In this document: positions 1-64,000 of the stretch, in pieces
Layout: each line of letters begins with the position of its first letter
How positions within the stretch are numbered: position 1 is the stretch's first letter
Source of the DNA: Escherichia coli
GTDB lineage: Bacteria; Pseudomonadota; Gammaproteobacteria; Enterobacterales; Enterobacteriaceae
DNA: 64,000 nt
Strand: one strand, 5' to 3'
Assembly: GCF_024502345.1 (NCBI RefSeq)
Contig: NZ_JALDNN010000001.1
Program-made: the position numbers and the translations under genes
The notes under the pieces: model-generated
What the model was told of the DNA's origin: nothing
Database searches by the model: none
The model's input: the letters and a program-made list of their open reading frames with translations, nothing else

Positions 1-1
1 G

Positions 2-61
2 TTCAACAACGCCATTCTGGCGAGTGAAATTGCCAAAGAATACCAGCATCTCGCGGGTTAA
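2..61 (+). CDS. psuG: 3' end (last 19 codons, FNNAILASEIAKEYQHLAG-stop) of an upstream gene, most likely pseudouridine-5'-phosphate glycosidase
   Basis: Open frame from window edge to TAA at 59-61; position directly upstream of a NupC-type transporter matches psuG-psuT synteny; identity from synteny only. Confidence 0.4.
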   Translation, partial: FNNAILASEIAKEYQHLAG

Positions 62-154
62 TTTCTGACGGGCAGAAAGCCGTCGCCCGTACTCATCAAG
101 CATACCAAAACCTGGCGCTGACGCCGGGTTTACTGGCATGAAGGGAAAATCATT

Positions 155-1405
155 ATGGATATAATGAGAAGTGTTGTGGGGATGGTGGTGTTACTGGCAA
201 TAGCATTTCTGTTGTCAGTGAATAAAAAGAGCATCAGTTTGCGCACGGTTGGAGCCGCACTGCTGCTGCAAATCGCTATTGGTGGCATCATGCTCTACTT
301 CCCACCGGGAAAGTGGGCAGTAGAACAGGCGGCATTAGGCGTTCATAAAGTGATGTCTTACAGTGATGCCGGTAGCGCCTTCATTTTTGGTTCGCTGGTT
401 GGGCCGAAAATGGATGTCCTGTTTGACGGTGCGGGTTTTATCTTCGCCTTTCGCGTACTTCCGGCGATTATTTTCGTTACTGCGCTCATCAGTCTGCTGT
501 ACTACATTGGCGTGATGGGGCTGCTGATTCGCATCCTTGGCAGCATTTTCCAGAAAGCTCTTAACATCAGCAAAATCGAATCTTTTGTCGCAGTCACAAC
601 TATTTTCCTCGGGCAAAATGAGATCCCGGCGATCGTTAAACCGTTTATCGATCGCATGAATCGCAACGAGTTGTTTACCGCAATTTGTAGCGGGATGGCG
701 TCCATTGCTGGTTCGATGATGATTGGTTATGCTGGAATGGGCGTACCAATTGACTACCTGTTAGCGGCATCGCTGATGGCGATCCCAGGTGGTATTTTGT
801 TTGCACGTATTCTTAGCCCGGCCACCGAGCCTTCGCAGGTCACATTTGAAAATCTGTCGTTCAGCGAAACGCCGCCAAAAAGCTTTATCGAAGCGGCGGC
901 GAGCGGTGCGATGACCGGGCTGAAAATCGCCGCTGGTGTAGCGACGGTGGTAATGGCGTTTGTCGCAATTATTGCGCTGATCAACGGCATTATCGGCGGA
1001 ATTGGTGGCTGGTTTGGTTTCGCCAATGCCTCTCTGGAAAGTATTTTTGGCTATGTGCTGGCACCGCTGGCGTGGATCATGGGTGTGGACTGGAGTGATG
1101 CCAATCTTGCGGGTAGCCTGATTGGGCAGAAACTGGCGATTAACGAATTCGTCGCTTACCTGAGTTTCTCCCCATACCTGCAAACGGGCGGCACGCTGGA
1201 AGTGAAAACCATTGCGATTATCTCCTTTGCGCTTTGTGGTTTTGCTAACTTTGGTTCTATCGGTGTTGTCGTTGGCGCATTTTCGGCTATTTCGCCAAAA
1301 CGTGCTCCAGAAATCGCCCAGCTTGGTTTACGGGCGCTGGCAGCAGCAACGCTTTCCAACCTGATGAGTGCGACTATTGCCGGGTTCTTTATTGGTCTGG
1401 CGTAA
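155..1405 (+). CDS. psuT: NupC-family nucleoside:H+ symporter (putative pseudouridine transporter), 416 aa
   Basis: ORF track; ATG at 155; NupC/CNT-family multi-TM protein; symbol assigned by position next to psuG end. Confidence 0.85.
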   Translation: MDIMRSVVGMVVLLAIAFLLSVNKKSISLRTVGAALLLQIAIGGIMLYFPPGKWAVEQAALGVHKVMSYSDAGSAFIFGSLVGPKMDVLFDGAGFIFAFRVLPAIIFVTALISLLYYIGVMGLLIRILGSIFQKALNISKIESFVAVTTIFLGQNEIPAIVKPFIDRMNRNELFTAICSGMASIAGSMMIGYAGMGVPIDYLLAASLMAIPGGILFARILSPATEPSQVTFENLSFSETPPKSFIEAAASGAMTGLKIAAGVATVVMAFVAIIALINGIIGGIGGWFGFANASLESIFGYVLAPLAWIMGVDWSDANLAGSLIGQKLAINEFVAYLSFSPYLQTGGTLEVKTIAIISFALCGFANFGSIGVVVGAFSAISPKRAPEIAQLGLRALAAATLSNLMSATIAGFFIGLA

Positions 1406-1412
1406 TGCTCGA

Positions 1413-1456
1413 TTTGTAGACCGGATAAAACGTATTAAGCGTTGCATCCGGCAATC
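1413..1456. repeat. REP-like palindromic unit downstream of psuT
   Basis: GTAGACCGGATAAAACG...GCATCCGGCA palindrome resembling REP consensus. Confidence 0.45.
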
Positions 1457-1475
1457 GCGCTATTGCAAATAATTT

Positions 1476-2135
1476 TTACTGCATCATCCCGGAGAATTTA
1501 TTCTCCGGGTCCATCTCCAGCGCCAGTCCTGACAACTGCTTTCTGTTTTTAATGAGATACCCTTTCTTGCTTTTAGTTAATAAACCGTCGTGAATGAATT
1601 GCGCGAGAACATATAAAAGATGTCGATAAGAAACGCCTAAATACTCTGCCGCTTGCGTATGCTTTTCGTGATAAAGATCACCTTCCTGCGAGAGTAATAT
1701 AAAAGCTGCCAGGCGATTAACTAACGGAAATGATTGATTCTGAGTTAAAGAAACAATATTACGATAATTTTTATGACTTAAGGTGACGCAGAGTTTTCGT
1801 AAAAATAGCGTGTCGTTTAATAACAGCGGGCGGTAATGTTTCATAGAGAGCGCAAGGCACCAACACTCTTCAATAGCCTGCACCGCACGCGGTTCATGGT
1901 CTTTGTCGATTAACTCAATCTCACCAATAAAACAGGGGGCGGCAAAGAAATCGATCAGCGACACGCGACCATTAGCAAGCGTGGCGTAAAGCCTGGCGCG
2001 GCCTCGCGTCAGATAAAACAGCCAGGACGGCTGTTGCCCTTCCTGCACAATGTAGTCACGCGCTAAAAAATGAAACAGCCGCGTATCGGCTGAAACATCC
2101 GTTAAAAAGCAATCCTTAAACGCGGATTCACTCAT
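1476..2135 (-). CDS. yeiL: CRP/FNR-family transcriptional regulator YeiL (219 aa from ATG; ORF track GTG extension to 2174)
   Basis: ORF track; cNMP-binding plus HTH regulator; ATG (MSESAFKD...) gives the 219-aa length I recall. Confidence 0.8.
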
Positions 2136-2187
2136 CAATTGCAGCTTAAGATCATTATTGTGGATTTCTTTCACGATGTTTATCCGC

Positions 2188-2203
2188 TGTGAGATTTCTC
2201 ATA
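2188..2203. promoter_or_regulatory. CRP-like site TGTGA-N6-TCATA in the yeiL/rihB divergent region
   Basis: Match to TGTGA-N6-TCACA consensus (9/10). Confidence 0.3.
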
Positions 2204-2303
2204 TTTAGCATACGTACGCTGTTGTTAAGATTCAATCATCGGCCCGGTCGAATTTTCTTTGCTGTAGAAAAAATAACGCAACTGGAAACAGAGGAAATAA
2301 ACA

Positions 2304-3245
2304 ATGGAAAAGAGAAAAATTATTCTGGATTGTGATCCGGGTCATGATGATGCTATTGCAATGATGATGGCAGCGAAACATCCGGCGATTGATTTATTAG
2401 GCATCACTATTGTAGCGGGTAATCAGACGCTTGATAAAACATTAATTAATGGCCTGAATGTTTGCCAGAAACTGGAGATTAATGTTCCGGTTTATGCGGG
2501 GATGCCGCAACCCATTATGCGTCAACAAATCGTTGCCGATAATATTCACGGTGAAACCGGACTGGATGGCCCGGTATTCGAGCCGCTGACCCGCCAGGCA
2601 GAAAGTACCCACGCGGTGAAATACATCATTGATACCCTGATGGCAAGCGATGGCGATATCACTCTGGTGCCGGTTGGTCCGCTTTCAAATATCGCGGTGG
2701 CAATGCGTATGCAACCCGCGATCCTGCCCAAAATCCGTGAAATTGTGCTAATGGGCGGCGCTTACGGTACAGGCAACTTCACGCCATCTGCCGAGTTCAA
2801 CATCTTTGCTGACCCGGAAGCCGCACGCGTGGTGTTCACCTCCGGCGTTCCATTAGTGATGATGGGCCTCGATCTTACCAACCAGACCGTTTGCACCCCG
2901 GACGTAATTGCTCGGATGGAAAGGGCAGGCGGCCCTGCCGGAGAGCTGTTCAGCGACATCATGAACTTCACTCTCAAAACGCAGTTCGAAAACTACGGCC
3001 TGGCTGGCGGCCCGGTGCACGACGCCACCTGCATCGGTTATCTGATTAACCCTGATGGCATTAAAACCCAGGAGATGTACGTCGAAGTGGACGTCAACAG
3101 TGGCCCTTGCTATGGGCGTACCGTCTGCGACGAGCTGGGCGTTCTTGGCAAGCCCGCTAATACCAAAGTCGGCATCACTATTGATACCGACTGGTTCTGG
3201 GGCTTAGTCGAAGAGTGCGTGCGCGGCTACATCAAAACCCATTAA
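2304..3245 (+). CDS. rihB: Pyrimidine-specific ribonucleoside hydrolase (IU-nucleoside hydrolase family), 313 aa
   Basis: ORF track; N-terminal DCDPGHDDA aspartate cluster typical of nucleoside hydrolases; synteny. Confidence 0.9.
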
Positions 3246-3344
3246 GTGTTGATAACAAGCCGGGTCAGTATCGCAAGATCCAAGCCCGGCTATTTCTGAT
3301 GGGCAGAAAGCCGTCGCCCAATATGACATGAAGAGATAATAACT

Positions 3345-4595
3345 ATGGATGTCATGAGAAGTGTTCTGGGAATGGTGGTATTGCTGACGATTGCGTTTTT
3401 ACTGTCAGTAAACAAGAAGAAGATCAGCCTGCGTACCGTTGGCGCGGCGTTAGTGTTACAGGTCGTGATTGGCGGGATTATGCTTTGGTTACCGCCAGGG
3501 TGTTGGGTCGCTGAAAAAGTCGCTTTTGGCGTGCATAAAGTGATGGCGTACAGCGACGCGGGTAGCGCATTTATCTTCGGTTCGCTGGTCGGGCCGAAAA
3601 TGGACACGCTGTTTGATGGCGCAGGATTTATCTTTGGTTTCAGAGTGTTACCGGCAATTATCTTCGTCACCGCGCTGGTGAGTATTCTCTATTACATCGG
3701 TGTGATGGGGATCTTAATTCGCATTCTCGGCGGTATATTCCAGAAAGCATTAAATATCAGCAAGATCGAGTCATTCGTCGCGGTCACTACCATTTTCCTC
3801 GGGCAAAACGAAATTCCGGCAATCGTCAAACCCTTTATCGATCGTCTGAATCGCAATGAATTATTTACAGCGATTTGTAGTGGCATGGCCTCGATTGCTG
3901 GTTCGACAATGATTGGTTACGCCGCACTGGGCGTACCTGTGGAATATTTGCTGGCGGCATCGTTAATGGCGATCCCAGGCGGAATCTTGTTTGCCCGCCT
4001 GTTAAGCCCGGCTACGGAATCTTCGCAGGTTTCTTTTAATAACCTCTCTTTCACCGAAACACCGCCAAAAAGCATTATTGAAGCCGCCGCGACAGGGGCA
4101 ATGACCGGGCTGAAAATCGCCGCAGGTGTGGCGACAGTAGTGATGGCATTTGTCGCCATCATTGCGTTAATTAACGGTATTATCGGCGGCGTTGGCGGCT
4201 GGTTTGGTTTTGAACATGCCTCGCTGGAGTCCATTTTAGGTTATCTGCTGGCCCCACTGGCGTGGGTAATGGGTGTTGACTGGAGTGATGCGAATCTTGC
4301 CGGGAGTTTGATTGGACAGAAACTGGCAATAAATGAATTTGTCGCTTATCTCAATTTCTCACCCTATCTGCAAACGGCTGGCACTCTGGATGCTAAAACC
4401 GTGGCGATTATTTCCTTCGCGTTGTGCGGTTTCGCTAACTTTGGTTCTATCGGGGTGGTGGTGGGGGCGTTTTCTGCGGTTGCACCACACCGTGCGCCGG
4501 AAATCGCCCAGCTTGGTTTACGCGCGCTGGCGGCGGCGACACTTTCTAACCTGATGAGTGCCACCATTGCCGGGTTCTTTATTGGTTTAGCGTAG
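3345..4595 (+). CDS. nupX: NupC-family nucleoside transporter, 416 aa; close paralog of the ORF at 155-1405
   Basis: ORF track; near-collinear similarity to psuT along the full length; position downstream of rihB. Confidence 0.85.
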   Translation: MDVMRSVLGMVVLLTIAFLLSVNKKKISLRTVGAALVLQVVIGGIMLWLPPGCWVAEKVAFGVHKVMAYSDAGSAFIFGSLVGPKMDTLFDGAGFIFGFRVLPAIIFVTALVSILYYIGVMGILIRILGGIFQKALNISKIESFVAVTTIFLGQNEIPAIVKPFIDRLNRNELFTAICSGMASIAGSTMIGYAALGVPVEYLLAASLMAIPGGILFARLLSPATESSQVSFNNLSFTETPPKSIIEAAATGAMTGLKIAAGVATVVMAFVAIIALINGIIGGVGGWFGFEHASLESILGYLLAPLAWVMGVDWSDANLAGSLIGQKLAINEFVAYLNFSPYLQTAGTLDAKTVAIISFALCGFANFGSIGVVVGAFSAVAPHRAPEIAQLGLRALAAATLSNLMSATIAGFFIGLA

Positions 4596-4604
4596 TGTGC
4601 GATT

Positions 4605-4648
4605 TATGAGCCGGATAAGATGCGGTCAAGCGTCGAATCCGGCAACAT
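4605..4648. repeat. REP-like palindromic unit downstream of nupX
   Basis: GAGCCGGATAAG...GAATCCGGCA palindromic motif. Confidence 0.4.
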
Positions 4649-4650
4649 TG

Positions 4651-5739
4651 TTACACCATTGGCACTAATGAAAGCGCGTTATCGGCAGACAGGGTAGGGT
4701 TGTTTAAGCTGCCGCTGGCGCGTGAAATTGCCGCGCAGGCTACCGCAAAACGGGCGCTGTCGCGGAAACTGTATCCTTCAAGAAAGCTATATACCAGGCC
4801 CGCCATAAAACCATCGTCAGCACCAAAACTGTCTACTGTCGTATGCGCTGGCGCGGTCAGCAAAAATTGTTCTCCATCCTTTTCGCTGCAATAAACTGAC
4901 TCATCGGGCAAATAAACAAACAGTTGCTGAACACCTTGCTGATGCAACGCATTCACTGCAGCATTACGGTCAGCATCGCTGGTGATCGCCTGTCCCCATA
5001 AAATTTCCAGCTCCGGTAAAGTGGGTTTCAGGGTGTGAATATGCGCCAGCCAGTGTTTGATTTTGCCCGCTTTGAATTCTGAAACGGTATCGACAAACAC
5101 CGGGATCTCATCAGCGAGGGTAAAGACCCATTCCAGCGCCTCGGCTGTCAGGTTGCAATCAGCCAGTACCACGCCCGCATGACGAAGTAAATCGCGCGAC
5201 CCGTTCAGTAGTTGCGGTGTCAACTGTTCCAGCAGATGGGTATCGTTAATCGCCAGCACGGTTTGATCGTCTCGATTGGCAATTGCCAGATACGTCGATG
5301 TGCTTTGACCATGCAAACGAACGCAGCCGGAGACATTCACGCCGGCGCGGCGCGTTTCTTCCAGGAGCATTTCGCCATAAAAGTCATCGCCAATCACTGA
5401 AAGCAAATGGACGTCACGGCCTAACAGCGCCAGATTGTGGGCGATATTGCGTCCAACGCCGCCTGCCGAGCAATGAATTGTACCGGGATGAGAAGCCGCT
5501 TGCGGGTAATGGATATCCGCCATCCCGCGAATATCCATATTGATTGTCCCCACCACTACGCAGTATTCCTGCTCGGTGAGAATGTAACCTTTGCCTTTAA
5601 TCCGGCCTTTGCGCATTAAATCCATAATATGCGCCGCAACGCGCGAACGACTGATTTGCAGCATGTTCGCAATTTCGTTCTGCTGAATCAGCGGGTTACG
5701 CCGTAAAATTGCAAGGATCTCCTTTTCCCGGTTATTCAT
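4651..5739 (-). CDS. yeiI: Putative kinase with N-terminal winged-HTH and PfkB-type carbohydrate/nucleoside kinase domain, 362 aa
   Basis: ORF track; N-terminal HTH then PfkB-like core; stop of nfo lies 2 nt upstream (likely nfo-yeiI operon). Confidence 0.85.
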   Translation of the reverse strand: MNNREKEILAILRRNPLIQQNEIANMLQISRSRVAAHIMDLMRKGRIKGKGYILTEQEYCVVVGTINMDIRGMADIHYPQAASHPGTIHCSAGGVGRNIAHNLALLGRDVHLLSVIGDDFYGEMLLEETRRAGVNVSGCVRLHGQSTSTYLAIANRDDQTVLAINDTHLLEQLTPQLLNGSRDLLRHAGVVLADCNLTAEALEWVFTLADEIPVFVDTVSEFKAGKIKHWLAHIHTLKPTLPELEILWGQAITSDADRNAAVNALHQQGVQQLFVYLPDESVYCSEKDGEQFLLTAPAHTTVDSFGADDGFMAGLVYSFLEGYSFRDSARFAVACAAISRASGSLNNPTLSADNALSLVPMV

Positions 5740-5741
5740 CT

Positions 5742-6599
5742 TCAGGCTACCGCTTTTTCAGTTTGTTGCGCTTTCAGCCAGGCGATCTCTTCTGCCCAGA
5801 TATCCGGGTTGATGGTTTCAAGGATCAGCGGAATGCCGTCGAAACGGTCGTCCTGCATGATCCAGCGGAACGCATCATGACCGATATTGCCTTCACCGAG
5901 GCTATGATGGCGGTCAACGCGGCTGCCAAAGGTGCTTTTCGCATCGTTAAGGTGCATCCCGCGCAGATACTTAAAGCCGACAATACGGGCAAAATCAGCG
6001 AACGTTTTCTCGCATTCGGCTGGAGTACGCAAATCATACCCGGCAGCGAAAGCATGGCAGGTATCAATGCAGACGCCGACGCGGGATTTATCTTCCACGC
6101 CGTCGATAATCGCCGCGAGATGTTCGAATTTAAACCCTAAGTTACTGCCCTGACCGGCGGTGTTTTCAATCACCGCGGTCACACCTTGAGTTTTATCCAG
6201 CGCAATGTTGATGGATTCGGCAATACGCGCAAGGCAATCCTCTTCTGAAATCTGCATCAGATGGCTGCCAGGGTGGAAGTTGAGCAAAGAAAGCCCCAGC
6301 TGTTCGCAACGCTGCATTTCATCTATAAAGGCATCGCGCGATTTTTCCAGAGCTTCAGTGACCGGATGTCCGAGGTTAATCAGATAACTGTCGTGGGGAA
6401 GAATTTGCGCCGATGTGTAGTGATATTTTTCACAGGCGGCTTTGAATTCATCGATGGTTTGCGTCGTGAGCGGTGCGGCACGCCACTGACGTTGGTTTTT
6501 GGTGAACAAGGCAAACGCGGTTGCGTCGATTTCGGCGGCGCGAATTGCGGCATTTGCCAGACCGCCAGCAGCACTAACGTGCGCTCCAATGTATTTCAT
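5742..6599 (-). CDS. nfo: Endonuclease IV (AP endonuclease, xylose-isomerase-like TIM barrel), 285 aa
   Basis: ORF track; start [13 protein letters not shown]; length and synteny. Confidence 0.95.
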
Positions 6600-6606
6600 G
6601 CGAGGA

Positions 6607-6658
6607 CTCCTGTTAAACCCGCTGGAGGAAAACGGTAATGATAGCGGGTTAACAGGAG
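6607..6658 (-). promoter_or_regulatory. Long inverted repeat (about 15-bp arms, about 19-nt loop) between yeiH stop and nfo start; the right arm contains the nfo Shine-Dalgarno
   Basis: CTCCTGTTAAACCCGCT ... AGCGGGTTAACAGGAG seen directly. Confidence 0.35.
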
Positions 6659-6672
6659 CAAGATGTAGTGGT

Positions 6673-7722
6673 TTATGCGATGACGCTTTGAATCACATAG
6701 TTAATCGCACCACCACCAACAATCAGCCAGGCAAACAGAACCAGTGCCATCAGCAGAGGTTTCGCCCCGGCTTTTTTCAGCGCGCTGACGTGAGTGGTCA
6801 GACCCAGCGCCGCCATCGCCATTGCCAGCAGGAAGGTATCCAGCGTTACCAGCATGTTCACCACGCTCTGCGGTAACAGGTGGAACGAGTTAAAGATGGC
6901 AACTACGATGAACAAGATGGCAAACCACGGAATAGTGATTTTGCTTTTCTCGCCGCTGTTCGCCCCAGACAGCTGTTTAACACGCGCCGCCAGCAGGATG
7001 AGGAACGGAGCCAGCATCATCACGCGCAGCATTTTGGAAATAACTGCTGCGTTTTCCGCATCCGGGCTGATGGCATGACCTGCCGCCACCACCTGCGCCA
7101 CTTCGTGCACAGTAGAACCAATGTAGATACCGAAAGTTTCCGGACTAAACCATTGAGACATCAGCGGATATATCGCCGGGTAGAGGAAAATCGCGATGGT
7201 CCCGAAGATAACAACGGTTGCAACAGCCACGGTTACTTTACTGGCTTCCGCTTTCACTACCGGCTCAGTCGCCAGTACCGCGGCAGCACCACAGATACTG
7301 CTACCGGCACCGATCAACCAGCTGGTGTGCTTATCCAGACCAAACACTTTCTGCCCCAGGAAGCAAGCCAGCAGGAAGGTACTGGACAGCGTCAACACGT
7401 CAATGATGATCCCACTGATACCGACATCGGCAATTTGCGAGAACGTCAGACGGAAGCCATAAAGAATGATACCCAGACGTAATAAATATTGCTTGGCAAA
7501 CAGCACACCACCGTCACAGCTTTTCCAGATGTGCGGATAGATGGTGTTGCCTAAAACCATCCCCAACAAGATTGCGAGGGTGAGGGCACTAAACCCGGCA
7601 CCCGCAACCGCGGGAATGGAACCACCCCACAGGGCGACCCCGGTGATAACTGCACTCAGGGCTAACCCCGGAATAAAATGCCACAGTGTACGATGTTGTT
7701 TCTGTAAGGTGATATTCGTCAT
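6673..7722 (-). CDS. yeiH: Inner membrane protein of the UPF0324/YeiH family, 349 aa
   Basis: ORF track; multi-TM hydrophobic protein; divergent from LysR-type yeiE. Confidence 0.9.
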
Positions 7723-7820
7723 AACCCTCTCCTTTAACCGGGCATAAGGTTACGACTAACTGGTTTAAAAATAAAATTGATTATATATTTATAATTAATC
7801 TTTATAAGTGGTAAGCGACT

Positions 7821-8702
7821 ATGCACATCACCCTCCGGCAGTTGGAAGTTTTTGCAGAAGTATTGAAAAGTGGATCAACCACCCAGGCGTCGGTGATGCT
7901 GGCGTTGTCGCAATCAGCAGTGAGCGCAGCCTTGACCGACCTGGAAGGGCAGCTTGGCGTGCAACTGTTTGATCGCGTGGGGAAAAGACTGGTTGTTAAT
8001 GAACACGGGCGGCTGCTCTATCCGCGTGCGTTGGCATTGCTTGAACAGGCGGTTGAAATCGAACAACTGTTTCGCGAAGACAACGGCGCGATTCGTATCT
8101 ATGCCAGTAGTACCATCGGTAACTACATTCTGCCTGCAGTTATCGCCCGTTATCGCCATGATTATCCGCAGTTGCCGATTGAACTTAGCGTTGGGAACAG
8201 CCAGGACGTGATGCAAGCGGTGCTGGATTTCCGCGTTGATATTGGCTTTATTGAAGGACCGTGCCACAGCACTGAAATCATTTCTGAACCGTGGCTGGAA
8301 GACGAGCTGGTGGTTTTCGCCGCGCCGACTTCGCCGTTGGCTCGTGGTCCGGTCACCTTAGAACAGCTGGCCGCTGCGCCGTGGATCCTGCGTGAACGCG
8401 GTTCCGGCACGCGGGAGATTGTCGATTATCTATTGCTGTCACATTTACCGAAGTTTGAGATGGCGATGGAATTAGGTAACTCCGAGGCAATCAAACATGC
8501 GGTGCGTCATGGGTTGGGAATTAGTTGCCTGTCGCGACGGGTGATTGAAGATCAATTGCAGGCAGGCACATTAAGTGAAGTTGCGGTCCCTCTGCCGCGC
8601 CTGATGCGTACGTTGTGGCGTATACATCATCGGCAAAAACACCTTTCCAACGCGCTACGGCGCTTTCTGGACTATTGCGATCCCGCGAATGTACCGCGTT
8701 AA
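7821..8702 (+). CDS. yeiE: LysR-family transcriptional regulator, 293 aa
   Basis: ORF track; N-terminal HTH ([20 protein letters not shown]) and LysR substrate-binding domain. Confidence 0.9.
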
Positions 8703-8906
8703 GTTGCTGTACAAGAACATGCTGGTGCTGTGTCGATTTCGTGACGCAGCGCCCTCAGCATGCATTCGCCAGAAAAGAGATTGGCTGCTTTACTTATAAT
8801 CCCTGGGCGATCATGAAGGTGTCTTATAACCGTGTATTTCTGCCGGAAGGATTGCCAATCGTCTGCTACAATCGCGCCTCATTTTTAAGATGGATAGCAT
8901 TTTTGT

Positions 8907-10376
8907 ATGGTTTCCGAAACTAAAACCACAGAAGCGCCGGGCTTACGCCGTGAATTAAAGGCGCGTCACCTGACGATGATTGCCATTGGCGGTTCCATCG
9001 GTACAGGTCTTTTTGTTGCCTCTGGCGCAACGATTTCTCAGGCAGGTCCGGGCGGGGCATTGCTCTCGTATATGCTGATTGGCCTGATGGTTTACTTCCT
9101 GATGACCAGTCTCGGTGAACTGGCTGCATATATGCCGGTTTCCGGTTCGTTTGCCACTTACGGTCAGAACTATGTTGAAGAAGGCTTTGGCTTCGCGCTG
9201 GGCTGGAACTACTGGTACAACTGGGCGGTGACTATTGCCGTTGACCTGGTTGCAGCTCAGCTGGTCATGAGCTGGTGGTTCCCGGATACACCGGGCTGGA
9301 TCTGGAGTGCGTTGTTCCTCGGCGTTATCTTCCTGCTGAACTACATCTCTGTTCGCGGCTTTGGTGAAGCGGAATACTGGTTCTCACTGATCAAAGTCAC
9401 GACAGTTATTGTCTTTATCATCGTTGGCGTGCTGATGATTATCGGTATCTTCAAAGGCGCGCAGCCTGCGGGCTGGAGCAACTGGACAATCGGCGAAGCG
9501 CCGTTTGCTGGTGGTTTTGCGGCGATGATCGGCGTAGCTATGATTGTCGGCTTCTCTTTCCAGGGAACCGAGCTGATCGGTATTGCTGCAGGCGAGTCCG
9601 AAGATCCGGGGAAAAACATTCCACGCGCGGTACGTCAGGTGTTCTGGCGAATCCTGTTGTTCTATGTGTTCGCGATTCTGATTATCAGCCTGATTATTCC
9701 GTATACCGATCCGAGCCTGCTGCGTAACGATGTTAAAGACATCAGCGTCAGTCCGTTCACCCTGGTGTTCCAGCACGCGGGTCTGCTCTCTGCGGCGGCG
9801 GTGATGAACGCAGTTATTCTGACGGCGGTGCTGTCAGCAGGTAACTCCGGTATGTATGCGTCTACTCGTATGCTGTACACCCTGGCGTGTGACGGTAAAG
9901 CGCCGCGCATTTTCGCTAAATTGTCGCGTGGTGGCGTGCCGCGTAATGCGCTGTATGCGACGACGGTGATTGCCGGTTTGTGCTTCCTGACCTCCATGTT
10001 TGGCAACCAGACGGTATACCTGTGGCTGCTGAACACCTCCGGGATGACGGGTTTTATCGCCTGGCTGGGGATTGCCATTAGCCACTATCGCTTCCGTCGC
10101 GGTTACGTATTGCAGGGACACGACATTAACGATCTGCCGTACCGTTCAGGTTTCTTCCCACTGGGGCCGATCTTCGCATTCATTCTGTGTCTGATTATCA
10201 CTTTGGGCCAGAACTACGAAGCGTTCCTGAAAGATACCATTGACTGGGGCGGCGTAGCGGCAACGTATATTGGTATCCCGCTGTTCCTGATTATTTGGTT
10301 CGGCTACAAGCTGATTAAAGGAACTCACTTCGTACGCTACAGCGAAATGAAGTTCCCGCAGAACGATAAGAAATAA
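8907..10376 (+). CDS. lysP: Lysine-specific permease (APC superfamily), 489 aa
   Basis: ORF track; amino-acid permease signature; length and synteny. Confidence 0.95.
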   Translation: MVSETKTTEAPGLRRELKARHLTMIAIGGSIGTGLFVASGATISQAGPGGALLSYMLIGLMVYFLMTSLGELAAYMPVSGSFATYGQNYVEEGFGFALGWNYWYNWAVTIAVDLVAAQLVMSWWFPDTPGWIWSALFLGVIFLLNYISVRGFGEAEYWFSLIKVTTVIVFIIVGVLMIIGIFKGAQPAGWSNWTIGEAPFAGGFAAMIGVAMIVGFSFQGTELIGIAAGESEDPGKNIPRAVRQVFWRILLFYVFAILIISLIIPYTDPSLLRNDVKDISVSPFTLVFQHAGLLSAAAVMNAVILTAVLSAGNSGMYASTRMLYTLACDGKAPRIFAKLSRGGVPRNALYATTVIAGLCFLTSMFGNQTVYLWLLNTSGMTGFIAWLGIAISHYRFRRGYVLQGHDINDLPYRSGFFPLGPIFAFILCLIITLGQNYEAFLKDTIDWGGVAATYIGIPLFLIIWFGYKLIKGTHFVRYSEMKFPQNDKK

Positions 10377-10396
10377 GTTTCCTCCCTTCCTTGCTA

Positions 10397-10423
10397 AGCC
10401 CTCTCAACCGAGAGGGCTTTTTC
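10397..10423 (+). terminator. Rho-independent terminator of lysP
   Basis: AGCCCTCTC-AACC-GAGAGGGCT hairpin followed by TTTTT. Confidence 0.8.
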
Positions 10424-10470
10424 AATTCCATTTCCCTGACAAATCATGCGGATATAAAATTTAACATTTG

Positions 10471-10500
10471 GATTGATAATTGTTATCGTTTGCATTATCG
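10471..10500 (+). promoter_or_regulatory. Fur box(es) in the cirA promoter
   Basis: GATTGATAATTGTTATCGTTTGCATTATCG matches the GATAATGATAATCATTATC Fur consensus; leaves a ~170-nt leader before cirA. Confidence 0.7.
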
Positions 10501-10669
10501 TTACGCCGCAATCAAAAAAGGCTGACAAATCAGGGGCTGTTCCGGCTTTCTGGGATGATCACCTGCATAAAAAATAAGTCCACCGCGATGCTGCCGTACG
10601 CAAGGGGACGTGAAGAAGATGTGAGCGATAACCCATTTTATTTTCGTAGTTACCTCATGGAGATATGGA

Positions 10670-12649
10670 ATGTTTAGGTTGAACCCTTTCGTACGGGTCG
10701 GGCTGTGTTTGTCCGCTATTTCTTGTGCATGGCCTGTGTTAGCGGTCGATGATGATGGCGAAACGATGGTTGTCACTGCATCTTCCGTTGAACAAAACCT
10801 TAAAGATGCACCCGCCAGTATCAGCGTCATTACCCAGGAAGACCTGCAGCGAAAACCGGTACAGAATCTGAAGGATGTCCTCAAAGAAGTGCCTGGCGTA
10901 CAACTGACGAACGAAGGGGATAACCGTAAGGGCGTTAGTATTCGTGGTCTGGACAGCAGCTACACCCTGATTCTTGTCGACGGTAAACGCGTTAACTCCC
11001 GCAATGCCGTCTTCCGCCACAATGATTTCGATCTGAACTGGATCCCGGTCGATTCCATCGAACGTATTGAAGTGGTCCGTGGCCCGATGTCGTCGCTGTA
11101 CGGTTCCGATGCGCTCGGCGGTGTAGTGAATATCATCACCAAAAAAATCGGTCAGAAATGGTCGGGTACCGTTACCGTCGATACCACCATTCAGGAACAT
11201 CGCGATCGCGGTGATACCTATAACGGTCAGTTCTTTACCAGCGGACCATTAATTGACGGTGTGCTAGGAATGAAAGCTTACGGCAGCCTGGCAAAACGTG
11301 AAAAGGATGACCCGCAAAACTCAACGACCACCGATACTGGAGAAACGCCGCGTATTGAAGGATTCTCCAGCCGCGACGGCAATGTCGAATTTGCCTGGAC
11401 ACCGAATCAAAATCACGATTTTACTGCCGGATACGGTTTCGACCGTCAGGATCGTGATTCCGACTCGCTGGACAAAAACCGCCTGGAACGCCAGAACTAC
11501 TCCGTCAGCCATAATGGGCGTTGGGATTACGGCACCAGCGAACTGAAATACTACGGTGAGAAAGTCGAGAACAAAAACCCTGGCAACAGCAGCCCGATAA
11601 CTTCCGAAAGCAATACGGTCGACGGCAAATACACGTTGCCGCTGACGGCGATTAATCAGTTTCTCACGGTTGGCGGTGAATGGCGTCACGACAAACTTAG
11701 CGATGCGGTGAACCTGACCGGGGGAACCAGCTCCAAAACGTCTGCCAGCCAGTACGCGCTGTTTGTGGAAGATGAATGGCGGATCTTCGAGCCGCTGGCG
11801 CTGACGACCGGCGTGCGTATGGACGATCACGAAACCTACGGTGAACACTGGAGTCCGCGTGCCTACCTGGTTTATAACGCCACCGACACCGTAACGGTGA
11901 AAGGGGGCTGGGCGACGGCATTTAAAGCACCTTCTCTGTTGCAACTTAGCCCTGACTGGACGAGCAATTCCTGCCGTGGCGCATGTAAGATTGTGGGTAG
12001 CCCGGATCTGAAACCAGAAACCAGCGAAAGTTGGGAGCTGGGGCTTTACTACATGGGTGAAGAAGGCTGGCTGGAAGGGGTTGAATCCAGCGTTACCGTT
12101 TTCCGTAACGATGTGAAAGATCGTATCAGCATCAGCCGTACGTCTGACGTCAATGCTGCACCGGGCTACCAAAACTTTGTTGGTTTTACAGCGAACGGTG
12201 TGCCGGTATTTAGCTACTACAACGTTAACAAAGCACGTATTCAGGGCGTGGAAACCGAGCTGAAAATTCCGTTCAACGATGAATGGAAACTGTCACTCAA
12301 CTACACCTACAACGATGGTCGTGATGTCAGCAACGGCGAAAACAAACCGCTATCCGATCTGCCGTTCCATACCGCTAACGGTACGCTGGACTGGAAACCG
12401 CTGGCGCTGGAAGACTGGTCATTCTATGTTTCTGGTCACTATACCGGGCAGAAACGAGCCGACAGCGCGACGGCTAAAACACCGGGCGGTTATACCATCT
12501 GGAATACCGGCGCGGCCTGGCAGGTGACTAAAGACGTCAAACTGCGCGCAGGCGTGCTGAACCTTGGCGACAAGGATCTCAGTCGTGACGACTACAGCTA
12601 TAACGAAGACGGACGTCGTTACTTTATGGCAGTGGATTATCGCTTCTGA
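10670..12649 (+). CDS. cirA: TonB-dependent outer-membrane receptor for catecholate siderophores / colicin I receptor, 659 aa
   Basis: ORF track; signal peptide, TonB box (ETMVVTA), C-terminal aromatic residue. Confidence 0.95.
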
Positions 12650-12656
12650 TAAGAAG

Positions 12657-12676
12657 ATGCCCGGCGAACCGGGCGG
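12657..12676. terminator. Short GC hairpin between convergent cirA and yeiG
   Basis: GCCCGG-CGAA-CCGGGC hairpin; weak T-tract. Confidence 0.35.
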
Positions 12677-12680
12677 ACTT

Positions 12681-13550
<870 letters not shown>

Positions 13551-13774
13551 TCATCATACCGTTTATTCAGTGTGCTGTGAGTAACTTTCACTTCCGTATT
13601 TGCATAACGATGTTTTAACATCTGCTGATGAAAGGCAGCGGCAATTACAATAATTATCGCTGTGAATACTGGATTATGTGCGCCGCCTCACGCACAATAA
13701 TCAGGCTGTAAATCAGCTTAATAACTTTGCCCCCACGCAGGGCGGAGGCGTCACACCTGCAGGAGAAATCATAA

Positions 13775-14443
13775 ATGCCATCACTCAGTAAAGAAGCGGC
13801 CCTGGTTCATGAAGCGTTAGTTGCGCGAGGACTGGAAACACCGCTGCGCCCGCCCGTGCATGAAATGGATAACGAAACGCGCAAAAGCCTTATTGCTGGT
13901 CATATGACCGAAATCATGCAGCTGCTGAATCTCGACCTGGCTGATGACAGTTTGATGGAAACACCGCATCGCATCGCTAAAATGTATGTCGATGAAATTT
14001 TCTCCGGTCTGGATTACGCCAACTTCCCGAAAATCACCCTCATTGAAAACAAAATGAAGGTCGATGAAATGGTCACCGTGCGCGATATCACTCTGACCAG
14101 TACCTGTGAACACCATTTTGTTACCATCGATGGCAAAGCGACGGTGGCTTATATCCCGAAAGATTCGGTGATCGGTCTGTCAAAAATTAACCGTATTGTG
14201 CAGTTCTTTGCCCAGCGTCCGCAGGTGCAGGAACGTCTGACGCAGCAAATTCTCATTGCGCTACAAACGCTGCTGGGCACCAATAACGTGGCTGTCTCTA
14301 TCGACGCGGTGCATTACTGCGTGAAGGCGCGAGGCATCCGCGATGCAACCAGTGCCACGACAACGACCTCTCTTGGTGGATTGTTCAAATCCAGTCAGAA
14401 TACGCGCCACGAGTTTCTGCGCGCTGTGCGTCATCACAACTGA
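13775..14443 (+). CDS. folE: GTP cyclohydrolase I, 222 aa
   Basis: ORF track; length and family. Confidence 0.95.
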
Positions 14444-14459
14444 TTAAAAGGCAGGAACC

Positions 14460-15617
14460 ATGGAGCGCAACGTCACGCTCGATTTTGTTCGCGGCGTCGC
14501 CATTCTGGGGATCCTGCTATTAAACATCAGCGCCTTTGGGCTACCAAAGGCGGCTTATCTTAATCCCGCCTGGTACGGCGCTATTACGCCGCAGGATGCA
14601 TGGACCTGGGCATTTCTCGATCTCATCGGCCAGGTGAAATTCCTCACGCTTTTTGCGCTGCTGTTTGGTGCTGGCCTGCAAATGTTGCTGCCCCGTGGCA
14701 GACGCTGGATCCAGTCGCGGTTAACGCTGTTAGTCTTGCTGGGCTTTATTCACGGTTTATTGTTCTGGGACGGCGATATTCTGCTGGCTTACGGGCTGGT
14801 GGGCTTAATCTGCTGGCGGCTGGTGCGCGATGCGCCATCGGTAAAAAGCCTGTTTAATACCGGCGTCATGCTTTATCTGGTGGGGCTTGGCGTTTTGCTG
14901 TTATTGGGGTTGATTTCCGATAGCCAGACCAGCCGCGCCTGGACGCCGGATGCATCGGCTATTTTGTATGAAAAATACTGGAAGCTTCACGGCGGCGTTG
15001 AAGCGATCAGTAATCGTGCCGATGGTGTTGGCAACAGTTTACTGGCACTGGGCGCACAGTATGGCTGGCAACTGGCAGGGATGATGCTCATTGGTGCGGC
15101 GCTGATGCGCAGCGGCTGGCTGAAAGGGCAGTTCAGCTTACGTCACTATCGTCGTACTGGTTTTGTGCTGGCGGCGATTGGGGTGACCATTAACCTTCCT
15201 GCCATCGCCCTGCAATGGCAGCTGGACTGGGCGTATCGCTGGTGTGCCTTCTTACTTCAAATGCCGCGGGAACTGAGTGCGCCGTTTCAGGCGATTGGCT
15301 ATGCGTCGCTTTTTTATGGTTTCTGGCCGCAATTGAGCCGCTTTAAGCTGGTGCTTGCGATCGCCTGCGTCGGACGGATGGCGCTGACCAACTATCTATT
15401 GCAAACGCTGATTTGTACCACGCTTTTTTACCACCTCGGTTTGTTTATGCATTTTGACCGCCTGGAGCTGCTGGCGTTTGTTATTCCGGTATGGCTGGCG
15501 AATATCCTCTTCTCTGTTATCTGGCTGCGTTACTTCCGCCAGGGGCCGGTGGAATGGCTCTGGCGTCAGTTAACTTTGCGTGCTGCCGGACCGGCAATAT
15601 CTAAAACATCAAGATAA
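14460..15617 (+). CDS. yeiB: DUF418-family inner membrane protein, 385 aa
   Basis: ORF track; polytopic membrane protein 16 nt after folE (operon). Confidence 0.85.
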   Translation: MERNVTLDFVRGVAILGILLLNISAFGLPKAAYLNPAWYGAITPQDAWTWAFLDLIGQVKFLTLFALLFGAGLQMLLPRGRRWIQSRLTLLVLLGFIHGLLFWDGDILLAYGLVGLICWRLVRDAPSVKSLFNTGVMLYLVGLGVLLLLGLISDSQTSRAWTPDASAILYEKYWKLHGGVEAISNRADGVGNSLLALGAQYGWQLAGMMLIGAALMRSGWLKGQFSLRHYRRTGFVLAAIGVTINLPAIALQWQLDWAYRWCAFLLQMPRELSAPFQAIGYASLFYGFWPQLSRFKLVLAIACVGRMALTNYLLQTLICTTLFYHLGLFMHFDRLELLAFVIPVWLANILFSVIWLRYFRQGPVEWLWRQLTLRAAGPAISKTSR

Positions 15618-15647
15618 CGATCTGGATCACATTCGTTAACAAAACGG

Positions 15648-15663
15648 CTGTAACCGTTTCCAT
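15648..15663. promoter_or_regulatory. GalR/GalS-type operator upstream of galS
   Basis: CTGTAACCGTTTCCAT fits nTGnAAnCGnTTnCAn at every constrained position. Confidence 0.6.
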
Positions 15664-15666
15664 TGC

Positions 15667-15682
15667 TGTGACTCGATTCACG
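15667..15682. promoter_or_regulatory. CRP binding site in galS promoter
   Basis: TGTGA-CTCGAT-TCACG versus TGTGA-N6-TCACA. Confidence 0.6.
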
Positions 15683-15758
15683 AAGTCCTGTATTCAGTGC
15701 TGACAAAATAGCCGGCAGCAAGCAGTCATTTACTGCAATCTCATAACAGGTAGTGAAT

Positions 15759-16799
15759 ATGATCACCATTCGTGATGTAGCGCGTCAGGCTGGCGTCTCT
15801 GTGGCAACGGTTTCCCGGGTGCTCAATAACAGCACGCTGGTCAGTGCCGACACGCGTGAAGCAGTAATGAAAGCCGTGAGTGAGCTGGATTATCGGCCAA
15901 ACGCCAATGCCCAGGCGCTGGCAACTCAGGTTAGCGACACCATTGGCGTGGTGGTGATGGACGTTTCTGATGCGTTTTTCGGCGCGCTGATAAAAGCGGT
16001 GGATCTGGTCGCTCAGCAGCATCAGAAATACGTGCTAATCGGCAATAGCTATCATGAAGCGGAAAAAGAGCGTCACGCCATTGAGGTGTTAATTCGCCAG
16101 CGTTGTAATGCGTTGATTGTTCACTCAAAAGCATTGAGTGACGATGAACTGGCGCAATTTATGGATAACATTCCCGGTATGGTGTTAATCAACCGCGTTG
16201 TGCCGGGGTTCGCCCATCGTTGCGTTTGCCTGGATAATCTCAGCGGTGCCCGAATGGCGACGCGCATGTTGCTGAATAACGGTCATCAACGTATTGGTTA
16301 TCTTTCTTCCAGTCACGGCATTGAAGATGACGCCATGCGTAAAGCAGGCTGGATGAGTGCGTTGAAAGAGCAGGATATTATTCCGCCGGAAAGCTGGATT
16401 GGCACTGGCACGCCGGACATGCCGGGCGGTGAGGCGGCGATGGTTGAACTGCTGGGGCGCAATCTACAACTTACCGCTGTATTTGCTTATAACGACAATA
16501 TGGCTGCTGGCGCACTGACAGCATTAAAAGATAATGGCATTGCGATTCCGTTACATCTCTCAATCATCGGTTTCGATGATATTCCCATCGCCCGTTACAC
16601 CGACCCGCAATTAACGACCGTGCGTTATCCCATTGCTTCAATGGCTAAATTAGCCACCGAACTGGCCTTGCAGGGGGCAGCAGGCAATATTGATCCTCGT
16701 GCCAGCCACTGTTTTATGCCGACGTTAGTGCGTCGCCATTCTGTCGCAACGCGCCAGAATGCGGCGGCGATCACTAACTCAACAAATCAGGCGATGTAA
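15759..16799 (+). CDS. galS: LacI/GalR-family repressor GalS (346 aa from ATG; ORF track starts at GTG 15753)
   Basis: ORF track; [26 protein letters not shown]; synteny upstream of mglBAC. Confidence 0.9.
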
Positions 16800-16812
16800 C
16801 CGCTTTCAATCT

Positions 16813-16828
16813 GTGAGTGATTTCACAG
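16813..16828. promoter_or_regulatory. CRP binding site in the mglB promoter
   Basis: TGTGA-GTGATT-TCACA, perfect match to consensus half-sites. Confidence 0.7.
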
Positions 16829-17078
16829 TATCTTAACAATGTGATAGCTATGATTGCACCGTTTTAACGTTGTAACCCGTATGTAACAGTGAATAATCAC
16901 TTTCACCGAGGTAATAGCGTCATAACAACAATTAAAGCCGTTTTCTGGAGCGTTACCGGGCATGGAAGAACGAATTTTAAAAAGTGAGCTTCGGCGTTCA
17001 GTAACACTTCATTAACTCTACTGCCCCGCCGAGCATTTATCTCAAGCACTACCCTGCATAAGAAAAACCGGAGATACC

Positions 17079-18077
17079 ATGAATAAGAAGGTGTTAACCC
17101 TGTCTGCTGTGATGGCCAGCATGTTATTCGGTGCCGCTGCACACGCTGCTGATACTCGCATTGGTGTAACAATCTATAAGTACGACGATAACTTTATGTC
17201 TGTAGTGCGCAAGGCTATTGAGCAAGATGCGAAAGCCGCGCCAGATGTTCAGCTGCTGATGAATGATTCTCAGAATGACCAGTCCAAGCAGAACGATCAG
17301 ATCGACGTATTGCTGGCGAAAGGGGTGAAGGCACTGGCAATCAACCTGGTTGACCCGGCAGCTGCGGGTACGGTGATTGAGAAAGCGCGTGGGCAAAACG
17401 TGCCGGTGGTTTTCTTCAACAAAGAACCGTCTCGTAAGGCGCTGGATAGCTACGACAAAGCCTACTACGTTGGCACTGACTCCAAAGAGTCCGGCATTAT
17501 TCAGGGCGATTTGATTGCTAAACACTGGGCGGCGAATCAGGGTTGGGATCTGAACAAAGACGGTCAGATTCAGTTCGTACTGCTGAAAGGTGAACCGGGC
17601 CATCCGGATGCAGAAGCACGTACCACTTACGTGATTAAAGAATTGAACGATAAAGGCATCAAAACTGAACAGTTACAGTTAGATACCGCAATGTGGGACA
17701 CCGCTCAGGCGAAAGATAAGATGGACGCCTGGCTGTCTGGCCCGAACGCCAACAAAATCGAAGTGGTTATCGCCAACAACGATGCGATGGCAATGGGCGC
17801 GGTAGAAGCACTGAAAGCACACAACAAGTCCAGCATTCCGGTGTTTGGCGTCGATGCGCTGCCAGAAGCGCTGGCGCTGGTGAAATCCGGTGCACTGGCG
17901 GGCACAGTACTGAACGATGCTAACAACCAGGCGAAAGCGACCTTTGATCTGGCGAAAAACCTGGCCGATGGCAAAGGTGCGGCTGATGGCACCAACTGGA
18001 AAATCGACAACAAAGTGGTCCGCGTACCTTATGTTGGCGTAGATAAAGACAACCTGGCTGAATTCAGCAAGAAATAA
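17079..18077 (+). CDS. mglB: Galactose/glucose ABC transporter periplasmic binding protein, 332 aa
   Basis: ORF track; signal peptide; family and synteny. Confidence 0.95.
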
Positions 18078-18085
18078 GACTGATT

Positions 18086-18113
18086 GGGCGCAGTCGTTTA
18101 CTGCGCCCTTATT
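18086..18113 (+). terminator. Intra-operon hairpin (partial terminator / mRNA stabiliser) between mglB and mglA
   Basis: GGGCGCAGT-CGTTT-ACTGCGCCC 9-bp stem followed by TTATTG. Confidence 0.6.
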
Positions 18114-18137
18114 GTATGGCCAACAAGGTAAAATTAT

Positions 18138-19658
18138 ATGGTCAGCTCAACGACTCCGTCTTCCGGGGAATACTTGTTGGAAATGAGCGGTATCAACAAG
18201 TCCTTTCCTGGTGTTAAGGCACTTGATAACGTTAATTTAAAAGTCCGGCCACATTCTATCCATGCATTAATGGGGGAAAACGGTGCAGGAAAATCGACAT
18301 TATTAAAATGCCTGTTTGGTATTTATCAAAAAGACTCCGGCACCATTTTATTCCAGGGTAAAGAGATCGATTTCCATTCCGCCAAAGAGGCACTGGAAAA
18401 TGGTATTTCGATGGTACACCAGGAGTTAAACCTGGTATTACAACGTTCGGTGATGGATAACATGTGGCTGGGGCGATATCCCACCAAAGGCATGTTTGTC
18501 GATCAGGACAAAATGTACCGCGAAACCAAAGCGATTTTTGATGAACTGGATATTGATATCGATCCGCGTGCGCGCGTCGGCACATTATCCGTTTCGCAAA
18601 TGCAGATGATCGAAATCGCAAAAGCGTTTTCCTATAACGCGAAAATTGTGATTATGGATGAACCGACTTCTTCGTTAACCGAAAAAGAGGTCAATCATCT
18701 GTTCACTATTATTCGTAAATTAAAAGAGCGCGGCTGCGGTATTGTTTATATCTCGCATAAAATGGAAGAAATCTTCCAGTTATGTGATGAAGTTACCGTA
18801 TTGCGCGACGGTCAGTGGATCGCCACCGAACCGCTGGCAGGACTGACGATGGACAAGATCATCGCCATGATGGTTGGGCGTTCTCTTAACCAGCGTTTCC
18901 CTGACAAAGAAAACAAGCCGGGCGAAGTCATCCTCGAGGTGCGTAACCTGACGTCACTGCGCCAGCCGTCGATCCGTGATGTCTCGTTTGATCTGCATAA
19001 AGGGGAGATCCTCGGTATTGCCGGTCTGGTGGGGGCGAAACGTACCGATATTGTTGAGACGTTATTTGGTATTCGCGAGAAATCGGCTGGCACCATTACG
19101 TTGCACGGCAAAAAGATCAATAACCATAATGCCAACGAAGCCATAAACCACGGATTTGCACTGGTAACTGAGGAGCGCCGCTCAACGGGGATTTATGCCT
19201 ATCTGGATATTGGTTTTAACTCGTTAATTTCCAATATTCGCAACTACAAAAATAAAGTTGGTTTACTGGATAACTCGCGGATGAAAAGCGATACCCAGTG
19301 GGTGATTGATTCGATGCGGGTAAAAACACCGGGGCATCGGACGCAAATTGGTTCGCTCTCCGGTGGTAATCAGCAAAAGGTGATTATTGGGCGCTGGCTA
19401 CTAACGCAACCGGAAATATTAATGCTCGATGAACCGACGCGCGGTATTGATGTCGGGGCGAAGTTTGAGATCTATCAGTTAATTGCCGAACTGGCGAAGA
19501 AAGGCAAGGGGATTATTATTATCTCCTCTGAAATGCCTGAGTTGTTAGGGATAACAGACCGTATTCTGGTCATGAGCAATGGTCTCGTTTCCGGAATTGT
19601 CGATACAAAAACAACAACGCAAAACGAAATTCTGCGTCTTGCGTCTTTGCACCTTTAA
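18138..19658 (+). CDS. mglA: Galactose ABC transporter ATP-binding protein (duplicated ABC domains), 506 aa
   Basis: ORF track; two Walker A motifs (GENGAGKST and a second ABC domain). Confidence 0.95.
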
Positions 19659-19673
19659 GATTAGGGGCTTCCC

Positions 19674-20684
19674 ATGAGTGCGTTAAATAAGAAAAGTTTT
19701 CTTACTTACCTGAAAGAGGGCGGTATTTACGTCGTTCTTTTAGTTTTGCTGGCGATTATTATTTTCCAGGACCCAACATTTTTAAGTCTGTTGAACTTAA
19801 GTAATATTCTCACCCAGTCATCGGTGCGTATTATTATCGCGCTCGGCGTGGCAGGGTTAATTGTCACCCAGGGGACCGACCTTTCTGCGGGGCGTCAGGT
19901 AGGGCTGGCGGCAGTGGTGGCAGCGACATTATTGCAGTCCATGGATAACGCCAACAAAGTGTTCCCGGAAATGGCGACGATGCCGATTGCGCTGGTTATT
20001 CTGATTGTCTGTGCCATTGGTGCGGTGATCGGTTTGATCAACGGTCTGATTATCGCTTATCTCAACGTGACGCCGTTCATTACCACGCTCGGCACGATGA
20101 TCATCGTCTATGGCATCAACTCGCTCTATTACGACTTTGTCGGGGCGTCGCCAATTTCTGGATTTGACAGTGGCTTCTCTACCTTTGCTCAGGGCTTTGT
20201 CGCGCTGGGGAGTTTCCGTCTCTCTTACATCACCTTCTACGCGTTGATTGCGGTGGCGTTCGTCTGGGTGTTGTGGAACAAAACCCGCTTCGGTAAGAAC
20301 ATTTTTGCTATTGGCGGTAACCCGGAAGCGGCAAAAGTATCTGGTGTCAATGTCGGCCTGAACCTGCTGATGATCTACGCGTTGTCTGGTGTGTTCTATG
20401 CCTTCGGCGGGATGTTAGAAGCCGGACGTATCGGCTCTGCCACCAACAACCTCGGCTTTATGTATGAACTGGATGCTATCGCGGCGTGCGTGGTAGGCGG
20501 TGTATCGTTCAGCGGCGGTGTGGGGACGGTGATTGGCGTGGTGACCGGGGTAATTATTTTTACCGTCATCAACTATGGCCTGACGTATATCGGCGTAAAC
20601 CCATACTGGCAGTACATCATCAAAGGGGCGATTATTATCTTCGCCGTAGCGCTGGATTCACTGAAATACGCGCGTAAGAAGTGA
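19674..20684 (+). CDS. mglC: Galactose ABC transporter permease, 336 aa
   Basis: ORF track; polytopic permease; synteny. Confidence 0.95.
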   Translation: MSALNKKSFLTYLKEGGIYVVLLVLLAIIIFQDPTFLSLLNLSNILTQSSVRIIIALGVAGLIVTQGTDLSAGRQVGLAAVVAATLLQSMDNANKVFPEMATMPIALVILIVCAIGAVIGLINGLIIAYLNVTPFITTLGTMIIVYGINSLYYDFVGASPISGFDSGFSTFAQGFVALGSFRLSYITFYALIAVAFVWVLWNKTRFGKNIFAIGGNPEAAKVSGVNVGLNLLMIYALSGVFYAFGGMLEAGRIGSATNNLGFMYELDAIAACVVGGVSFSGGVGTVIGVVTGVIIFTVINYGLTYIGVNPYWQYIIKGAIIIFAVALDSLKYARKK

Positions 20685-20743
20685 TGTGATTGTGGTCCGC
20701 ATTCGGTCATAAACGCACATAACATCATGATCTGTGTGGTTTT

Positions 20744-20917
20744 GTAGGCCGGATAAGGCGTTCACGCCGCATCCGGCGACAGGAGCCAAATGCCGGATGC
20801 AACGCTGGCGCGTTTTATCCGGCCTACAATGAGTTCAACATACTGATTTGTATGGTTTTGTAGGCCGGATAAGGCGTTCAAGCCGCATCCGGCGACAGGA
20901 ACTAAATGCCGGATGCG
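20744..20917. repeat. BIME: cluster of about 4 REP units in alternating orientation
   Basis: Repeated GCCGGATAAGGCGTTCACGCCGCATCCGGC and its reverse complement. Confidence 0.85.
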
Positions 20918-20926
20918 TCTCTGGTT

Positions 20927-22162
20927 TTACAACGTTACCGGGTGTTCTTTCTCGCCTTTCTTAAACTTCACTTCCCCGAGCTCAATACAACCCACCGGGC
21001 AGACGTGACCACAAAGCAGACAACCCACACATTTCTCGGTATTACAATGCGGTGTGCGGGTTTTCTCGCTCCATTCCATCGCCTGGTGACCGCCGTCGTA
21101 ACAGGAAATATAACAGCGTCCACAGCCAACACATTTATCAAGATTGATACGGGGATAGACAATATAACTGCGGTCTAAATCTTCCGCCGGGACAATATTG
21201 TTATTCGCCAGACCTACCATCTCCTGCAACGAATCAAATCCCTGATCGGCGAGATAATGCGATAACCCGCTCGCCATATCTTCTACGATGCGATAGCCGT
21301 ACTGCATAATGCCGGTGGTGACCTGTAACGTTGCTGCGCCGAGCAATAAAAACTCCGCCGCATCCTCCCAGGTTTCAATGCCGCCGATACCGCTGATTGG
21401 GAAATCGCGCAGTTCTGGATGGGTGCGCATTTGCTGAATGAAGCGCAGGGCGATCGGTTTTACCGCTTTACCGGAATATCCGGAAATACTCGATTTTCCG
21501 TTAACGATCGGCATACCGATTTTCTGATTAAGATCGATATTGGTGATGGATTTAACGGTGTTAATCGCCGCAATGCCATCTGCGCCGCCGCGCTTCGCCG
21601 CCAGCGCCACTTCGCACATATCACCGATATTCGGCGTCATCTTCGCCAGCATTGGCAGCGTGGAACCCCGTTTCACTGCCCGACAATATTTTTCTACCAG
21701 CTCCGGGCTTTGCCCGACATCGCTACCCATCGCATGAGAAGTCATTTGCGGACAGGAGAAGTTACACTCGATCATATCCGCGCCAGCTTCTTGCACCAGG
21801 CGCGCCAGCTCCTCCCATTGCTGCTCATTTTCCCCCATGATCGAAGCGATCAATACTTTGTCCGGGTAATCTTCCTTCAGCCGACGCAGGGCGGCCAGAT
21901 TCTCTTCCAACGGATGTTCAGCAATCTGCTCCATATTTTTGAAGCCGATAAAACCGGTATCTTCTTTCACCAGATGATCAAAACGCGGCGAGACTTCGTT
22001 GGCGATAAAAAAGCCGATCGTTTTAAACACCACACCGCCCCAACCTGTGTCGTAGGCTTTGGCACACATCTCATAGCAGTTGCCTACCGGCGAAGAAGAG
22101 AGGCAGAACGGGTTGGGAAACTTCACGCCGCAAAAAGTAATCGAAAGATCTTTCGTTAACAT
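20927..22162 (-). CDS. preA: NAD-dependent dihydropyrimidine dehydrogenase subunit PreA (411 aa from ATG 22162; ORF track TTG at 22168)
   Basis: ORF track; DHODH-like TIM barrel plus C-terminal 4Fe-4S ferredoxin cysteine clusters. Confidence 0.9.
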
Positions 22163-23394
22163 GAGCAAGCTCCCTCTAAATAGTGATGAATCGCCTCGGC
22201 GGCTTCTTTCCCGGTTTTCACGGCATAGACCACGGTTTTGTCACCCTCAACAATATCGCCCGCAGCAAAGACTTGCGGATCGCGGGTCTGATAATTTTGT
22301 GTATTGATAGTGTTACGCTGCGGCTCTAACTCCGCAAAGGCATCCAGTCTGGCATGCTGACCGACGGCGAGAATAATTTTATCTGCCGCCATCGTCAGTT
22401 CGCCCGGTAACCGTACATGCTTAAACGTGACTTTATTGCCTTCCACGACTACTGGCGTGAATCCATCGATGATCGAAACGCCCAGCTCTTGGGCGCTGGT
22501 AAACTCTTTTTCGCTTGCCGGAAACTCATCTAACTCTTCACGCGCTACGCAAGTTACCGCCTGACAGCCGAGAACTTTCAGCGTGCTGGCTACGTCCATC
22601 GCGACATCACCGCCGCCGATAATTAATGCGCTTTGTGGAATGCTGATATCGCCTTGCGCCTGTCGTACACGTTGCAGGCAGTCGACGGCAATCTCAACGT
22701 CACTATGCTCAAACAGCGGTAGCCCGGAACCGCTTGATAACCCCACGGTGACCAGTACCGCGCGGTTTTCTGCTTTCAGCTGCTCAAGGGTGAGTGTGTT
22801 ACCGACTTCGTTGTTGCACTTAATGGTCACGCCCATTTTTTCAATACGGGCGATCTCTGCATCCAGCACTGATTGCGGTAACCGGAATTGCGGAATACCG
22901 TTACGCAACCAGCCACCGGGGTGCGCTTCTTTCTCATAAATCGTGACGTCATAACCCTGGTTTGTCAGTGTTACACTGGCCTGCAATCCGGCAGGACCTG
23001 CGCCAATAATCGCGACTTTGCCGAGCGTTTTAGTACCGGGCTGATAAATTTCCATCCCAGTTTGTTGTTCAAAATCAGTAACAAAACGCTGTAAGCGACC
23101 GATATCAATGGGAGTATCAACACCGGCACGGGTACAACCGCTTTGACATAATTTCTCCGTCGGGCACACTCTGGCACAAACGGCACCGAGGGCATTATTT
23201 TCGCGAATTGTCTCGGCAGCGCCTTTAAAATTACGAAAGTAGATTGAGCGAATAAATTTCCCCGGATCGGTCTGTGCCGGGCAAGCCTGACTACAGGGAG
23301 CGTCATGACATAATAAACAGCGAGAGGCTTCTTTAATCGCCAGTAAAGGCGTAAAAGCCGGAGTGAGTTCATCCAGATAATTTTGTTGCGGCAT
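22156..23394 (-). CDS. preT: NAD-dependent dihydropyrimidine dehydrogenase subunit PreT, 412 aa
   Basis: ORF track; Rossmann GxGxxG (IIGAGPAG) and Fe-S cysteines; stop 1 nt before preA ATG. Confidence 0.9.
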
Positions 23395-23436
23395 GTGATC
23401 TTCCTTAATGCTATGAGTAATTAAGGCGAACGCTAA

Positions 23437-23563
23437 ATATACTCGTCATACTTCAAGTTGCATGTGCTGCGTCTGCGTTCGCTCACCCCAGTCACTTACT
23501 TATGTAAGCTCCTGGGGACTCACTCACTTGTCGCCTTCCTGCAACTCGAATTATTTAGAGTAT
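23437..23563. repeat. ERIC (IRU) element, full-length about 127 bp
   Basis: TATACTCGTCATACTTCAAGTTGCATGTGCTGCG ... GAATTATTTAGAGTATA imperfect palindrome characteristic of ERIC. Confidence 0.8.
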
Positions 23564-23712
23564 AAATATTGCGTGCTGATATTAAGGCTATGCGCGTGGG
23601 GAAATTTATACTGTGAAAGGATTCACAAATAGCTGCGGTTCAGAATGTTATATCCGCAGCTTATTGAGTGAAGTAATAATTATTCTCAATAATTAACAGA
23701 AAAGAGAAAATA

Positions 23713-25708
<1,996 letters not shown>

Positions 25709-25767
25709 GGCGTTGCCTCATAATCATGTAATGGGATAACAGTTTACGAACCCGTTATGGCTTTATA

Positions 25768-25783
25768 TGTGATCTGAATCTCA
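25768..25783. promoter_or_regulatory. CRP site in the cdd promoter
   Basis: TGTGA-TCTGAA-TCTCA, about 70 nt upstream of the cdd start. Confidence 0.5.
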
Positions 25784-25837
25784 TTAATTATGCAACACGT
25801 GAAACTTACATCAAAAATGCGCGACGTATCGCAAATT

Positions 25838-26964
<1,127 letters not shown>

Positions 26965-27166
26965 TTAATTCGTAAAACGTGCTACCGATCACATTAAGAA
27001 ATCAGCGCTTATTTTTTCGCTCCCCGGCATTACGCAATGCGCAACGAACTCAGGCATACATCAAGCATAGAGAGGGATTGCAGTTTGCAGCAATCCCTCT
27101 TTGTAGACCTTTAATCCGCTGACCATAGGCGCTAACATAGCGCCTCATTATTTTGCGGGTGATGAT

Positions 27167-28117
27167 ATGCGTGTGTTACTGGCACCGATGGAGGGAGTGC
27201 TTGACTCTCTGGTGCGTGAATTGCTGACCGAAGTTAACGACTACGATCTGTGCATCACCGAGTTTGTCCGCGTGGTGGATCAACTGCTGCCGGTAAAAGT
27301 CTTTCATCGCATTTGCCCTGAGCTACAAAACGCCAGCCGGACACCATCTGGTACGCTGGTGCGCGTGCAGTTGTTAGGTCAGTTCCCACAATGGCTGGCA
27401 GAGAACGCCGCCCGTGCGGTGGAGTTAGGTTCCTGGGGCGTGGATCTCAATTGCGGCTGCCCGTCGACAACGGTTAACGGTAGCGGCGGCGGGGCGACGT
27501 TACTCAAAGATCCTGAACTCATCTACCAGGGGGCAAAAGCGATGCGTGAAGCTGTACCGGCGCATTTGCCTGTCAGCGTGAAAGTGCGTCTGGGCTGGGA
27601 CAGCGGTGAGAAGAAATTTGAAATCGCCGATGCGGTTCAACAGGCTGGCGCTACGGAGCTGGTGGTGCATGGGCGGACGAAAGAGCAGGGTTACCGCGCG
27701 GAGCATATTGACTGGCAGGCGATTGGCGAGATTCGCCAGCGGCTGAATATTCCGGTGATTGCCAACGGTGAAATCTGGGACTGGCAGAGCGCGCAACAAT
27801 GCATGGCGATCAGCGGCTGCGACGCAGTGATGATTGGTCGCGGGGCGCTCAATATTCCCAACCTGAGCCGGGTGGTAAAATATAACGAACCGCGAATGCC
27901 GTGGCCGGAGGTGGTTGCTTTGCTGCAAAAATATACCCGTCTGGAAAAGCAGGGCGATACCGGGTTATATCACGTAGCGCGGATTAAACAGTGGTTGAGT
28001 TATTTGCGTAAAGAATACGATGAAGCAACAGAATTATTTCAGCATGTTCGGGTGTTGAATAATTCCCATGATATTGCAAGGGCTATTCAGGCAATTGATA
28101 TCGATAAGCTGCGATAA
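27167..28117 (+). CDS. dusC: tRNA-dihydrouridine synthase C, 316 aa
   Basis: ORF track; Dus TIM-barrel with catalytic Cys in LNCGCP. Confidence 0.9.
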
Positions 28118-28138
28118 TAGTGGAATCGCAGCTTATCA
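28103..28138 (+). terminator. 12-bp perfect inverted repeat spanning the dusC stop codon
   Basis: GATAAGCTGCGA[16 protein letters not shown]; no T-tract, so terminator function uncertain. Confidence 0.3.
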
Positions 28139-28504
28139 GAGACAATGAATCGCTTATTCAGCTTCATCATCTTGTTGCGCTCCTTTCATGAACTAAGCCA
28201 CATATTGCCACTGGCGCAAGGTGCGCGCAGAGGGAGGACAATCGCCTCCTCCCCCTGCACCCCCGGGCTCTGGCGAACAAAATCGCCGCTGCGCGGTACC
28301 TTCAGCTTATCCCCTTCGGCTACCGGGTCGGGCGCGAGGTAACGTCCTTGTAAGACGCGCCCTCAGCCCACATCCATGTGGGCTGCCCCGGCCTTCGGGG
28401 AACGCTTCAGCGATTTTGACGCCACCAACACCGGAGCTGTTTGCAAATCAAGTACAAAAAATATCTAGTTCCTGACCTGACAACTTATATGCCATATCTG
28501 ATTT

Positions 28505-28588
28505 TTAAAATATCATCTTAAATACGCCAGTCACCACCAGTAGCCCAATCAGGAAAATAATCAATACAGCCCAGAGTATAATTTTCAT
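28505..28588 (-). CDS. yohP: 27-aa single-TM small membrane protein MKIILWAVLIIFLIGLLVVTGVFKMIF
   Basis: Not in ORF track (below length cutoff); ATG preceded by AAGGAA SD; peptide matches E. coli YohP as I recall it. Confidence 0.6.
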   Translation of the reverse strand: MKIILWAVLIIFLIGLLVVTGVFKMIF

Positions 28589-28736
28589 TGGCGTTCCTTT
28601 ATTTGTGAGTGCTGAATAAGTATAGGAAAAAACGAAGCCCTTCGCTGTCATTTATAAGTGATTAAGATAAATCGGAGAATATCATTCACTTAGTCTATAT
28701 TTTTCTGGGTATGTCGTTTTATTGCTACTGATGTAT

Positions 28737-28745
28737 TGCCACGCG
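28737..28745. repeat. Left copy of 9-bp target-site duplication TGCCACGCG flanking IS1
   Basis: Identical 9-mer directly abuts both IS1 ends. Confidence 0.9.
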
Positions 28746-28800
28746 GGTGATGCTGCCAACTTACTGATTTAGTGTATGATGGTGTTTTTGAGGTGCTCCA

Positions 28801-29076
28801 GTGGCTTCTGTTTCTATCAGCTGTCCCTCCTGTTCAGCTACTGACGGGGTGGTGCGTAACGGCAAAAGCACCGCCGGACATCAGCGCTATCTCTGCTCTC
28901 ACTGCCGTAAAACATGGCAACTGCAGTTCACTTACACCGCTTCTCAACCCGGTACGCACCAGAAAATCATTGATATGGCCATGAATGGCGTTGGATGCCG
29001 GGCAACCGCCCGCATTATGGGCGTTGGCCTCAACACGATTTTCCGCCATTTAAAAAACTCAGGCCGCAGTCGGTAA
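28801..29076 (+). CDS. insA: IS1 InsA (transposition inhibitor / N-terminal part of InsAB' transposase), 91 aa
   Basis: ORF track; zinc-finger CPSC...CSHC; inside IS1. Confidence 0.95.
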
Positions 29077-29498
29077 CCTCGCGCATACAGCCGGGCAGTG
29101 ACGTCATCGTCTGCGCGGAAATGGACGAACAGTGGGGATACGTCGGGGCTAAATCGCGCCAGCGCTGGCTGTTTTACGCGTATGACAGGCTCCGGAAGAC
29201 GGTTGTTGCGCACGTATTCGGTGAACGCACTATGGCGACGCTGGGGCGTCTTATGAGCCTGCTGTCACCCTTTGACGTGGTGATATGGATGACGGATGGC
29301 TGGCCGCTGTATGAATCCCGCCTGAAGGGAAAGCTGCACGTAATCAGCAAGCGATATACGCAGCGAATTGAGCGGCATAACCTGAATCTGAGGCAGCACC
29401 TGGCACGGCTGGGACGGAAGTCGCTGTCGTTCTCAAAATCGGTGGAGCTGCATGACAAAGTCATCGGGCATTATCTGAACATAAAACACTATCAATAA
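28995..29498 (+). CDS. insB: IS1 InsB reading frame (expressed as InsAB' by -1 frameshift at TTAAAAAAC near 29048-29056)
   Basis: ORF track frame overlapping insA 3' end in the -1 frame. Confidence 0.9.
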
Positions 29499-29513
29499 GT
29501 TGGAGTCATTACC

Positions 29514-29522
29514 TGCCACGCG
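29514..29522. repeat. Right copy of 9-bp target-site duplication TGCCACGCG
   Basis: See left copy. Confidence 0.9.
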
Positions 29523-29588
29523 AAACTAAAAAATATATCGCAACACACGGTAATCTCCGCGCACCGTTTCTTACCTGATTATTCCCCC

Positions 29589-31025
29589 ATGAATCGTGAT
29601 TCCTTTTATCCAGCCATCGCCTGTTTTCCGCTGTTACTGATGCTGGCCGGGTGTGCGCCTATGCATGAAACCCGCCAGGCGTTAAGCCAGCAAACGCCCG
29701 CTGCACAAGTTGACACCGCATTACCCACGGCGCTGAAAAATGGTTGGCCAGACAGCCAATGGTGGCTGGAGTATCACGATAATCAGCTCACTTCATTAAT
29801 TAACAATGCACTACAGAACGCACCGGATATGCAGGTGGCTGAACAGCGCATTCAGCTAGCTGAAGCCCAGGCGAAGGCAGTTGCCACTCAGGATGGTCCG
29901 CAGATCGACTTTTCGGCGGATATGGAGCGGCAAAAAATGTCGGCAGAAGGGCTAATGGGGCCGTTTGCTCTGAACGATCCGGCCGCAGGTACGACCGGTC
30001 CGTGGTACACCAACGGAACTTTTGGCTTAACGGCGGGCTGGCATCTCGATATCTGGGGAAAGAATCGGGCGGAGGTTACTGCCCGCCTGGGTACGGTTAA
30101 AGCACGGGCGGCGGAACGCGAGCAAACCCGCCAATTGCTGGCTGGCAGCGTAGCCCGCCTGTACTGGGAGTGGCAAACCCAGGCGGCGTTAAACACGGTC
30201 TTGCAGCAAATAGAAAAAGAGCAGAACACCATTATCGCGACCGATCGCCAGCTATATCAGAACGGGATTACTTCTTCAGTTGACGGTGTGGAAACCGATA
30301 TTAATGCCAGCAAAACCCGGCAGCAGCTCAACGATGTCGCGGGGAAAATGAAAATTATTGAGGCACGGTTAAGCGCACTTACAAATCACCAGACAAAGTC
30401 ATTGAAGCTTAAACCGGTCGCGTTGCCGAAAGTGGCAAGCCAGCTTCCTGATGAACTGGGGTACTCCTTACTGGCCCGGCGGGCAGATTTGCAGGCGGCG
30501 CACTGGTACGTTGAGTCATCGCTAAGCACCATTGATGCGGCAAAAGCGGCATTTTATCCTGACATCAACCTGATGGCCTTCCTGCAACAGGATGCGTTGC
30601 ACTTAAGCGATCTGTTCCGTCATTCCGCGCAGCAAATGGGCGTTACGGCAGGCCTGACGCTACCTATTTTCGATAGTGGTCGTCTTAACGCCAATCTCGA
30701 TATCGCAAAAGCCGAAAGCAACTTGTCTATCGCCAGCTACAACAAAGCGGTGGTTGAAGCGGTGAATGACGTGGCGCGGGCAGCCAGTCAGGTTCAGACA
30801 CTTGCGGAGAAAAACCAGCATCAGGCGCAAATTGAGCGCGATGCCTTGCGTGTGGTAGGTCTTGCGCAGGCGCGCTTTAACGCGGGCATCATTGCTGGTT
30901 CCCGCGTCAGCGAAGCCAGAATCCCCGCGCTGCGTGAGCGGGCCAATGGCCTGTTATTGCAAGGGCAGTGGCTGGATGCTTCCATTCAACTCACTGGTGC
31001 GTTGGGCGGGGGTTACAAACGCTGA
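29589..31025 (+). CDS. mdtQ: Outer-membrane efflux lipoprotein of the NodT/OprM (TolC-like) family, 478 aa, apparently intact
   Basis: ORF track; signal peptide with lipobox LLMLAGC; synteny. Confidence 0.8.
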   Translation: MNRDSFYPAIACFPLLLMLAGCAPMHETRQALSQQTPAAQVDTALPTALKNGWPDSQWWLEYHDNQLTSLINNALQNAPDMQVAEQRIQLAEAQAKAVATQDGPQIDFSADMERQKMSAEGLMGPFALNDPAAGTTGPWYTNGTFGLTAGWHLDIWGKNRAEVTARLGTVKARAAEREQTRQLLAGSVARLYWEWQTQAALNTVLQQIEKEQNTIIATDRQLYQNGITSSVDGVETDINASKTRQQLNDVAGKMKIIEARLSALTNHQTKSLKLKPVALPKVASQLPDELGYSLLARRADLQAAHWYVESSLSTIDAAKAAFYPDINLMAFLQQDALHLSDLFRHSAQQMGVTAGLTLPIFDSGRLNANLDIAKAESNLSIASYNKAVVEAVNDVARAASQVQTLAEKNQHQAQIERDALRVVGLAQARFNAGIIAGSRVSEARIPALRERANGLLLQGQWLDASIQLTGALGGGYKR

Positions 31026-31077
31026 TGATATGCGCCTTCTATACTTAACGTTTATTCAGCGTTAAGTGGAGAACTCG

Positions 31078-31839
31078 ATGGCACAGGTTGCGATTATTAC
31101 CGCCTCCGATTCGGGGATCGGCAAAGAGTGCGCGTTATTACTGGCGCAGCAGGGGTTTGATATTGGTATTACCTGGCACTCAGATGAAGAAGGGGCAAAA
31201 GATACTGCGCGTGAGGTAGTTAGCCACGGCGTACGTGCGGAGATGGTGCAGCTGGATCTCGGTAAACTGCCAGAAGGTGCGCAGGCGCTGGAGAAACTCA
31301 TTCAACGGCTGGGGCGTATTGATGTGCTGGTGAATAATGCGGGCGCAATGACCAAAGCGCCGTTTCTTGATATGGCTTTCGATGAGTGGCGCAAGATTTT
31401 TACCGTTGATGTCGATGGTGCATTTTTATGCTCACAAATTGCGGCCCGCCAGATGGTGAAACAAGGGCAGGGCGGTCGCATCATCAACATTACGTCGGTA
31501 CATGAACATACGCCGCTGCCGGATGCCAGCGCCTACACAGCCGCTAAACATGCGTTCGGTGGGTTAACCAAAGCGATGGCGCTGGAGCTGGTCAGGCATA
31601 AGATTTTGGTGAACGCAGTCGCGCCTGGGGCGATCGCCACGCCAATGAATGGCATGGATGACAGCGACGTGAAGCCCGACGCGGAGCCTTCGATTCCTCT
31701 GCGGCGTTTTGGCGCAACGCATGAGATTGCCAGCCTGGTAGCGTGGCTGTGCTCAGAGGGCGCAAATTACACCACCGGGCAGTCGTTGATAGTGGATGGC
31801 GGCTTTATGTTGGCGAATCCGCAGTTCAACCCAGAATAG
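31078..31839 (+). CDS. yohF: Short-chain dehydrogenase/reductase (253 aa from ATG; ORF track GTG at 31066)
   Basis: ORF track; SDR TASDSGIG cofactor motif and YxxxK active site. Confidence 0.85.
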   Translation: MAQVAIITASDSGIGKECALLLAQQGFDIGITWHSDEEGAKDTAREVVSHGVRAEMVQLDLGKLPEGAQALEKLIQRLGRIDVLVNNAGAMTKAPFLDMAFDEWRKIFTVDVDGAFLCSQIAARQMVKQGQGGRIINITSVHEHTPLPDASAYTAAKHAFGGLTKAMALELVRHKILVNAVAPGAIATPMNGMDDSDVKPDAEPSIPLRRFGATHEIASLVAWLCSEGANYTTGQSLIVDGGFMLANPQFNPE

Positions 31840-31878
31840 CGCAGTGAGGTGCGTGGTTATTTCAATGGGTAAAATTTT

Positions 31879-31962
31879 GGTAGGCATGATAAGACGCACA
31901 AGCGTCGCATCAGGCATGGTGCACCGGATGTCGGATGCGGCGCGAACGCCTTACCCAGGGCA
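31879..31962. repeat. REP/BIME-like units between convergent yohF and yohD
   Basis: GGTAGGCATGATAAGACGCACAAGCGTCGCATCAGGCA and CGGATGCGGCGCGAACGCCTTAC motifs. Confidence 0.6.
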
Positions 31963-31968
31963 ATGGTT

Positions 31969-32547
31969 TTACGCCTGATGATCCGGCTTTTTCTTCCCGC
32001 GCCGTTTCAGCCACCAGCGCACGCCCACCACCAGAACCACGACCAGAATCAACCAGACCCAGTGCTTCAAATGCTGGTCGAGATTGTGCAACCACGGCGC
32101 AATCACCTGACCACCAGCGTAACCAATAGTGGTAAAAATCAACGCCCAGGCAAATGCGCCGAGAATATTCAGCGGCAGAAAGATTTTCGGCGGCAGCTGG
32201 CTGGCACCAATCAGCGTCGGGCCAATCACCCGAAAGCCATACATAAAGCGCGTACCAATGACAAACAGATACGGATGGCGTTGGATAAGTTTCTGCGCCC
32301 GCTCAATTTTATCCTGATGTTTCGAGAAACGGCGTAACAGCTTGCCGCCAAACCGCCGCCCGCACAGATAAAGCACCTGGTCGCCAATCATGCCGCCAAG
32401 CGCCACAGAAAGTACCACCAGCGGGAACTTTAATAGCCCCTGATGTGCCGCAACGCCTCCCAGCAAAGTCACGGTTTCACCTTCCGCCAGGCTACCGATC
32501 ACCAGCGCGGCATAACCATATTGTGAGATGAGTGTATTGAGATCCAT
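31969..32547 (-). CDS. yohD: DedA-family inner membrane protein (192 aa from ATG; ORF track extends to 32583)
   Basis: ORF track; DedA/SNARE-associated TM profile. Confidence 0.85.
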   Translation of the reverse strand: MDLNTLISQYGYAALVIGSLAEGETVTLLGGVAAHQGLLKFPLVVLSVALGGMIGDQVLYLCGRRFGGKLLRRFSKHQDKIERAQKLIQRHPYLFVIGTRFMYGFRVIGPTLIGASQLPPKIFLPLNILGAFAWALIFTTIGYAGGQVIAPWLHNLDQHLKHWVWLILVVVLVVGVRWWLKRRGKKKPDHQA

Positions 32548-32716
32548 AGGCCAGTCTGTCTCCCTTTGGTTGCCTGTAAGCATACACCCTGGAAATCATT
32601 CACGCTGAAAAAGGACATACATCAGACGGTGCAAATTACATGGATGAACAAAAAATAATCACAAGCTGACTTATACTTGAACTGTCAGGTTCATGAACTC
32701 ACAACAAGGGGGCGGT

Positions 32717-33304
32717 ATGAGCCATGTCTGGGGACTGTTTTCCCATCCCGATCGTGAAATGCAGGTGATTAATCGCGAAAACGAAACGATTTCTCACCAT
32801 TACACCCACCACGTTTTGCTGATGGCGGCGATTCCGGTGATTTGCGCCTTCATTGGCACTACACAGATTGGCTGGAATTTTGGCGATGGCACTATCCTGA
32901 AGTTATCCTGGTTTACCGGACTGGCGCTGGCTGTCCTGTTTTATGGCGTTATGCTGGCTGGGGTTGCGGTAATGGGGCGGGTCATCTGGTGGATGGCGCG
33001 TAATTATCCGCAGCGTCCGTCACTTGCGCACTGCATGGTCTTCGCGGGCTACGTTGCAACTCCGCTGTTTTTAAGCGGTCTGGTGGCGCTTTATCCGCTG
33101 GTCTGGTTGTGTGCGCTGGTCGGCACGGTGGCGCTGTTTTACACCGGCTACCTGCTTTACCTTGGTATTCCGAGCTTCCTGAATATCAACAAAGAGGAAG
33201 GCCTTAGCTTCTCTAGTTCGACGCTGGCGATTGGCGTGCTGGTACTGGAAGTGCTGCTCGCCCTAACCGTTATACTATGGGGCTACGGTTATCGTTTGTT
33301 CTAG
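32717..33304 (+). CDS. yohC: Yip1-family inner membrane protein (195 aa from ATG 32717)
   Basis: ORF track; polytopic; SD GGGGG upstream of ATG. Confidence 0.8.
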   Translation: MSHVWGLFSHPDREMQVINRENETISHHYTHHVLLMAAIPVICAFIGTTQIGWNFGDGTILKLSWFTGLALAVLFYGVMLAGVAVMGRVIWWMARNYPQRPSLAHCMVFAGYVATPLFLSGLVALYPLVWLCALVGTVALFYTGYLLYLGIPSFLNINKEEGLSFSSSTLAIGVLVLEVLLALTVILWGYGYRLF

Positions 33305-33321
33305 AAAGTTCTTTGACGTTG

Positions 33322-33353
33322 CATTGCTGGCGTAAATGTCAGCAATGCAGCAT
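33322..33353 (+). terminator. Hairpin downstream of yohC
   Basis: TGCATTGCTG-loop-CAGCAATGCA 10-bp stem; weak T-tract. Confidence 0.4.
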
Positions 33354-33477
33354 TTCCTCACGATTCTCCTTTGACGATCGCACTTTTTGCTCGTTATGAT
33401 GGCGTCGCTAGCCTCAGTAAATCCTTACTCCGGCGGTGCGCAACCCGTGCGCGTGAACCACTATCTGAATGCTCATC

Positions 33478-34410
33478 ATGCCGAAATTTCGAGTTTCTTT
33501 ATTTAGCCTGGCCCTGATGCTGGCTGTGCCTTTGGCACCGCAGGCCGTTGCGAAAACGGCAGCCGCTACCACCGCTTCACAACCGGAAATTGCCTCCGGT
33601 AGCGCGATGATTGTTGATCTGAATACCAACAAAGTGATCTATTCGAACCACCCGGATCTGGTGCGTCCGATTGCGTCTATCAGCAAATTAATGACCGCGA
33701 TGGTTGTGCTGGATGCACGACTGCCGCTGGATGAAAAACTAAAAGTGGATATCAGCCAGACGCCGGAGATGAAAGGGGTCTATTCGCGCGTACGACTGAA
33801 TAGCGAAATCAGCCGTAAAGATATGCTGTTGCTGGCGCTGATGTCTTCAGAAAACCGCGCGGCGGCAAGCCTTGCGCACCATTATCCCGGTGGTTACAAA
33901 GCCTTTATTAAGGCAATGAATGCGAAAGCGAAATCGCTCGGAATGAACAACACGCGCTTTGTTGAACCTACCGGATTGTCGGTGCATAACGTTTCAACTG
34001 CCCGTGACTTAACCAAACTGCTCATTGCCAGCAAACAATATCCGTTGATCGGGCAGTTAAGTACTACCCGGGAAGATATGGCAACCTTCTCTAACCCGAC
34101 GTATACGCTGCCGTTCCGCAATACTAATCATCTGGTGTATCGCGATAACTGGAATATTCAGTTAACCAAAACCGGCTTTACCAATGCGGCGGGCCATTGT
34201 CTGGTGATGCGTACGGTTATCAATAATAAACCGGTGGCGCTGGTAGTGATGGACGCGTTTGGCAAATATACCCATTTTGCCGATGCCAGCCGCCTGCGTA
34301 CCTGGATTGAAACCGGTAAAGTGATGCCTGTGCCGGCAGCAGCGTTGAGCTATAAAAAACAAAAAGCCGCCCAAATGGCGGCGGCGGGGCAGACGGCACA
34401 GAACGATTAA
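33478..34410 (+). CDS. pbpG: D-alanyl-D-alanine endopeptidase PBP7 (310 aa from ATG 33478; alternative ATG at 33469)
   Basis: ORF track; signal peptide; SxxK (SISK), SxN and KTG motifs. Confidence 0.9.
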
Positions 34411-34418
34411 GTGAATTC

Positions 34419-34450
34419 GGATGGCGATACTCTGCCATCCGTAATTTTTA
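34419..34450. terminator. Bidirectional Rho-independent terminator between convergent pbpG and dld
   Basis: GGATGGC-loop-GCCATCC followed by TAATTTTTA. Confidence 0.7.
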
Positions 34451-36163
34451 CTCCACTTCCTGCCAGTTTTTCCGTTTACTGGTTTTACCGATCCCCGGAT
34501 TCATGCTGTTGGTCGGATCGTTCTCGCGATAGAACTTCTGCAACGTCTCCGGTGCTTTATACAAATGACCGACGTTATGCTCGGCAGGGTACTGCGCGCC
34601 GCGCTGCTGTAGCAGTTCCAGCATCTGTTCTTTTAACGCATGCACATCCACGCCTTTTTTCACTATGTAATCCTGATGGAAGACATAGCACATAAAATGG
34701 CCGTAATAGAGCTTGTGCACCAGCTGGCTGTCGATCTCCGGCGGTAAATGCTCATACCACTCGGTGTCGTTACGCCGCAGAGCGATATCCAACGCCAGAA
34801 TGTCTTCGACTTCATCGGAATGCACCGCCTGATAACGAATTGCTGCGCCCGCAGCGGCGAAACGGTGTAAAAACGCTTTGCTGCCTTCCTCCGGCGTACA
34901 GACAAAGAAATCGCCTTCGGCCTGTTTGAAATAATCTACCAGCCACGATTTGGCTTCACCGACGCCATCGCCCGCCATTTTTAACAGCAGATGATGCTCG
35001 TATTTATCGCGCCAGTTTTTCATGCGCGGCGGTAAATGGCTGGGGAACAGGTGACCGAATTTTTGCATCGCACGGTCAGTAAAATGCGGACGGAAGAATT
35101 TCACTTTCTCCAGCATCGCATCGGTGCGTCCCTTGAGATTAAAGAAGAACGGCATCTTGTCGGTGCCTAACTTATCAATCATCAGGAAGGTGTCTTTGCC
35201 GTATTTTTCCGCAATATCGTAGATATCCCGGTGCATATATTCCCCGGCAACCGGCAGATTTTCGAAGTTAGCCAGAATATGACGGCGGATTTCGGTCAGC
35301 ACTTCCGGCTGGTTGGTGCCGATATAAAACACCTGCTGATTTTTTTCCGCCTCGAAGGTATCAAGACGTACTGCAAAGACGGCCAGCTTCCCGGCGCAAC
35401 CAGAAGATTCAAATAACCGATCCGGATCGGCGTTATAACGTGCGGGCGTGTCGGCTTCAATATCACGAACGCGGTGGACATAGTCATAATCGTGGGCGTG
35501 ACGACCATCGTGACGCACATCGTCATCTTTGATGCGATCATCATCCAGCTTGCTAAGGATCTGCTCCGGCGTTTCGCCCAGATCAATCCCCAGATGGTTC
35601 ACCAGCGTCAGTTTGCCGTCTTCATTTATACGCGCGAATAACGACATTTCGGTATACGCCGGGCCACGTTGCACCAGCGAGCCGCCGGAGTTGTTACAAA
35701 TACCACCGATGACCGATGCGCCTATACACGATGATCCAATCACTGAGTGCGGTTCGCGTCCCAGCGGTTTGAGGGCTTTTTCCAGCGAATAGAGCGTGGT
35801 GCCCGGATAGGCCAGCACCTGTTCGCCCTTGCCGAGAACGTGCAGCTTGTCGAGACGCAGGGTGCTGATGATCACGATATCGCGATCATAGTCGTTACCG
35901 TTTGGCGTCGATCCTTCGGTCAGGCCTGTATTGGCAGCCTGCATCAGAATAATTTTGTCGGCGGTGACGCAGGCTTTCAGCACCCGCCACAATTCCAGTA
36001 GTGAGCCAGGGAAAACGACAGCCAGCGCGTCGCCCTGACCAGAACGGAAGCCCTTGCGATAGCGAGCCGTTTTTGCGGGATCGGTGAGCAGGTGTGAATG
36101 ACCGACCAGACGGGCAAGTTCATTCAAAAAGGCTTTATTATCAGTTGTTGTCATGGAAGACAT
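34448..36163 (-). CDS. dld: FAD-dependent membrane-associated D-lactate dehydrogenase (571 aa from MSSMTTTD start)
   Basis: ORF track (GTG extension to 36196); family and length. Confidence 0.9.
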   Translation of the reverse strand: MSSMTTTDNKAFLNELARLVGHSHLLTDPAKTARYRKGFRSGQGDALAVVFPGSLLELWRVLKACVTADKIILMQAANTGLTEGSTPNGNDYDRDIVIISTLRLDKLHVLGKGEQVLAYPGTTLYSLEKALKPLGREPHSVIGSSCIGASVIGGICNNSGGSLVQRGPAYTEMSLFARINEDGKLTLVNHLGIDLGETPEQILSKLDDDRIKDDDVRHDGRHAHDYDYVHRVRDIEADTPARYNADPDRLFESSGCAGKLAVFAVRLDTFEAEKNQQVFYIGTNQPEVLTEIRRHILANFENLPVAGEYMHRDIYDIAEKYGKDTFLMIDKLGTDKMPFFFNLKGRTDAMLEKVKFFRPHFTDRAMQKFGHLFPSHLPPRMKNWRDKYEHHLLLKMAGDGVGEAKSWLVDYFKQAEGDFFVCTPEEGSKAFLHRFAAAGAAIRYQAVHSDEVEDILALDIALRRNDTEWYEHLPPEIDSQLVHKLYYGHFMCYVFHQDYIVKKGVDVHALKEQMLELLQQRGAQYPAEHNVGHLYKAPETLQKFYRENDPTNSMNPGIGKTSKRKNWQEVE

Positions 36164-36358
36164 TTTCCACTCCTTGTGGTGGCGAAAAAATATCACAAAC
36201 TAGAATAGCGCCTTGTATGACAATTCAGCGAGTGAATATTTTGAAAATTCAGACAATAAACTGAGCATTCTTTTTCTCTCTCCATCATGCTTATGGCAAA
36301 CTACGGTTTTTGCACCATTTTCGCTGCCTCGTCGGGCAACAGAGGAAGAAAAATCCAT

Positions 36359-38656
36359 ATGAAATGGCTATGTTCAGTAGGAATCGCGGTGAGTCTGGCC
36401 CTGCAGCCAGCACTGGCGGATGATTTATTCGGCAACCATCCATTAACGCCCGAAGCGCGGGATGCGTTCGTCACCGAACTGCTTAAGAAAATGACAGTTG
36501 ATGAGAAAATTGGTCAGCTGCGCTTAATCAGCGTCGGCCCGGATAACCCGAAAGAGGCGATCCGCGAGATGATCAAAGACGGTCAGGTTGGGGCGATTTT
36601 CAACACCGTAACCCGTCAGGATATCCGCGCCATGCAGGATCAGGTGATGGAATTAAGCCGCCTGAAAATTCCTCTTTTCTTTGCTTACGACGTGCTGCAC
36701 GGTCAGCGCACGGTGTTCCCGATTAGCCTCGGTCTGGCCTCGTCTTTTAACCTCGATGCAGTGAAAACGGTCGGACGTGTCTCTGCTTATGAAGCGGCAG
36801 ATGATGGCCTGAATATGACCTGGGCACCGATGGTCGATGTCTCGCGCGATCCGCGCTGGGGACGTGCTTCCGAAGGTTTTGGCGAAGATACGTATCTCAC
36901 CTCAACAATGGGTAAAACCATGGTGGAAGCGATGCAGGGTAAAAGCCCGGCAGATCGCTACTCGGTGATGACCAGCGTCAAACACTTTGCCGCATACGGC
37001 GCGGTAGAAGGCGGTAAAGAGTACAACACCGTCGATATGAGTCCGCAGCGCCTGTTTAATGATTATATGCCGCCGTACAAAGCGGGGCTGGACGCAGGCA
37101 GCGGCGCGGTGATGGTGGCGCTGAACTCGCTGAACGGCACGCCAGCCACCTCCGATTCCTGGCTGCTGAAAGATGTTCTGCGCGACCAGTGGGGCTTTAA
37201 AGGCATCACCGTTTCCGATCACGGTGCAATCAAAGAGCTGATTAAACATGGCACGGCGGCAGACCCGGAAGATGCGGTGCGCGTGGCGCTGAAATCCGGA
37301 ATCAACATGAGTATGAGCGACGAGTACTACTCGAAGTATCTGCCTGGGTTGATTAAATCCGGTAAAGTGACGATGGCAGAGCTGGACGATGCTGCCCGCC
37401 ATGTACTGAACGTTAAATATGATATGGGGTTGTTTAACGACCCATACAGCCATCTCGGTCCGAAAGAGTCTGACCCGGTGGATACCAATGCCGAAAGCCG
37501 CTTGCACCGCAAAGAAGCGCGTGAAGTGGCGCGTGAAAGCCTGGTGTTGCTGAAAAACCGTCTCGAAACGTTACCGCTGAAAAAATCCGCAACCATTGCG
37601 GTGGTTGGCCCGCTGGCAGACAGCAAGCGTGACGTGATGGGAAGCTGGTCGGCGGCAGGTGTTGCAGATCAATCCGTGACCGTGCTGACCGGGATTAAAA
37701 ATGCCGTCGGTGAAAACGGTAAAGTGCTGTATGCCAAAGGGGCGAACGTTACCAGTGACAAAGGCATTATCGATTTCCTGAATCAGTATGAAGAAGCGGT
37801 CAAAGTCGATCCGCGTTCGCCGCAAGAGATGATTGATGAAGCGGTGCAGACGGCGAAACAATCTGATGTGGTGGTGGCTGTAGTCGGTGAAGCACAGGGG
37901 ATGGCGCACGAGGCCTCCAGCCGTACCGATATTACTATTCCGCAAAGCCAACGTGACTTGATTGCGGCGCTGAAAGCCACCGGTAAACCGCTGGTGCTGG
38001 TGCTGATGAACGGGCGTCCGCTGGCGCTGGTGAAAGAAGATCAGCAGGCTGATGCGATTCTGGAAACCTGGTTTGCGGGGACTGAAGGCGGTAATGCAAT
38101 TGCCGATGTGTTGTTTGGCGATTACAACCCGTCCGGCAAGCTGCCGATGTCCTTCCCGCGTTCTGTCGGGCAGATCCCGGTGTACTACAGCCATCTGAAC
38201 ACCGGTCGTCCGTATAATGCCGACAAGCCGAACAAATACACTTCGCGTTATTTTGATGAAGCTAACGGGGCGCTTTATCCGTTCGGCTATGGTCTGAGCT
38301 ATACCACTTTCACCGTCTCTGATGTGAAACTTTCTGCGCCGACCATGAAGCGTGACGGCAAAGTGACGGCCAGCGTGCAGGTGACGAACACCGGTAAACG
38401 CGAAGGGGCCACGGTAGTGCAGATGTACTTGCAGGATGTGACGGCTTCCATGAGTCGTCCGGTGAAACAGCTGAAAGGCTTTGAGAAAATCACCCTGAAA
38501 CCGGGCGAAACTCAGACCGTTAGCTTCCCGATTGATATCGAGGCGCTGAAGTTCTGGAATCAACAGATGAGATATGACGCCGAGCCTGGCAAGTTCAATG
38601 TCTTTATCGGCACTGATTCCGCACGCGTTAAGAAAGGCGAGTTTGAGTTGCTGTAA
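36359..38656 (+). CDS. bglX: Periplasmic beta-glucosidase, glycoside hydrolase family 3 (765 aa from MKWLCSVG start)
   Basis: ORF track (upstream extension to 36287); signal peptide; GH3 domains. Confidence 0.9.
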   Translation: MKWLCSVGIAVSLALQPALADDLFGNHPLTPEARDAFVTELLKKMTVDEKIGQLRLISVGPDNPKEAIREMIKDGQVGAIFNTVTRQDIRAMQDQVMELSRLKIPLFFAYDVLHGQRTVFPISLGLASSFNLDAVKTVGRVSAYEAADDGLNMTWAPMVDVSRDPRWGRASEGFGEDTYLTSTMGKTMVEAMQGKSPADRYSVMTSVKHFAAYGAVEGGKEYNTVDMSPQRLFNDYMPPYKAGLDAGSGAVMVALNSLNGTPATSDSWLLKDVLRDQWGFKGITVSDHGAIKELIKHGTAADPEDAVRVALKSGINMSMSDEYYSKYLPGLIKSGKVTMAELDDAARHVLNVKYDMGLFNDPYSHLGPKESDPVDTNAESRLHRKEAREVARESLVLLKNRLETLPLKKSATIAVVGPLADSKRDVMGSWSAAGVADQSVTVLTGIKNAVGENGKVLYAKGANVTSDKGIIDFLNQYEEAVKVDPRSPQEMIDEAVQTAKQSDVVVAVVGEAQGMAHEASSRTDITIPQSQRDLIAALKATGKPLVLVLMNGRPLALVKEDQQADAILETWFAGTEGGNAIADVLFGDYNPSGKLPMSFPRSVGQIPVYYSHLNTGRPYNADKPNKYTSRYFDEANGALYPFGYGLSYTTFTVSDVKLSAPTMKRDGKVTASVQVTNTGKREGATVVQMYLQDVTASMSRPVKQLKGFEKITLKPGETQTVSFPIDIEALKFWNQQMRYDAEPGKFNVFIGTDSARVKKGEFELL

Positions 38657-38665
38657 TGCTTTAGT

Positions 38666-38690
38666 AAGGGCGTGACATTTGCGCCCTTTG
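38666..38690 (+). terminator. Hairpin terminator candidate after bglX
   Basis: AAGGGCG-loop-CGCCCTT followed by TG-rich tail. Confidence 0.45.
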
Positions 38691-38728
38691 CCTGATGTTC
38701 ATATCTTAACTTGCTGAATTTTCGCCCT

Positions 38729-38767
38729 TTGTAGGCCGGATAAGGCGCTCGCGCCGCATCCGGCAGG
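38729..38767. repeat. REP unit
   Basis: TGTAGGCCGGATAAGGCGCTCGCGCCGCATCCGGCAGG. Confidence 0.8.
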
Positions 38768-38907
38768 AAACGCCGGACCGAATATGCCTCTTAAGTATTT
38801 ATCTGATTCTGCAACTGAATCCGTCCGCTCAGGCTAATCCCGCCATTATCAACTATGCTTTTCTCTTAATTCGCTGAAAACAACAGTAAAAGAATGAGGA
38901 AAGCATC

Positions 38908-39825
38908 ATGCCACTCTCAAAGGTCTGGGCAGGTTCACTGGTTTTGTTGGCAGCCGTGAGCCTGCCGCTGCACGCGGCTTCCCCCGTTAAAGTCGGTTCA
39001 AAAATCGATACTGAAGGCGCGCTGCTCGGCAATATCATTTTGCAGGTACTGGAAAGCCACGGCGTACCGACGGTCAATAAAGTGCAACTCGGAACGACTC
39101 CTGTGGTGCGCGGGGCGATTACTTCCGGTGAACTGGATATCTATCCGGAATATACCGGCAATGGCGCGTTTTTCTTTAAAGATGAAAACGATGCAGCGTG
39201 GAAAAACGCGCAGCAAGGTTACGAGAAAGTCAAAAAACTTGATGCAGAGCAAAACAAGTTAATCTGGCTGACGCCCGCACCTGCAAATAACACCTGGACC
39301 ATCGCCGTGCGTCAGGATGTGGCAGAGAAAAACAAACTCACTTCGCTTGCTGACCTGAGTCGTTATCTGAAAGAGGGCGGCACCTTCAAACTGGCAGCCT
39401 CGGCAGAGTTTATCGAACGCGCCGATGCCTTACCCGCGTTTGAAAAAGCCTATGGCTTTAAGCTCGGTCAGGATCAGTTGCTGTCACTGGCTGGTGGCGA
39501 CACGGCGGTGACGATTAAAGCCGCTGCCCAGCAAACTTCTGGCGTTAATGCCGCAATGGCTTACGGCACTGACGGTCCGGTCGCGGCGCTGGGGCTGCAA
39601 ACCTTAAGCGATCCGCAAGGCGTGCAACCTATCTACGCGCCTGCACCAGTGGTGCGTGAGTCAGTGCTGAAAGAGTATCCGCAAATGGCACAGTGGCTAC
39701 AGCCAGTCTTCGCCAGCCTCGATGCAAAAACATTGCAGCAACTGAATGCCAGCATTGCAGTGGAAGGACTGGATGCCAAAAAAGTGGCTGCCGACTACCT
39801 GAAACAAAAAGGGTGGGCGAAGTAA
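38908..39825 (+). CDS. osmF: Periplasmic glycine-betaine/osmoprotectant-binding protein of an ABC transporter, 305 aa
   Basis: ORF track; signal peptide; first gene of a four-gene ABC operon. Confidence 0.85.
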   Translation: MPLSKVWAGSLVLLAAVSLPLHAASPVKVGSKIDTEGALLGNIILQVLESHGVPTVNKVQLGTTPVVRGAITSGELDIYPEYTGNGAFFFKDENDAAWKNAQQGYEKVKKLDAEQNKLIWLTPAPANNTWTIAVRQDVAEKNKLTSLADLSRYLKEGGTFKLAASAEFIERADALPAFEKAYGFKLGQDQLLSLAGGDTAVTIKAAAQQTSGVNAAMAYGTDGPVAALGLQTLSDPQGVQPIYAPAPVVRESVLKEYPQMAQWLQPVFASLDAKTLQQLNASIAVEGLDAKKVAADYLKQKGWAK

Positions 39826-39831
39826 TTTCCC

Positions 39832-40989
39832 GTGACTTATCTACGTATTAATCCTGTTCTGGCGCTGCTGCTGTTGCTGACGGCAATCGCAGCAGCGCTG
39901 CCGTTTATCAGCTACGCGCCTAATCGTTTAGTCTCGGGTGAAGGGCGTCATCTCTGGCAACTGTGGCCGCAAACGATCTGGATGCTGGTGGGCGTTGGTT
40001 GCGCCTGGCTGACAGCCTGTTTTATTCCCGCTAAAAAAGGCAGCATTTTTGCACTCATTCTGGCGCAATTCGTCTTCGTATTGCTGGTGTGGGGAGCTGG
40101 AAAGGCGGCGACCCAACTGGCGCAAAATGGCAGTGCGCTGGCGCGTACCAGCCTCGGCAGTGGTTTCTGGCTGGCTGCGGCGCTGGCATTGCTGGCCTGT
40201 AGCGATGCCATCCGCCGAATCTCCACGCATCCGCTGTGGCGCTGGTTGTTGCATATGCAGATTGCCATTATTCCGCTGTGGTTGCTTTACTCCGGCACGC
40301 TTAACGATCTCTCGCTAATGAAAGAATACGCCAACCGTCAGGATGTGTTTGACGACGCGCTGGCTCAACATCTGACGTTGCTGTTTGGTGCGGTGCTGCC
40401 TGCGTTAGTGATTGGTGTGCCATTGGGCATCTGGTGCTACTTTTCCACCGCGCGGCAGGGGGCGATTTTTTCTCTGCTCAATGTCATTCAGACCGTGCCT
40501 TCGGTGGCGCTCTTTGGCCTGTTGATTGCGTCGCTTGCCGCGCTGGTGACGGCCTTTCCGTGGCTGGGGAAGCTCGGCATAGCAGGAACCGGAATGACAC
40601 CCGCACTGATTGCGCTGGTGCTCTATGCCTTGCTGCCGCTGGTGCGCGGCGTGGTAGTAGGCTTGAACCAGATCCCGCGCGATGTGCTGGAGAGCGCCAG
40701 AGCGATGGGGATGAGCGGGGCGCAGCGATTCCTGCATGTTCAGTTACCGCTGGCGTTACCGGTATTTCTGCGCAGCCTGCGGGTGGTGATGGTGCAAACT
40801 GTAGGCATGGCGGTGATTGCGGCGTTAATCGGCGCAGGCGGTTTTGGTGCGCTGGTTTTCCAGGGGCTGCTAAGCAGCGCCATTGATTTAGTGTTGCTGG
40901 GGGTGATCCCGGTAATTGTTCTGGCGGTGCTGATCGATGCGCTGTTCGATTTACTTATCGCACTGTTGAAGGTGAAACGTAATGATTGA
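39832..40989 (+). CDS. yehY: ABC transporter permease, 385 aa
   Basis: ORF track; ABC permease TM domain. Confidence 0.85.
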
Positions 40990-41908
40990 ATTTAGCCATG
41001 TCAGCAAACTGTTTGGCGCACAAAAAGCCGTTAACGATCTCAATCTCAATTTTCAGGAAGGGAGTTTTTCGGTGCTGATTGGCACATCTGGCTCCGGCAA
41101 ATCCACCACCCTGAAAATGATTAACCGCCTGGTGGAACATGACAGCGGAGAGATCCGCTTTGCCGGAGAAGAAATTCGCTCGCTGCCAGTACTGGAGTTG
41201 CGCCGCCGTATGGGCTATGCCATTCAATCTATTGGCCTGTTTCCCCACTGGAGCGTGGCACAAAACATTGCCACCGTGCCGCAATTACAAAAATGGTCGC
41301 GGGCGAGGATTGACGATCGTATCGACGAATTAATGGCGCTACTGGGGCTGGAGTCAAATTTACGTGAGCGTTATCCGCATCAGCTTTCCGGTGGTCAGCA
41401 GCAACGTGTGGGAGTAGCGCGCGCACTGGCTGCCGATCCGCAAGTCTTACTGATGGATGAACCTTTTGGCGCACTGGACCCGGTAACGCGCGGCGCGTTG
41501 CAACAAGAGATGACGCGCATTCACCGTTTGCTGGGGCGTACCATTGTGCTGGTCACTCATGATATTGATGAGGCGCTACGGCTGGCAGAACATCTGGTAT
41601 TGATGGATCACGGTGAAGTGGTGCAGCAGGGGAATCCGCTGACGATGCTGACTCGTCCGGCGAATGATTTTGTCCGCCAGTTTTTTGGACGTAGTGAACT
41701 GGGTGTGCGCCTGCTTTCGTTACGTAGTGTGGCGGATTACGTGCGTCGCGAAGAACGGGCAGAAGGTGAGGCACTGGCAGAAGAGATGACGCTGCGCGAT
41801 GCGCTCTCCCTGTTTGTCGCGCGGGGATGCGAGGTGCTGCCGGTGGTGAACACGCAGGGCCAGCCTAGCGGCACGCTGCATTTTCAGGATCTGCTGGAGG
41901 AGGCGTAA
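40982..41908 (+). CDS. yehX: ABC transporter ATP-binding protein with C-terminal CBS-like region, 308 aa
   Basis: ORF track; Walker [10 protein letters not shown], signature LSGGQQQRV. Confidence 0.9.
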
Positions 41909-41912
41909 GCGT

Positions 41913-42644
41913 ATGAAGATGTTGCGCGATCCGCTGTTCTGGCTCATTGCTTTGTTTGTGGCACTGATTTTCTGGCTGCCTTACAGCCAGCCGCTGTTTG
42001 CTGCCTTGTTCCCACAACTGCCACGACCCGTTTATCAGCAAGAAAGTTTTGCCGCTCTGGCACTGGCTCATTTCTGGCTGGTGGGAATTTCGAGTTTGTT
42101 TGCGGTGATCATTGGTACTGGTGCCGGAATTGCTGTCACTCGCCCGTGGGGCGCGGAATTTCGCCCACTGGTGGAAACTATTGCCGCCGTTGGACAGACT
42201 TTTCCGCCCGTCGCAGTGCTGGCGATCGCCGTTCCGGTGATCGGGTTTGGTCTGCAACCAGCGATTATCGCCTTGATCCTTTACGGTGTGCTGCCCGTCC
42301 TGCAGGCGACACTTGCCGGGCTGGGAGCGATTGATGCCAGCGTGACAGAAGTTGCGAAAGGTATGGGAATGAGTCGTGGTCAGCGACTGCGTAAGGTCGA
42401 GCTACCGCTGGCGGCTCCGGTGATTCTGGCGGGCGTGCGAACTTCGGTGATTATCAACATTGGTACGGCGACGATCGCCTCAACGGTAGGGGCCAGCACG
42501 CTGGGTACGCCCATCATCATCGGGCTTAGCGGATTTAATACCGCGTATGTGATCCAGGGGGCGTTACTGGTGGCACTGGCGGCGATCATCGCAGACCGCC
42601 TGTTTGAAAGGCTGGTGCAGGCGCTTAGCCAGCACGCAAAATAA
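41913..42644 (+). CDS. yehW: ABC transporter permease, 243 aa
   Basis: ORF track; permease TM profile. Confidence 0.85.
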
Positions 42645-42732
42645 AGGTATAACCTGCGAGCATGACGCCACCAATTCCGCCTAACGCCATAAACAGGAAC
42701 AGGGCGATGACCCCAATTTTAGCTATGCGCAT
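42625..42732 (-). CDS. yohO: 35-aa small membrane protein [35 protein letters not shown]; 3' end overlaps the yehW 3' end antisense
   Basis: Not in ORF track; ATG with AAGGAG SD 7 nt upstream; peptide matches E. coli YohO as I recall it. Confidence 0.6.
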
Positions 42733-42791
42733 AATGCACTCCTTATGTTAACGAAAGGATTGTACAGTAAAGCGCATTTGTTAACGAATCA

Positions 42792-43523
42792 TTAAATGCC
42801 GAGTGGGAAAATATCATAGCCTTGTTCTTGCCAACTGGTGAGTTGCTGTTGTTGGGCGGAGGTTCGATTTTCACCGCACCACACCAGCAATGTACGGCCT
42901 TCGAACAGTTCAGGGCGTAGTTGATTGAGCGAGTGGGCGAGGACATCAATGCGCCATCCTTGTTGACTGGCAATCCAGCCCTCCAGCCACAGACGGGTGG
43001 TATCGTGAATATTCCAGCCAACCACCAGCGCATCTTTACCCTGTTTTTTACGTGCCGAAGCCAGACAGATGGCGATGTAGTTGATCAGTACGCCGTCGAG
43101 GATCGCCAGCAGCGCCTGGAGAGTCGGTTGTTGGCACTGAAGCCGTCGACGCAGAGGAATAAACAAATGCGTGGTGAGCGTCTGGGCGGGGTAATCCTGA
43201 CCGCGCTCTTTGATCCACGTTCGCAGGCTATGCAGATTGCCGCTTTGCAAGTAAGTCAGTAATGTTTCTTGCTGATCGCGCCAGCCGTTCTGCACATCAA
43301 CATTTTCATTACTGAGCAGCATTTTAACTTTGCTGACCTGCACGCCGTTGTCGATCCAGCGTTTGATCTCGCGGATCCGGTCAATATCGGCATCGTTGAA
43401 CAGCCGATGACCGCCGTCTGTCCGTTGCGGTTTCAGCAATCCGTAACGCCTCTGCCACGCGCGTAACGTGACAGGGTTAATATCACAAAGCAACGCCACT
43501 TCACCAATTGTGTAAAGCGCCAT
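42792..43523 (-). CDS. mlrA: MerR-family transcriptional regulator (curli/csgD activator type), 243 aa
   Basis: ORF track; N-terminal MerR HTH (MALYTIGEVALLCDINPVTLRAWQRRYGL). Confidence 0.9.
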   Translation of the reverse strand: MALYTIGEVALLCDINPVTLRAWQRRYGLLKPQRTDGGHRLFNDADIDRIREIKRWIDNGVQVSKVKMLLSNENVDVQNGWRDQQETLLTYLQSGNLHSLRTWIKERGQDYPAQTLTTHLFIPLRRRLQCQQPTLQALLAILDGVLINYIAICLASARKKQGKDALVVGWNIHDTTRLWLEGWIASQQGWRIDVLAHSLNQLRPELFEGRTLLVWCGENRTSAQQQQLTSWQEQGYDIFPLGI

Positions 43524-43744
43524 CGTCTCACCCTTGCTCGCGAGGTCCCGGTTTAACTTTAGACGCAGTTTTGCGAACCAGGTAGTTTTGCCCGTTTTTT
43601 GTGCATTTATAGGGTGATTTTATTTTTGCCAGGCGATTTTGAGTGATCGTACTCACGAATTCTCATTTTTCTGCAAGAGTTCAAAGAAAGTTAAACGCAG
43701 GCAATGTATGTTACGCGTTTTAAAGGGAAGTGTGGTTTGCGGGT

Positions 43745-45430
43745 ATGTACGATTTTAATCTAGTGTTGCTGCTGCTTCAGCAGATGTGCGTTTTTTTAGT
43801 CATTGCATGGTTAATGAGTAAAACGCCATTATTCATACCGTTAATGCAGGTCACGGTTCGTCTGCCGCATAAATTTCTCTGCTACATCGTCTTTTCCATC
43901 TTCTGCATCATGGGCACCTGGTTTGGGTTGCACATTGACGATTCTATTGCCAATACCCGTGCGATAGGCGCGGTAATGGGCGGCTTACTCGGCGGTCCGG
44001 TCGTCGGTGGGCTGGTTGGCCTGACCGGCGGGTTACATCGATATTCGATGGGGGGCATGACCGCGCTAAGTTGCATGATCTCGACCATCGTTGAAGGATT
44101 GCTCGGCGGCCTGGTACACAGCATCCTGATCCGTCGCGGGCGCACTGATAAAGTCTTTAACCCCATTACCGCCGGTGCCGTCACGTTCGTCGCTGAAATG
44201 GTGCAAATGTTGATCATCCTGGCGATCGCCCGACCTTATGAAGATGCGGTGCGTCTGGTGAGTAATATTGCTGCGCCAATGATGGTCACCAATACCGTCG
44301 GCGCGGCGCTGTTTATGCGTATATTGCTCGATAAACGCGCGATGTTTGAAAAATACACTTCGGCTTTTTCTGCCACTGCGCTGAAAGTGGCTGCCTCGAC
44401 GGAAGGCATTTTGCGCCAGGGGTTTAACGAAGTGAACAGCATGAAAGTGGCACAGGTGCTGTATCAGGAGCTGGATATTGGTGCAGTCGCGATTACCGAT
44501 CGAGAGAAATTGCTGGCCTTTACCGGAATTGGTGACGACCACCATTTACCCGGCAAACCGATATCTTCGACTTACACCTTAAAAGCGATTGAAACCGGTG
44601 AAGTGGTCTACGCTGATGGCAACGAAGTACCTTATCGTTGCTCTTTGCATCCGCAATGCAAACTGGGGTCGACGCTGGTAATTCCGTTGCGTGGTGAAAA
44701 TCAGCGGGTGATGGGCACCATCAAATTGTATGAAGCCAAAAACCGTTTATTCAGTTCAATCAACCGCACGCTGGGCGAGGGGATTGCGCAACTGCTTTCG
44801 GCGCAGATCCTCGCCGGGCAATATGAGCGGCAAAAAGCGATGCTCACCCAGTCAGAGATCAAACTGCTTCACGCCCAGGTGAACCCCCATTTTTTGTTTA
44901 ATGCGCTTAACACCATTAAAGCGGTGATCCGTCGCGACAGCGAACAGGCCAGCCAGCTGGTGCAGTATCTTTCCACTTTTTTCCGCAAAAACTTAAAGCG
45001 GCCTTCGGAGTTTGTTACTCTCGCCGACGAAATTGAACATGTGAACGCTTATCTGCAAATTGAAAAGGCGCGCTTCCAGTCGCGGTTGCAGGTCAACATT
45101 GCTATTCCGCAAGAATTATCCCAGCAGCAATTGCCCGCGTTTACCCTGCAACCGATAGTGGAAAACGCCATTAAACATGGGACATCACAACTGCTGGATA
45201 CAGGGCGAGTGGCAATCAGCGCCCGACGTGAGGGGCAACATTTGATGCTGGAGATCGAAGACAATGCCGGTTTGTATCAACCGGTAACCAATGCCAGTGG
45301 GCTGGGGATGAATCTGGTGGATAAGCGTTTACGTGAACGGTTTGGCGATGACTATGGGATAAGCGTCGCCTGTGAGCCTGATAGTTACACCCGAATAACC
45401 TTACGACTACCATGGAGGGACGAGGCATGA
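43745..45430 (+). CDS. btsS: LytS-type sensor histidine kinase (561 aa from MYDFNL start)
   Basis: ORF track (upstream extension to 43730); 5TM-LytS N-terminus, GAF-like region, His-kinase core. Confidence 0.9.
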
Positions 45431-46146
45431 TTAAAGTCTTAATTGTCGATGATGAACCGTTAGCACGGGAGAACCTGCGCGTATTTTTGCAGGAGCAGAG
45501 CGATATTGAAATCGTTGGTGAGTGTTCAAACACCGTGGAAGGGATCGGCGCGGTGCATAAACTGCGCCCGGATGTGCTGTTTCTCGATATCCAGATGCCG
45601 CGCATCAGTGGTCTGGAAATGGTGGGGATGCTCGACCCGGAACATCGTCCGTATATTGTTTTTCTCACCGCGTTTGACGAATACGCCATTAAAGCCTTTG
45701 AAGAACACGCCTTTGATTATCTGCTGAAGCCAATTGATGAAGCGCGACTGGAGAAAACGCTGGCGCGTTTGCGGCAGGAACGCAGCAAGCAGGATGTTTC
45801 GCTGTTACCAGAAAATCAACAGGCGCTGAAATTTATCCCTTGTACTGGGCATAGTCGGATTTATTTGCTGCAAATGAAAGATGTGGCATTTGTCAGCAGT
45901 CGGATGAGCGGTGTCTACGTTACCAGCCACGAAGGGAAAGAGGGCTTTACCGAATTGACATTACGTACCCTGGAAAGTCGTACACCACTACTGCGCTGCC
46001 ATCGTCAGTATCTGGTTAACCTCGCGCATTTACAGGAGATTCGTCTGGAAGATAACGGCCAGGCCGAGTTGATTTTGCGTAATGGCTTAACCGTGCCGGT
46101 CAGCCGCCGTTATCTGAAAAGCTTAAAAGAGGCGATTGGCCTGTAA
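45427..46146 (+). CDS. btsR: LytTR-family response regulator (239 aa from [10 protein letters not shown] start)
   Basis: ORF track; receiver domain plus LytTR DNA-binding domain; start overlaps btsS stop (ATGA). Confidence 0.9.
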
Positions 46147-46192
46147 AAGACTGCTAAAATGGCTTTTTGCCTCATCAACACCTGAAGGCCTC

Positions 46193-46663
46193 ATGCTAAG
46201 TAACGATATTCTGCGCAGCGTGCGCTACATTTTGAAAGCCAATAATAATGACCTGGTGCGTATTCTGGCGCTGGGTAATGTCGAAGCCACCGCGGAACAG
46301 ATCGCCGTCTGGCTACGTAAAGAAGACGAAGAGGGTTTTCAGCGTTGTCCGGACATTGTTTTGTCGTCATTCCTCAATGGCCTGATTTATGAAAAACGCG
46401 GCAAGGATGAGTCTGCTCCGGCACTGGAGCCGGAACGTCGCATTAATAACAACATCGTGCTAAAAAAATTACGCATCGCGTTTTCGCTGAAAACCGATGA
46501 CATTCTGGCGATCCTCACCGAACAGCAGTTCCGCGTTTCGATGCCGGAAATTACGGCGATGATGCGTGCACCGGATCATAAAAACTTCCGCGAATGCGGC
46601 GATCAATTTTTACGTTATTTTCTGCGTGGACTGGCAGCGCGCCAGCATGTGAAGAAAAGCTAA
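46193..46663 (+). CDS. yehS: DUF1456 protein (156 aa from MLSNDIL start)
   Basis: ORF track (extension to 46136); synteny. Confidence 0.8.
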   Translation: MLSNDILRSVRYILKANNNDLVRILALGNVEATAEQIAVWLRKEDEEGFQRCPDIVLSSFLNGLIYEKRGKDESAPALEPERRINNNIVLKKLRIAFSLKTDDILAILTEQQFRVSMPEITAMMRAPDHKNFRECGDQFLRYFLRGLAARQHVKKS

Positions 46664-46672
46664 GACGGGTAT

Positions 46673-46697
46673 GGCGGCCATGCGAAACATGGCCGCC
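46673..46697. terminator. Bidirectional terminator between convergent yehS and yehR
   Basis: GGCGGCCATG-CGAAA-CATGGCCGCC perfect 10-bp stem. Confidence 0.7.
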
Positions 46698-46703
46698 GAC
46701 AGA

Positions 46704-47165
46704 TTATTTCACTTCTTTAAAACCAGCGGCTTTCATCACCAGTTCCATTTGCGCCATAGTGATACCTTTTTTGGCATCTTCAGCAGAAACGTTGATTCCT
46801 GAAATACCCTGCAGGGCTTTAAAATCCACTTTTTCCATATCGATAGTCACGTTTTCCTGCGCGTAGGTATCGGTATAGGTTAATTTTTCTTCAACACCCG
46901 CGATGTTTTTGTATTTGGCGCTTAACGGCTCAAGTGTCTTGGCAGCGTCTTCTTTGGTGGTTGCACCAATAGAGGCAAATTGAATTTTGGTTTCTGAAGA
47001 TTGCTTAAGCACCTTGTCACCTTTGTAGACATAGGTAATGGCAATTTCAGTGCCGTTCAGATTGGCGCTGAATTTCTTCGATTCTTCTTTGTCACCGCAG
47101 CCAGCAAGAGAGAAAACCAGAACAGATGCAACAACAAGGGAAAACAGCTTATTGAAAGCCTTCAT
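46704..47165 (-). CDS. yehR: Lipoprotein (DUF1307), 153 aa from MKAFNKLF start
   Basis: ORF track; signal peptide with lipobox LAGC. Confidence 0.8.
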   Translation of the reverse strand: MKAFNKLFSLVVASVLVFSLAGCGDKEESKKFSANLNGTEIAITYVYKGDKVLKQSSETKIQFASIGATTKEDAAKTLEPLSAKYKNIAGVEEKLTYTDTYAQENVTIDMEKVDFKALQGISGINVSAEDAKKGITMAQMELVMKAAGFKEVK

Positions 47166-47289
47166 GTAAAACTCCATTTTATTTAATCAAGGAACTGGTG
47201 ACTCTCACCAGGGGCTATATAGGATATGCCTAATACCGTGGTGTGAGCAGTCCGGAACTGGAGTAGAACTCTTAGTAAAAAGCACTATT

Positions 47290-49293
47290 TCATCCTTGTT
47301 GCTGAAGCATGGGGAATAATTGTTCGCACAGCAAAACGCAGTTATTCATTGCTTCTACCCGTGCCTCGCTTTCTGTATTACGAAATTGTCCCAATACATG
47401 TGCCAGCCGATAAAAAACCACCGCGGTGAGGTCATTCGCCAGCAACTCTGCCTGACCAATAGCACTCTGTTCCTGATAGCGCCAGCCGTTATGGAGCAGT
47501 TGAATAAGTAATGCCTGGCAGCGCATCAGCAACTGATGAGCAGTAGACGGCACAGGCAGAACGCTGACAGAAGGTAGTGATGCCACCACAGGCGCAGTTT
47601 CTGCGTCCAGCGCCCAGGCACGAGTCTTTGTCATCATTACCTGTGGTTCCAGTGTCAATTGCCCATCAACAAAACTGACAAAGCCAGAAACCAGACACAC
47701 GGGGTCGTCTGTTTGTTGCAAAAGCGCCGCCATGCGTTCAATGGCATAAGGCGCGCTGGCTGAGGCTGGCAGTGATAACGTCAGCAGATTATCTTCACCT
47801 TCGCCGCTGATTACCTGCGCATCCAGCGTCTGGCGGCTGCTATCCCAACCGAGCGAAATACACTCAGCGACCGGCAGAATAAATAAGTTATCGACCTGAT
47901 TAAGAGGCCGTATGCAGGAGGGGGGACGCTGGCGTAAATATTCCCGCAAAGCCACAATGCCCGGCTGGCGTAACGGCGCGCTCAACATTTGCCAGGCATC
48001 AGGCGACAGCGGCACAACGCTGCTTAAGCGGTTGCGGGTAGCTAACAGCAGCTCGCCATCGGCACTGCGTTTTGCTGCTTGTGAAACAATTTGCCCACCC
48101 GCCAGTGCGCCAGCCTGAAAACTAAACAGCCGACGCGTAGCTGCCGGTGAGTTTTCCTGTTCACTTCGCGGCCAACTGCGCGAAAGGTGCAAAATACTGC
48201 CGGTGTCGGGATCGGTAAACCAGATGCGTAAACCATAATGCTCAATATCCTGCCAGCAACGCATACCTAAAGACACCAGCCGCAGATGATCAAGCTTTGC
48301 TTCTCCGGCAATGCCAGAGCCAACGACCGTGCGCCACGGCACAGGAGGAACTTCACCAACACTGTCGCGCCGCGCCATCTCTTGTGCGCAATTTAATCGA
48401 CTGTTTAATGCCGCAAGCTGACGTAAGCATTCTCCGGCATGATAGTGGCTGGCGCGGGCGTGGAAGGCATCAACGCTGGCGCGCAGTTGCCGTAGCGATT
48501 CACTCACCCATCGCCAGTTGCAGCGTTCCGCTGCTTGCTGCGCGCGGCTGAAAGCGGCCTCGTAGTGAATAAGCGGCTGGCTGATGCCGCCCAGCCATAA
48601 TGCCTGGCTTAGTTGCTGAACATATTGACGACACGTTTTGCCTTCTTCGCTGGCAAACAGATCGTCAGATGATGTGACGTGTTCGCTGCGCATCTGCCAG
48701 ATTAAATGAGTCAATTCCGGTTGCTGCGCTTTTGCCTGGACAAAGGCCTGTACTGCCAGTACGACATGTTCGCAAAGTGTGCCTTCAATACAATCACAAC
48801 GGGCGAAACGAATGCTGCTACGGGAATAAAAACGCACATCGCTCATCGGTAAGCGGGCAGAGGGAATTTCGCCCGGCGTACAGAACAACTCAATGGTGAT
48901 GCCTTTAGCGACCAGCGCCTGCGCGCGTTTGCGGGTGGCATCGGGCAGGGTAGCCAGTTCTTCCAGCCAGATTGCCGGATCCCACTCTTCTTCTTTTTCT
49001 GTGGGCTGGACGGTGGCACAAAGTCGTTGATAACTTAACACCAGCATCACGCGATGACGGCACATGCCGCTGGCCCCGCAGCTGCACTGAGCCTCTTTCA
49101 GTGCCTGGCCGTTCGCCAGCTGGGTACGGACACCGTCACTGAAGGTGGCGATTAAAGCGCCGTTCTCATGGCTGATCTCCGGGACGTTGCCATTTTCCAG
49201 TTCCTTAAGACTGCGCTTAACAAAACCGGCATTGCTTAACGCTGTCAGGGCCTGCGGTGTCAGTTCTAATAATTCCGGACGTAGTGAATTCAT
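47290..49293 (-). CDS. yehQ: SWIM zinc-finger protein (667 aa from ATG 49293)
   Basis: ORF track (extension to 49317); two CxC...CxH SWIM-like motifs; ATG overlaps yehP stop (ATGA). Confidence 0.8.
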   Translation of the reverse strand: MNSLRPELLELTPQALTALSNAGFVKRSLKELENGNVPEISHENGALIATFSDGVRTQLANGQALKEAQCSCGASGMCRHRVMLVLSYQRLCATVQPTEKEEEWDPAIWLEELATLPDATRKRAQALVAKGITIELFCTPGEIPSARLPMSDVRFYSRSSIRFARCDCIEGTLCEHVVLAVQAFVQAKAQQPELTHLIWQMRSEHVTSSDDLFASEEGKTCRQYVQQLSQALWLGGISQPLIHYEAAFSRAQQAAERCNWRWVSESLRQLRASVDAFHARASHYHAGECLRQLAALNSRLNCAQEMARRDSVGEVPPVPWRTVVGSGIAGEAKLDHLRLVSLGMRCWQDIEHYGLRIWFTDPDTGSILHLSRSWPRSEQENSPAATRRLFSFQAGALAGGQIVSQAAKRSADGELLLATRNRLSSVVPLSPDAWQMLSAPLRQPGIVALREYLRQRPPSCIRPLNQVDNLFILPVAECISLGWDSSRQTLDAQVISGEGEDNLLTLSLPASASAPYAIERMAALLQQTDDPVCLVSGFVSFVDGQLTLEPQVMMTKTRAWALDAETAPVVASLPSVSVLPVPSTAHQLLMRCQALLIQLLHNGWRYQEQSAIGQAELLANDLTAVVFYRLAHVLGQFRNTESEARVEAMNNCVLLCEQLFPMLQQQG

Positions 49294-50426
49294 GACTGAA
49301 GATTCTCCGCAAGCCATGATGCCAGTTCGCCCGGTGTCATGGCGGCTATTTGTGCGCCGACATTAACCAGCGCCTGGGCCGTATCGCGGTCATAGCAAGG
49401 CGTTGCTGTGCTATCGAGCGCCGCCAGTCCCAGCACTTTGATGCCGCTCTGGACACACTTTTTCACCTGATGCGTCAGCAATGATGATGAACCCCCTTCG
49501 TAAAAATCGCTCACGAGGATAATGACGCTTTTTGCTGGTTGTTCAATAAGTTGCCGACCATATTCCACGGCACTGGCGATATTGGTCCCGCCGCCCAACT
49601 GTACTTTCATTAATAACTCTACCGGATCGGCAACGTCTGCCGTGAGATCAACGACGCTTGTGTCAAACGCCACCAGATGGGTACGAATGCCGGGTAACTG
49701 CCACAAACAGGCCGCCATCACCGCAGAGTGGATCACCGAGTCCACCATCGATCCGCTTTGATCAACCAGTAAGACCAGTTGCCATTGTTCACTGTGGCGT
49801 TTAATGCGGCTGTTAAAGCGGGGGGATTCGATATACAACTTGCCGTGTTGCGGGTGCCAGTGTTGCAGGTTGGCGCGCAGAGTACTTTTGAAATCAAAGT
49901 TTCGCGCCAGTGGAATAAATGAGCGGCGACGGCGATCGCGGACACCAGAAAAAGCCTGACGAACTTCCTTTGCCAGTCGAGCCATAATTTCTTCAACAAC
50001 CTGGCGCACTATCCGGCGGGCGGCAGCCAGTACTTCGGGGTTCATCAGATGTTTGGTGTGCAAAACGGCGCGTAGCAGACTTTCAGAAGGCTGCATACGT
50101 TCCAGCACGTCGAGATTCGTCACCACATCTTCAATGCCGTAGCGCAGTACGGCATCGCTTTCCAGCCGCTCAATCACCTGTTGCGGAAACAGCGTGTGAA
50201 TACTGTTGATCCACTCAGGGGTGGTGAGATTTGAGCTACCTAATCCACCGGAACGTTCACCACGCTGGAGCCGTTCAGGATCGCGCCCATACAGCCACTC
50301 CAGCGCGTGGTCTATCTGCCGGGCGTTGTCATCCAGCCCACAAAGCGTCGTTTCTGCCGCTTCGCCAAGAATTAATCGCCAGCGTTGTAGCTCACGGGTG
50401 GTCAGAAGATCGTTCAGTTCAGACAT
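49290..50426 (-). CDS. yehP: von Willebrand factor A (vWA) domain protein (378 aa from MSELNDLL start)
   Basis: ORF track (extension to 50654); MIDAS motif DQSGSM. Confidence 0.8.
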   Translation of the reverse strand: MSELNDLLTTRELQRWRLILGEAAETTLCGLDDNARQIDHALEWLYGRDPERLQRGERSGGLGSSNLTTPEWINSIHTLFPQQVIERLESDAVLRYGIEDVVTNLDVLERMQPSESLLRAVLHTKHLMNPEVLAAARRIVRQVVEEIMARLAKEVRQAFSGVRDRRRRSFIPLARNFDFKSTLRANLQHWHPQHGKLYIESPRFNSRIKRHSEQWQLVLLVDQSGSMVDSVIHSAVMAACLWQLPGIRTHLVAFDTSVVDLTADVADPVELLMKVQLGGGTNIASAVEYGRQLIEQPAKSVIILVSDFYEGGSSSLLTHQVKKCVQSGIKVLGLAALDSTATPCYDRDTAQALVNVGAQIAAMTPGELASWLAENLQS

Positions 50427-52698
50427 GGAAAACTCCCCAGTTTTGCAGCGATGCCAGTGCCTGCTGTTCGAGTTGTTGATGATGTGCAATGGCTTGTGGT
50501 GGACAATGCAACGGCATTTGCAGCGCCGAAACGGGAAGTTGCGCCAGTTGATAATGCTCAAGCACCTGATGCGCCAGCGTCCCGCGTTCTCGTGGTGGTA
50601 GCCAGGCCATCGCCGCGCGTAAATCGGGCAGGGCATTGATAAAATTGGCATCACTCAGTTGATTTAAATGACTGCTGAAACCGGCGATAAATGCCGGCTG
50701 ACAGGCCAGTTGATGGCGGGCCAGCGCCAGCAAACCGTGCAGCGCTTCGCCGGATTGTGCCGGGGATAACTGCGCCAGCATCGTCAGCGCCGCTTCGGCA
50801 CTAGCGTTGGGATGTTCCAGACGCATCAGTGCGCCAAGAGCCGCGCCGCGATCCAGCGCCGGGGCATGGATTGCCTGACTGCGTCGCTCCAGTAAGGCTA
50901 CCGCCGCAGAAAGAGAAACGCCGGGTAAATTAACGCCGCTATATAGATCGCGCAGGATATGGCAAAGCGCCTGCCAGCTATGCATGTGAGCGTGAAACTC
51001 CTTTTCATCTGGTCTGCCGTTAGATTCACACAGCCACAGCGTGCGATCGATAGCCGCGCATAACGTCGTTTGTAATATCTGCGCGCCTTGCATACCGCTA
51101 ATTTCATCCAGCCGCCATAAGGCATATAGCACTTCCAGCGCCTGGCCCATTTCGGCAAATTGATTTTCCTGGGCGATTAATAATGTGAGTTGCTCCAGTA
51201 ATTGTTGACTGAAGGACGCCAGACCCGCTAACGCCGCCTGGCTAAGACATGTGGTGATACTGCCGATTCCACCCGCGTCCAGCATATCGGTTTCTAATTT
51301 ATGGCGTGCGGCTTCCTGGAGTGTGGCACCAAAGCAGGCGGCCTCAATCAATGCCGCATGCTGGCTAAGCGGGCGGGTTAATTTCCAGCGTTCTTCACCG
51401 TTGCCTGCAAGTGTCAGTGTGCTTCCCTGCTGGCGTACAATCCCTGGGATCTCCAGTATTGCCAGCCGATGTAACACCTGACTTTGCGCTAGTCCATTGG
51501 GGTTAAAGCGATTTAAGGTAAGCTCCGCCGGAAGAGAGATTGCGGTACGTTCCAGTTCGCAGGTGACATCTTTTGGCAGAGGCGGTTGTGGCGTAGAAGG
51601 GGCAAGTTTACCGAATCCGTCACCCGCTAATGTGTCTATCAACGTTAGCAGAATCGGATCGGTATCGGGATGAATAACGCCGCGATAGCTCCATGGCAAC
51701 GGCGCATTCAGGGATTCTTTAATCAGCGAGCCTGCTAAGGCATCCAGCCAGTCAGTGCGTAACGGTAGTGTATGACCGCGCAACTGTGCCAGCGCCATCG
51801 CATGCAGATGAGCGGCAGCCATATCCGCGGTCGAAGCAGGCAAGTGGTGTTGGCGCAAACGGGTAAGAACCGTTTTTAGCAGTTGTTCTCCCGCCTGCTG
51901 TAAGCCCCACTGCCAGCACCAGCTTTGCCAGACCGGGGCAGGCATTCCTGAAAGGTATCCTGCCAGCACATCAAGGCGCTTTTCACTGTAGGGTGTGAGA
52001 TAACAACCTGTAACGGCATCTGCCAGCGAGGGCAATTCTGGCTTGTTAATGTCCTGCGGACATTCGCGCCACATTTTTGCCAGTGCCGGAGCGTGCCAGC
52101 CACCGCAGACGACTAACACGTCGCCATTGTTTTGCTGCATCGCCCATGCAATCCAGCGGGCCATGAAGGCTTCGCGCTGACGATTGAGAGCATCTCCGGG
52201 GGAATCGCCCCGCAGTTGTGCAAAATAGTGCGCCAGCGCAGAGGGTAATGCAGTTTGCTGGCTTTCATCTTCGAATAAGTGATCCCACAGGGTATCGCTG
52301 TTATCCATGCGGGTGGCACGCAGCAGTAAGGTCTGGCTTTCATCTTGCGTATCAGGCGAATCGTTCTCTTCTTCACTCTGCGCCCAGCAAGGCAAATCGA
52401 TGAAGTAAGTTTATGCCTGAATACGACGTGCGGCTTGTAGCGCCTGCCACTCCGGCGAAAATTCAGCAAATGGCGTCCAGGCACCACGCCCGGGGGCCGC
52501 ACCGTCCTGATACTGGCAATAACTGTAAATAGCTACCGGAAGCTGGTGGGCTAAAAACAGTTCGTCTACCCGGTCATTAAAATCAGCCGGGCCTTCAATC
52601 AACACGTATCGTGGCCGCTGGCTTTCGATTAATGATTTGACCAGCCGGGCGCAGGCCGGGCTATGATGCCGGATGCCGACAATTAACGGCTCGCTCAT
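50419..52698 (-). pseudogene. yehM: yehM reading frame (759 codons) interrupted by a single in-frame TAA at 52411-52413 (codon 96)
   Basis: ORF track entries 52411-52866 and 50419-52395 are in the same frame, separated only by TAA plus 5 sense codons; summed length equals the 759 aa I recall for intact YehM. Confidence 0.65.
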
Positions 52699-52708
52699 GC
52701 ATCTTTCC

Positions 52709-53797
52709 TCACGGCAGGCGGTGGCGGGCTTGATAATAAGCCTGCCAGTGAGCTTCTTTATGTGTGGCGACACGCTGTTCGAAGTAACGGCGCAGACGAG
52801 CGCGATCTTCTTCGTTATCTTTGACGATGGTTCCGGCAATACAGTCCACCAGATCGGCTGGCTCACCTGCGCGATTCGCTAAAAACCAGGCGCGGACGCC
52901 CACAGCGTGGGCCACGTTCACGGCTTCAGCGGTGGACATAATCGCTGTTAGTGTATCCATTGACGTTTTCTTTTCGCCGTTGGCACGCAGATCGCGGAAG
53001 GTGCGGACCAGTAACTCCAGTACCGCGTCAGGCACTTTATGCGGAATACCGCTATGGGCCAGCAAACGCGCCGAAGCACTGGCGACAAGCTCCAGCTCCT
53101 GGGCGAAATCCATAATCGGAAAGACAGTTTCAAAATCGAAGCGACGCTTTAGCGCAGCACTCATTTCATTGACGCCGCGATCGCGGGTATTGGCAGTGGC
53201 AATAATATTAAAGCCTTCTCGCGCATAGAGCTGACTGGCTTCACCAGTGAGTTCCGGCACCGTCATCACCCTGTCAGAAAGCATACCTAACAGACAGTCT
53301 TGCACTTCCAGCGGTGTACGCGTTATCTCTTCAAAACGGACGATTTTGCCGTCGCGCATTCCCTGGTAAAGCGGGGCAGGGACCAGCGCTTCCGTTGATG
53401 GACCATGATTGATAAGCAGGGCGTAGTTCCAGCCGTACTTGATTTGATCTTCGGTAGTAGATGCGCCGCCCTGGATGGTTAACCCGGCATCGCCGCTAAT
53501 AGAGGTTGCCAGTAATTCAGACAGGAGAGATTTTGCGGTGCCAGGTTCCCCCACCAACATCAAACCGCGTCCGGTGGCAAGAGTGACTAACATACGTTCG
53601 ACAGCGGAGGGACTAATCACCACTTTACGGCTAATATTTTGCGCGCTATCGCCAAGGATAAAAGCACGGGCCGCAGGCAAACTTAACTGCCAACCGGGCG
53701 GGCAAGGTGCGTTATCATTTTGTTTTAATTTTGCCAGTTCATCGGCGTATAACACAGCAGCAGGCGGACGCTGCAGATGATTATTCTGCGGTGACAT
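52709..53797 (-). CDS. yehL: MoxR-like AAA+ ATPase (362 aa from MSPQNNH start)
   Basis: ORF track (extension to 53863); Walker A GEPGTAKS and Walker B-like hhhhDE region. Confidence 0.85.
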   Translation of the reverse strand: MSPQNNHLQRPPAAVLYADELAKLKQNDNAPCPPGWQLSLPAARAFILGDSAQNISRKVVISPSAVERMLVTLATGRGLMLVGEPGTAKSLLSELLATSISGDAGLTIQGGASTTEDQIKYGWNYALLINHGPSTEALVPAPLYQGMRDGKIVRFEEITRTPLEVQDCLLGMLSDRVMTVPELTGEASQLYAREGFNIIATANTRDRGVNEMSAALKRRFDFETVFPIMDFAQELELVASASARLLAHSGIPHKVPDAVLELLVRTFRDLRANGEKKTSMDTLTAIMSTAEAVNVAHAVGVRAWFLANRAGEPADLVDCIAGTIVKDNEEDRARLRRYFEQRVATHKEAHWQAYYQARHRLP

Positions 53798-53908
53798 ATA
53801 TTCATCCCTGAAATGTATTAATGAAATAAACGATATTTTACGCGCAATAAATGTTTGGCGCATTAGTTGTTTGAGCGAAAAATATCTGGAAAGCAGATCA
53901 CAGTAAAT

Positions 53909-53991
53909 AAAAAAACCTGCTGGTGAGGCAGGTTCTTTTATTTACTATTTTCAGGCCTAACACCACAGCCTGTGCAACATCGTGTTCCAAC
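53909..53991 (-). ncRNA. orzP: Predicted ~80-nt divergent small RNA (OrzO/OrzP-like antitoxin RNA), copy A
   Basis: Minus-strand promoter (-35 TTGCAA 54021-54026, 17-bp spacer, -10 TATAAT 53998-54003); minus-strand intrinsic terminator (stem ACCTGC/GCAGGT then U7) at 53909-53934; 5' region repeats leader sequence at 54138-54157. Confidence 0.5.
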
Positions 53992-54020
53992 GAACGAATT
54001 ATAACCACGGCTGGACCCCG

Positions 54021-54048
54021 TTGCAATTAAGATAATGAGATTTATAAT
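54021..54048 (+). promoter_or_regulatory. Sigma70 promoter of peptide gene copy A (-35 TTGCAA, 16-bp spacer, -10 TATAAT); -35 shared with the divergent sRNA promoter
   Basis: Hexamers read directly; predicted TSS near 54056 gives a ~174-nt leader. Confidence 0.6.
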
Positions 54049-54229
54049 CCTGACTGTTGGGACGTTGCGCCGGATCGAACCTATTTCAAGTCCTGGCTAC
54101 CGGACGGGGGGTGCTGCAGGTAGTGCCCTGATCCGGAGTGCAACATCGTGGTCCAACATACGTAAACCAGTATCGACAGGCAGTGTAAGGGTAAGGTGCT
54201 GGTGTTGCGCTCCTTAATAAGGAGAGCGG

Positions 54230-54319
54230 ATGGACTCGCTGACACAAAAGTTAACCGTGCTCATTGCTGTACTGGAGCTATTAGTGGCTCTGTTACGGTT
54301 GATTGATTTGTTGAAGTAA
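54230..54319 (+). CDS. zorP: 29-aa hydrophobic peptide MDSLTQKLTVLIAVLELLVALLRLIDLLK (type I toxin candidate, ZorO/ZorP-like), copy A
   Basis: ATG with AAGGAG SD 7 nt upstream; single predicted TM helix; sequence as I recall ZorO-family toxins; symbol O versus P uncertain. Confidence 0.7.
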   Translation: MDSLTQKLTVLIAVLELLVALLRLIDLLK

Positions 54320-54341
54320 CGGGCAAATTGAAACGCATCTA

Positions 54342-54366
54342 AGGGGGAAAACCGCTTCCCCCTTTA
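54342..54366 (+). terminator. Terminator of peptide gene copy A
   Basis: AGGGGGA-loop-TCCCCCT followed by TTAATAAAAT. Confidence 0.55.
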
Positions 54367-54518
54367 ATAAAATGATTACTGTTTTTATTAATTCATCATA
54401 TAACTCATTTTTATTTATAAATTCATCGATTTTATATTCAACGCACCATTTGACCGGGATGTGAATATTTATGTTGGGCTATTGGCAAAAAATATCTGGA
54501 AAGTAGATCGCAGAAAAT

Positions 54519-54599
54519 AAAAAAACCTGCTGGTGAGGCAGGTTCTTTTATTTACTACAGTGACGCTAACTTGCTGATTGTGCAACATTTCGTACCAAC
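54519..54599 (-). ncRNA. orzO: Predicted ~80-nt divergent small RNA, copy B
   Basis: Minus-strand -10 TATAAT (54606-54611) and shared -35 TTGCAA (54629-54634); terminator hairpin plus U7 at 54519-54543; 18-nt complementarity (one G-U) to leader at 54749-54766. Confidence 0.5.
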
Positions 54600-54628
54600 G
54601 AATAAATTATATCCATATCCACACTCCA

Positions 54629-54656
54629 TTGCAATTCAGTGAGTGAGATTTATAAT
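54629..54656 (+). promoter_or_regulatory. Sigma70 promoter of peptide gene copy B (-35 TTGCAA, 16 bp, -10 TATAAT)
   Basis: Read directly; same geometry as copy A. Confidence 0.6.
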
Positions 54657-54837
54657 CCTGCCCGTTGGGAGGTTGTGCCGGATCGGACCAATTTTAAGTC
54701 CTGGCTGCCGGACGGGTGGTGCCGCAGGCGGTGCCCTGATCCGGAGAGCAACGTTTCGTACCAACATACGTAAACCAGTATCAACAGGCAGTGTAAGGGT
54801 AAGGTGCTGGTGTTGCGCTCCTTAATAAGGAGAGCGG

Positions 54838-54927
54838 ATGGACACGCTGACACAAAAGTTAACCGTGCTCATTGCCGTACTGGAGTTATTAGTGGCTCTG
54901 TTACGGTTGATTGATTTGTTGAAGTAA
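54838..54927 (+). CDS. zorO: 29-aa hydrophobic peptide MDTLTQKLTVLIAVLELLVALLRLIDLLK (type I toxin candidate), copy B
   Basis: ATG with AAGGAG SD; differs from copy A by S3T only. Confidence 0.7.
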   Translation: MDTLTQKLTVLIAVLELLVALLRLIDLLK

Positions 54928-54949
54928 CGGGCAAATTGAAACGCATCTA

Positions 54950-54974
54950 AGGGGGAATACCGTTTCCCCCTTTA
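54950..54974 (+). terminator. Terminator of peptide gene copy B
   Basis: AGGGGGAA-loop-TTCCCCCT then TTTAAG. Confidence 0.5.
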
Positions 54975-54982
54975 AGAAAGCT

Positions 54983-55036
54983 ATACTCGTCATACTTCAA
55001 GTTGCATGTGCTGCGACTTTAATTATCTAGAGTATA
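54983..55036. repeat. Truncated (short-form) ERIC element: left and right termini without the central part
   Basis: TATACTCGTCATACTTCAAGTTGCATGTGCTGCG + ACTTTAATTATCTAGAGTATA; compare full copy at 23437-23563. Confidence 0.7.
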
Positions 55037-55354
55037 TTATTCTATTTCTTGGTTGAATATATTCTGTAGTTCACGATTAAAAATTGCTATTACAGTTTCA
55101 GGTGATTCACCTCGTAATTTCCGCTCATCAATACACTCATCTCTTATATAAATCAACGCATCATTTATTAGCGGGTCAGCATCTTCTCGATCACGTTGAT
55201 GAAATGTTGGATGTAGCCGGAATCGCTCCAGTCGATAGACGGAACCTGTAAATAATTCAGAGCATTTATGGATCTCAAGTCTGAAGGAAAACGGATCTTC
55301 AGGTACAGGGACCTCATAATCGTAAATAGCAACTAGCTCTTTTTGCACGATCAT
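55037..55354 (-). CDS. yehK: Uncharacterised small protein, 105 aa
   Basis: ORF track; synteny between yehL and yehI. Confidence 0.7.
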   Translation of the reverse strand: MIVQKELVAIYDYEVPVPEDPFSFRLEIHKCSELFTGSVYRLERFRLHPTFHQRDREDADPLINDALIYIRDECIDERKLRGESPETVIAIFNRELQNIFNQEIE

Positions 55355-55414
55355 CGCTTTCCCCGCTGGTAAGTCGTGTAGATAACGGGCAGTCGCATCA
55401 CTGCCCGCTGTGTT

Positions 55415-57622
55415 TTAATGGAAAATGACGTCAGGTGCGCTTAACGCCTCACTCAAATCAAACACATCAAGTTCGGCAAAAGTGACGGATTTATTGTCAC
55501 GGTACACTCGAAGAGAACGGAAGCTCATTAGCGCTTTGCTATCAACATTGTAGTGGTTAAAACCGGGTGAAAACTTAAGGACCAGCCGGTACTCGCCCAG
55601 GTCATAGACAAATGCATCCTCATAGCCTGACTCCCAGCCTTTGTATCGCATTCCCATAAGCTGCCCAACGGTAGCGGATTTACCTTCCCAGCGAGTCAGG
55701 CTGTTACTGGTTGACTCGTCAGGTGTGAGCAGCACCGTGCACCGCGCCAACTGGCGAAAAGGCGGCATAATTTCGTAATCGGCAAAAAGCTGTGCAAATT
55801 CACTGCGCATTTCTACTGTCATTTCTAACGGGTGGGCAATGCCAATCAGAGCGTCCGCAGGCAGGTCAATTGGCTCATCTTGCGCATTGCAGAACTCCCC
55901 CTCTGCGGCCACACGAAAGGCGTTGAGTAAACAACGCGGTTCATTTGCCGGATAAGCCCCCCATATTAATCGCTGGGTAACCAGACGGGTAAAGGGATGA
56001 TTAACAAACAGAGAATGAAAATCTGCCAGCGACCAGCGTCGGGTGGTACGTAGGGCCGTTTCAAGACGCGGGAGCAGGTTTTTGCTCACCTGAGTGGCAT
56101 CTTTTTTTAGCCCTTTTAGTCGGGCCAGTGCCTCGGGCGCTTTCAGTTGATCGTCATCGGCGCGCAACCGGGGAACGCTTTTCTGGCGAACGTTTTGCTG
56201 ATCAAAGATAACCGGGTTGAGGTTTTCATCGAAGCGAACGGTAAACTGCCGGGGACCAAAATCAAAACTCAACGCCTGCGGATCATCAAGGCCCAGGGTT
56301 GGGACTAATCTGTCCGCTAGCTCTTCCTGGCTTAGCCCGCGATTTTCTGCGACCACCTGAAGAAATTCCGCCGCGTTATCACGTAAGGGGCGGGATTTCG
56401 CCCGTTGCGATATATGATGCAGCTGTATCAGCGCCATATCATTATTCATCAGGGTAAGGATGTTCAGGCCACTGACAGCACGGGCAGATTTGCCTTCTTG
56501 TGGCCAGCCGAGGATCTGTGTCGTTAGATCCCGTGCCGTGCTTTCGTCACCAAAGAGACTTAACGCCAGAAATGCCCAGTTGTCTTTTACGGGGGCACCA
56601 GCTTGTTGCCACGCAGTGAAGAGATCCCAGGCAAAAGCTGCCAGCGTTTGTGGCTGGCAGAACGTTTTCAGTTGTTCCAGCCCGCTATAAAAACGTCCCC
56701 CCTGGGTAAAGCGCAGCATTTCGCCGATAATTTCCAGAGCGTCATCGGTAACAGGTTGATTATTAGTGATAAGGCGCGGCCTGGACCACATTTGCGGATG
56801 CCAGAAATCAGGGGCTTTTGGAATGCGTGCCGGGTAAATCTCTATTGGACTCTGTTTAAGTAATTGTTCCAGGGCAGGCCATAGATCTGTACGCTGCCAA
56901 CGATTGGCTACAGTTTGTAGCAATTCGCCATGCCCATGTTCGTAAAGTAAACGCAGGGCAAGTAATGCAGCTTCGCTTTTATCGCTAGATTTGGTGAAGA
57001 CAAGAGGGATAAGTGCAGTAGCCGTATGTTCCGGCCATTGTAAAATCCACTGGCGAGCCAGATTACGCTGGCCCGCAAAACGCTGCCAGCAGCTTTCCTC
57101 TGCCAGAGAGAGATGCTTACGCAGTCGGAGATCGAATTCGTTATAGGTTTCTGAGCGATAACCATAGCCATAATCCTCGTCCTGATACTGCAATGTCACT
57201 ACCAGAGGATCACTCTCATAACACCGCGCAATAAACTGGCGTGCAATCACCACCTCAGTCGCATATTCCAGCCCCTCTTGTTGGACGATTTCGTCGAGCA
57301 ACTGTTGGCTGTCATTTTGCGCGATACAGGCTAGCGCCGCCATTGTCCGGGGCGGGATTGAGGGTTTGTGTTCGCCGATCAAGTTGATGGCCTGCGTGAT
57401 GGCGGACTGCCACTCCAGTGAAAAATTTTCATAACGCCAGACAATGTTTTTTTTCTTCTCAGCTTTTTGTAGCAATTCATCACCCAGTGTCTGAATGATG
57501 CTTTCAGTGATAACAGGCACTGGTTCGCCCGGCCAATTGCGATGGCTGAGTGGTGTTTTACCATTTTTATATTTCAGTTCCAGTTGGGCGTTATCAGCCA
57601 GCCACGGTAATTCCTTGTCCAT
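55415..57622 (-). CDS. yehI: DUF4132-family protein, 735 aa; shorter paralog of the adjacent 1264-aa gene
   Basis: ORF track; ATG with AAGGAAAG SD 9 nt after the upstream stop; aligns to the longer paralog from about residue 105 and skips its central ~420 residues. Confidence 0.7.
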   Translation of the reverse strand: MDKELPWLADNAQLELKYKNGKTPLSHRNWPGEPVPVITESIIQTLGDELLQKAEKKKNIVWRYENFSLEWQSAITQAINLIGEHKPSIPPRTMAALACIAQNDSQQLLDEIVQQEGLEYATEVVIARQFIARCYESDPLVVTLQYQDEDYGYGYRSETYNEFDLRLRKHLSLAEESCWQRFAGQRNLARQWILQWPEHTATALIPLVFTKSSDKSEAALLALRLLYEHGHGELLQTVANRWQRTDLWPALEQLLKQSPIEIYPARIPKAPDFWHPQMWSRPRLITNNQPVTDDALEIIGEMLRFTQGGRFYSGLEQLKTFCQPQTLAAFAWDLFTAWQQAGAPVKDNWAFLALSLFGDESTARDLTTQILGWPQEGKSARAVSGLNILTLMNNDMALIQLHHISQRAKSRPLRDNAAEFLQVVAENRGLSQEELADRLVPTLGLDDPQALSFDFGPRQFTVRFDENLNPVIFDQQNVRQKSVPRLRADDDQLKAPEALARLKGLKKDATQVSKNLLPRLETALRTTRRWSLADFHSLFVNHPFTRLVTQRLIWGAYPANEPRCLLNAFRVAAEGEFCNAQDEPIDLPADALIGIAHPLEMTVEMRSEFAQLFADYEIMPPFRQLARCTVLLTPDESTSNSLTRWEGKSATVGQLMGMRYKGWESGYEDAFVYDLGEYRLVLKFSPGFNHYNVDSKALMSFRSLRVYRDNKSVTFAELDVFDLSEALSAPDVIFH

Positions 57623-57631
57623 GCTCTTTCC

Positions 57632-60600
57632 TTATTCAAACAGGGCTTCAATATCGTTAATTAGCTCGCTGGCGGTGATGGCATCGAGTACGGAGAGCTG
57701 CGCTTCCTGTGTTGAATTACTCCCCCAGCCATAGCTTTCCGCTTTGCCTTCCCATAGCCACAGCTTGCTTAAGAGCTGCTCAGCGCTAAGTTCGGCTGGT
57801 GACATACCCACTGCAAAGCCTTCATCGATTTCCATGATTAACGACCAGCGGCCCAGAGGTTTGATCATCCAGCCGATCCAGCCTCCATCCTGTGGTTCGC
57901 CCTTTATCCAGCCTTTATTCGCCAGCCCCATTACCCGACCGCTCGGGCATTTTCTGCTTGCCCAGCGGGTCAGTTCGCTGGCATTGCGCTCGGTTTCTGT
58001 CAGGGCGTAACTGTTACGGTCGAGCTGGCGGAACGGCGGTAGCAGTTCGTAGTCGGCAAAAAGCTGCCCAAATGCGGCGGCATCCGTCGGTGATATTTCC
58101 AGAACGTGAGGAATACCAACAGAGATATCGCCTTCCGGCAGGGTGAAAAGATCATCGTCAGCGGTGCTGTAGCTGTTATCTTCCGCTACGCGAAAGCAAG
58201 CCAGTAGCTGGTTTTCGGCGCTATAAACACCCCAAATCAGACGGCGGGTTAAGTGGCGAACCAACGGATGCTCAACCAGGAAGAGCTGGAAGTTTTCCGG
58301 CGACCAGCGGCGGCGCAGGCACATGGCGGATTCCAGCCTTGCTACCTGCTGGGCGGCGACGGTACGCGCATCTTTTTTCAGCAATTTGTAGCGGTTAACC
58401 GCATCGTTCGCCTGTGATTCATCATCGCTTTTATTGGGTTTAGGTAAGTCTTTCAGGCGGCTGCCGGAAACATCACGCACAAACGGTTTTAAGGTTTCAT
58501 CAAAGCTGACGGTGAACTGGCGTGGGCCAAAATCCAGCAGCAACGAACCGTTATCATCCAGACCGAGATCCGGTGCTAACCGATCTTCAAGCTCCGCCAC
58601 TGTCAGTTCGCGACTTTCGGCAATGTCGGCAATTTTCTCTTTCGCCCGCTCCTGTAATGCTTTGAATTTCAGTTTCTGGGCAATGCCGTTAAGCTGCATC
58701 AGGGCGATATCACTACCGATAGCGGCGAGAATATCCAACCCAACGGTGGCGCGTTTATGCTGAGATTCGCCAGGCCAGGCGCGGATTAATGGCGTCAGTT
58801 TGCGGGCGGTGTCATCGTTGCCGAGAACACCTAACGCAATGAACGCCCAGCTTTCTTTCGATGGCGCGCCCGCAGTCAGCCAGGCGGTAAACAGATCCCA
58901 GGCAAATTCAGCCAGTGAGTCGGCGGTACAGGCATCTTTCACCTGCAATAATCCCGGATACAGAGCCTCTTCCTGAGGGAAGCGGAGCATTTCACCGAGG
59001 TGCTGGAGTGCGCTATCGGGCAGTGATTGGGCGTTTGCTTTTAATACCGGGCGCGTCCAGAGCGATGGCTGATAAAAGGCCGGAAGAGTGGGGATTTTTG
59101 TCGGGTGATTATCTAAGGGATCGAGCGCAAGCAGAGCGTTCACCGCGTCTGTTACTTCCGGCTGGTTATAACGCCGGGCGATTTCTTGCAGTAATGGCTG
59201 ATGACCATTTTCGGTAAGCATACGCAAGGCAGCGCGGGCGTTATCCTGTGCTTCACCGGCTTTGCCGAGCGCCGCAGGCAGCAGGCCGGTAAGGGCATGT
59301 TCCGGGTATTTCAGCAGCCAGGTGCGGGCGTCTTGTCGTAGGGTTTTGAGTTTGTTGAAGGCGCGGGCGACGGCAGGAGCTAGCTCACTCGCTGCGAAGT
59401 AATTCGTGATGGGCAAGGCTTCCTGCGGATAGCGTGTAATTGAGTTAACTAAACCAGGTAAACCTTTGAGTCCAAAATGTAACATGGCGTATTCGGTATC
59501 GGTATGTGGAGATAGAGTAAGGGCATTCCATGCTTTTACTGCTTTCTCCAGCGGCAATGTTGTCAAAATCCCCAAATGCCAATAATGCCCGGTAGGTGAA
59601 TGAAACACCTTAAATTCACTTATTAAGGTTGAATAATCTTCATTTAGCCATGCCTCAACTACCGCTTCGGGAGCTTTAATATATGTACCAGCGATCCGTC
59701 GTTGAAAACCCATCCTTGCCAACAGGTTGGTAGTACTTTCTTCATGGCTAACCGTGATGTGTTGTGAATACCAGATATATTTCGCCAAAAGTTGATTACT
59801 GATTTCTTCTGTCATATAACAGATTGGCTCAATGCCTAATGGCGCTAAATCCAGCACCGGAATCGGCGATTTTTTCTTTTTCGAAAGCCATGGTGGGGAG
59901 ACTACTATGGCAGGCAGTAGATCGGCGCAGGCATGGTTTGAGGGCTGTGTCAGTTGTTGCTGGCATGATTTCAGTACGGCAACTGCGGGTGTCGAGAGCC
60001 AGGGAAGGACCTGTTCTGCCAGTGCTGGTTGTGAGATAAGCATTGTCATTAGCATAATGCGCCAACTGTTCTCTTCTTTTTGCCCAAGAAGTTCCGTCAG
60101 TGCCGCCATTGCTGCATGTGGGAACGCAGCAATGGCTTTCGTCATCCGATCGTGACAGCGTTTAGTTTGCCCGGCTACACGTATAAGCAGTGTCAATGCG
60201 ACCGGATGATTGATATGACGCAACACATCGGCGCAGTAGTCACTTGCGGCATAGGGAGCAAATCGGGGCAGGGCTGCAACACCTTGCTCCTGTAATACGG
60301 TGGCTGACCATATCGCACCACAATAGTAATCATCAAAAATGGCATATGGCTCGTGATATTTTTCTAATGAGGCAAGAATGTGCTCATCAGTCGCCACTAT
60401 TTTTAACCACTCAAGCGAGGGTAATTTTTTTTGCCCCAGTAGACGCTGGGCAATTTCATGTGCAATTTCTGGTTTTTCGGGTAATAACAAAGCAATTAAT
60501 GGTTGCCGCCATTCTGGAATATGTGGAATTGCGGCAATAAGTTTTTGTGCACATTTTTGCCAGAGAGACTCTTCCGCCAGTGATAAATGTTTACGTAGGC

Positions 60601-61426
60601 GTAATTCAAATCTGGAATATTGCTCCAAGTAGTTAGGTGCAATGCCAGACGGCAGAATAATAATGACATTATTCGCATAATCCCATTCAATATCAATCTG
60701 TTGAAGGTGTATTATTACATCAGTAGCATATGCCAGACCGCCTTCCTGGACGATCTGATCCATAACATCCTCACGCACTTTATATCTTGTGCATTTCATT
60801 TCAAGTGCCGTGAGTACAGCCATTACTGGTGATGGTAACTGTGTTGTTTTCAGGCCGTCGATCTGACTGATCGCCTGGGCGACGGTGTTTTGCCATTCTA
60901 AAGAACAGGCGCTGAAGTCAAATGTGGCTGTTTTATTATCCCGTTGCGACACACTACAGGCTAAGCGACGTAAGTGGGTCAATTTGTCTGCTTGCTGAAC
61001 AGGAACTTCGGGAAAGCGGCGATGGCTTAACGTGGTGTGTACAACTTCGGGCGGAAAAACGACAGCAATATCTTTCGCCAGCCACGGTAAAACAGCATCT
61101 GTATTTTTGTCAGCCGCACGGGTTTCTGCTACGAAAGAGGGTTGTTCCTGAATAATGGTGGATAAGTCCGCTACCTTGAGAGAGCCCGTTACCGTTTGGG
61201 AAGGTTGCAAAGAATTATCCTTCGCTTGCTCCATATATCCCTTCTTCACCTTCTCCGCAATCAGCTTCAGTTCCGCTTTTGCCGCCGCTGCAGCATCTGC
61301 AAAGCTTTTTACCTGACTTTGCCCGTTAGTGCCGACTTTACCCCAGTTGATATGCAGCTCGTTGTCTTGCTGCTCCACCGCCCAGAATTTATGTGATTTT
61401 TCGTCCTGATAGATATAACTCTTCAT
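57632..61426 (-). CDS. molR: WGR-domain plus DUF4132 protein, 1264 aa, intact reading frame
   Basis: ORF track; N-terminal WGR-like motif (KFWAVEQQDNELHINWGKVGTNGQ); position between metG and yehI. Confidence 0.75.
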   Translation of the reverse strand: MKSYIYQDEKSHKFWAVEQQDNELHINWGKVGTNGQSQVKSFADAAAAAKAELKLIAEKVKKGYMEQAKDNSLQPSQTVTGSLKVADLSTIIQEQPSFVAETRAADKNTDAVLPWLAKDIAVVFPPEVVHTTLSHRRFPEVPVQQADKLTHLRRLACSVSQRDNKTATFDFSACSLEWQNTVAQAISQIDGLKTTQLPSPVMAVLTALEMKCTRYKVREDVMDQIVQEGGLAYATDVIIHLQQIDIEWDYANNVIIILPSGIAPNYLEQYSRFELRLRKHLSLAEESLWQKCAQKLIAAIPHIPEWRQPLIALLLPEKPEIAHEIAQRLLGQKKLPSLEWLKIVATDEHILASLEKYHEPYAIFDDYYCGAIWSATVLQEQGVAALPRFAPYAASDYCADVLRHINHPVALTLLIRVAGQTKRCHDRMTKAIAAFPHAAMAALTELLGQKEENSWRIMLMTMLISQPALAEQVLPWLSTPAVAVLKSCQQQLTQPSNHACADLLPAIVVSPPWLSKKKKSPIPVLDLAPLGIEPICYMTEEISNQLLAKYIWYSQHITVSHEESTTNLLARMGFQRRIAGTYIKAPEAVVEAWLNEDYSTLISEFKVFHSPTGHYWHLGILTTLPLEKAVKAWNALTLSPHTDTEYAMLHFGLKGLPGLVNSITRYPQEALPITNYFAASELAPAVARAFNKLKTLRQDARTWLLKYPEHALTGLLPAALGKAGEAQDNARAALRMLTENGHQPLLQEIARRYNQPEVTDAVNALLALDPLDNHPTKIPTLPAFYQPSLWTRPVLKANAQSLPDSALQHLGEMLRFPQEEALYPGLLQVKDACTADSLAEFAWDLFTAWLTAGAPSKESWAFIALGVLGNDDTARKLTPLIRAWPGESQHKRATVGLDILAAIGSDIALMQLNGIAQKLKFKALQERAKEKIADIAESRELTVAELEDRLAPDLGLDDNGSLLLDFGPRQFTVSFDETLKPFVRDVSGSRLKDLPKPNKSDDESQANDAVNRYKLLKKDARTVAAQQVARLESAMCLRRRWSPENFQLFLVEHPLVRHLTRRLIWGVYSAENQLLACFRVAEDNSYSTADDDLFTLPEGDISVGIPHVLEISPTDAAAFGQLFADYELLPPFRQLDRNSYALTETERNASELTRWASRKCPSGRVMGLANKGWIKGEPQDGGWIGWMIKPLGRWSLIMEIDEGFAVGMSPAELSAEQLLSKLWLWEGKAESYGWGSNSTQEAQLSVLDAITASELINDIEALFE

Positions 61427-61525
61427 CCGCGTTTCCTGTATTTATATCCAGTTATAAGCGGATGCTAGCAGTTAATGAAAAAAATTAAGAGCGTTGAACA
61501 AACAAGAAAACAACTTTAGGAATTT

Positions 61526-61557
61526 ATAAAGAAAAGGCGCTGTCGATGCAGCGCCTT
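61526..61557 (-). terminator. Rho-independent terminator of metG (minus strand)
   Basis: Minus-strand AAGGCGCTG-CATCGA-CAGCGCCTT then TTCTTTAT. Confidence 0.8.
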
Positions 61558-61566
61558 GAAGGGGGA

Positions 61567-63600
61567 TTATTTCACCTGATGACCCGGTTTAGCACCAGCA
61601 TCCGGGCTTAGCAGGAAAATATCTTTCCCGCCAGGACCGGCAGCCATCACCATGCCTTCGGAGATACCGAAGCGCATTTTACGTGGTGCCAGGTTAGCCA
61701 CCATAATGGTGTGACGACCAATCAGTGCCTGCGGATCCGGGTAAGCAGAACGAATGCCGGAGAAGACATTACGCTTTTCGCCGCCGAGATCCAGCGTCAG
61801 GCGTAGCAGTTTGTCAGAACCTTCAACAAACTCTGCGTTTTCAATCAGCGCCACGCGCAGGTCAACTTTGGCGAAGTCGTCAAAGGTGATGGTTTCCTGA
61901 ATCGGATCATCTGCCAGCGGGCCAGTTACCGGCGCGGCAGCTGCTTTCACTTCTTCTTTAGACGCTTCCACCAGTGCTTCAACCTGCTTCATATCTATGC
62001 GGTTATACAGCGCCTTGAACGGATTCACTTTATGGCCCAGCAGCGGTTGCTGGATACCATCCCAGGTCAGTTCCGTATTAAGGAATGCTTCTGCGCGCTC
62101 GGTCAGTTTCGGCAGTACCGGCTTCAGGTAAGTCATCAGCACGCGGAACAGGTTTATGCCCATTGAGCAAATTGCCTGCAGGTCGGCATCGCGGCCTTCC
62201 TGTTTCGCTACCACCCACGGAGCCTGTTCATCGACATAGCGGTTAGCCAGATCAGCCAGCGCCATGATTTCGCGCACTGCTTTACCAAATTCGCGGCTTT
62301 CCCACGCTTCACCAATCACTTCAGCGGCATCAGTGAAGGTTCTGTACAACTGCGGGTCAGCCAGTTCGCTTGCCAGCACGCCGTCAAAACGCTTGTTGAT
62401 AAAGCCCGCGTTGCGGGAGGCCAGGTTAACCACTTTGTTCACGATATCGGCATTCACGCGCTGAACGAAATCTTCCAGGTTGAGATCGATATCATCAATG
62501 CGCGAAGAGAGTTTCGCAGTGTAGTAGTAACGCAGGCTGTCGGCGTCAAAATGATTCAGCCAGGTGCTGGCTTTAATAAAGGTACCGCGAGACTTAGACA
62601 TCTTCGCGCCGTTCACCGTCACATAGCCATGAACAAACAGGTTGGTCGGCTTGCGGAAGTTGCTGCCTTCCAGCATTGCTGGCCAGAACAGACTGTGGAA
62701 GTAAACAATATCTTTACCGATGAAGTGGTACAGCTCGGCGGTGGAGTCTTTCTTCCAGTATTCATCGAAGCTTACGCTGTCGCCGCGCTTGTCGCACAGA
62801 TTCTTGAAAGAACCCATATAGCCAATCGGCGCATCTAGCCAGACGTAGAAATATTTACCCGGCGCGTTCGGAATTTCAAAACCGAAGTACGGCGCGTCGC
62901 GGGAGATATCCCACTGTTGCAGGCCAGATTCAAACCACTCCTGCATTTTATTTGCCACCTGCTCCTGCAACGCACCGCTGCGGGTCCATGCCTGCAACAT
63001 TTCGCTGAAAGAGGGCAGATCAAAGAAGAAGTGTTCAGAATCACGCATTACCGGCGTAGCGCCAGAAACCACCGATTTCGGCTCGATCAATTCAGTCGGG
63101 CTGTAGGTCGCGCCGCAGACTTCGCAGTTATCGCCGTATTGATCCGGGGATTTACATTTCGGGCAGGTGCCTTTTACAAAACGGTCCGGCAGGAACATGC
63201 CTTTTTCCGGATCGTACAGCTGAGAGATGGTGCGGTTTTTAATAAAACCGTTTTCTTTCAGGCGAGAGTAGATAAGTTCTGACAACTGGCGGTTCTCTTC
63301 GCTGTGCGTCGAGTGATAGTTGTCATAGCTGATGTTAAAGCCTGCGAAATCAGTCTGATGCTCCTGACTCATTTCGCCAATCATCTGCTCCGGGGTGATA
63401 CCAAGCTGCTGAGCTTTCAGCATGATCGGTGTACCGTGGGCATCGTCGGCGCAGATGAAGTTGACCTCGTGGCCGCGCATTCGCTGGTAACGGACCCAGA
63501 CATCAGCCTGGATGTGCTCCAGCATATGGCCGAGGTGGATTGAGCCGTTAGCGTACGGCAGTGCGCACGTCACCAGAATTTTCTTCGCGACTTGAGTCAT
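61567..63600 (-). CDS. metG: Methionyl-tRNA synthetase (677 aa from MTQVAKK start)
   Basis: ORF track (extension to 63609); class I HIGH (HLGH) and KMSKS motifs, zinc knuckles CPKC...CEVC. Confidence 0.97.
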
Positions 63601-63730
63601 AGTAGGCATTACTTCTTAATAGTGAAAAGGGGTTAGATAGTACCAAATGGGAAAATGTTAAGTAAGTACTTCTCTATATTCTTCAGGTAAACTATCAGCT
63701 GATGGTTTATCTATACAAAAAAGGAGTCGG

Positions 63731-64000
63731 GATGAACGAACAATCCCAGGCCAAATCACCAGAAGCCTTGCGCGCAATGGTCGCCGGGACACTGGCCAAT
63801 TTTCAGCACCCAACCCTGAAGCATAACCTCACCACGCTGAAAGCGTTGCACCATGTCGCCTGGATGGACGACACGTTGCATGTGGAACTGGTTATGCCAT
63901 TCGTCTGGCATAGCGCGTTTGAAGAGTTAAAAGAGCAATGTAGCGCCGAACTGCTGCGTATCACCGGGGCGAAAGCTATCGACTGGAAACTGTCGCACAA
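63731..64000 (+). CDS. mrp: 5' part (first 90 codons) of the Mrp/ApbC iron-sulfur cluster carrier ATPase gene; runs off the window
   Basis: ATG with AAGGAG SD; open frame to window end; N-terminus MNEQSQAKSPEALRAMVAG; divergent from metG. Confidence 0.8.

Follow-up and report, generated by a model that had tools for sequence, protein, structure and literature searches.

A conserved stem-loop at the head of the psuT and nupX leaders, probably a control element of two enterobacterial transporter genes

The leaders of the paralogous transporter genes psuT and nupX begin with a small hairpin that at least nine named genera of enterobacteria have retained, and that is probably an undescribed control element for the expression of these transporters. 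In Escherichia coli it coincides with a 27-nt motif found ahead of both genes. As read from the covariation between leaders, the conserved core of this 27-mer is a stem-loop of the sense-strand RNA, made of a 6-bp G+C-rich stem, a bulged base and a further G-C pair (hairpin 1). Hairpin 1 covaries in the manner of a structured cis-acting RNA element, and does so better than the shuffled and slid controls.

The duplicated motif and its surroundings

The features used below are listed with their coordinates in the window, i.e. the whole stretch of 64,000 nucleotides of E. coli DNA that was analysed.

1-61, + strand: 3' end of psuG, with the stop codon TAA at 59-61 (tblastn with PsuG; MG1655 psuG match in reverse orientation)
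68-90, + strand: hairpin 1 of the psuT leader, stem ACGGGC (68-73)/GCCCGT (85-90), A74 bulged, G75-C84 pair
91-107, + strand: C/A-rich spacer, ACTCATCAAGCATACCA, homologous in full-length psuT and nupX leaders (alignments)
108-131, + strand: hairpin 2, resembling a weak terminator, AAACCTGGCG-CTGA-CGCCGGGTTT (folds, RNAalifold)
138-157, + strand: Shine-Dalgarno region (AAGGG, 141-145) and psuT start codon (155-157), homologous to 3328-3347 of nupX (alignment)
155-1405, + strand: psuT, NupC/CNT family, 416 aa
1416-1453, + strand: REP-type palindromic unit 3' of psuT, homologous in position to the unit after nupX, with weak Rfam matches to naRNA4 (REP-derived)
3258-3291, + strand: hairpin 3' of the rihB stop codon, GCCGGGTC...GCCCGGCT (fold)
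3299-3321, + strand: hairpin 1 of the nupX leader, stem TGGGC (3300-3304)/GCCCA (3316-3320), loop identical to that of the psuT copy
3345-4595, + strand: nupX, 416 aa
4606-4644, + strand: REP-type unit 3' of nupX (alignment, Rfam scan, REP pattern)

On the + strand, exact pattern matches give the 27-mer as TTTCTGACGGGCAGAAAGCCGTCGCCC at 62-88 and as TTTCTGATGGGCAGAAAGCCGTCGCCC at 3293-3319, and the two copies are identical at 26 of the 27 positions. The first-pass annotation of this DNA had described such a motif ahead of both transporter genes, with one copy directly after the psuG stop, and this is what we find. In the window no other site matches with three mismatches or fewer (shuffles expect 0.00). 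The search of the genome that the annotation had advised gave a median of 2 copies and a maximum of 3 among 5424 E. coli genomes, so that the motif is not a generic repeat. REP/BIME elements are likewise palindromic, intergenic and placed beside the same genes, and the annotation had rightly seen a REP-like unit after each transporter; however the REP pattern occurs six times in this window, the units after psuT and nupX included (matched at 1421-1452 and 4611-4643), and has no sequence similarity with the 27-mer.

PsuT and NupX, announced as nearly equal in length, both have 416 aa; their protein sequences are 88% identical and the DNA of their genes 78%. Their four-fold degenerate sites are only 46% identical, so that the match of the 27-mer between the paralogs is not neutral. 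The homology between the two units begins at A61/A3292, the 5' edge of the 27-mer, and nothing aligns upstream, which bears out the proposal that the motif is part of the duplicated transporter unit. The distances to the start codons had been put at about 66 and 26 nt; they do differ, the measured gaps being 66 and 25 nt. Sequence comparisons across genera show that selection acts on the 27-mer in each of the two paralogs, and the near-identity of the two E. coli copies may come in part from gene conversion between paralogs.

In front of the second copy, the T-rich tail of the hairpin at the end of rihB is the TATTTCT that opens the 27-mer. The psuT and nupX genes are poorly expressed under laboratory conditions. 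As for rihB, it is described as silent in K-12. PsuT displayed no uptake of the nucleosides tested (PMC11241209).

The stem-loop and the leader it belongs to

In psuT, the hairpin 1 loop spans 11 nt (74-84) when the bulge and the G75-C84 pair are included, and the hairpin has a predicted energy of -11.1 kcal/mol, in the centroid as in the isolated fold. In nupX, a 12-nt deletion has abolished the outermost pair (A3299/A3321); every one of the 5040 complete E. coli genomes that match the query carries this deletion.

RNAalifold predicted both hairpins of the leader without guidance. In a set of 17 sequences the stem (alignment columns 13-18/30-35) is 96% paired and three pairs undergo double changes, a score reached by none of 500 shuffles. 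In 33 distinct leaders, with the 6-bp core extended by a weak outer pair and by the G-C pair that spans the bulge, double changes appear at five pairs in 23 cells (again 0/500 shuffles), while slid registers are only 33-51% paired. Four of the core pairs display compensatory changes (0/500). Within E. coli itself, the 5' strand is polymorphic, from ACGGGC to GCGGGC to GTGGGC, and the pairing is kept solely as G·U on the sense RNA.

The loop is constrained as well. All 38 distinct sequences have a loop of 11 nt in which T28 never changes; conservation is at least 90% at G20, G24, C25 and G27, and columns 21-23 and 26 vary freely. The 3' half of the loop reads G-C-S-G-U. 

This stem-loop (68-73/85-90) overlaps the hairpin drawn by the first-pass annotation, GACGG-loop-CCGTC, yet differs from it. 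The inverted repeat proposed there does exist in both E. coli copies (GATGG...CCGTC in nupX), and, as a competitor of the conserved stem, it enters the minimum-free-energy fold calculated for the 105-nt psuT leader; its pairing, however, is not conserved. It is 65% paired in the 33 distinct leaders, no better than shuffles, and its central pair, at columns 15-26, is broken in 26 of them. A double change occurs in one cell, a result equalled by 484 of 500 shuffles, and the set of 17 sequences agrees. Most genera have GCGGTC in the loop without any upstream GACCG partner. It is thus very improbable that the functional fold is GACGG (67-71)-loop-CCGTC (80-84), either alone or as one state of a two-state switch with the conserved stem. 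Another overlapping hairpin, TTTCTG/CAGAAA, is not conserved.

Compared across genera, the leaders indicate that the ancestral form is hairpin 1, the C/A-rich spacer, hairpin 2 (a stem of 9-10 bp and 3-4 U) and the Shine-Dalgarno sequence. The 3' strand of hairpin 2, GCCGGGTTT, is invariant in 9/9 unbiased full-length leaders. Its 10-bp stem is followed by only 3-4 T, which pair with an upstream A-tract; hairpin 2 could thus be at most a weak intrinsic terminator, and our terminator scan, set at 5 T in 8, does not call it since it has only three. The nupX lineages carry nested deletions of hairpin 2 and of the spacer, and always retain hairpin 1. The different distances of psuT and nupX to their start codons are, on these alignments, the product of such deletions and not of an insertion in psuT. 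Across leaders, hairpin 1 lies 23 to 66 nt from the start codon and the spacer is down to about 8-11 nt in some lineages, which makes a direct control of ribosome binding unlikely.

Other roles for the leader were considered and rejected. No conserved antiterminator pairing links hairpins 1 and 2, either in the RNAalifold consensus or on inspection of 47 unique full-length leaders; a pairing of the 3' strand of hairpin 1 with the 5' strand of hairpin 2 is found only in some Citrobacter leaders. The search for a pseudoknot or a long-range partner of the loop, from -120 to +300 nt in 12 species, gave no consistent position. The pyrimidine-rich 5' flank pairs well as an anti-Shine-Dalgarno in E. 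coli nupX and in K. spallanzanii, with nothing consistent in Buttiauxella, Kluyvera and Entomohabitans. Hairpin 1 is not an intrinsic terminator: it is followed by ACTCATCA in psuT and ATATGACA in nupX, with no T run, and the terminator scan is silent there. As for a terminator of the minus strand, an A-run 5' of the hairpin is present in K. spallanzanii, Entomohabitans and L103 and absent from E. coli, Citrobacter and Leclercia; the wobble pattern, which favours the sense strand, also speaks against it. As for a coding explanation, neither the in-frame read-through of psuG nor a small upstream ORF (ATG at 138) is conserved across genera on inspection.

Hairpin 1 precedes psuT-type and nupX-type genes in Escherichia, Citrobacter, Klebsiella, Enterobacter, Leclercia, Kluyvera, Buttiauxella, Superficieibacter and Entomohabitans. 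A metagenome scan of leaders that placed no constraint on hairpin 1 recovered it in 50 of 51. Among 146 loci and the window, the covariance model matches solely psuT/nupX leaders; upstream of NupC homologues of about 50% identity, at 70 other loci, it gave no credible match, the best stray one (21.5 bits, E 0.033) being inside a coding region. The phylogenetic range is narrow, a single family. In Hafnia, Serratia and relatives, the psuG-psuT junction is occupied by a different, longer hairpin; that of Hafnia, Serratia and Klebsiella sp. BIGb0407 is very stable and non-homologous, and the covariance model finds no match to hairpin 1 in the Hafnia/Serratia one.

What the hairpin may do

Our preferred reading, to which we give a probability of about 40%, is that hairpin 1 serves as a recognition hairpin for a trans-acting factor, protein or sRNA, in an attenuator-like module. 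Hairpin 1 stands first in the untranslated leader, which moved with the transporter gene at the psuT/nupX duplication. On the polycistronic transcripts psuK-psuG-psuT and rihB-nupX, the factor bound to hairpin 1 would set the amount of transporter message that is made or that survives, and hairpin 2, where it is still present, would supply the stop. We infer that the RNA is the active form in the cell, that it is bound by a factor and that termination, stability or translation responds. The earlier suggestion of a shared attenuator or regulator-binding site is, as far as sequence can tell, a reasonable functional guess.

The closest attenuators would be the PyrR binding loop of Bacillus (pyrP/pyrB) and the RAT-terminator of BglG/SacY, in which a hairpin with a conserved loop is likewise followed by a terminator-like hairpin, in a leader or between cistrons, upstream of a gene for the transport of pyrimidines or nucleosides. 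Unlike these, the psuT/nupX leaders have no Rfam PyrR match at E<=10, no antiterminator and no overlap of the binding hairpin with the terminator, and hairpin 2 has only 3-4 U and is absent from many nupX leaders. E. coli is not known to have a PyrR.

We found no description of the element in any Rfam family, paper or transcript-end dataset. The Rfam 15 scan of 1-5000 at E<=10 gave no described family matching it, PyrR sites, riboswitches and leaders included; the isrJ match over 58-132 is at chance level (18.9 bits, E=4.7, where the gathering score is 37). The leader is absent from two surveys of motifs in intergenic regions, and the supplements of Hfq-CLASH, of RIL-seq under nitrogen starvation and of a RIL-seq sRNA prediction report neither Hfq-associated hybrids nor predicted sRNAs at these leaders. 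The E. coli Term-seq tables report no RNA 3' end in the psuT or nupX leader (PMC7815308).

These Term-seq tables, with no RNA end mapped at hairpin 1, also weigh against the next account, which we consider possible though rather unlikely. It needs no specific factor: hairpin 1 would be a passive structural boundary that ends a cleaved mRNA and blocks 5'-end-dependent RNase E or the 3' exonucleases. An endonuclease would cut the A/U-rich stretch 5' of hairpin 1, or the C/A-rich spacer 3' of it, and the end protected would be that of the transporter mRNA or that of the upstream enzyme mRNA. Such a role agrees with the position of hairpin 1, always in the intercistronic gap that separates the transporter gene from an enzyme gene of like orientation (psuG or rihB), with its retention regardless of the downstream distance and with its 5' flank, usually A/U- or pyrimidine-rich. 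The hairpin placed at the same junction in Hafnia, Serratia and Klebsiella sp. BIGb0407 points in this direction too; for that of Hafnia, Serratia and relatives, a generic structural role is as good a fit as a specific one. The malE-malF REP hairpins, papB-papA and the puf hairpins of Rhodobacter are likewise G+C-rich, lie in the untranslated gap between genes of one operon and are kept however far away the next start codon lies. Unlike these barriers, hairpin 1 is unique in sequence, with two copies per genome, is no REP and has a short stem, of moderate stability only (-8 to -11 kcal/mol). A pure nuclease barrier has no need of conserved loop bases, and does not account for a loop of constant length in which four or five positions are conserved beside free neighbours. 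The first hairpin of the ompA 5' UTR shares with hairpin 1 its small size, its stability and its place at the upstream edge of a leader; hairpin 1 differs from this stabiliser by its location inside polycistronic units, with no known start or processing site just upstream.

A third reading, a doubtful one, is that hairpin 1, with hairpin 2 where present, forms an unrecognised RNA switch of Enterobacteriaceae, responsive to a ligand or to a protein, that would tie PsuT/NupX expression to nucleoside availability or to RNA turnover. A small-molecule riboswitch, with hairpin 1 as the aptamer (for pseudouridine, say, or some other pyrimidine nucleoside) and hairpin 2 as the terminator, is improbable. 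The place upstream of nucleoside transporters, the order of the hairpins and the conserved unpaired loop nucleotides would suit a riboswitch. However the element has about 23 nt, without junction or pseudoknot; its loop has no conserved partner in cis from -120 to +300 nt; the spacer is variable and dispensable and offers no alternative pairing with the terminator, which the nupX lineages have lost altogether; and no Rfam family matches.

We give very little credit to a double-stranded DNA operator, ACGGGC-N11-GCCCGT, bound by a dimer of YeiL (CRP/FNR family) or of YeiI (HTH and PfkB kinase), even though the site is an inverted repeat and yeiL and yeiI remain neighbours of these transporter genes across genera. 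The half-sites change together (ACAGGC/GCCTGT, ATGGGC/GCCCAT, GCGGGC/GCCCGC), unlike sites read by a protein. Ten core-pair cells are G·U or U·G, which on the other strand would be C·A symmetry mismatches, and the 11-nt "spacer" is conserved asymmetrically. Moreover the site is inside operons, and the promoter scan finds no sigma-70-like site on the + strand in 1-4700.

Nor is it more credible that the hairpin is a non-functional relic of the duplication, kept alike in E. coli by gene conversion. The loop of E. coli nupX, AGAAAGCCGTC, and its 5' flank ATTTCTG match those of E. coli psuT, while nupX of other genera has AGTAAGCGGTC and unrelated flanks, which suggests some homogenisation of the paralogs. 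Against a relic, the hairpin is retained in species with a single paralog and in both paralogs of distant genera; it is free of indels between flanks that are scrambled and indel-ridden; at least seven double substitutions look independent in our reading of the variant stems; and the T-A stem pair of the nupX lineage lies inside the putative conversion tract.

The least credible reading is a pause signal or an element of the ops kind, which RfaH or another elongation factor of the NusG type would recognise on the non-template DNA strand. The ops consensus is GGCGGTAGnnTG, with G5-T6 essential. Compared by eye with this consensus, GCGGTCGCCCGT agrees at 8-9 of 12 positions, with a short G-C-G-G-T-N-G-C core whose invariant G-T falls at G5-T6; but the position of A7 is mostly C, a match of 8/12 is weak, the covariation shows that pairing with 68-73 is what conserves the 3' half of the match, and these are short metabolic operons, the wrong type against the long operons that depend on RfaH. 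The psuT and nupX operons are not known to be RfaH targets.

Meaning for nucleoside scavenging

The scale of the finding is modest: one small hairpin, two genes and one bacterial family. If the RNA-switch reading were true, the element would found a new regulatory RNA class, and would do so in E. coli K-12 itself. Small structured leaders such as this one are still unannotated even in E. coli since they are too short for genome-wide screens of RNA motifs. The psuKGT and rihB-nupX operons are poorly understood nucleoside-scavenging operons of E. coli, and an RNA element backed by covariation at the junction between enzyme and transporter genes gives a concrete handle on how the output of the transporter may be uncoupled from that of the enzyme.

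Two copies of a leader element in a duplicated transporter unit

The window runs in reverse of MG1655 coordinates 2.25-2.26 Mb and presents, in order, the end of psuG, psuT, yeiL, rihB and nupX, with nothing annotated by RefSeq between these genes.

Features of the psuT-nupX locus (window coordinates)
62-88, 27-mer copy 1, psuT leader
68-73/85-90, stem of hairpin 1, psuT leader
108-131, hairpin 2, psuT leader, AAACCTGGCG-CTGA-CGCCGGGTTT
155-1405, + strand, psuT
1416-1453, REP unit after psuT
between psuT and rihB, minus strand, yeiL
2304-3245, rihB
3293-3319, 27-mer copy 2, nupX leader
3299-3321, hairpin 1, nupX leader
3345-4595, + strand, nupX
4606-4644, REP unit after nupX

The first-pass annotation had singled out a 27-mer before each transporter gene. 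Both copies are real and non-random: they differ by a single C/T (26/27 identical), and the 64-kb window holds no further match at three mismatches or fewer, chance expectation being also none. Copy 1 directly abuts the psuG stop codon (59-61) and, as had been remarked, the distances to the start codons differ (66 nt for psuT, 25 nt for nupX). The motif was rightly assigned to the duplicated transporter unit: psuT/nupX homology begins exactly at its 5' edge, A61/A3292, and the sequence upstream does not align. The REP-type units said to follow both genes also lie at homologous positions, and their family has six members in the window; as they are aligned and share the flanking bases GCGATTT at aligned positions, the REP was already within the duplicated unit.

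The two coding sequences share 78% DNA identity and 88% protein identity, and only 46% of their four-fold degenerate sites (n=191) are identical; unconstrained sequence is thus expected near saturation, so that the 26/27 non-coding match is not neutral. A 40-nt query matches in 5424 of 5426 complete E. coli genomes, at a median of 2 and a maximum of 3 places per genome, which excludes the generic repeat that the first-pass annotation had advised to check for. The third place in a few genomes, and 6 places on plasmids, came with a permissive cutoff (E<=10) and may be chance partial matches. Patchy gene conversion, atop an older purifying selection, may account for part of the 26/27 identity in E. 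coli, because the loop and 5' flank of E. coli nupX resemble those of E. coli psuT, unlike other nupX orthologues. The same resemblance would suit a relic whose similarity is maintained by conversion, a reading we hold as very improbable.

Some local features accompany the copies. A hairpin at 3258-3291 follows the rihB stop (GCCGGGTC...GCCCGGCT, then TATTTCT) and may be a rihB terminator, with the opening bases of the 27-mer serving also as its T-rich tail; conservation of this hairpin does not extend to other genera. ATGAAG occurs just 5' of the true start in both leaders, at homologous positions (138-164; 3328-3339), opening an 8-codon ORF that overlaps the psuT start codon (ATGAAGGGAAAATCATTATGGATATAA) and a 3-codon ORF before nupX; it is found in Escherichia and Citrobacter, not in Klebsiella and Leclercia. 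At window 133, just 3' of hairpin 2, the psuT leader reads ACTGGC vs ACCGGC in MG1655 (NC_000913.3); with at least this one base different, the strain is closely related to K-12 without being MG1655.

The conserved stem-loop and its strand

Leaders 5' of psuT-type genes (after psuK-psuG) and of nupX-type genes (after yeiL/rihB) were compared across Escherichia, Citrobacter, Klebsiella, Enterobacter, Leclercia, Kluyvera, Buttiauxella, Superficieibacter and Entomohabitans. Their conserved core is GGC-N11-GCC, whose flanking bases covary (ACGGGC/GCCCGT, ATGGGC/GCCCAT, ACAGGC/GCCTGT, GCGGGC/GCCCGC). The resulting 6-bp stem, hairpin 1, is 96% paired in 17 sequences, with double changes at three pairs; its score was reached by 0/500 shuffles, slid registers are 33-53% paired, and RNAalifold predicts it unguided. 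The pair G75-C84 across a bulged base is also supported, being A-U in Enterobacter nupX and G·U in K. michiganensis.

The hairpin initially drawn was another one, GACGG-loop-CCGTC. This pairing is present in E. coli; most genera, on the other hand, have GCGGTC at the E. coli GCCGTC position and no upstream partner, so that the central pair is broken in 12/17 sequences, with zero compensatory changes, and over 33 distinct sequences the stem is 65% paired, no better than shuffles. The fold as drawn was thus wrong, and there is very little chance that it is the functional one; what stands of the earlier interpretation is a unit-associated, probably regulatory element.

The pattern used to scan metagenome contigs (E. 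coli excluded) had two anchors, the hairpin 2 3' strand and the coding-sequence start, and left hairpin 1 unconstrained. The scan yielded 51 loci (35 unique leaders), and hairpin 1 matched in 50 of the 51 loci, the remaining one being truncated. The pooled 33 distinct hairpin windows display double changes at five pairs (23 cells), and 0/500 shuffles match this set on cells paired, cells changed and covariation score. Among the variant stems of the two paralog lineages, at least seven double substitutions look independent. The loop measures 11 nt in 38/38 distinct sequences despite indel-filled flanks; T28 is invariant, G20, G24, C25 and G27 are conserved at 90% or more, and columns 21-23 and 26 vary freely.

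Among the core pairs, G·U or U·G occupies ten cells, and just two cells are non-pairing (C·A and A·C). In E. coli the polymorphism of the psuT hairpin is confined to the 5' strand (ACGGGC, GCGGGC, GTGGGC vs constant GCCCGT); these variants can still pair, as G·U, in the sense RNA, whereas the antisense RNA, or a site read symmetrically by a protein, would carry mismatches. They thereby oppose a DNA operator, which an inverted repeat close to regulator genes might evoke and which we judge highly unlikely. No promoter-like site was found on the + strand in 1-4700, which places the element inside polycistronic units. Selection maintains hairpin 1 as a stem-loop of the sense-strand RNA; its loop is constrained, and it goes with the transporter leader.

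Leader anatomy and distribution

The whole-leader alignment indicates that the extra ~40 nt of psuT are ancestral, not inserted, the ancestral order being hairpin 1, a C/A-rich spacer (ATCA..ATACC..AAA), hairpin 2 and the Shine-Dalgarno. The GCCGGGTTT strand of hairpin 2 is invariant in 9/9 unbiased full-length leaders. The full leader is still kept in K. spallanzanii nupX; hairpin 2 is absent from the Superficieibacter and Entomohabitans nupX leaders, and larger losses affect those of Buttiauxella, Kluyvera and Enterobacter. E. coli nupX underwent a further 12-nt deletion (5040/5040 complete genomes matching the query), with loss of the outermost pair of hairpin 1. Hairpin 1 is retained through all these deletions. 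The E. coli one shows at window 3320-3344 against L001:2960-3000, from a GTDB 'E. coli' sister lineage, and against other genera, whose nupX leaders are 12 nt longer; it leaves 23 nt between hairpin 1 and the start codon. The spacer is down to ~8-11 nt in some psuT lineages, so that a conserved single-stranded motif is not required. Hairpin 2, missed by the terminator scan and followed by a U-tract of only 3-4 U, is at best a weak terminator. Among the compared leaders, no antiterminator pairing is conserved, the hairpin 1 loop has no cis partner that we could find, and anti-Shine-Dalgarno pairing is inconsistent.

Scored with a covariance model of hairpin 1, all psuT/nupX leaders but the most divergent one (L105, 16.9 bits) reach 21-42 bits. 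The model has no credible match in the rest of the window or 5' of the more distant NupC homologues (n=70), where its strongest stray match (21.5 bits) lies within a coding region. Nor does it match in Hafnia, Serratia or Klebsiella sp. BIGb0407, whose transporter is 73% identical; the psuG-psuT gap there is occupied by another hairpin, non-homologous and much longer, CCTGAAAGG...CCTTTCAGG (L007:2885-2935, L008:2835-2885, L009:2890-2940). The latter is stable, with an A-run on its 5' side, and its minus-strand reading resembles an intrinsic terminator; the operon there is HTH-kinase, psuG, transporter.

Superficieibacter nupX (L010:2890-2927) carries, immediately 5' of hairpin 1, an extra hairpin CAGGCAT-N16-ATGCCTG, whose loop includes AGCCGTATCGC, similar to that of hairpin 1; at 12.9 bits with the model, it may be a degenerate tandem copy. 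In Enterobacter (L084/L085/L090) yeiL, rihB-nupX and psuK-psuG-psuT follow one direction, so that both hairpin-bearing leaders are on the same strand, 3.4 kb apart; the loop of the nupX hairpin there is divergent and self-complementary (GATCCCGGGTT), and its stem is longer, at 8 bp.

Possible role and known systems

Since constraint acts on the length of the loop and on four or five of its bases, and since function appears independent of the start-codon distance, hairpin 1 might be recognised by a trans-acting factor that controls read-through or stability (probability about 0.4). Somewhat less likely, it would be a passive end-protecting or processing boundary, as the non-homologous hairpin at the same psuG-psuT junction in the Hafnia group could suggest. 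The location and the hairpin-plus-terminator layout recall a small-molecule riboswitch, which is nevertheless improbable, and an ops-like site, matched at 8-9/12 positions, is the least probable of all. The element failed the defining tests for a REP, an intrinsic terminator (as regards hairpin 1), a classical attenuator or riboswitch, ops and a DNA operator.

The Rfam 15 scan (E<=10) returned nothing relevant, the element is absent from two surveys of structured intergenic RNAs, and neither ends nor hybrids within the leaders are listed in the E. coli supplements for Term-seq, Hfq-CLASH and RIL-seq. The Hfq-CLASH tables (PMC7213987 supplement) place hybrids of CpxQ with psuT and with nupX, and of CyaR with nupX, within the coding sequences, at G-rich stretches such as GGGGTGGTGGTGGGGG:

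~173-223, hybrid site in psuT
~4450-4475, hybrid site in nupX

This suggests that both transporters are under an sRNA control separate from the leader hairpin. Among known systems, the closest in appearance are stem-loops, intercistronic or in leaders, through which the expression of distal genes is tuned, and the hairpin-plus-terminator layout of protein-dependent attenuators. As a leader stem-loop, the hairpin 1 element is undescribed and narrow in its distribution.

Follow-up and report, generated by a model that had tools for sequence, protein, structure and literature searches.

The inverted repeat between yeiH and nfo of Escherichia coli is real and conserved, and within its own limits it holds both the -10 hexamer of nfo and the 5' end mapped for this gene. 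Because promoter and 5' end sit inside the repeat, the mRNA of nfo lacks the 5' arm; it starts in the loop, and the hairpin can therefore form only in RNA that reads through from yeiH. Judged from the modelled folding of such RNA, the chances appear about even that the hairpin insulates the translation of nfo from the transcription of yeiH. This insulating function is a prediction, combined with one published 5'-end map.

The repeat would, by this mechanism, be the promoter and leader of nfo folded back on itself. RNA activated by SoxS under oxidative stress would begin in the loop, without the 5' arm and with an accessible ribosome-binding site (RBS). The yeiH gene would be under a separate, YeiE-type control, and its read-through RNA would carry both arms and fold into a hairpin of about -26 kcal/mol in which the Shine-Dalgarno sequence (SD) is buried. 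The synthesis of endonuclease IV would be uncoupled in this way from yeiH transcription, within a 73-nt region that has no canonical terminator. The untranslated nfo segment might also open to Rho, and the hairpin would then be left as a stable yeiH 3' end. We infer that yeiH transcripts do run on into nfo, that the hairpin as modelled would block translation in vivo, and that the blocking of read-through translation is the reason why the repeat is kept.

Anatomy of the repeat and position of the nfo promoter

The analysis covered a 64-kb stretch of E. coli DNA (the window), the minus strand of which is the MG1655 plus strand at yeiH-nfo-yeiI (MG1655 coordinate = 2257439 minus window coordinate); RefSeq annotation confirms the identities of yeiH and nfo. 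The earlier note had described two arms around a 19-nt loop, with AGGAG in the 3' arm, and this anatomy and its coordinates were borne out by both the sequence and RNAfold (Table 1). The intergenic region measures 73 nt, and the anti-SD portion of the 5' arm is CTCCTG.

Table 1. Features of the yeiH-nfo intergenic region (window coordinates)
Feature	Position	Strand	Remarks
SoxS/MarA/Rob box-like site ATCGCATAAACCACTACATC	6681-6662	minus	overlaps yeiH stop; ends 18 bp upstream of -10 hexamer
yeiH stop codon TAA	6675-6673	minus	sequence and RefSeq annotation
Hairpin 5' arm CTCCTGTTAACCCGCT, 16 nt	6658-6643	minus	also -35/-10 spacer of nfo promoter
nfo sigma-70 -10 hexamer TATCAT	6643-6638	minus	conserved columns in 31 loci and PATSER match
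Hairpin loop ATCATTACCGTTTTCCTCC, 19 nt	6642-6624	minus	last five -10 bases, discriminator region, nfo 5' end
nfo mRNA mapped 5' end	6628	minus	-29 from ATG, in loop; PMC2760140 Table S1, three 454 reads
Hairpin 3' arm AGCGGGTTTAACAGGAG, 17 nt, one bulged U	6623-6607	minus	start of nfo leader, ends in SD
nfo Shine-Dalgarno AGGAG	6611-6607	minus	7-nt spacer to ATG
nfo start codon ATG	6599-6597	minus	

The RNA folding that had been proposed as a check gave a single stem of 16 pairs and one bulged U at -25.8 kcal/mol (z = -5.0), an energy matched by none of 200 dinucleotide shuffles (RNAfold). The z value was -6.4 when the hairpin was folded in its stop-to-ATG context. The ungapped repeat finder reports the repeat as two pieces of 13 nt and 8 nt because of the single bulged U. 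When both strands of the 64-kb window were scanned in 56-nt segments, only 0.46% of these reached -25 kcal/mol; with a rank of about 40 among the clustered hairpins, the yeiH-nfo hairpin is unusual within the window, yet not unique. Among the most stable hairpins of the window are those of a REP-like palindrome cluster at 20737-20920 (GCCGGATGCGGC..., TTGTAGGCCGGATAAGGCG). Two near-identical 19-bp hairpins with a 7-nt loop, located 610 nt apart at 53902-53946 and 54512-54556 (A[G/A][T/A]AAATAAAAAAACCTGC / GCAGGTTCTTTTATTTACT), look like bidirectional terminators.

The yeiH-nfo locus is present once in 5425 of the 5426 complete E. coli genomes, and MG1655 and the most divergent E. coli match have the same intergenic sequence. 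A dispersed repeat (REP/BIME, ERIC or other) is ruled out by this single copy in 5425 genomes. No second copy of the arm was found in the 64-kb window with up to 3 mismatches allowed, and a covariance model of the orthologous loci gave no match beyond the orthologous locus in 521 kb. The Rfam 15 scan of the repeat returned matches at chance level only (E = 3-6; 15 bits as against gathering scores of 34-81), and the two families hit, mir-1260b and Sphinx_2, were discarded.

The -10 hexamer straddles the point at which the 5' arm gives way to the loop. The first T, the A and the last T are the most important positions of a sigma-70 -10 element. In an alignment of 31 Enterobacteriaceae loci from about 20 genera, four positions of the hexamer TATNAT (T, A, T and the closing T) are invariant and its two middle positions vary, which reads as a conservation signature of the promoter type. 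The upstream site ATCGCATAAACCACTACATC agrees with the marbox/soxbox consensus with 2 mismatches, a match that is not significant alone (19 matches vs 16.3 expected in the window). The same sequence is predicted as a SoxS site for nfo in supplementary file 6 of PMC2760140 (TCATCGCATAAACCACTACATC), and nfo is a gene of the SoxS/marbox regulon in PMC2989944 and PMC3709825. The only perfect match to the marbox consensus AYNGCACNNWNNRYYAAAY in the window (ATCGCACACTACGCTAAAC) is located at 4585-4603 (-), between nupX and yeiI, the 3' ends of which converge.

Published data also place transcription initiation in this region. Mendoza-Vargas et al. (2009; PMC2760140, Table S1) called the -10 element of nfo as 'acccGCTATCATtacc' with a PATSER score of 4.83; their 5' ends were mapped without triphosphate determination, and the nfo end at -29 may be primary or processed. 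This end lies 10 nt past the hexamer, slightly farther than usual, an offset that might be explained by the loss of the preceding run of four T in 454 sequencing. By genomic SELEX, Shimada et al. (2014; PMC3946193) found the yeiH>nfo spacer to be bound in vitro by the sigma-70 holoenzyme of RNA polymerase. The nfo start is absent from the TSS tables of unstressed E. coli and Klebsiella cells in PMC3415461, which place the yeiH TSS of unstressed cells 17 nt upstream of yeiH. A TSS that the same study assigns to yeiI lies 258 nt upstream of the yeiI start, inside the nfo coding region (window ~5997, minus strand). The consensus promoter scan gave a single match, TTAACA-17-TACATT at 6616-6588, which was rejected as the nfo promoter because the start would fall inside the nfo reading frame. 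In the start-site region (6624-6633, minus strand; L004-L034) a run of T and then a run of C are kept, as GTTTTCCTCC, and as TTTCCCCC in many genera; the CCUCC of this region resembles the anti-SD of 16S rRNA.

A different promoter is conserved upstream of nfo outside Enterobacteriaceae and Erwiniaceae. Yersiniaceae, Pectobacteriaceae, Hafniaceae, Morganellaceae and Budviciaceae carry an extended -10 element, TGnCATAAT, about 25-35 nt upstream of the nfo ATG (L035-L037, L043, L044, L047, L049, L050, L062, L065-L073, L075, L080), with a predicted nfo leader of 19-21 nt; in Yersinia and Serratia it is preceded by a -35 hexamer TTCAAT at 17 bp. The presence of this element in the other families therefore makes a promoter immediately upstream of nfo appear to be a feature of the whole order Enterobacterales.

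The earlier note had made the meaning of the repeat depend on where nfo transcription starts; a start inside the repeat, it said, would speak against a hairpin in the nfo mRNA. Both the hexamer at the junction and the 5' end at 6628 are located inside the repeat. The interpretation therefore moves from the regulation of nfo mRNA to the handling of yeiH read-through. The sequestration of the SD, also suggested there, falls away for the SoxS-driven mRNA of nfo itself and survives only for read-through RNA from yeiH.

Predicted occlusion of the nfo ribosome-binding site

The effect of the upstream sequence on the RBS was expressed as an opening cost, i.e. the predicted free energy to open positions -18 to +3. 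In E. coli, the cost was 16.2 kcal/mol for the read-through RNA, as against 9.0 kcal/mol for the promoter-proximal RNA and 7.4-7.6 kcal/mol for read-through RNA in which the 60 nt before the start had been shuffled, a rough doubling (16 vs 7-9 kcal/mol). The 31 Enterobacteriaceae loci behaved similarly, with means of 16.5 kcal/mol for read-through RNA and 7.6 kcal/mol with shuffled upstream sequence, and with a mean difference of 10.9 kcal/mol between read-through and own RNA. The promoter-proximal nfo RNA folds unremarkably when taken alone (z = -1.2 to -1.4). The hairpin is retained in the minimum-energy fold of the read-through RNA in a 141-nt context (z = -3.7).

The predicted occlusion of nfo is the most extreme among 42 genes of the window region (z = 8.2); the 41 control genes have a mean z of 0.05 (sd 1.7), and 5 of them exceed z = 2. 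Among the Enterobacteriaceae loci, 25 out of 31 show occlusion with z>2. Upstream occlusion in Yersiniaceae, Pectobacteriaceae and Morganellaceae (z>2 in 8 of 49 non-Enterobacteriaceae loci) was dropped, because 5 of the 41 unrelated E. coli genes also exceed this value. The only other gene of the 42 with a strong predicted occlusion of its RBS is yohO, a small protein gene after mlrA (z = 6.4), which starts at L082:22219 (+) of MG1655, corresponding to window ~41782 (-).

Conservation of the stem and rival explanations

The main rival to insulation is that the hairpin is the 3' end of yeiH, either as a non-canonical terminator or as an exonuclease barrier after Rho termination, and that it overlaps the promoter and SD of nfo only owing to the shortness of the 73-nt spacer. 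We regard this as unlikely, though deserving of serious attention. No canonical terminator is present between yeiH and nfo in E. coli: the terminator scan of the hairpin gave nothing, its 19-nt loop lies outside the short-loop range of 3-8 nt, and its tail UCCUCGCAUG has no U tract. Only 2 of the 31 Enterobacteriaceae loci pass the terminator criteria; both are from Citrobacter, with a T-rich tail and a 9-nt loop that passes only the looser screen of 3-9 nt. The termination of yeiH transcripts, another possibility raised earlier, is thus not supported in its canonical form in E. coli, and the Citrobacter versions keep it alive in that they are terminator-like. No yeiH or nfo 3' end appears in the available parts of the text of a Term-seq study, and the accessible portions of the supplements of PMC7815308 and PMC6131387 contain nothing on nfo or yeiH. 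No report of yeiH transcripts reaching nfo was found in the literature searched.

The comparison with other families speaks in favour of a 3'-end origin. A separate yeiH terminator is present in Serratia, Yersinia, Providencia and Edwardsiella and absent in Enterobacteriaceae. The terminator of Edwardsiella ictaluri, CACCCTGTTAACC-loop-GGTTAGCAGGGTG-TTTTT, has its 5' arm at the same offset from the yeiH stop as the E. coli core CCTGTTAACC, and both Edwardsiella terminators (L062:2395-2440 and L075:2371-2420) have 5' arm sequence in common with the E. coli 5' arm. This suggests that the E. coli repeat is derived from a yeiH terminator like that of Edwardsiella. A 3'-end function nevertheless leaves unexplained the exact complementarity of the outer stem to the SD in most genera. 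Insulation and the formation of a yeiH 3' end are mutually compatible, because both handle read-through and an untranslated nfo segment invites Rho. A joint history can be entertained, with somewhat less than even confidence, in which an ancestral yeiH terminator was stretched around the nfo promoter in Enterobacteriaceae to become a gate that allows endonuclease IV to be made only from SoxS-initiated transcripts and silences those derived from yeiH.

It is improbable that the hairpin has no present function, being either a decaying relic of the yeiH terminator or a chance complementarity between the promoter spacer and the SD region, and the conservation of the stem bears directly on this. 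The comparison set consisted of 80 Nfo-encoding Enterobacterales loci among the matches listed, which do not include Salmonella and Klebsiella. In about 65 of these 80 listed loci, yeiH is directly upstream of nfo, with spacers mostly of 39-150 nt, and a hairpin with recognisable arms is confined to 31 of the 80, from about 20 Enterobacteriaceae genera. The spacer of Erwiniaceae is just as compact, yet it has no occluding hairpin, which counts against insulation. The spacers of two Yersinia loci (L035, L049) and of Pectobacterium betavasculorum (L041) are 255-402 nt long, with an insert ending ...GCAGCCAACGCACATGCAGCTTGAAGTATGACGAGT that resembles an ERIC/IRU element.

Evidence that the pairing itself is selected is mixed. 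The ACCCGC of the 5' arm is nearly invariant in the 31 Enterobacteriaceae loci, and the inner arms ACCCGC / GCGGGT are highly conserved in their alignment; ACAGGAG is conserved in most Enterobacterales loci. The arms persist, even though the loops between them differ greatly in size and sequence. In all 27 loci that bear an SD, the minimum-energy fold pairs at least part of it. Paired cells amount to 80-82%, as compared to 36-50% with the partners slid by 1-3 columns. Double changes are found in the stem, namely U-A to A-U in Enterobacter sp. Bisph1, U-A to C-G in Shimwellia and A-U to G-C in Kosakonia. The four spacer differences between E. albertii and E. coli all fall outside the arms, in the loop and in the SD-ATG spacer.

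A covariation signal was not obtained: the score was 0.076 in the MAFFT alignment vs 0.078 in shuffles, and 0.083 vs 0.075 in the model-fitted alignment, where 77 of 500 shuffles scored as high. For neither alignment did RNAalifold arrive at a consensus structure; the probable cause is the loop, which is rich in gaps and differs in length between loci. Since covariation is at shuffle level and RNAalifold gave a null result, the upkeep of the stem appears to be mainly sequence conservation. The column identity of the outer 5' arm (0.50) is also no better than that of nfo third codon positions (0.53), a further point for a hairpin without function. Several observations oppose this: the shuffles mentioned above never fold as well; most of the approximately 20 genera keep the stem although their synonymous sites are near saturation; and outer-arm duplexes formed within species (-11.55 kcal/mol) bind better than those formed between species (-10.57 kcal/mol; permutation p = 0.0066) in an alignment-free comparison. 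Citrobacter and Kluyvera have lost the outer stem and SD, a point against insulation, and have rebuilt in the same position a different, terminator-like inner stem, TATACTC/GAGTAT. The SD constrains the 3' arm in any case; only the 5' arm argues for the pairing being kept, as it is a promoter spacer on which no other constraint is known. Four loci of Citrobacter and Kluyvera (L005, L006, L013, L015) have no recognisable SD within the 20 nt preceding the nfo ATG (GGCGGGTTTAATTTATG).

It is highly unlikely that the hairpin regulates the mRNA of nfo itself, with the main transcript starting upstream of the repeat and with temperature, an sRNA or a protein gating the SD. The stem does bury the SD in the predicted fold, and the published 5' end might have arisen by processing within the loop. 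Against this stand the promoter-type conservation of a -10 hexamer inside the repeat, the distance of the SoxS box-like site from that hexamer, the short leaders that the TGnCATAAT promoter would give in all the non-Enterobacteriaceae families carrying it, and the lack of an Rfam match.

A DNA palindrome for a dimeric regulator repressing the nfo promoter, which the earlier note had also offered, can hardly be credited because the arm cores of different genera lie anywhere from 15 to 54 nt apart (30 loci), which is incompatible with a fixed half-site spacing, and the outer arms are replaced in Citrobacter by a new stem from other sequence, even though the arms flank the -10 hexamer and start site as is typical of an operator and their inner parts are highly conserved; we know of no regulator with an ACCCGC / GCGGGT palindrome motif.

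Implications and comparison with known systems

If nfo is insulated as proposed, two differently regulated genes only 73 nt apart would still be expressed independently without a terminator, and the spacer of the nfo promoter would double as an anti-SD against upstream transcripts. RNA-seq coverage would then be misleading, as yeiH read-through would be counted as nfo mRNA with no protein made from it. The components, a SoxS promoter and an SD-sequestering stem, are ordinary, and no new field is opened. The logic of insulation is already known elsewhere; for nfo, no earlier report of it was found in the searchable literature. A description of the nfo hairpin was likewise not found there, and an earlier mention of the dyad, e.g. 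in the 1988 nfo sequence paper, is possible; no paper printing the yeiH-nfo intergenic sequence was found in the literature searched.

In class II SoxS/MarA/Rob promoters, as described in the work of Martin and Rosner, the marbox overlaps the -35 region and keeps a fixed distance to the -10 element. The forward, marbox-like 20-mer of nfo, which overlaps the -35 region and ends 18 bp from the -10 hexamer, would fit this arrangement, whereas the complementarity between spacer and leader is not a feature of the class. The hairpin shares with Rho-independent terminators a stable stem-loop directly after the yeiH stop, its 5' arm being positionally homologous to that of Edwardsiella, but differs from them in the long loop, the missing U tract and the enclosed promoter.

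The transposase genes of IS10 and IS50 are protected from outside transcription by 'fold-back inhibition'. As at nfo, the RBS is part of an inverted repeat close to the beginning of the gene, and transcripts from the resident promoter carry the distal repeat only. Impinging transcripts carry both repeats and are untranslated, the analogue of which is predicted here for yeiH read-through. IS200 has both a left-end terminator that stops impinging transcription and a stem-loop that sequesters the SD (PMC4513863). These elements are mobile and inserted in random contexts, whereas yeiH-nfo is a fixed chromosomal pair that is syntenic across Enterobacterales.

Another parallel in arrangement is with genes that have a promoter within a hairpin. 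In phage T4, the genes e (lysozyme), soc, I-TevI and 49 have a late promoter inside a hairpin, and their early read-through RNA is silent. As predicted for nfo, long transcripts fold so that the SD or start codon is hidden in the hairpin; the proximal promoter lies inside the latter, and its transcript, lacking the 5' arm, is translated. The T4 arrangement is an experimentally shown temporal switch between early and late expression, whereas nfo would use a host promoter responding to SoxS, with a function that is predicted only, and its upstream transcript belongs to an unrelated membrane-protein gene, yeiH. Both structural features of the class, the pairing of the SD and a start inside the hairpin, are found at nfo. 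If the insulation of nfo holds, it would be a housekeeping chromosomal case, within a stress regulon, of a mechanism whose known examples come mostly from phage T4 and insertion sequences.

Follow-up and report, generated by a model that had tools for sequence, protein, structure and literature searches.

The shiA mRNA is described as a classical case of anti-antisense activation, in which the small RNA RyhB opens an inhibitory hairpin. RyhB pairs within the long 5′ untranslated region of this mRNA, upstream of the Shine–Dalgarno sequence (SD), and raises its translation (Prevost et al. 2007). As in cirA, the other RyhB-activated target considered here, an Hfq-dependent repression is countered by RyhB (PMC5861419). 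Hfq positioned near or upstream of the translation start also acts as a direct repressor in the sdhC–Spot 42–Hfq and mutS–Hfq systems, with the difference that the sRNA recruits Hfq at sdhC, whereas it removes the effect of Hfq at cirA. The fepA and fecA genes resemble cirA in another respect, being Fur-repressed genes for TonB-dependent receptors that are under OmrA/OmrB control. The Fur site of most such receptor genes lies 25–90 nt from the start codon, and that of cirA is unusually distant, at −189 (table in Chen et al. 2007, PMC2189734). Activation by RyhB is a feature of cirA, and the literature examined contains no report of it for fepA or fecA.

The nearest described system is the promoter and leader region of K-12 cir (cirA) itself (Griggs and Konisky 1987/1989; Guillier and Gottesman 2008; Salvail et al. 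2013). The locus is identical, and so are its flanks, lysP and yeiG. The Fur operator, the promoters P1 and P2, the RyhB site, the OmrA/B site and the SD are all identical in sequence to those analyzed here. The differences are limited to one substitution at position 10534 and to a patch of the coding sequence with a net 12-nt deletion, and none of them is a difference in kind. Earlier publications on this sequence already cover the Fur promoter, the leader and the sRNA control of cirA. The present analysis located the elements and assessed how they stand statistically and how far they are conserved; the Fur footprint, the start sites, the RyhB and OmrA/B regulation with its compensatory mutations, and the repression by Hfq are taken from the literature. 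We are highly confident that the region is the native E. coli cirA control region, a Fur-repressed double promoter followed by a long leader under the control of RyhB, Hfq and OmrA/B.

Genomic Context

CirA is a TonB-dependent catecholate-siderophore receptor and the entry gate of colicins Ia and Ib and of microcin V. Catechol-type siderophore antibiotics also use it to enter the cell. The 64-kb window, i.e., the whole stretch of DNA analyzed, is E. coli chromosome. The 324 bases round the cirA control region are 99.7% identical to K-12 and are found in 5,425 of 5,426 complete E. coli genomes, every time beside a gene annotated cirA. The open reading frame at 10670–12649 (+ strand) is identified as CirA by the NCBIfam equivalog NF007478, over its full length and with 1445 bits (cut-off 745). 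It encodes 659 amino acids here versus 663 in K-12. Compared to K-12, a short and highly variable patch of this coding sequence (12187–12202) shows several substitutions and a net loss of 12 nt; it may represent a variant surface loop with a bearing on the recognition of CirA by colicins or phages.

The gene order is lysP (8907–10376) upstream of cirA and yeiG downstream. Since the cirA ATG stands at 10670, the control region is the lysP–cirA intergenic region. These 293 bp differ from K-12 by a single base (10534, G here and A in K-12), which falls within the non-conserved 5′ part of the cirA leader. The intrinsic terminator of lysP (10396–10419, + strand), with a 10-bp G+C-rich stem and a following T run, sets the 5′ limit of the control region.

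Fur Operator and Promoters

Three overlapping Fur-box 19-mers occupy positions 10469–10499. They start at 10469, 10475 and 10481, hence 6 bp apart, and match the consensus GATAATGATAATCATTATC at 13, 14 and 12 of 19 positions, respectively. The central 7-1-7 palindrome TGATAATTGTTATCG (10474–10488) agrees at 12 of 14 positions and is the joint best in the 64-kb window. A search of the window for the 19-bp consensus with up to three mismatches gave no match, each cirA 19-mer having at least five. This empty search was replaced by match counting and by a summed three-site cluster score. Since no single 19-mer comes within three mismatches of the consensus, the distinctive feature is the cluster. 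With a summed score of 39, it takes the first rank among 63,970 window positions, and this score was reached in one of 30 shuffles that preserved the dinucleotides of the window. The score is a crude one, and the next-best real sites reach 38, one point under the cirA cluster. Given this one-point margin and the weakness of the single 19-mers, the sequence statistics are only moderate when taken without the published footprint. The Fur-like matches scoring nearly as high as cirA are located at 23674–23688, 60029–60053, 54025–54049 and 13640–13659. The first one falls within yeiS and precedes preT (yeiT) by about 270 nt, a gene for which an upstream Fur cluster has been predicted (Chen et al. 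2007, PMC2189734), and the last one lies in the yeiG–folE intergenic region.

The footprinted cir Fur site is centered at −189 and comprises three overlapping sites totaling 20.7 bits within a 43-bp footprint (Chen et al. 2007, PMC2189734). This footprint, at NC_000913 2244957–2244999, is quoted there from Griggs and Konisky (1989). In the window, the cluster center (10481) precedes the cirA ATG by 189 nt, so that the cluster coincides with the published footprint, with −189 corresponding to the palindrome center. The Fur operator is thus placed at 10461–10504, where the 43-bp footprint contains the three 19-mers and the core palindrome TGATAATTGTTATCG. A previous sequence-only reading had located overlapping Fur boxes about 170–200 nt upstream of the ATG, which is borne out by the three 19-mers, by their center at −189 on the published footprint (PMC2189734) and by the first rank of the cluster in the Fur scan. 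Its location of the region was right, although the start it gave, 10471, lies a few bases into the operator, whose first base is at about 10461–10469.

A promoter scan of positions 10300–10750 found only two sigma-70-like matches, both within the Fur operator. The first one, P1 (10461–10497, + strand), has a −35 element TTAACA (10461–10466), a 17-bp spacer and a TG-extended −10 element TATCGT (10484–10489), with a start at about 10497. The second one, P2 (10473–10510, + strand), combines a −35 element TTGATA (10473–10478), a spacer of the same 17 bp and a −10 element TATCGT (10496–10501), with a start at about 10510. Two cirA promoters with leaders of 173 nt (P1) and 160 nt (P2) have been described by Griggs et al., as cited by Guillier and Gottesman (2008, PMC2588501). 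The two start coordinates were computed from these published leader lengths and from the ATG at 10670. They fall 7–8 nt downstream of the two −10 hexamers, and the scan matches agree with the published P1 and P2. The long leader of about 170 nt that had been proposed from the sequence corresponds well to these 173 and 160 nt (PMC2588501). The Fur boxes overlap the −35 and −10 elements of both promoter matches, at a distance of 160–210 nt from the ATG.

Conservation was analyzed with 80 cirA loci from species-representative genomes, ranging from Escherichia to Rahnella, Erwinia and Mixta, which make 81 with the window. A 7-1-7 Fur match of at least 11 of 14 positions is present upstream of cirA in 65 of these 81 Enterobacterales loci, its center ranging from −215 to −94 with a median of −187. 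One of the loci (L027, CACSKA010000001.1) is titled “Chryseobacterium sp. 18061” and is a typical enterobacterial cirA locus, with 81% amino-acid identity, a Fur box and an OmrA/B site; this is probably a mislabelled or contaminated assembly.

Architecture of the Leader

The 5′ untranslated leader of cirA, in its P1 form, extends from 10497 to 10669 (+ strand). Its 5′ two-fifths (about 10497–10566) are poorly conserved and vary in length between species. This 5′ part is conserved neither in sequence nor in length, the Fur box being found anywhere from −94 to −215. It follows that the conserved unit is the 3′ 100 nt of the leader, with the hairpin, the RyhB site, a U-rich stretch and the OmrA/B site with the SD. 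This agrees with the deletion of −149 to −54, which leaves OmrA/B control largely intact (PMC2588501). Several genera have their Fur box just 94–130 nt from the cirA ATG. In Leclercia (L016 and L017), a Fur box occupies the place where other species carry the hairpin, which means a much shorter leader; the RyhB and OmrA/B sites are kept there.

A 40-codon open reading frame lies within the leader (10555–10677, + strand), with its ATG at 10555 and its TAG at 10675–10677, so that it ends 5 nt beyond the start codon of cirA (ATGTTTAG overlap). The frame lacks an SD, and neither its phase nor its stop is kept in relatives because of variations in spacing and of TTT/TTC/TTA variation. A functional upstream open reading frame was rejected on these grounds, and the overlap is probably meaningless.

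No element with an overall conserved fold emerges from the structural analyses. The leader gave no hit against Rfam at E-values up to 10, the only matches being the lysP terminator or noise, and its folding energy is ordinary (z = +0.61). From the MAFFT alignment of the 81 sequences, RNAalifold gave nothing more than a trivial 3-bp helix, and no structure common to the full module. Nearly every species examined is nevertheless predicted to form a local stem-loop that immediately precedes the RyhB site. In E. coli it corresponds to GUCCACCGCGAUGCUGCCGUACGCAAGGGGAC (10578–10609, + strand) and is predicted in every fold. The covariation of this stem-loop was counted in a hand-chosen sub-alignment of 36 other Enterobacteriaceae, from which Escherichia and Salmonella were left out because their hairpin lies at the same place in a different register. 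The inner five pairs are paired in 91% of cells, all five with changes on both sides. None of 500 shuffles reaches these values, and slid controls show 23–60% pairing. The loop is conserved in these 36 Enterobacteriaceae as 7 nt with the consensus C-A/G-A-N-G-N-A (alignment A2, loci L012–L082).

The hairpin is preceded by an A-rich tract, ATAAAAAATAA (10567–10577, + strand), and similar A-runs are found before the hairpin in many relatives. Read from the sequence, this tract could possibly be an Hfq distal-face site. Any role of the A-rich tract and of the hairpin at 10578–10609 is putative; the hairpin may already be described in Salvail et al. (2013).

Pairing with RyhB

The RyhB, OmrA and OmrB sequences used were confirmed by exact matches in E. 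coli genomes and by Rfam RyhB and OmrA-B hits. Duplexes computed with RNAduplex between the full-length sRNAs and the leader spanned the whole molecules, had positive net energies and were meaningless, and pairing was scored with windowed duplexes and opening energies. The RyhB site obtained in this way (10611–10630, + strand, i.e., −59 to −40) pairs with RyhB nucleotides 40–58, within the single-stranded core of this sRNA (about nt 37–58), and its core TGTGAGC (10620–10626) is complementary to RyhB GCUCACA. It provides 12 consecutive pairs, with a hybridization energy of −21.0 kcal/mol and a total of −13.4 kcal/mol including opening costs. The second-best site in the leader totals −1.3 kcal/mol, and none of 100 dinucleotide-shuffled leaders reaches −13.4 kcal/mol with RyhB (mean −2.4, best −9.9). 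Hybridization energy alone is not discriminating, since −20 kcal/mol or better is attained by 177 of the 42,652 windows taken along the 64 kb. The seed complement GTGAG[CT] is found between −85 and −35 in 66 of the 81 loci, mostly at −48 to −52.

The RyhB site has been confirmed by compensatory mutations (Wang et al. 2015, oligo JW5381, Fig. S3). JW5381 changes TGTG into GTAT and maps to window positions 10620–10623, in the middle of the predicted duplex. The earlier suggestion that the leader is a target of iron-responsive sRNAs is therefore borne out by a documented site, with compensatory mutations at 10620–10623 (Wang et al. 2015), and the accessibility-aware scan picks 10611–10630 as by far the best site. 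Its broader statement of consistency with what is known for cirA holds as well, the footprint, P1/P2 and RyhB activation being all published. Two features had been missed: the OmrA/OmrB repression at the SD region, and the fact that RyhB relieves an Hfq-mediated repression rather than repressing in the classical way.

According to the papers citing Salvail et al. (2013), RyhB activates cirA translation. In these secondary accounts, translation is blocked by Hfq sitting on a translational enhancer of the cirA leader, until RyhB pairs upstream of it, changes the leader structure and lifts the block; in the summary by Ellis (2015, PMC5006887), Hfq is displaced once RyhB has bound. A U-rich stretch, CCAUUUUAUUUUCGUAGU (10632–10650, + strand), separates the RyhB site from the SD and is T-rich in nearly all relatives. 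It is likely the “translational enhancer” or Hfq-binding region of the published model. In the predicted folds, the SD GGAG is almost always paired with this U-rich stretch (10639–10668 region), with a probability of being unpaired of 0.04 versus 0.05 whether the RyhB site is free or blocked. A simple anti-antisense mechanism at cirA is not supported by folding, as blocking of the RyhB site in silico leaves the SD closed. The activation is thus not accounted for by RNA folding alone, in agreement with the Hfq-dependent mechanism from the literature. In this respect cirA differs from shiA: no SD opening is predicted upon RyhB binding, and the literature invokes the displacement of Hfq from the enhancer.

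OmrA/OmrB Site and Translation Start

OmrA and OmrB share the 5′ end CCCAGAGGUA, to which the pairing site TACCTC-A-TGG (10651–10660, + strand, i.e., −19 to −10) is complementary. This site overlaps the published SD (PMC2588501), GGAG (10659–10662, + strand), whose columns are invariant in the present alignment (A1). The OmrA/B pairing at the cirA SD region has been demonstrated by compensatory mutations (PMC2588501), and the window site at −19 to −10 is exactly the published pairing. It is nearly invariant, ACCTCATGGAG being exact in 66 of the 81 loci. The accessibility-aware scan does not rank this true site first, which fits the short, 9-bp, Hfq-assisted pairing reported (PMC2588501).

A second motif, GGAA (10667–10670, + strand, −3 to +1), is conserved in most Enterobacteriaceae, not in Erwiniaceae. 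Mutations at −3 to +1 raise expression, and an “up” mutation that lies between SD and AUG does so more than 8-fold, an effect for which its authors favor a decoy-SD explanation (PMC2588501). Two GGA motifs (10659–10661 and 10667–10669), spaced by 8 nt and spanning the SD and the start codon, are kept in most Enterobacteriaceae, and this twin arrangement resembles that of CsrA binding sites. CsrA has been reported to repress cirA expression globally, with many of its effects on iron-uptake genes appearing indirect and lacking CLIP-seq peaks (Potts et al., PMC5694010). The repression of cirA may likewise be indirect.

Alternative Interpretations

The Fur-like boxes might be chance matches in AT-rich DNA, the true promoter being close to the ATG and no long leader being made. 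The lack of any 19-mer within three mismatches of the Fur consensus and the several other window sites whose crude consensus counts are nearly as high point in this direction. On the other hand, the cirA cluster comes first in the window, lies on the published footprint and is kept in 65 of the 81 loci, and the promoter scan finds no match nearer the ATG. This interpretation is moreover contradicted by the start sites mapped in the literature and by the compensatory mutations tested with RyhB at −50 to −47. A leader must be transcribed for the sRNA sites at −59 to −40 and −19 to −10 to function and for deletions from −149 to −21 to alter the regulation, and we consider the chance explanation extremely improbable. 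Scarcely more plausible, and in our opinion very unlikely, is a leader acting mainly in cis, as a riboswitch, a thermosensor or an attenuator, or through a translated upstream open reading frame, rather than through trans-acting sRNAs. The 40-codon frame at 10555–10677 that overlaps the cirA start, the covarying hairpin 5′ of the RyhB site and the predicted pairing of the SD are what it has in its favor. The absence of any Rfam match, the folding z-score of +0.61 and the RNAalifold result without a structure over the whole module all argue against a large cis-acting structure. The upstream frame has no SD and is not kept, nor is its stop, in relatives, and the length of the 5′ leader is not conserved (Fur box from −94 to −215).

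One more, undescribed regulator acting on the conserved 3′ module in addition to Fur, RyhB, OmrA/B and Hfq is somewhat more plausible, although we regard it as unlikely. This could be CsrA on the twin GGA motifs, or a factor (Hfq, another sRNA or a protein) docking at the hairpin with its conserved 7-nt loop and the A-tract before it. The twin GGA motifs 8 nt apart at the translation start, kept in most Enterobacteriaceae, the “up” mutation with its more than 8-fold effect (PMC2588501), the global repression of cirA by CsrA (PMC5694010) and the loop consensus that is conserved while the stem covaries would all fit such a regulator. If true, direct CsrA binding at the twin GGA would account for the 8-fold “up” mutation. 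However, CsrA effects on iron-uptake genes are often indirect, without CLIP-seq peaks (PMC5694010), the decoy-SD explanation is the one favored for the “up” mutation (PMC2588501), the second GGA is absent in Erwiniaceae, and the hairpin may already be in Salvail et al. (2013).

Integrated Model of cirA Control

The native, Fur-repressed and sRNA-controlled region that we favor works as follows. Transcription is governed by Fe2+-Fur binding to the Fur-box cluster (about 10461–10504). Since this cluster covers the −35 and −10 elements of P1 and P2 as well as the P1 start, transcription is blocked in plentiful iron. The promoters give a leader of 173 or 160 nt, whose conserved 3′ 100-nt module successively presents the A-rich tract, the stem-loop, the RyhB site, the U-rich stretch, the OmrA/B site with the SD, and the AUG. 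Without RyhB, leader-bound Hfq holds cirA translation low. RyhB pairing at −59 to −40 relieves this block. RyhB is itself repressed by Fur and hence made only in iron starvation. As Fur represses both the cirA promoters and RyhB, Fur and RyhB form a coherent double lock. OmrA and OmrB, which are induced by EnvZ-OmpR, pair across −19 to −10, leading to SD occlusion and RNase E-dependent decay.

The leads that go beyond the published accounts examined are minor and may have been described before: the hairpin that covaries, together with the A-rich tract preceding it, the twin GGA motifs, and the CsrA repression of cirA. Because CirA is the entry gate for these agents, its control region helps to determine the sensitivity to colicins Ia and Ib, microcin V and catechol-type siderophore antibiotics, a biology that is already established. 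The comparison across species makes a small addition to it, in that only the 3′ 100 nt of the leader are conserved, the 5′ part being dispensable filler.

Follow-up and report, generated by a model that had tools for sequence, protein, structure and literature searches.

The galS-mglBAC region of Escherichia coli raises the question of which sites control its two promoters, and whether one operator and one CRP site at each of them make up the whole of the conserved control DNA. A preliminary description of the DNA considered here had assigned to the galS/mglBAC regulon a GalR/GalS operator next to a CRP site in front of galS, and a perfect CRP site at the mglB promoter. Our analysis indicates that these sites are almost certainly the canonical control regions of two E. 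coli gal-regulon promoters, and the operators and proximal CRP sites are already known biology. The fresh point is that each promoter has a second conserved CRP-type site, some 50 bp further upstream, a candidate in the case of mglB and, in the case of galS, a site already present in preprints of 2025-2026.

The window, i.e., the whole stretch of DNA that was analyzed, is 64,000 nucleotides long. Its positions 13700-20800 hold folE-yeiB-galS-mglBAC and correspond to 2236.7-2243.7 kb of K-12 MG1655, on the reverse strand; a window position p is converted to K-12 by K12 = 2241779 - (p - 15648). The identity to K-12 is 98.9% (ungapped alignment of 7101 bp), and the strain of the window is therefore not K-12. 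The two sequences differ at 77 positions, all of them outside the binding sites. Of these, the intergenic ones are a SNP at 15715, position -2 of the galS promoter (galSp), with G in the window for C in K-12, and three in the mglB leader (16904, 16905 and 16915). The gene order yeiB-galS-mglBAC, the operator and proximal CRP bases and the start-site positions are otherwise those of K-12 galSp and mglBp as given in RegulonDB/EcoCyc. Of 5426 complete E. coli genomes, 5425 match a 1.5-kb query around the sites, and the genes annotated in the matching segment are yeiB, galS and mglB. The upstream open reading frame (15759-16799, plus strand) encodes GalS, a LacI/GalR-family isorepressor of 346 residues: its product matches the NCBIfam equivalog NF007706 over residues 1-346 of 346, with 746.6 bits against a cutoff of 555, in agreement with the RefSeq annotation of the matching genomes. 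The product of the downstream frame (17079-18077) is MglB, based on its match to NF011924 (659.9 bits, cutoff 420).

The K-12 annotation of galSp and mglBp reportedly goes back to the original footprinting papers of Weickert and Adhya in 1993 and Hogg et al. in 1991. The RegulonDB/EcoCyc positions of the sites at both promoters are taken here second-hand, as quoted in the supplement of the Reg-Seq study, and the transcription starts are derived from them: 15717 for galS (from -42.5, -61.5 and +92.5) and 16861 for mglB (from -41.5 and -59.5). The galS core promoter (15701-15717, plus strand) comprises an extended -10 element, TGaCAAAAT at 15701-15709, and the start A at 15717; its CTG..CA.AAT bases are conserved among orthologs. 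The mglB core promoter (16849-16861, plus strand) has the -10 element TATGAT at 16849-16854 and a conserved GCTATGAT. A consensus promoter/terminator scan missed both of these real promoters, and found no yeiB terminator. The mglB start is followed by a leader of 218 nt (16861-17078, plus strand). Among 81 orthologous sequences, 77 have a leader of about 190-220 nt, the start motif of mglB not being found in the remaining four. No conserved RNA structure was detected in 76 distinct leaders (RNAalifold -0.27), and no Rfam family was found in 15400-18300 at E<=1.

The operator recognized by GalR and GalS is a hyphenated dyad of 16 bp, GTGNAANCGNTTNCAC, with a central CG, and genetic data show its positions 3, 5, 9 and 15 to be essential (PMC5110547). 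Within the 64 kb, only two stretches match the pattern TGNAANCGNTTNCA, namely 15649-15662 and 16795-16808, for an expected count of 0.13. The first match is the external operator of galS, OE (CTGTAACCGTTTCCAT, 15648-15663), centred at -61.5. The second is the mgl operator (ATGTAACCGCTTTCAA, 16794-16809), centred at -59.5, within which lies the galS stop codon TAA (16797-16799). Both agree with the pattern at each of the ten inner positions that are constrained, among them 3, 5, 9 and 15, as had been claimed for the galS operator, and both are identical base for base to the K-12 sequences.

A matrix scan, which the preliminary description had proposed as a check, leads to the same two sites. 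The GalR matrix was constructed from 16 ChIP-chip sites (PMC5110547, Table 3), from which every galS and mglB site was left out, and its training sites score 11.9-19.1 bits. OE and the mgl operator rank first and second in the window, with 19.5 and 17.3 bits, whereas 0.03 sites of at least 17.3 bits are expected in a scan of 64 kb. The outcome that was to refute the description, scores under the threshold, is clearly absent for GalR/GalS. In K-12, GalR ChIP-chip peaks at 2241771 (ATGGAAACGGTTACA) and 2240625 (TTGAAAGCGGTTACA) (PMC5110547) correspond to OE and the mgl operator, respectively, and RegulonDB, as quoted in the Reg-Seq supplement, places GalR/GalS at -61.5 of galSp and -59.5 of mglBp. 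A G-to-T mutation in the mgl operator, 3 bp from the end of galS, is recurrent under glucose limitation and leads to semi-constitutive expression of mglBAC (PMC2763269); it falls at 16796, which is position 3 of the operator. A full-text literature search with the operator sequences as queries returned no match. Real operators can, as here, be located from sequence alone.

The proximal CRP site of galS, CRP1 (15664-15685, with the core TGTGACTCGATTCACG at 15667-15682), is centred at -42.5, a class II position. Its core, TGTGA-N6-TCACG, agrees with the CRP palindrome at 9 of 10 positions, the one mismatch being TCACG in place of TCACA. The statement that the operator directly abuts the CRP site is correct for the 22-bp site, while 3 bp separate the OE 16-mer from the TGTGA pentamer. 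The proximal site of mglB (16809-16830, with the core TGTGAGTGATTTCACA at 16812-16827), centred at -41.5, is also at a class II position, and its 22-mer shares 1 bp with the mgl operator. The perfect TGTGA-N6-TCACA site reported at mglB is confirmed: the core is a palindrome at 10 of 10 positions, and this pattern has two exact matches in the window for 0.02 expected. The end of the region had been set at 16828, which is one base too far, since the core ends at 16827. The joint pattern of operator and CRP site occurs once in the window, for 0.00 expected.

Both proximal CRP sites are identical to those of K-12, for which RegulonDB, again through the Reg-Seq supplement, lists a single CRP site per promoter, at -42.5 of galSp and -41.5 of mglBp. 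The activity of the galS promoter increases with cAMP (PMC2516365). In the published footprints, comparison with which was the other check that had been proposed, Reg-Seq recovered both proximal CRP sites as in vivo activator footprints, but it recovered a GalR/GalS footprint at neither galSp nor mglBp; the ChIP-chip peaks do agree with both operators. The assignment to the galS/mglBAC regulon is upheld by the identity of the sites to those of K-12, by the RegulonDB positions and by the GalR peaks.

The outcome of the CRP matrix was less simple. Table 1 of the Footprint-seq study (PMC12871828) gives 40 high-affinity in vitro sites; 37 of them were used to make this matrix, the three located in this chromosome segment being left out. 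The proximal galS site scores 8.2 bits (rank 25) and the proximal mglB site 5.95 bits (rank 47), both below the training range of 10.2-22.2 bits, because their spacers lack the TC..GA that the high-affinity sites prefer. Scoring by this matrix alone would not call either proximal CRP site, yet both give activator footprints in vivo and are invariant in orthologs. The matrix thus under-scores established sites, and a threshold on its scores is unsound as a criterion for refuting a CRP site.

The conservation of the sites was assessed in one genome per species, which gave 80 galS loci from about 20 enterobacterial genera, including Escherichia, Citrobacter, Salmonella, Enterobacter, Klebsiella, Raoultella, Kosakonia and Kluyvera. 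The OE pattern is conserved in 81 of 81 orthologous sequences, and the mgl operator in all 80 that have enough downstream flank. Upstream of galS, TG.AA.CG.TT.CA is followed in every one of the 81 by TGTGA-N6-TCACG at a fixed offset of 18 nt; even the imperfect TCACG half is invariant, while the 6-bp spacer varies freely. The perfect CRP core of mglB is present in 80/80 orthologs, with a fixed offset of 17 nt from the operator. The N positions of the operators vary widely, whereas the constrained bases and the operator-CRP spacing do not vary at all. The place where galS ends varies: in most genera GalS has 340 residues and its stop codon lies 12-16 nt upstream of the mgl operator, while in E. 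coli a TGA-to-TCA change adds six codons, and the reading frame runs on to the TAA that lies within the operator. Among 5425 E. coli genomes, the 80-bp control region of galS is unchanged in 5064 and that of mglB in 3961, and the variants that were inspected have changes only at unconstrained positions. Strong purifying selection acts on the operators and proximal CRP sites throughout the Enterobacteriaceae.

Motifs that are short and degenerate can of course be matched by chance, and the CRP matrix indeed returns 26 sites of at least 8 bits in the window where 14 are expected. That the matches described above are such accidents, with no regulatory role, is nevertheless hardly credible: the expected counts of the operator, CRP-core and joint patterns are the 0.13, 0.02 and 0.00 already given, the sites occupy canonical promoter positions and are conserved across genera, and the K-12 data (ChIP-chip, Reg-Seq and operator mutations) support them.

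The internal operator of galS, OI (GTGGCAACGGTTTCCC, 15801-15816), is centred at +92.5, in the galS codons for the helix-turn-helix. It has two mismatches to the operator pattern and scores 11.2 bits with the GalR matrix. OI is listed at 2241611-2241626 of K-12 (site 2241619), where it was inferred beneath a ChIP-chip peak (PMC5110547), and it is annotated at +91.5/+92.5 of galSp in RegulonDB, as quoted in the Reg-Seq supplement. Conservation of OI was not found outside Escherichia: the orthologs have 3-6 mismatches, and the bases that vary are precisely the third ones of the codons. Selection therefore does not preserve the likeness of OI to an operator. OI, the mgl operator and the distal CRP-type sites at -93.5 had not been part of the preliminary description.

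Upstream of OE, a block of about 40 bp (15606-15646) is as conserved among orthologs as the operator itself. It contains a second CRP site, CRP2 (GATAACGATCTGGATCACATTC, 15613-15634, core 15616-15631), whose centre at 15623.5 corresponds to -93.5 and which overlaps the stop codon TAA of yeiB (15615-15617). The right half of CRP2 is a perfect CRP half-site, and the variation among orthologs is confined to two central bases of the spacer. It scores 14.2 bits with the CRP matrix (rank 5 in the window), and the distance between the centres of CRP2 and CRP1 is exactly 51 bp in 81/81 orthologs. The Footprint-seq study, which identified 1,217 CRP-bound regions, reports in its Table 1 a novel CRP site centred at K-12 2241803 with the sequence aaTGTGAtccagaTCGTTatc, a Kd of 7.5 nM and galS as the gene (PMC12871828, a 2026 preprint); after coordinate conversion, this site is CRP2. 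The Reg-Seq preprint describes an activator at about -95 of galSp, whose effect is clearest in stationary phase, on acetate and on galactose, and does not name the factor. We take this activator to be CRP bound to the site found by Footprint-seq, CRP2. Between CRP2 and OE lies an A-rich stretch (GTTAACAAAAC, 15635-15645), near-invariant in 78 distinct orthologous sequences, which is possibly a docking site for the C-terminal domain of the RNA polymerase alpha subunit.

The conserved block could also bind some activator that is not CRP, or be an element sensitive to Dam methylation by virtue of its two GATC sequences, the CRP-like half being incidental. The Reg-Seq authors did not identify the factor at -95, and the block keeps both of its GATC sites, at a distance of 6 bp, without change. 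The left half of CRP2, TAACGA, is likewise invariant in all orthologs, although it is a poor CRP half-site, and a weak half-site is not enough by itself to explain such invariance. Part of it, however, is accounted for by the Arg-stop codons of yeiB, and GATC at these positions belongs to the CRP consensus itself. Moreover, purified CRP protects exactly CRP2 in vitro, with a Kd of about 7.5 nM, the conditions under which the footprint at -95 is strongest would be those of high cAMP, and a centre at -93.5 with an invariant spacing of 51 bp to CRP1 suits a tandem CRP layout. We consider it unlikely that the block is anything but a CRP site.

A motif at the same distance is found at mglB. The candidate distal CRP site of this promoter (16757-16778, with the core TGCGGCGGCGATCACT at 16760-16775) is centred at 16767.5, i.e., -93.5, within the last codons of galS. 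TG[CT]G-N7-TCAC is present at this position in 81/81 orthologs, 52 bp (70 sequences) or 51 bp (11 sequences) upstream of the proximal site. Its conservation across the orthologs leads us to hypothesize that it is a distal CRP site.

The motif lies wholly in coding sequence, so that it could instead be a by-product of a conserved C-terminal peptide of GalS (..V/A-x-ITN), combined with codon preference, rather than a site in the DNA. The residues Ile-Thr-Asn are conserved, the E. coli version of the motif is weak (TGCGG...TCACT, 5.2 bits, rank 64 in the window with the CRP matrix), and Reg-Seq found no new site at mglBp. Yet the peptide tail encoded over the motif exists in 57 variants, and TG[CT]G is retained over the codon pairs Asn-Ala, Thr-Val, Ile-Val, Ser-Val and Phe-Val. 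Three third-codon positions, 16760, 16763 and 16772, which are synonymous, are invariant in the 81 sequences, compared to 3.3% of the galS third positions overall. In Kluyvera, the peptide is altered and the match to CRP becomes better (TGTGC-N6-TCACG). The position of the motif also mirrors that of the documented distal site of galS. An origin in the protein sequence is a real possibility, against which we lean only slightly.

The mechanism established for the two control regions, with which all the present results agree, is as follows. At either promoter, cAMP-CRP binds as a dimer centred at -41.5 or -42.5, overlaps the -35 region and activates RNA polymerase as in class II promoters. A dimer of GalS or GalR on the adjacent 16-bp dyad operator, at -59.5 or -61.5, blocks this activation, and D-galactose releases the repressor. 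The expression of galS is thus both CRP-activated and autoregulated, and that of mglBAC CRP-activated and repressed by GalS/GalR. Through GalS, the control of the gal genes becomes an incoherent feed-forward loop (PMC2516365). A distal CRP dimer at -93.5 may make a class I-type contact with another alpha C-terminal domain, which might dock on the A-rich stretch, and a repressor bound near -60 would then occupy the place where the alpha domains bind, and so antagonize both CRP dimers.

The arrangement resembles that of two known systems. The P1 promoter of galETKM (OE at -60.5, CRP at -41.5, OI at +53.5) likewise combines a class II CRP site with a GalR/GalS operator that lies some 19 bp further upstream. 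An internal operator is common to galETKM and galS, where it is 153 bp from OE, but galS and mglB each have a single promoter, whereas galETKM has P1 and P2. No CRP-like site was seen by eye at -93.5 of K-12 galE P1. The second system is that of the CytR-regulated class III promoters (deoCp2 and cdd), in which CRP sites at about -41 and -93 flank a LacI-family repressor, a layout like that proposed for galS and mglB. In class III promoters, two CRP dimers activate in synergy from sites on one face of the helix. A centre at -93.5 is a characteristic class III position, of which deoC is the CRP-CytR-CRP example (PMC5957442). The score of GalS with the CytR model is 213 bits, which marks it as a paralog. 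The operator of CytR itself is weak, and this repressor relies on contacts with the two CRP dimers; GalS and GalR, in contrast, have a strong dyad operator right beside the proximal CRP site, and are not known to require CRP.

Both promoters look like class III promoters, in that each carries a conserved CRP-type site at -93.5 and an operator flanked by two CRP sites. For galS taken separately, this reading is probable. The full proposal, according to which galSp and mglBp are both class III "sandwich" promoters, the activator at -95 is CRP, the A-rich stretch is a dock for the alpha domain and the mglB site is written over codons of galS, is more tentative, and we regard its chances as not quite even.

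What the present analysis adds is the link between a novel Footprint-seq site, an unexplained activator footprint in Reg-Seq and a deep conservation with exact spacing. If both promoters do receive CRP at two positions, quantitative models of the gal feed-forward loop that include one CRP site per promoter omit a second CRP input, and would need to be revised. The conservation of the distal motif of mglB suggests that the mglB promoter reaches into the coding sequence of galS; if it is indeed a CRP site, selection at synonymous positions would maintain it throughout the Enterobacteriaceae.

The third-ranking match in the window to the GalR matrix, which was built from 16 ChIP-chip sites, is TGTTATCGTTTGCA (10481-10494, 14.7 bits). 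It falls between lysP and cirA, preceding the start of cirA (10670) by about 190 bp, and is the counterpart of the 'F13' GalR operator TTGTTATCGTTTGCAT of the reference strain K-12 MG1655 (2246944-2246959; PMC5110547). F13 was defined by 3C, and none of the ChIP-chip peaks given in the same study is at this operator (PMC5110547).

The CRP matrix, built from high-affinity in vitro Footprint-seq sites, has its four best matches in the window inside yeiL (1667-1682), upstream of cdd (25768-25783), at dusC/yohJ (26978-26993) and at the 5' end of rihB (2331-2346). The match that precedes cdd by about 60-70 bp is presumably the known proximal CRP site of this gene. Those in yeiL and at dusC/yohJ are 'novel' Footprint-seq sites (K-12 2255813 and 2230563, respectively).

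The yeiS-preT intergenic region contains the second perfect CRP palindrome of the window, TGTGAAAGGATTCACA (23612-23627), which scores just 8.3 bits with the high-affinity matrix. The palindrome precedes the start of preT by about 100 bp in K-12; in the window, about 124 bp of extra sequence (23432-23576), missing in K-12, lies between the two. This segment, which includes GAGTCCCCAGGAGCTTACATAAGTAAGTGACTGGGGTGAGCGAACGCAG, resembles an ERIC/IRU repeat element. Between yohP and dusC, 272 bp (28157-28428) align to K-12 2229106-2229376 in the orientation opposite to that of all neighbouring sequence, with an identity of only 87.9%. This pattern points to either a short inversion or a repeat-element polymorphism in inverted orientation.

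Both yeiB and galS terminate within protein-binding sites of the promoter of the next gene. The yeiB stop codon (15615-15617) is within the distal galS CRP site, and the E. coli galS stop codon (16797-16799) is the TAA of the TGTAA half-site of the mgl operator; in most other genera, galS stops six codons earlier. No intrinsic terminator was detected on the + strand between yeiB and galS (15618-15716), so galS may be transcribed by read-through from folE-yeiB without the need for CRP.

Downstream of galS, the 218 nt mglB leader (16861-17078) has conserved patches and a length that is stable across genera (about 190-220 nt). RNAalifold gave no conserved RNA structure for this leader (-0.27), and it has no match in Rfam. 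The mglB leader of Yersinia has the same length and an unrelated sequence (PMC3119520). In the mglB-mglA spacer, the mglB stop codon is immediately followed by a GC-rich hairpin, GGGCGCAGT-cgttt-ACTGCGCCC, and then by TTATTGT (18085-18112); two bases in or adjoining the loop (18096-18097) differ between the window and K-12. The hairpin looks like a partial terminator or an mRNA-stabilising element, and it could set the ratio of mglB to mglA.

Follow-up and report, generated by a model that had tools for sequence, protein, structure and literature searches.

The stretch of Escherichia coli DNA analysed here, a window of 64,000 nucleotides, contains dusC and yohP as convergent genes, and the interval between them holds a GC-rich, palindrome-rich element (Table 1). 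The GC content is 0.66 over nt 28200–28400 and 0.34–0.42 in the flanks, in agreement with a sequence-only reading that had called about 220 bp here unusually GC-rich. That reading placed the element at nt 28225–28445, which covers the GC-rich core, but the repeat unit is slightly larger, about nt 28167–28448. The short palindromes it listed were recovered: GGAGG...CCTCC lies inside the 12-bp-arm hairpin, GGGCGCG...CGCGCCC forms hairpin H2, and GCCCACAT-CC-ATGTGGGC falls within hairpin H1. CCCCG-GCCTT-CGGGG is also present, at nt 28386–28400, but covariation prefers a long-range pairing of nt 28397–28401 with nt 28310–28314. A longer-range inverted repeat joins nt 28278–28293 with nt 28403–28418.

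Mechanical open reading frames span the element, for example an 84-residue frame at nt 28221–28475, and a protein-coding reading was considered and rejected, as no Pfam match was found among the four frames crossing the element. The homologues are found in either orientation and carry 1-, 2- and 11-nt indels, and their substitutions keep base pairs rather than codons. That the element encodes a small protein is effectively refuted, in line with the sequence-only reading, which had seen no convincing coding potential. The Rfam scan proposed with the sequence-only reading gave no family at gathering score within the element.

Table 1. Features of the dusC–yohP interval (window positions; strand where one is assigned)
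Feature	Position	Strand	Remarks
TRIP1c/RRS-dusC repeat unit	28167–28448	−	G-rich, G4-forming, better-folding strand is the window minus strand; paralogues share about 28171–28448
Equivalent of the K-12 222-bp RRS core	28209–28428	−	alignment A2; 91.8% identity to both K-12 copies
G-quadruplex (G4)-forming tract GGGGGTGCAGGGGGAGGAGG (K-12: GGGGGTGCAGGGGGCGGCGG)	28245–28264	−	G runs all kept
12-bp-arm hairpin overlapping the G4 tract	28227–28258		inverted repeat I3; 7 compensatory pairs across genera
Hairpin H2, minus-strand loop CA-A-GGA-C-G	28330–28362		GGGCGCG...CGCGCCC
Hairpin H1, CAGCCCACAT-CC-ATGTGGGCTG, minus-strand loop CAUGGAUG	28364–28385		inverted repeat I4; 10-bp arms, 100% complementary
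5′ arm (minus strand) of long closing stem P1	28402–28428		pairs with 28270–28294; inverted repeat I2
3′ arm (minus strand) of closing stem P1	28270–28294		pairs with 28402–28428
Terminal module GCGCTCC	28177–28183		helix 12; pairs with 28220–28226; minus strand reads GGAGCGC then AAC
Direct repeat CCCCGG..GAAC (D1)	28261–28278	+	partner 28386–28403
dusC, flanking gene	27167–28117	+	stop codon 50 nt from the element
yohP, convergent flanking gene	28505–28588	−	element's G-rich strand is sense, 56 nt downstream

Several features near the element were also recorded. A perfect 13-bp-arm hairpin, GATAAGCTGCGAT/ATCGCAGCTTATC, at nt 28103–28137 overlaps the dusC stop codon and occurs only in the allele type of the window. 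DusC ends ...DIDKLR* here and ...DIEKL* in K-12, placing an allelic break point inside the last dusC codons. On the minus strand, at nt 28087–28170, the element's near-invariant terminal GGAGCGCAAC, with a Shine-Dalgarno-like AGGAG, is followed by ATGATG and a 27-codon frame; the AGGAG can pair with the upstream GCGCUCC. Several other Escherichia copies have an ATG within a few bases of GGAGCGCAAC, opening frames of 3–27 codons that differ in sequence, and the 27-codon frame is probably not a gene. The interval from yohP to mdtQ contains a complete IS1 at nt 28747–29514, with the 9-bp target-site duplication TGCCACGCG on its two sides (nt 28738–28746 and 29515–29523). The K-12 yohP–mdtQ interval has no IS, and the IS1 junction occurs as one collinear match in none of the complete E. 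coli genomes. As these genomes also give no 100% match to the element, the window may come from a Shigella or from a strain that the collection does not sample. Farther away, OrzO-P antitoxin RNA matches at nt 53909–53984 (99.9 bits) and 54519–54592 (88.8 bits), both minus strand and well above gathering score, mark a tandem zor-orz type I toxin-antitoxin locus, which is not known from K-12. A REP pair (naRNA4) was matched at nt 20747–20824 with 85.8 bits, and at nt 33393–33473 a Peptidase-S11 RNA leader with 72.8 bits; these are features of the ordinary annotated type.

Judged by its sequence, the dusC–yohP element is TRIP1c, or RRS-dusC, and is thus already known. The TRIP1 repeats were named by Rudd (1999) and surveyed by Li et al. 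(2024, PMC10888264), who list loci a (aqpZ-ybjE), b (putP-ycdN), c (yohI(dusC)-yohG(mdtQ)), d (alx-sstT) and e (copA-ybaP), and give 2952 forward and 2789 reverse copies of TRIP1c. The RRS, or "replication risk sequence", is described in a separate group of papers (Pham 2023, PMC10287960; Pham 2024, PMC11194060; Kusi-Appauh 2026, PMC13308219). TRIP1a is RRS-lysO and TRIP1c is RRS-dusC; the two literatures have so far stood apart and are joined here. The identification follows from the match to K-12, the same flanking genes, and paralogues at the TRIP1a and TRIP1d loci. Window nt 28167–28428 align with the K-12 dusC–yohP element in an ungapped, inverted match of 262 nt with 88.5% identity. The RRS core was defined in K-12 as 222 bp (PMC11194060) and was compared here as columns 55–277 of alignment A2. 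The window core agrees with either K-12 copy at 202 of 220 positions (91.8%), and the two K-12 cores are 99.1% identical to each other. The location is that of TRIP1c, with dusC and yohP at the sides and mdtQ starting at nt 29589. The window copy shares with the TRIP1c of Li et al. the locus, 88–92% identity, the 273-bp length class, the GC content (62–65% in TRIP1/RRS) and the paralogous loci; it differs from the K-12 copy in its opposite direction and in the IS1 between yohP and mdtQ. Compared with RRS-dusC and RRS-lysO, the GC-rich foldable core is retained and the G4 tract is the same bar two spacer bases, but the orientation to the fork is reversed, making the window copy the natural counterpart of the engineered "inverted RRS".

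At both RRS loci of K-12, the strand with the G4 tract serves as lagging-strand template. In vitro the RRS blocks Pol I, II and IV, and in vivo it hinders Pol III; fork passage over it leaves lagging-strand ssDNA gaps of 0.3–2 kb that are bound by RecA and SSB. Deletion or inversion of both RRS alters supercoiling genome-wide. In an engineered inverted RRS the RecA/SSB peak is absent in vivo; in single-molecule assays with the complementary strand as lagging template, gaps form in about 66% of encounters and are smaller (PMC10287960, PMC11194060, PMC13308219). At least one RRS copy is conditionally essential in K-12 (PMC11194060). The RRS lies about 650 kb from dif and is paired with an inverted copy across Ter, according to the TRIP1/RRS literature. 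The triggering of post-replication gaps is an experimentally demonstrated function at the DNA level (PMC10287960, PMC11194060, PMC13308219) which the sequence-only reading, with its proposal of a repeat or an RNA, had missed.

The G4 tract of the window, GGGGGTGCAGGGGGAGGAGG, differs from the published K-12 motif GGGGGTGCAGGGGGCGGCGG (PMC11194060) by two C-to-A spacer changes, with every G run intact. The overlapping 25-nt window at nt 28240–28264 has a G4Hunter score of −1.92, the strongest in the whole 64 kb, and no G4Hunter window on the element's plus strand reaches the 1.2 threshold; the element thus has a single G4 tract, on the minus strand. Relative to K-12 the element is inverted: the block nt 28167–28428 matches the opposite strand, while the flanks nt 28073–28110 and 28489–28540 are collinear. 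The spacers between block and flanks, nt 28111–28166 (56 nt) and 28429–28488 (60 nt), are unrelated to the K-12 spacers, which rules out a simple in-place inversion. The plus strand shows positive GC skew in each of the eight 8-kb blocks of the window, which marks it as the leading strand, in agreement with synteny to K-12. As the G-rich strand is the minus strand, the G4 strand serves here as the leading-strand template and the C-rich strand as the lagging-strand template. The arrangement called native in K-12, with the G4 strand as lagging-strand template, is therefore absent from the window copy. The reversed orientation is an allele state and no bar to TRIP1/RRS membership, Li et al. (2024) having counted both directions.

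The reversed allele is common. The dusC–yohP configuration of the window was found in 1998 of the 5426 complete E. coli genomes; in nearly all of the others only the two flanks are collinear, as in K-12. The K-12 "native" orientation at dusC is thus found in only about 63% of the complete genomes. The window-type allele also occurs in E. whittamii, Escherichia sp. E1V33 and E. coli E69, and the K-12 type in other Escherichia lineages. At aqpZ–lysO, 4026/5426 genomes are K-12-like, and the others are reversed (e.g. O157:H7) or internally deleted. O157:H7 Sakai has exactly two TRIP1/RRS places by blastn, at aqpZ–ybjE (nt 21100–21390 of locus record L104) and at NC_002695.2 nt 2958149–2958429. 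Reading these loci directly shows the G-rich strand as leading-strand template in both, which makes Sakai a natural "double inverted RRS" strain. In E. coli E69 both recovered copies, at aqpZ–lysO and dusC–yohP, are reversed as well, while in CFT073 and ST131 the reversal is confined to TRIP1c. Li et al. (PMC10888264) gave direction counts and left their relation to replication aside, and the RRS papers (PMC10287960, PMC11194060, PMC13308219) took the K-12 orientation as native. Given the 1998 window-type genomes and the reversed copies of Sakai and E69, a lagging-template G4 cannot be the arrangement that is selected universally.

A BLAST search for further copies found the family in 5425 of the 5426 complete E. 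coli genomes, at a median of 3 and a range of 1–10 places per genome, none of them annotated. The other E. coli copies include the aqpZ–lysO and alx–sstT intergenic regions, which are the TRIP1a and TRIP1d loci. The 64-kb window holds no second copy, and the complete E. coli genome collection holds no 100% match to the window element. The suggestion of an extragenic repeat outside the REP and ERIC classes is thus borne out by repeated copies at defined intergenic loci, and the identity as TRIP1 leaves no need for a comparison with the 127-bp ERIC consensus. The sole naRNA4 match of the window lies at the REP pair mentioned above, with none at the element. REP/BIME sequences (naRNA4, RF02564) resemble it in being GC-rich, palindromic and intergenic, often between convergent genes, and in their proposed nucleoid-topology roles; the element differs in being much longer and multi-hairpin, in its far fewer copies, and in having no sequence or model match to them. 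The pilE G4 of Neisseria gonorrhoeae (PMC11194060) is unrelated in sequence, and its role is in antigenic variation rather than the proposed topology.

Outside Escherichia, PLSDB yielded homologues in Klebsiella pneumoniae, K. aerogenes, K. variicola and Citrobacter freundii, on mislabelled chromosomal pieces. The Klebsiella homologues are 79–84% identical over the core, and that of Citrobacter freundii is a weaker, partial match (75.5% over half of the query). A single K. pneumoniae record of 5.37 Mb has 14 places. Eleven Klebsiella and Citrobacter loci lie at unrelated intergenic sites (e.g. yfaE–glpQ, rimO–HTH regulator, sstT–uxaA and yeiP–torD), and 8 of the 9 annotated on both sides are between convergent genes. 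No match to the element was found in the phage collection, and the plasmid matches look like chromosomal fragments. The family therefore consists of GC-rich intergenic repeats of about 270 bp, near-universal in Escherichia and present also in Klebsiella and Citrobacter.

An exact 18-mer of the element, GCGGCGATTTTGTTCGCC, was scanned through 100,044 species genomes and was found, among enterobacteria, in Escherichia only; for this block, the published description of the sequence as nearly identical throughout the enterobacteria goes too far. The 18-mer also occurs in about 80 contigs of Verrucomicrobia, Kiritimatiellae, Planctomycetes, Acidobacteria and Armatimonadetes. These non-enterobacterial matches are probably a conserved coding motif, read in the frame AAILFA and unrelated to TRIP1; we take this frame to be typical of prepilin-type N-terminal domains.

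The fold of nt 28171–28448 was evaluated against 200 dinucleotide-preserving shuffles. As single-stranded DNA, the minus strand folds at −71 kcal/mol (z −4.50) and the plus strand at −64.1 kcal/mol (z −4.76). Folded as RNA, the minus strand reaches −137.1 kcal/mol (z −5.10) and the plus strand −116.5 kcal/mol (z −4.13), so that the minus strand is the more stable by 20 kcal/mol. None of the 200 shuffles was as stable, for either strand, as DNA or as RNA. In a 20-copy Escherichia alignment, the RNAalifold consensus has 98.8% of cells paired and 7 compensatory pairs. With Klebsiella and Citrobacter added, to 26 sequences (alignment A5), 27 of 75 pairs are compensatory; shuffled alignments give 10.0±1.7, with 0/500 reaching 27, and slid controls give 4–8. 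Compensation occurs in every major helix, namely the closing stem, H1 (5 pairs), H2, a small hairpin and the hairpin overlapping the G4 tract (7 pairs). Closing stem P1 is present in both the DNA and the RNA minimum-energy folds, and covariation is seen in helices 1–2 of A5. Among the pairs of the G4-overlapping hairpin are two in which the window itself has exchanged C-G for A-T. K. aerogenes has interruptions in its G5 runs (GGGAGTACAGAGGG), and the opposite hairpin arm has changed so as to compensate. Covariation across genera thus supports the entire multi-hairpin fold, and with it the hairpin in competition with the G4. The terminal module GCGCTCC is near-invariant in all genera examined, and the GGAGCGCAA block is highly conserved in A5.

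The loops stay constant across the 26 copies while the stems covary. The H1 loop CAUGGAUG is found in 26/26 copies and the H2 loop CA-N-GGA-Y-G (N, any base) in 25/26, one copy lacking the N. On the G-rich strand, the 26 copies contain 88 G·U cells in 16 pairs versus 3 A·C cells in 3 pairs, an asymmetry inflated to some degree by prediction of the structure on the G-rich strand. Within Escherichia alone the strand asymmetry is weak (13 vs 5 pairs, p 0.048) and biased by structure prediction on the same strand. The excess of G·U indicates that it is the fold of the G-rich strand that is maintained, either as single-stranded DNA (with G·T) or as RNA.

Direct repeats D1 are likely the end points of an internal deletion that gives short forms resembling TRIP1b. 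In plasmid pZ1323HEC0475-2 (nt 2940–3030 of locus record L004), a copy of the element has the two-hairpin core deleted and the CCCCGG direct repeats joined. This 42-kb "plasmid" carries the chromosomal segment hcr-hcp-lysO-aqpZ-ybjD-ybjX. In S88-type chromosomes some aqpZ–lysO copies are likewise core-deleted, in a short TRIP1b-like form. The alx–sstT interval of K-12 (nt 3547–3944 of locus record L105), where CE10 has its TRIP1d, holds a different GC-rich palindromic sequence, …CTCTCCCTTCCAGGGAGAGGGTCGGGGTGAGGG…CCCTCACCC…, presumably of another repeat family, possibly Box C. This intergenic spot seems to collect different repeats. As for the relation between copies, the window TRIP1c core shares 95.9% identity with the reversed TRIP1a of STEC313 and 91.8% with K-12 TRIP1c (A2, columns 55–277), and in A2 a common genome or orientation class makes copies more alike than a common locus does. 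Such grouping suggests that gene conversion has acted between loci separated by 1.3 Mb.

A selfish or neutral repeat of MITE or REP type, spread and flipped by a recombinase or transposase that recognises hairpins, with the replication effects as a by-product, would agree with the 1–10 places per E. coli genome and the 14 in one Klebsiella record, the unrelated intergenic sites, and the two orientations at one locus. It would also fit the concerted evolution within genomes, of which the nearly identical K-12 pair is an example, and the internal deletions between direct repeats 28261–28278 and 28386–28403. However, terminal inverted repeats and target-site duplications were looked for and none was found, no transposase is known in association, phage copies are lacking and the plasmid matches look chromosomal. 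Moreover, the "empty" K-12 alx–sstT site is not a clean excision, as it holds a different GC-rich sequence, the unrelated spacers beside the two dusC–yohP alleles allow no simple flip in place, and at least one K-12 copy is conditionally essential (PMC11194060). A mobile repeat of this kind is unlikely, though it deserves to be kept in mind. Termination of dusC and yohP transcription from both sides is suggested by strong GC hairpins between convergent genes, but no site combining a hairpin with a T-run exists on either strand in nt 27950–28800, where shuffles average 0.8, and the element is also located between co-directional genes. A bidirectional terminator is very improbable and was rejected; no promoter or terminator signal at the element exceeds chance.

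A structured RNA, in which the G-rich strand is transcribed as a 3′ UTR (of yohP here, of dusC in K-12), seems doubtful, and so do its particular versions, in which two GGA loops would be offered to an RNA-binding protein, for example CsrA, or the fold would protect the upstream mRNA against 3′ exonucleases as in REP. In the window the G-rich strand is sense downstream of yohP, with no terminator-like site in the 56 nt between, and its RNA fold is the more stable of the two by 20 kcal/mol. The invariant loops in covarying stems, the G·U cells outnumbering A·C cells by 88 to 3 (in 16 vs 3 pairs), and the convergent genes around 8 of 9 annotated Klebsiella and Citrobacter loci can be read in the same way. 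But folded single-stranded DNA tolerates G·T wobbles too, and the asymmetry fits a DNA model equally; a convergent intergenic preference is typical of any tolerated repeat; and the G-rich strand of K-12 TRIP1a is antisense to both neighbours, leaving no consistent transcriptional context. In a permissive Rfam search, TwoAYGGAY (RF01731) was the top match for the window (28.4 bits) and for five other Escherichia copies; wherever an Escherichia copy gave a match, this was the best, and each time it fell on the G-rich strand. The scores of 26.6–38.3 bits lie below the gathering threshold of 43 throughout, with the full model aligned in 5 of 6, and no match at E≤1 was found in six Klebsiella and Citrobacter loci. 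An assignment to TwoAYGGAY was therefore rejected, and the resemblance serves as a lead only.

The resemblance itself is one of architecture. TwoAYGGAY (Weinberg 2010) has a long closing stem round two hairpins with (A)YGGAY-type loops, and is multi-copy in some gamma-proteobacteria; the Psychromonas seed sequences of Weinberg are multi-copy and include ACAGGGACGU loops. In the element the long P1 is present, the H1 loop AUGGAU fits AYGGAY, and the H2 loop AAGGAC fits loosely, the second loop being A-N-GGA-Y instead of AYGGAY. Two A-N-GGA loops about 26 nt apart are sequence features of CsrA type, and TwoAYGGAY has been proposed to bind CsrA (Gardner and Eldai, PMC4333381). Nothing relevant was found in the literature on CsrA with dusC, lysO or aqpZ. 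A simple roadblock leaves the invariant hairpin loops unexplained. In another view, the selected feature would be the strand-specific multi-hairpin fold, and not a lagging-template G4 at the Ter borders; the two invariant A-N-GGA loops would be read by a trans-acting factor that binds RNA or single-stranded DNA. We consider this view rather improbable.

The preferred reading is that the element is TRIP1c/RRS-dusC and acts at the DNA level as in K-12, where folding of the unwound lagging template leads to post-replication gaps; we assign it a probability of about 0.85. The identity, the locus, the orientation, the retention of the G4 tract and the evolutionarily conserved fold were established in the present analysis, while gap formation and the topology effects are taken from the literature, in which gap triggering was measured in K-12 and in vitro. 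In the K-12 arrangement, the replication fork unwinds the element, and the exposed lagging-strand template forms a G-quadruplex and several hairpins. The lagging-strand polymerase then stalls and primes anew downstream, and a transient single-stranded gap of 0.3–2 kb stays behind, on which SSB and RecA are loaded. According to the published proposal, such gaps may serve to ease topological stress at the Ter macrodomain borders. In the window allele the weaker, C-rich strand is exposed on the lagging template and the G4 strand lies on the leading one. From the published work it may be inferred that gaps at this natural inverted allele are less frequent and smaller, or do not form. The up to 14 copies of Klebsiella at unrelated loci do not fit a role specific to the Ter borders.

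The finding itself is the rediscovery of a named element and in that respect ordinary, and what is added to the literature is modest: the frequency and lineages of reversed copies in relation to replication, the covariation across genera with the G4 hairpin included, the constancy of the A-N-GGA loops, and the scattered copies of Klebsiella. The element is of current interest, as no bacterial chromosomal sequence before the RRS had been proposed to programme post-replication gaps. If a trans-acting factor does read the fold and its loops, the family would be a dispersed structured element that in nature may face the fork either way, and the gaps formed in K-12 would be one consequence of the fold and not its purpose. 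The reversed copies, the covarying fold and the invariant loops thus bear on which structure, and which strand, selection acts on.

Follow-up and report, generated by a model that had tools for sequence, protein, structure and literature searches.

A recent IS1 insertion in the divergent yohP–mdtQ control region of Escherichia coli, an interval recurrently targeted by IS1

The 64-kb stretch of Escherichia coli DNA analyzed here (the window) carries a complete IS1 element between the divergent genes yohP and mdtQ, placed there by a simple, recent transposition in which a staggered cut duplicated 9 bp of the target. The yohP–mdtQ interval is an IS1 hotspot, hit far more often than two neighboring intergenic regions that served as controls. 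Among the sequences searched, only the insertion site is novel; the element is known and the event is routine. Taking all of the evidence together, we consider it quite likely that an ordinary IS1 has recently entered an AT-rich, dispensable target, with little effect on yohP, with expression of mdtQ reduced or unchanged, and with a near-neutral outcome overall.

Results

Anatomy of the IS1 element

The element is 768 bp long (28746–29513, plus strand), as established both by direct reading and by script, and its insA-to-insB direction points toward mdtQ. The left terminal repeat, IRL, reads GGTGATGCTGCCAACTTACTGAT (28746–28768, plus strand), and the right terminal repeat, IRR (29491–29513, plus strand), reads GGTAATGACTCCAACTTATTGAT when the right end is reverse-complemented; the two agree at 18 of 23 positions. 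In the outward direction, on the minus strand, IRL contains the −35-like hexamer TTGGCA, and the corresponding outward hexamer of IRR is merely TTGGAG. Inside IRL, the consensus scan finds a promoter-like CTGCCA-16-TATGAT (28753–28780, plus strand), which has the top position weight matrix (PWM) score of the region, 8.3, and whose position we take to be that of the known IS1 insA promoter.

The gene insA (28801–29076, plus strand) begins with GTG and encodes 91 aa that match the Pfam families Zn_ribbon_InsA and HTH_Tnp_IS1. InsA is the IS1 repressor, and the transposase InsAB′ is produced by a −1 frameshift at AAAAAAC. This programmed frameshift motif (A6C) is present at 29052–29058 on the plus strand, the fusion across it is uninterrupted, and the insB′ frame (−1) is open as far as 29498, giving an InsAB′ transposase of 232 aa (28801–29498, plus strand). 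The reconstructed protein scores 243.8 bits against the NCBIfam model NF033558, "IS1 family transposase" (cutoff 100), and matches the Pfam families PF03811, PF12759, and PF03400 (Zn_ribbon_InsA, HTH_Tnp_IS1, and DDE_Tnp_IS1), with the DDE_Tnp_IS1 match spanning positions 1–131 of 131. All of the IS1-family features that were tested are present, namely the length and repeats, the insA–insB′ frameshift, the transposase models, and a duplication of 8–9 bp. Coordinates and profile matches agree with the first-pass annotation of this DNA, which had described a complete 768-bp IS1 with intact repeats, insA, insB, and frameshift motif. A script search of the 64-kb window found no second copy of IS1, and the element is the sole insertion sequence in these 64 kb.

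Both ends of the element are flush with the 9-mer TGCCACGCG, the left copy of the target-site duplication lying at 28737–28745 and the right copy at 29514–29522. The perfect direct repeat that had been claimed earlier held up on re-inspection, the two 9-mers being identical by reading and by script; a 9-mer would match by chance at a given position with a probability of about 4^-9 (4e-6). The same 9-mer has one further occurrence in the window, at 43453. With seven of nine positions G or C, the duplicated sequence is G+C-rich and atypical among the targets mapped below; its surroundings are AT-rich.

Of the insertion sequences in E. coli, IS1 is the most active. The copy in the window is 99.87% identical, with one mismatch, to copies in four other strains (L010, L015, L017, and L021 in our numbering of loci), whose transposase is named "IS1-like element IS1B family" by PGAP, and E. 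coli copies with an IS1A or IS1B family annotation are 99.2–99.9% identical to it. A difference of one base from copies in four unrelated strains indicates that it represents the current, presumably active variant. IS1A/IS1B-type copies from E. coli and Shigella share the length of 768 bp, the terminal repeats, the A6C −1 frameshift, and the 9-bp duplication, and no structural difference separates them from the element described here. This IS1 is an ordinary, full-length copy that is probably still mobile, judging indirectly from the integrity of all its parts and from the one-base difference that separates it from copies at other recently occupied sites.

Empty site and age of the insertion

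Four public assemblies with an exactly identical MdtQ protein (L001–L004) show the unoccupied arrangement, in which yohP and mdtQ are spaced by 223 bp and TGCCACGCG is present as a single copy. The first-pass annotation had proposed a comparison with the empty site in related genomes, and L004 (GCA_054852445.1) supplies it: one copy of the 9-mer joins both flanks, the site is unoccupied, and an alignment to the window minus IS1 and one repeat copy has 1 mismatch and 0 gaps over 6,612 bp. So nearly isogenic an empty site, differing at 1 of 6,612 positions, indicates that the insertion is both real and recent.

The same IS1 junction, sought as a single-piece high-identity match, was not found in any of the 5,426 complete E. 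coli genomes, and exact-pattern scans returned 0 occurrences in GTDB species representatives and 0 in JGI metagenome contigs. The right-hand 24.5 kb of the window is collinear with the best-matching complete E. coli genome at 99.5% identity. The earlier reading of a simple, relatively recent transposition is thus sustained by the perfect duplication, the near-isogenic empty site, the absence of the junction elsewhere, and the existence of copies that differ by one base.

The neighboring genes and their divided control region

The gene mdtQ (29589–31025, plus strand, with its ATG at 29589) encodes an outer-membrane channel lipoprotein of 478 aa. It had been called intact and NodT-family, and both points are borne out: MdtQ matches its NCBIfam equivalog model over positions 1–478 of 478 (1024.5 bits) and the NodT subfamily model TIGR01845 with 275.7 bits (cutoff 210). 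Near its N terminus is the sequence LLMLAGC, which we read as a lipoprotein signal. In K-12, mdtQ is described as a pseudogene (PMC12719787; PMC11762307), and its promoter has had no experimental mapping (PMC11762307). The gene is full length in the window and in most of the genomes fetched; strain PO06101 (L009) has an internal stop.

The gene yohP (28505–28588, minus strand), which is divergent from mdtQ, encodes a small membrane protein of 27 aa, identified from the open reading frame listing and a match to NCBIfam NF011345 (67.3 bits). The native intergenic region between the two genes is 223 bp long and has 38% G+C, compared with 51% for the window. IS1 had been described as lying 3′ of yohP, and here the first-pass annotation needs correction: yohP is on the minus strand with its start at 28588, so IS1 lies 157 bp 5′ of it and hence within the shared divergent control region, on the promoter side of both genes. 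The distance to mdtQ, given earlier as about 75 bp, is exactly 75 bp (29514–29588, plus strand, by reading), and this is all of the native upstream DNA that is left attached to the gene. Everything beyond −75 is separated from it, in keeping with the earlier statement that IS1 cuts mdtQ off from its native upstream DNA.

Promoter scans at the occupied and empty sites

A simple weight matrix was used to score sigma-70-like sites in the sequence with IS1 and in the sequence without it, alongside a consensus scan. Consensus-scan hits in the region are no more numerous than in shuffled sequence, which makes the inference about expression a weak one. At the empty site, all plus-strand candidates that face mdtQ either span the insertion point, as do the native TTGCTA at 28722 and TTGCCA at 28736, or lie to its left. 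Neither the consensus scan nor the weight-matrix scan found a sigma-70-like site wholly within the retained 75 bp. After the insertion, the sole good plus-strand site is the insA promoter of IS1 itself, about 800 bp upstream of mdtQ.

At the right junction, the outward TTGGAG of IRR has no −10-like partner at 16–18 nt, where the flank offers AAACTA or AACTAA, and this hybrid, scanned by consensus only, has no candidate in the top PWM list. At the left junction, IRL and its flank would form TTGGCA-18-TACATC toward yohP, which is without the conserved final T of the −10 and has a low PWM score, 5.7. Neither junction holds a convincing predicted IS1/flank hybrid promoter. Between insB′ and mdtQ, no intrinsic terminator was found on the plus strand. 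The predicted fold of the retained 106-nt leader RNA is no more stable than that of shuffled sequence (z = −0.81), and the intergenic region has no Rfam match. A native short-leader promoter of mdtQ could lie within the retained 75 bp.

On the other side of the element, the minus strand at 28618–28626 reads CCTATACTT and contains a good sigma-S-type −10, CTATACT (28619–28625, minus strand), followed after about 24 nt by a ribosome-binding site (AAGGAA) and the yohP start codon. This putative −10 of yohP is intact and lies 121 bp from the IS1 end. A site of the sigma-S type fits the sigma-S dependence of YohP in Salmonella (PMC5437024) and the stationary-phase induction of YohP in E. coli, in which its overproduction is physiologically costly (PMC12719787).

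Outward −35 boxes in IS1 can form hybrid promoters (PMC8764528; PMC9330008), and elsewhere IS1 insertions have been followed by downstream expression that is up, down, or unchanged (PMC8764528). Given that no good hybrid promoter is predicted here and that only the insA promoter, about 800 bp away, faces mdtQ, silencing or no effect appears likelier than activation.

A recurrent IS1 target between yohP and mdtQ

A left-junction query of complete E. coli genomes returned 28 in which IS1 adjoins yohP in the same orientation, and a query with inverted IS1 returned 11 more, none of them at the position seen in the window. Events were mapped in 21 representative loci (L005–L025), in one further locus from the low end of the empty-site ranking (L032), and in the window. 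Together these yield 23 independent insertions of IS1, some in each orientation, between 28464 and 29598, which corresponds to about 360 bp of native DNA. Fifteen of these lie between the yohP and mdtQ start codons. Another four lie at the yohP stop codon or just beyond it, one interrupts the yohP start codon, two fall in codons 1–3 of mdtQ, and one abuts the mdtQ ATG in a locus from which yohP is deleted (L032). Most of the 23 have their own duplication of 8 or 9 bp, and the four that do not are joined either to deletions, which take out mdtQ–yohF, yohP, or the 5′ part of mdtQ, or to an inversion that reaches mglA.

The mapped elements comprise at least five IS1 sequence subtypes, 93–99.9% identical to the copy in the window, and these differences in subtype indicate that the events are independent. 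At four target positions two insertions occurred, their elements differing in subtype and lying in opposite orientations; the number of coincident pairs expected by chance is about 0.7 (Poisson P ~0.006). Orientations are not significantly biased, at 14 to 9 overall (P = 0.40) and 11 to 4 between the start codons (P = 0.12), and an orientation bias toward mdtQ was accordingly rejected as a sign of selection. Either yohP or mdtQ is destroyed in L012, L008, L021, L015, L025, and L032, so the region tolerates the loss of either gene.

Of 5,422 genomes searched with a 284-nt query representing the empty site, 5,363 match it unbroken and 57 have it divided between two places. Counted by genome and without correction for phylogeny, about 59 of 5,422 have a split or truncated intergenic region. 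IS1 accounts for at least 32 of these, and the one genome sampled among the roughly 27 others (L032) likewise carries IS1. Two divergent regions served as clean controls: dld–bglX (39% G+C) has 0 split and 2 truncated cases, and yohD–yohC has 0 of 5,425. Set against these 0–2 cases, the approximately 59 interrupted genomes of 5,422 mark the yohP–mdtQ interval as clearly insertion-prone. Our literature search found no published report of IS1 at yohP/mdtQ or of the locus as a hotspot for insertion sequences, and a yohP/mdtQ site is not listed in the ST131 IS1 site tables.

Three other candidate controls were set aside, preT–yeiS and bglX–osmF because of dispersed repeats and yohJ–dusC because about 500 genomes show an island polymorphism there. 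The yohJ–dusC intergenic region (26906–27189) is not contiguous in about 500 of 5,424 E. coli genomes, and in L018 the gene immediately upstream of dusC encodes a 3-hydroxybenzoate 6-monooxygenase. The discontinuity and this gene together point to a strain-variable island rather than to activity of insertion sequences.

Discussion

What the insertion is likely to have done

IS1 prefers AT-rich targets, as Zerbib and colleagues reportedly found in 1985 (cited in PMC9330008). Such a preference, acting in dispensable DNA, explains the combination of both orientations and gene-destroying events at yohP–mdtQ better than selection does. IS1 entered the 223-bp divergent control region, and we propose that the site was chosen through this preference for AT-rich, expendable DNA. 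That the interval is targeted recurrently weakens the case for anything special in the copy found in the window. The contrary reading is that the interval is a previously undescribed hotspot kept by selection, in which IS1 rewires or knocks out yohP, taken as a stationary-phase, membrane-depolarizing, dormancy-promoting small protein, and/or the orphan channel gene mdtQ, and that the window carries an adaptive allele; we think this doubtful.

The predicted consequences for the two genes differ. The native DNA still upstream of mdtQ amounts to 75 bp, and each promoter-like site facing the gene would have been lost, displaced, or split. Expression of mdtQ is most likely lower or the same as before, and any read-through from the self-repressed IS1 promoter would be weak. 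For yohP, the likely sigma-S core promoter is kept, and the gene is probably little affected. The insertion as a whole is probably neutral or nearly so.

Adaptive activation would predict instead that IS1 turns on a poorly expressed mdtQ by read-through, by a junction promoter, or by breaking H-NS-type silencing. At bgl, silencing of the H-NS type is broken by IS1 and IS5. The element is oriented toward mdtQ, the plus strand has no intrinsic terminator between insB′ and the gene, the upstream DNA is 38% G+C, and 11 of the 15 insertions between the start codons share the orientation seen in the window; elsewhere, IS1 activates acrEF, blaTEM, and afa (PMC9330008; PMC8764528). The orientation bias is not significant, however (P = 0.12), and the IRR hexamer is just TTGGAG, with no −10-like partner at 16–18 nt. 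Moreover, in other strains IS1 lies in the first codons of mdtQ or abuts its ATG, or mdtQ is deleted (L008, L021, L032, L015, and L025), a pattern that does not suggest selection for mdtQ function. The IS1 promoter is also weak and InsA-repressed, and IS1 is polar on transcription. We therefore regard activation of mdtQ as unlikely.

The insertion might alternatively have been kept for altering yohP, either by removing upstream regulatory DNA or by adding an outward IRL promoter. IS1 is 157 bp upstream, and the better of its outward −35 hexamers, the TTGGCA of IRL, faces this gene. YohP is stress-induced, depolarizes the membrane, and triggers the stringent response, its overproduction is costly (PMC12719787), and in L012, L006, L017, L025, L007, and L022 yohP or its putative −10 contains or adjoins an IS1. 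Against this, the putative sigma-S −10 is intact at 121 bp from the IS1 end, TTGGCA-18-TACATC lacks the final T of the −10 and scores low, and the displaced DNA contains no known regulator site, so that a role for altered yohP seems very unlikely. Misplacement of IS1 at yohP–mdtQ by the assembler would be suggested by the multicopy nature of IS1 and by a junction that is in no other public sequence searched, but exact ends together with a perfect 9-bp duplication that is single-copy in the empty site are the signature of transposition and not of a mis-join, and the flanks are otherwise collinear with L004. An assembly artifact is extremely unlikely.

Comparison with known IS1 targets

The insertion resembles the activating insertions at bgl (IS1/IS5), acrEF, blaTEM, and afa in that IS1 sits in AT-rich regulatory DNA in the same orientation as a transport-related gene. 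It differs from them in that, by sequence reading only, mdtQ has no properly spaced −10 for the outward −35, and in that the population pattern at yohP–mdtQ includes gene-destroying insertions. The hotspots upstream of flhDC and in the ST131 afa regulatory region are a parallel in architecture, with many independent insertions of insertion sequences in a few hundred base pairs of AT-rich divergent DNA. Insertion phenotypes have been measured at flhDC and afa, whereas none is known for yohP–mdtQ, and yohP–mdtQ is distinguished from both by insertions in both orientations and by gene-destroying events.

As a single event, this IS1 is of little weight, a fresh intergenic copy being routine in E. 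coli. It can nevertheless be used as a strain or lineage marker, and the IS1 allele offers a natural means of locating the mdtQ promoter. The interval of about 360 bp is in turn a natural test bed for IS1 target choice, and the pattern of insertions shows that many natural isolates can do without yohP or mdtQ.

Other features of the window

The repeat of about 270 bp between dusC and yohP (28157–28428) is a TRIP1c element (PMC10888264). It has one orientation in the window, L003, and L004 and the opposite orientation in L001, L002, L005, and L032, with about 88% identity to the inverted copies. TRIP1-mediated chromosomal rearrangements occur in about 2% of E. coli genomes (PMC10888264). On a larger scale, the region corresponding to 17000–41000 spans about 30.4 kb in many E. 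coli and 24 kb in the window and in strain MB46, so the window is without a strain-variable segment of about 6 kb within 17000–41000.

Several RNA motifs were also found. Two matches to the OrzO-P antitoxin RNA, at 53909–53984 (99.9 bits) and 54519–54592 (88.8 bits) on the minus strand, both lie within a 1.5-kb stretch that has no long open reading frame, and this stretch looks like a tandem zor–orz type I toxin–antitoxin locus. The nucleoid-associated, REP-derived RNA naRNA4 matches at 20747–20824 (plus strand, 85.8 bits) in the mglC–preA spacer, and a Peptidase-S11 cis-regulatory RNA motif (33393–33473, plus strand, 72.8 bits) lies directly upstream of pbpG.
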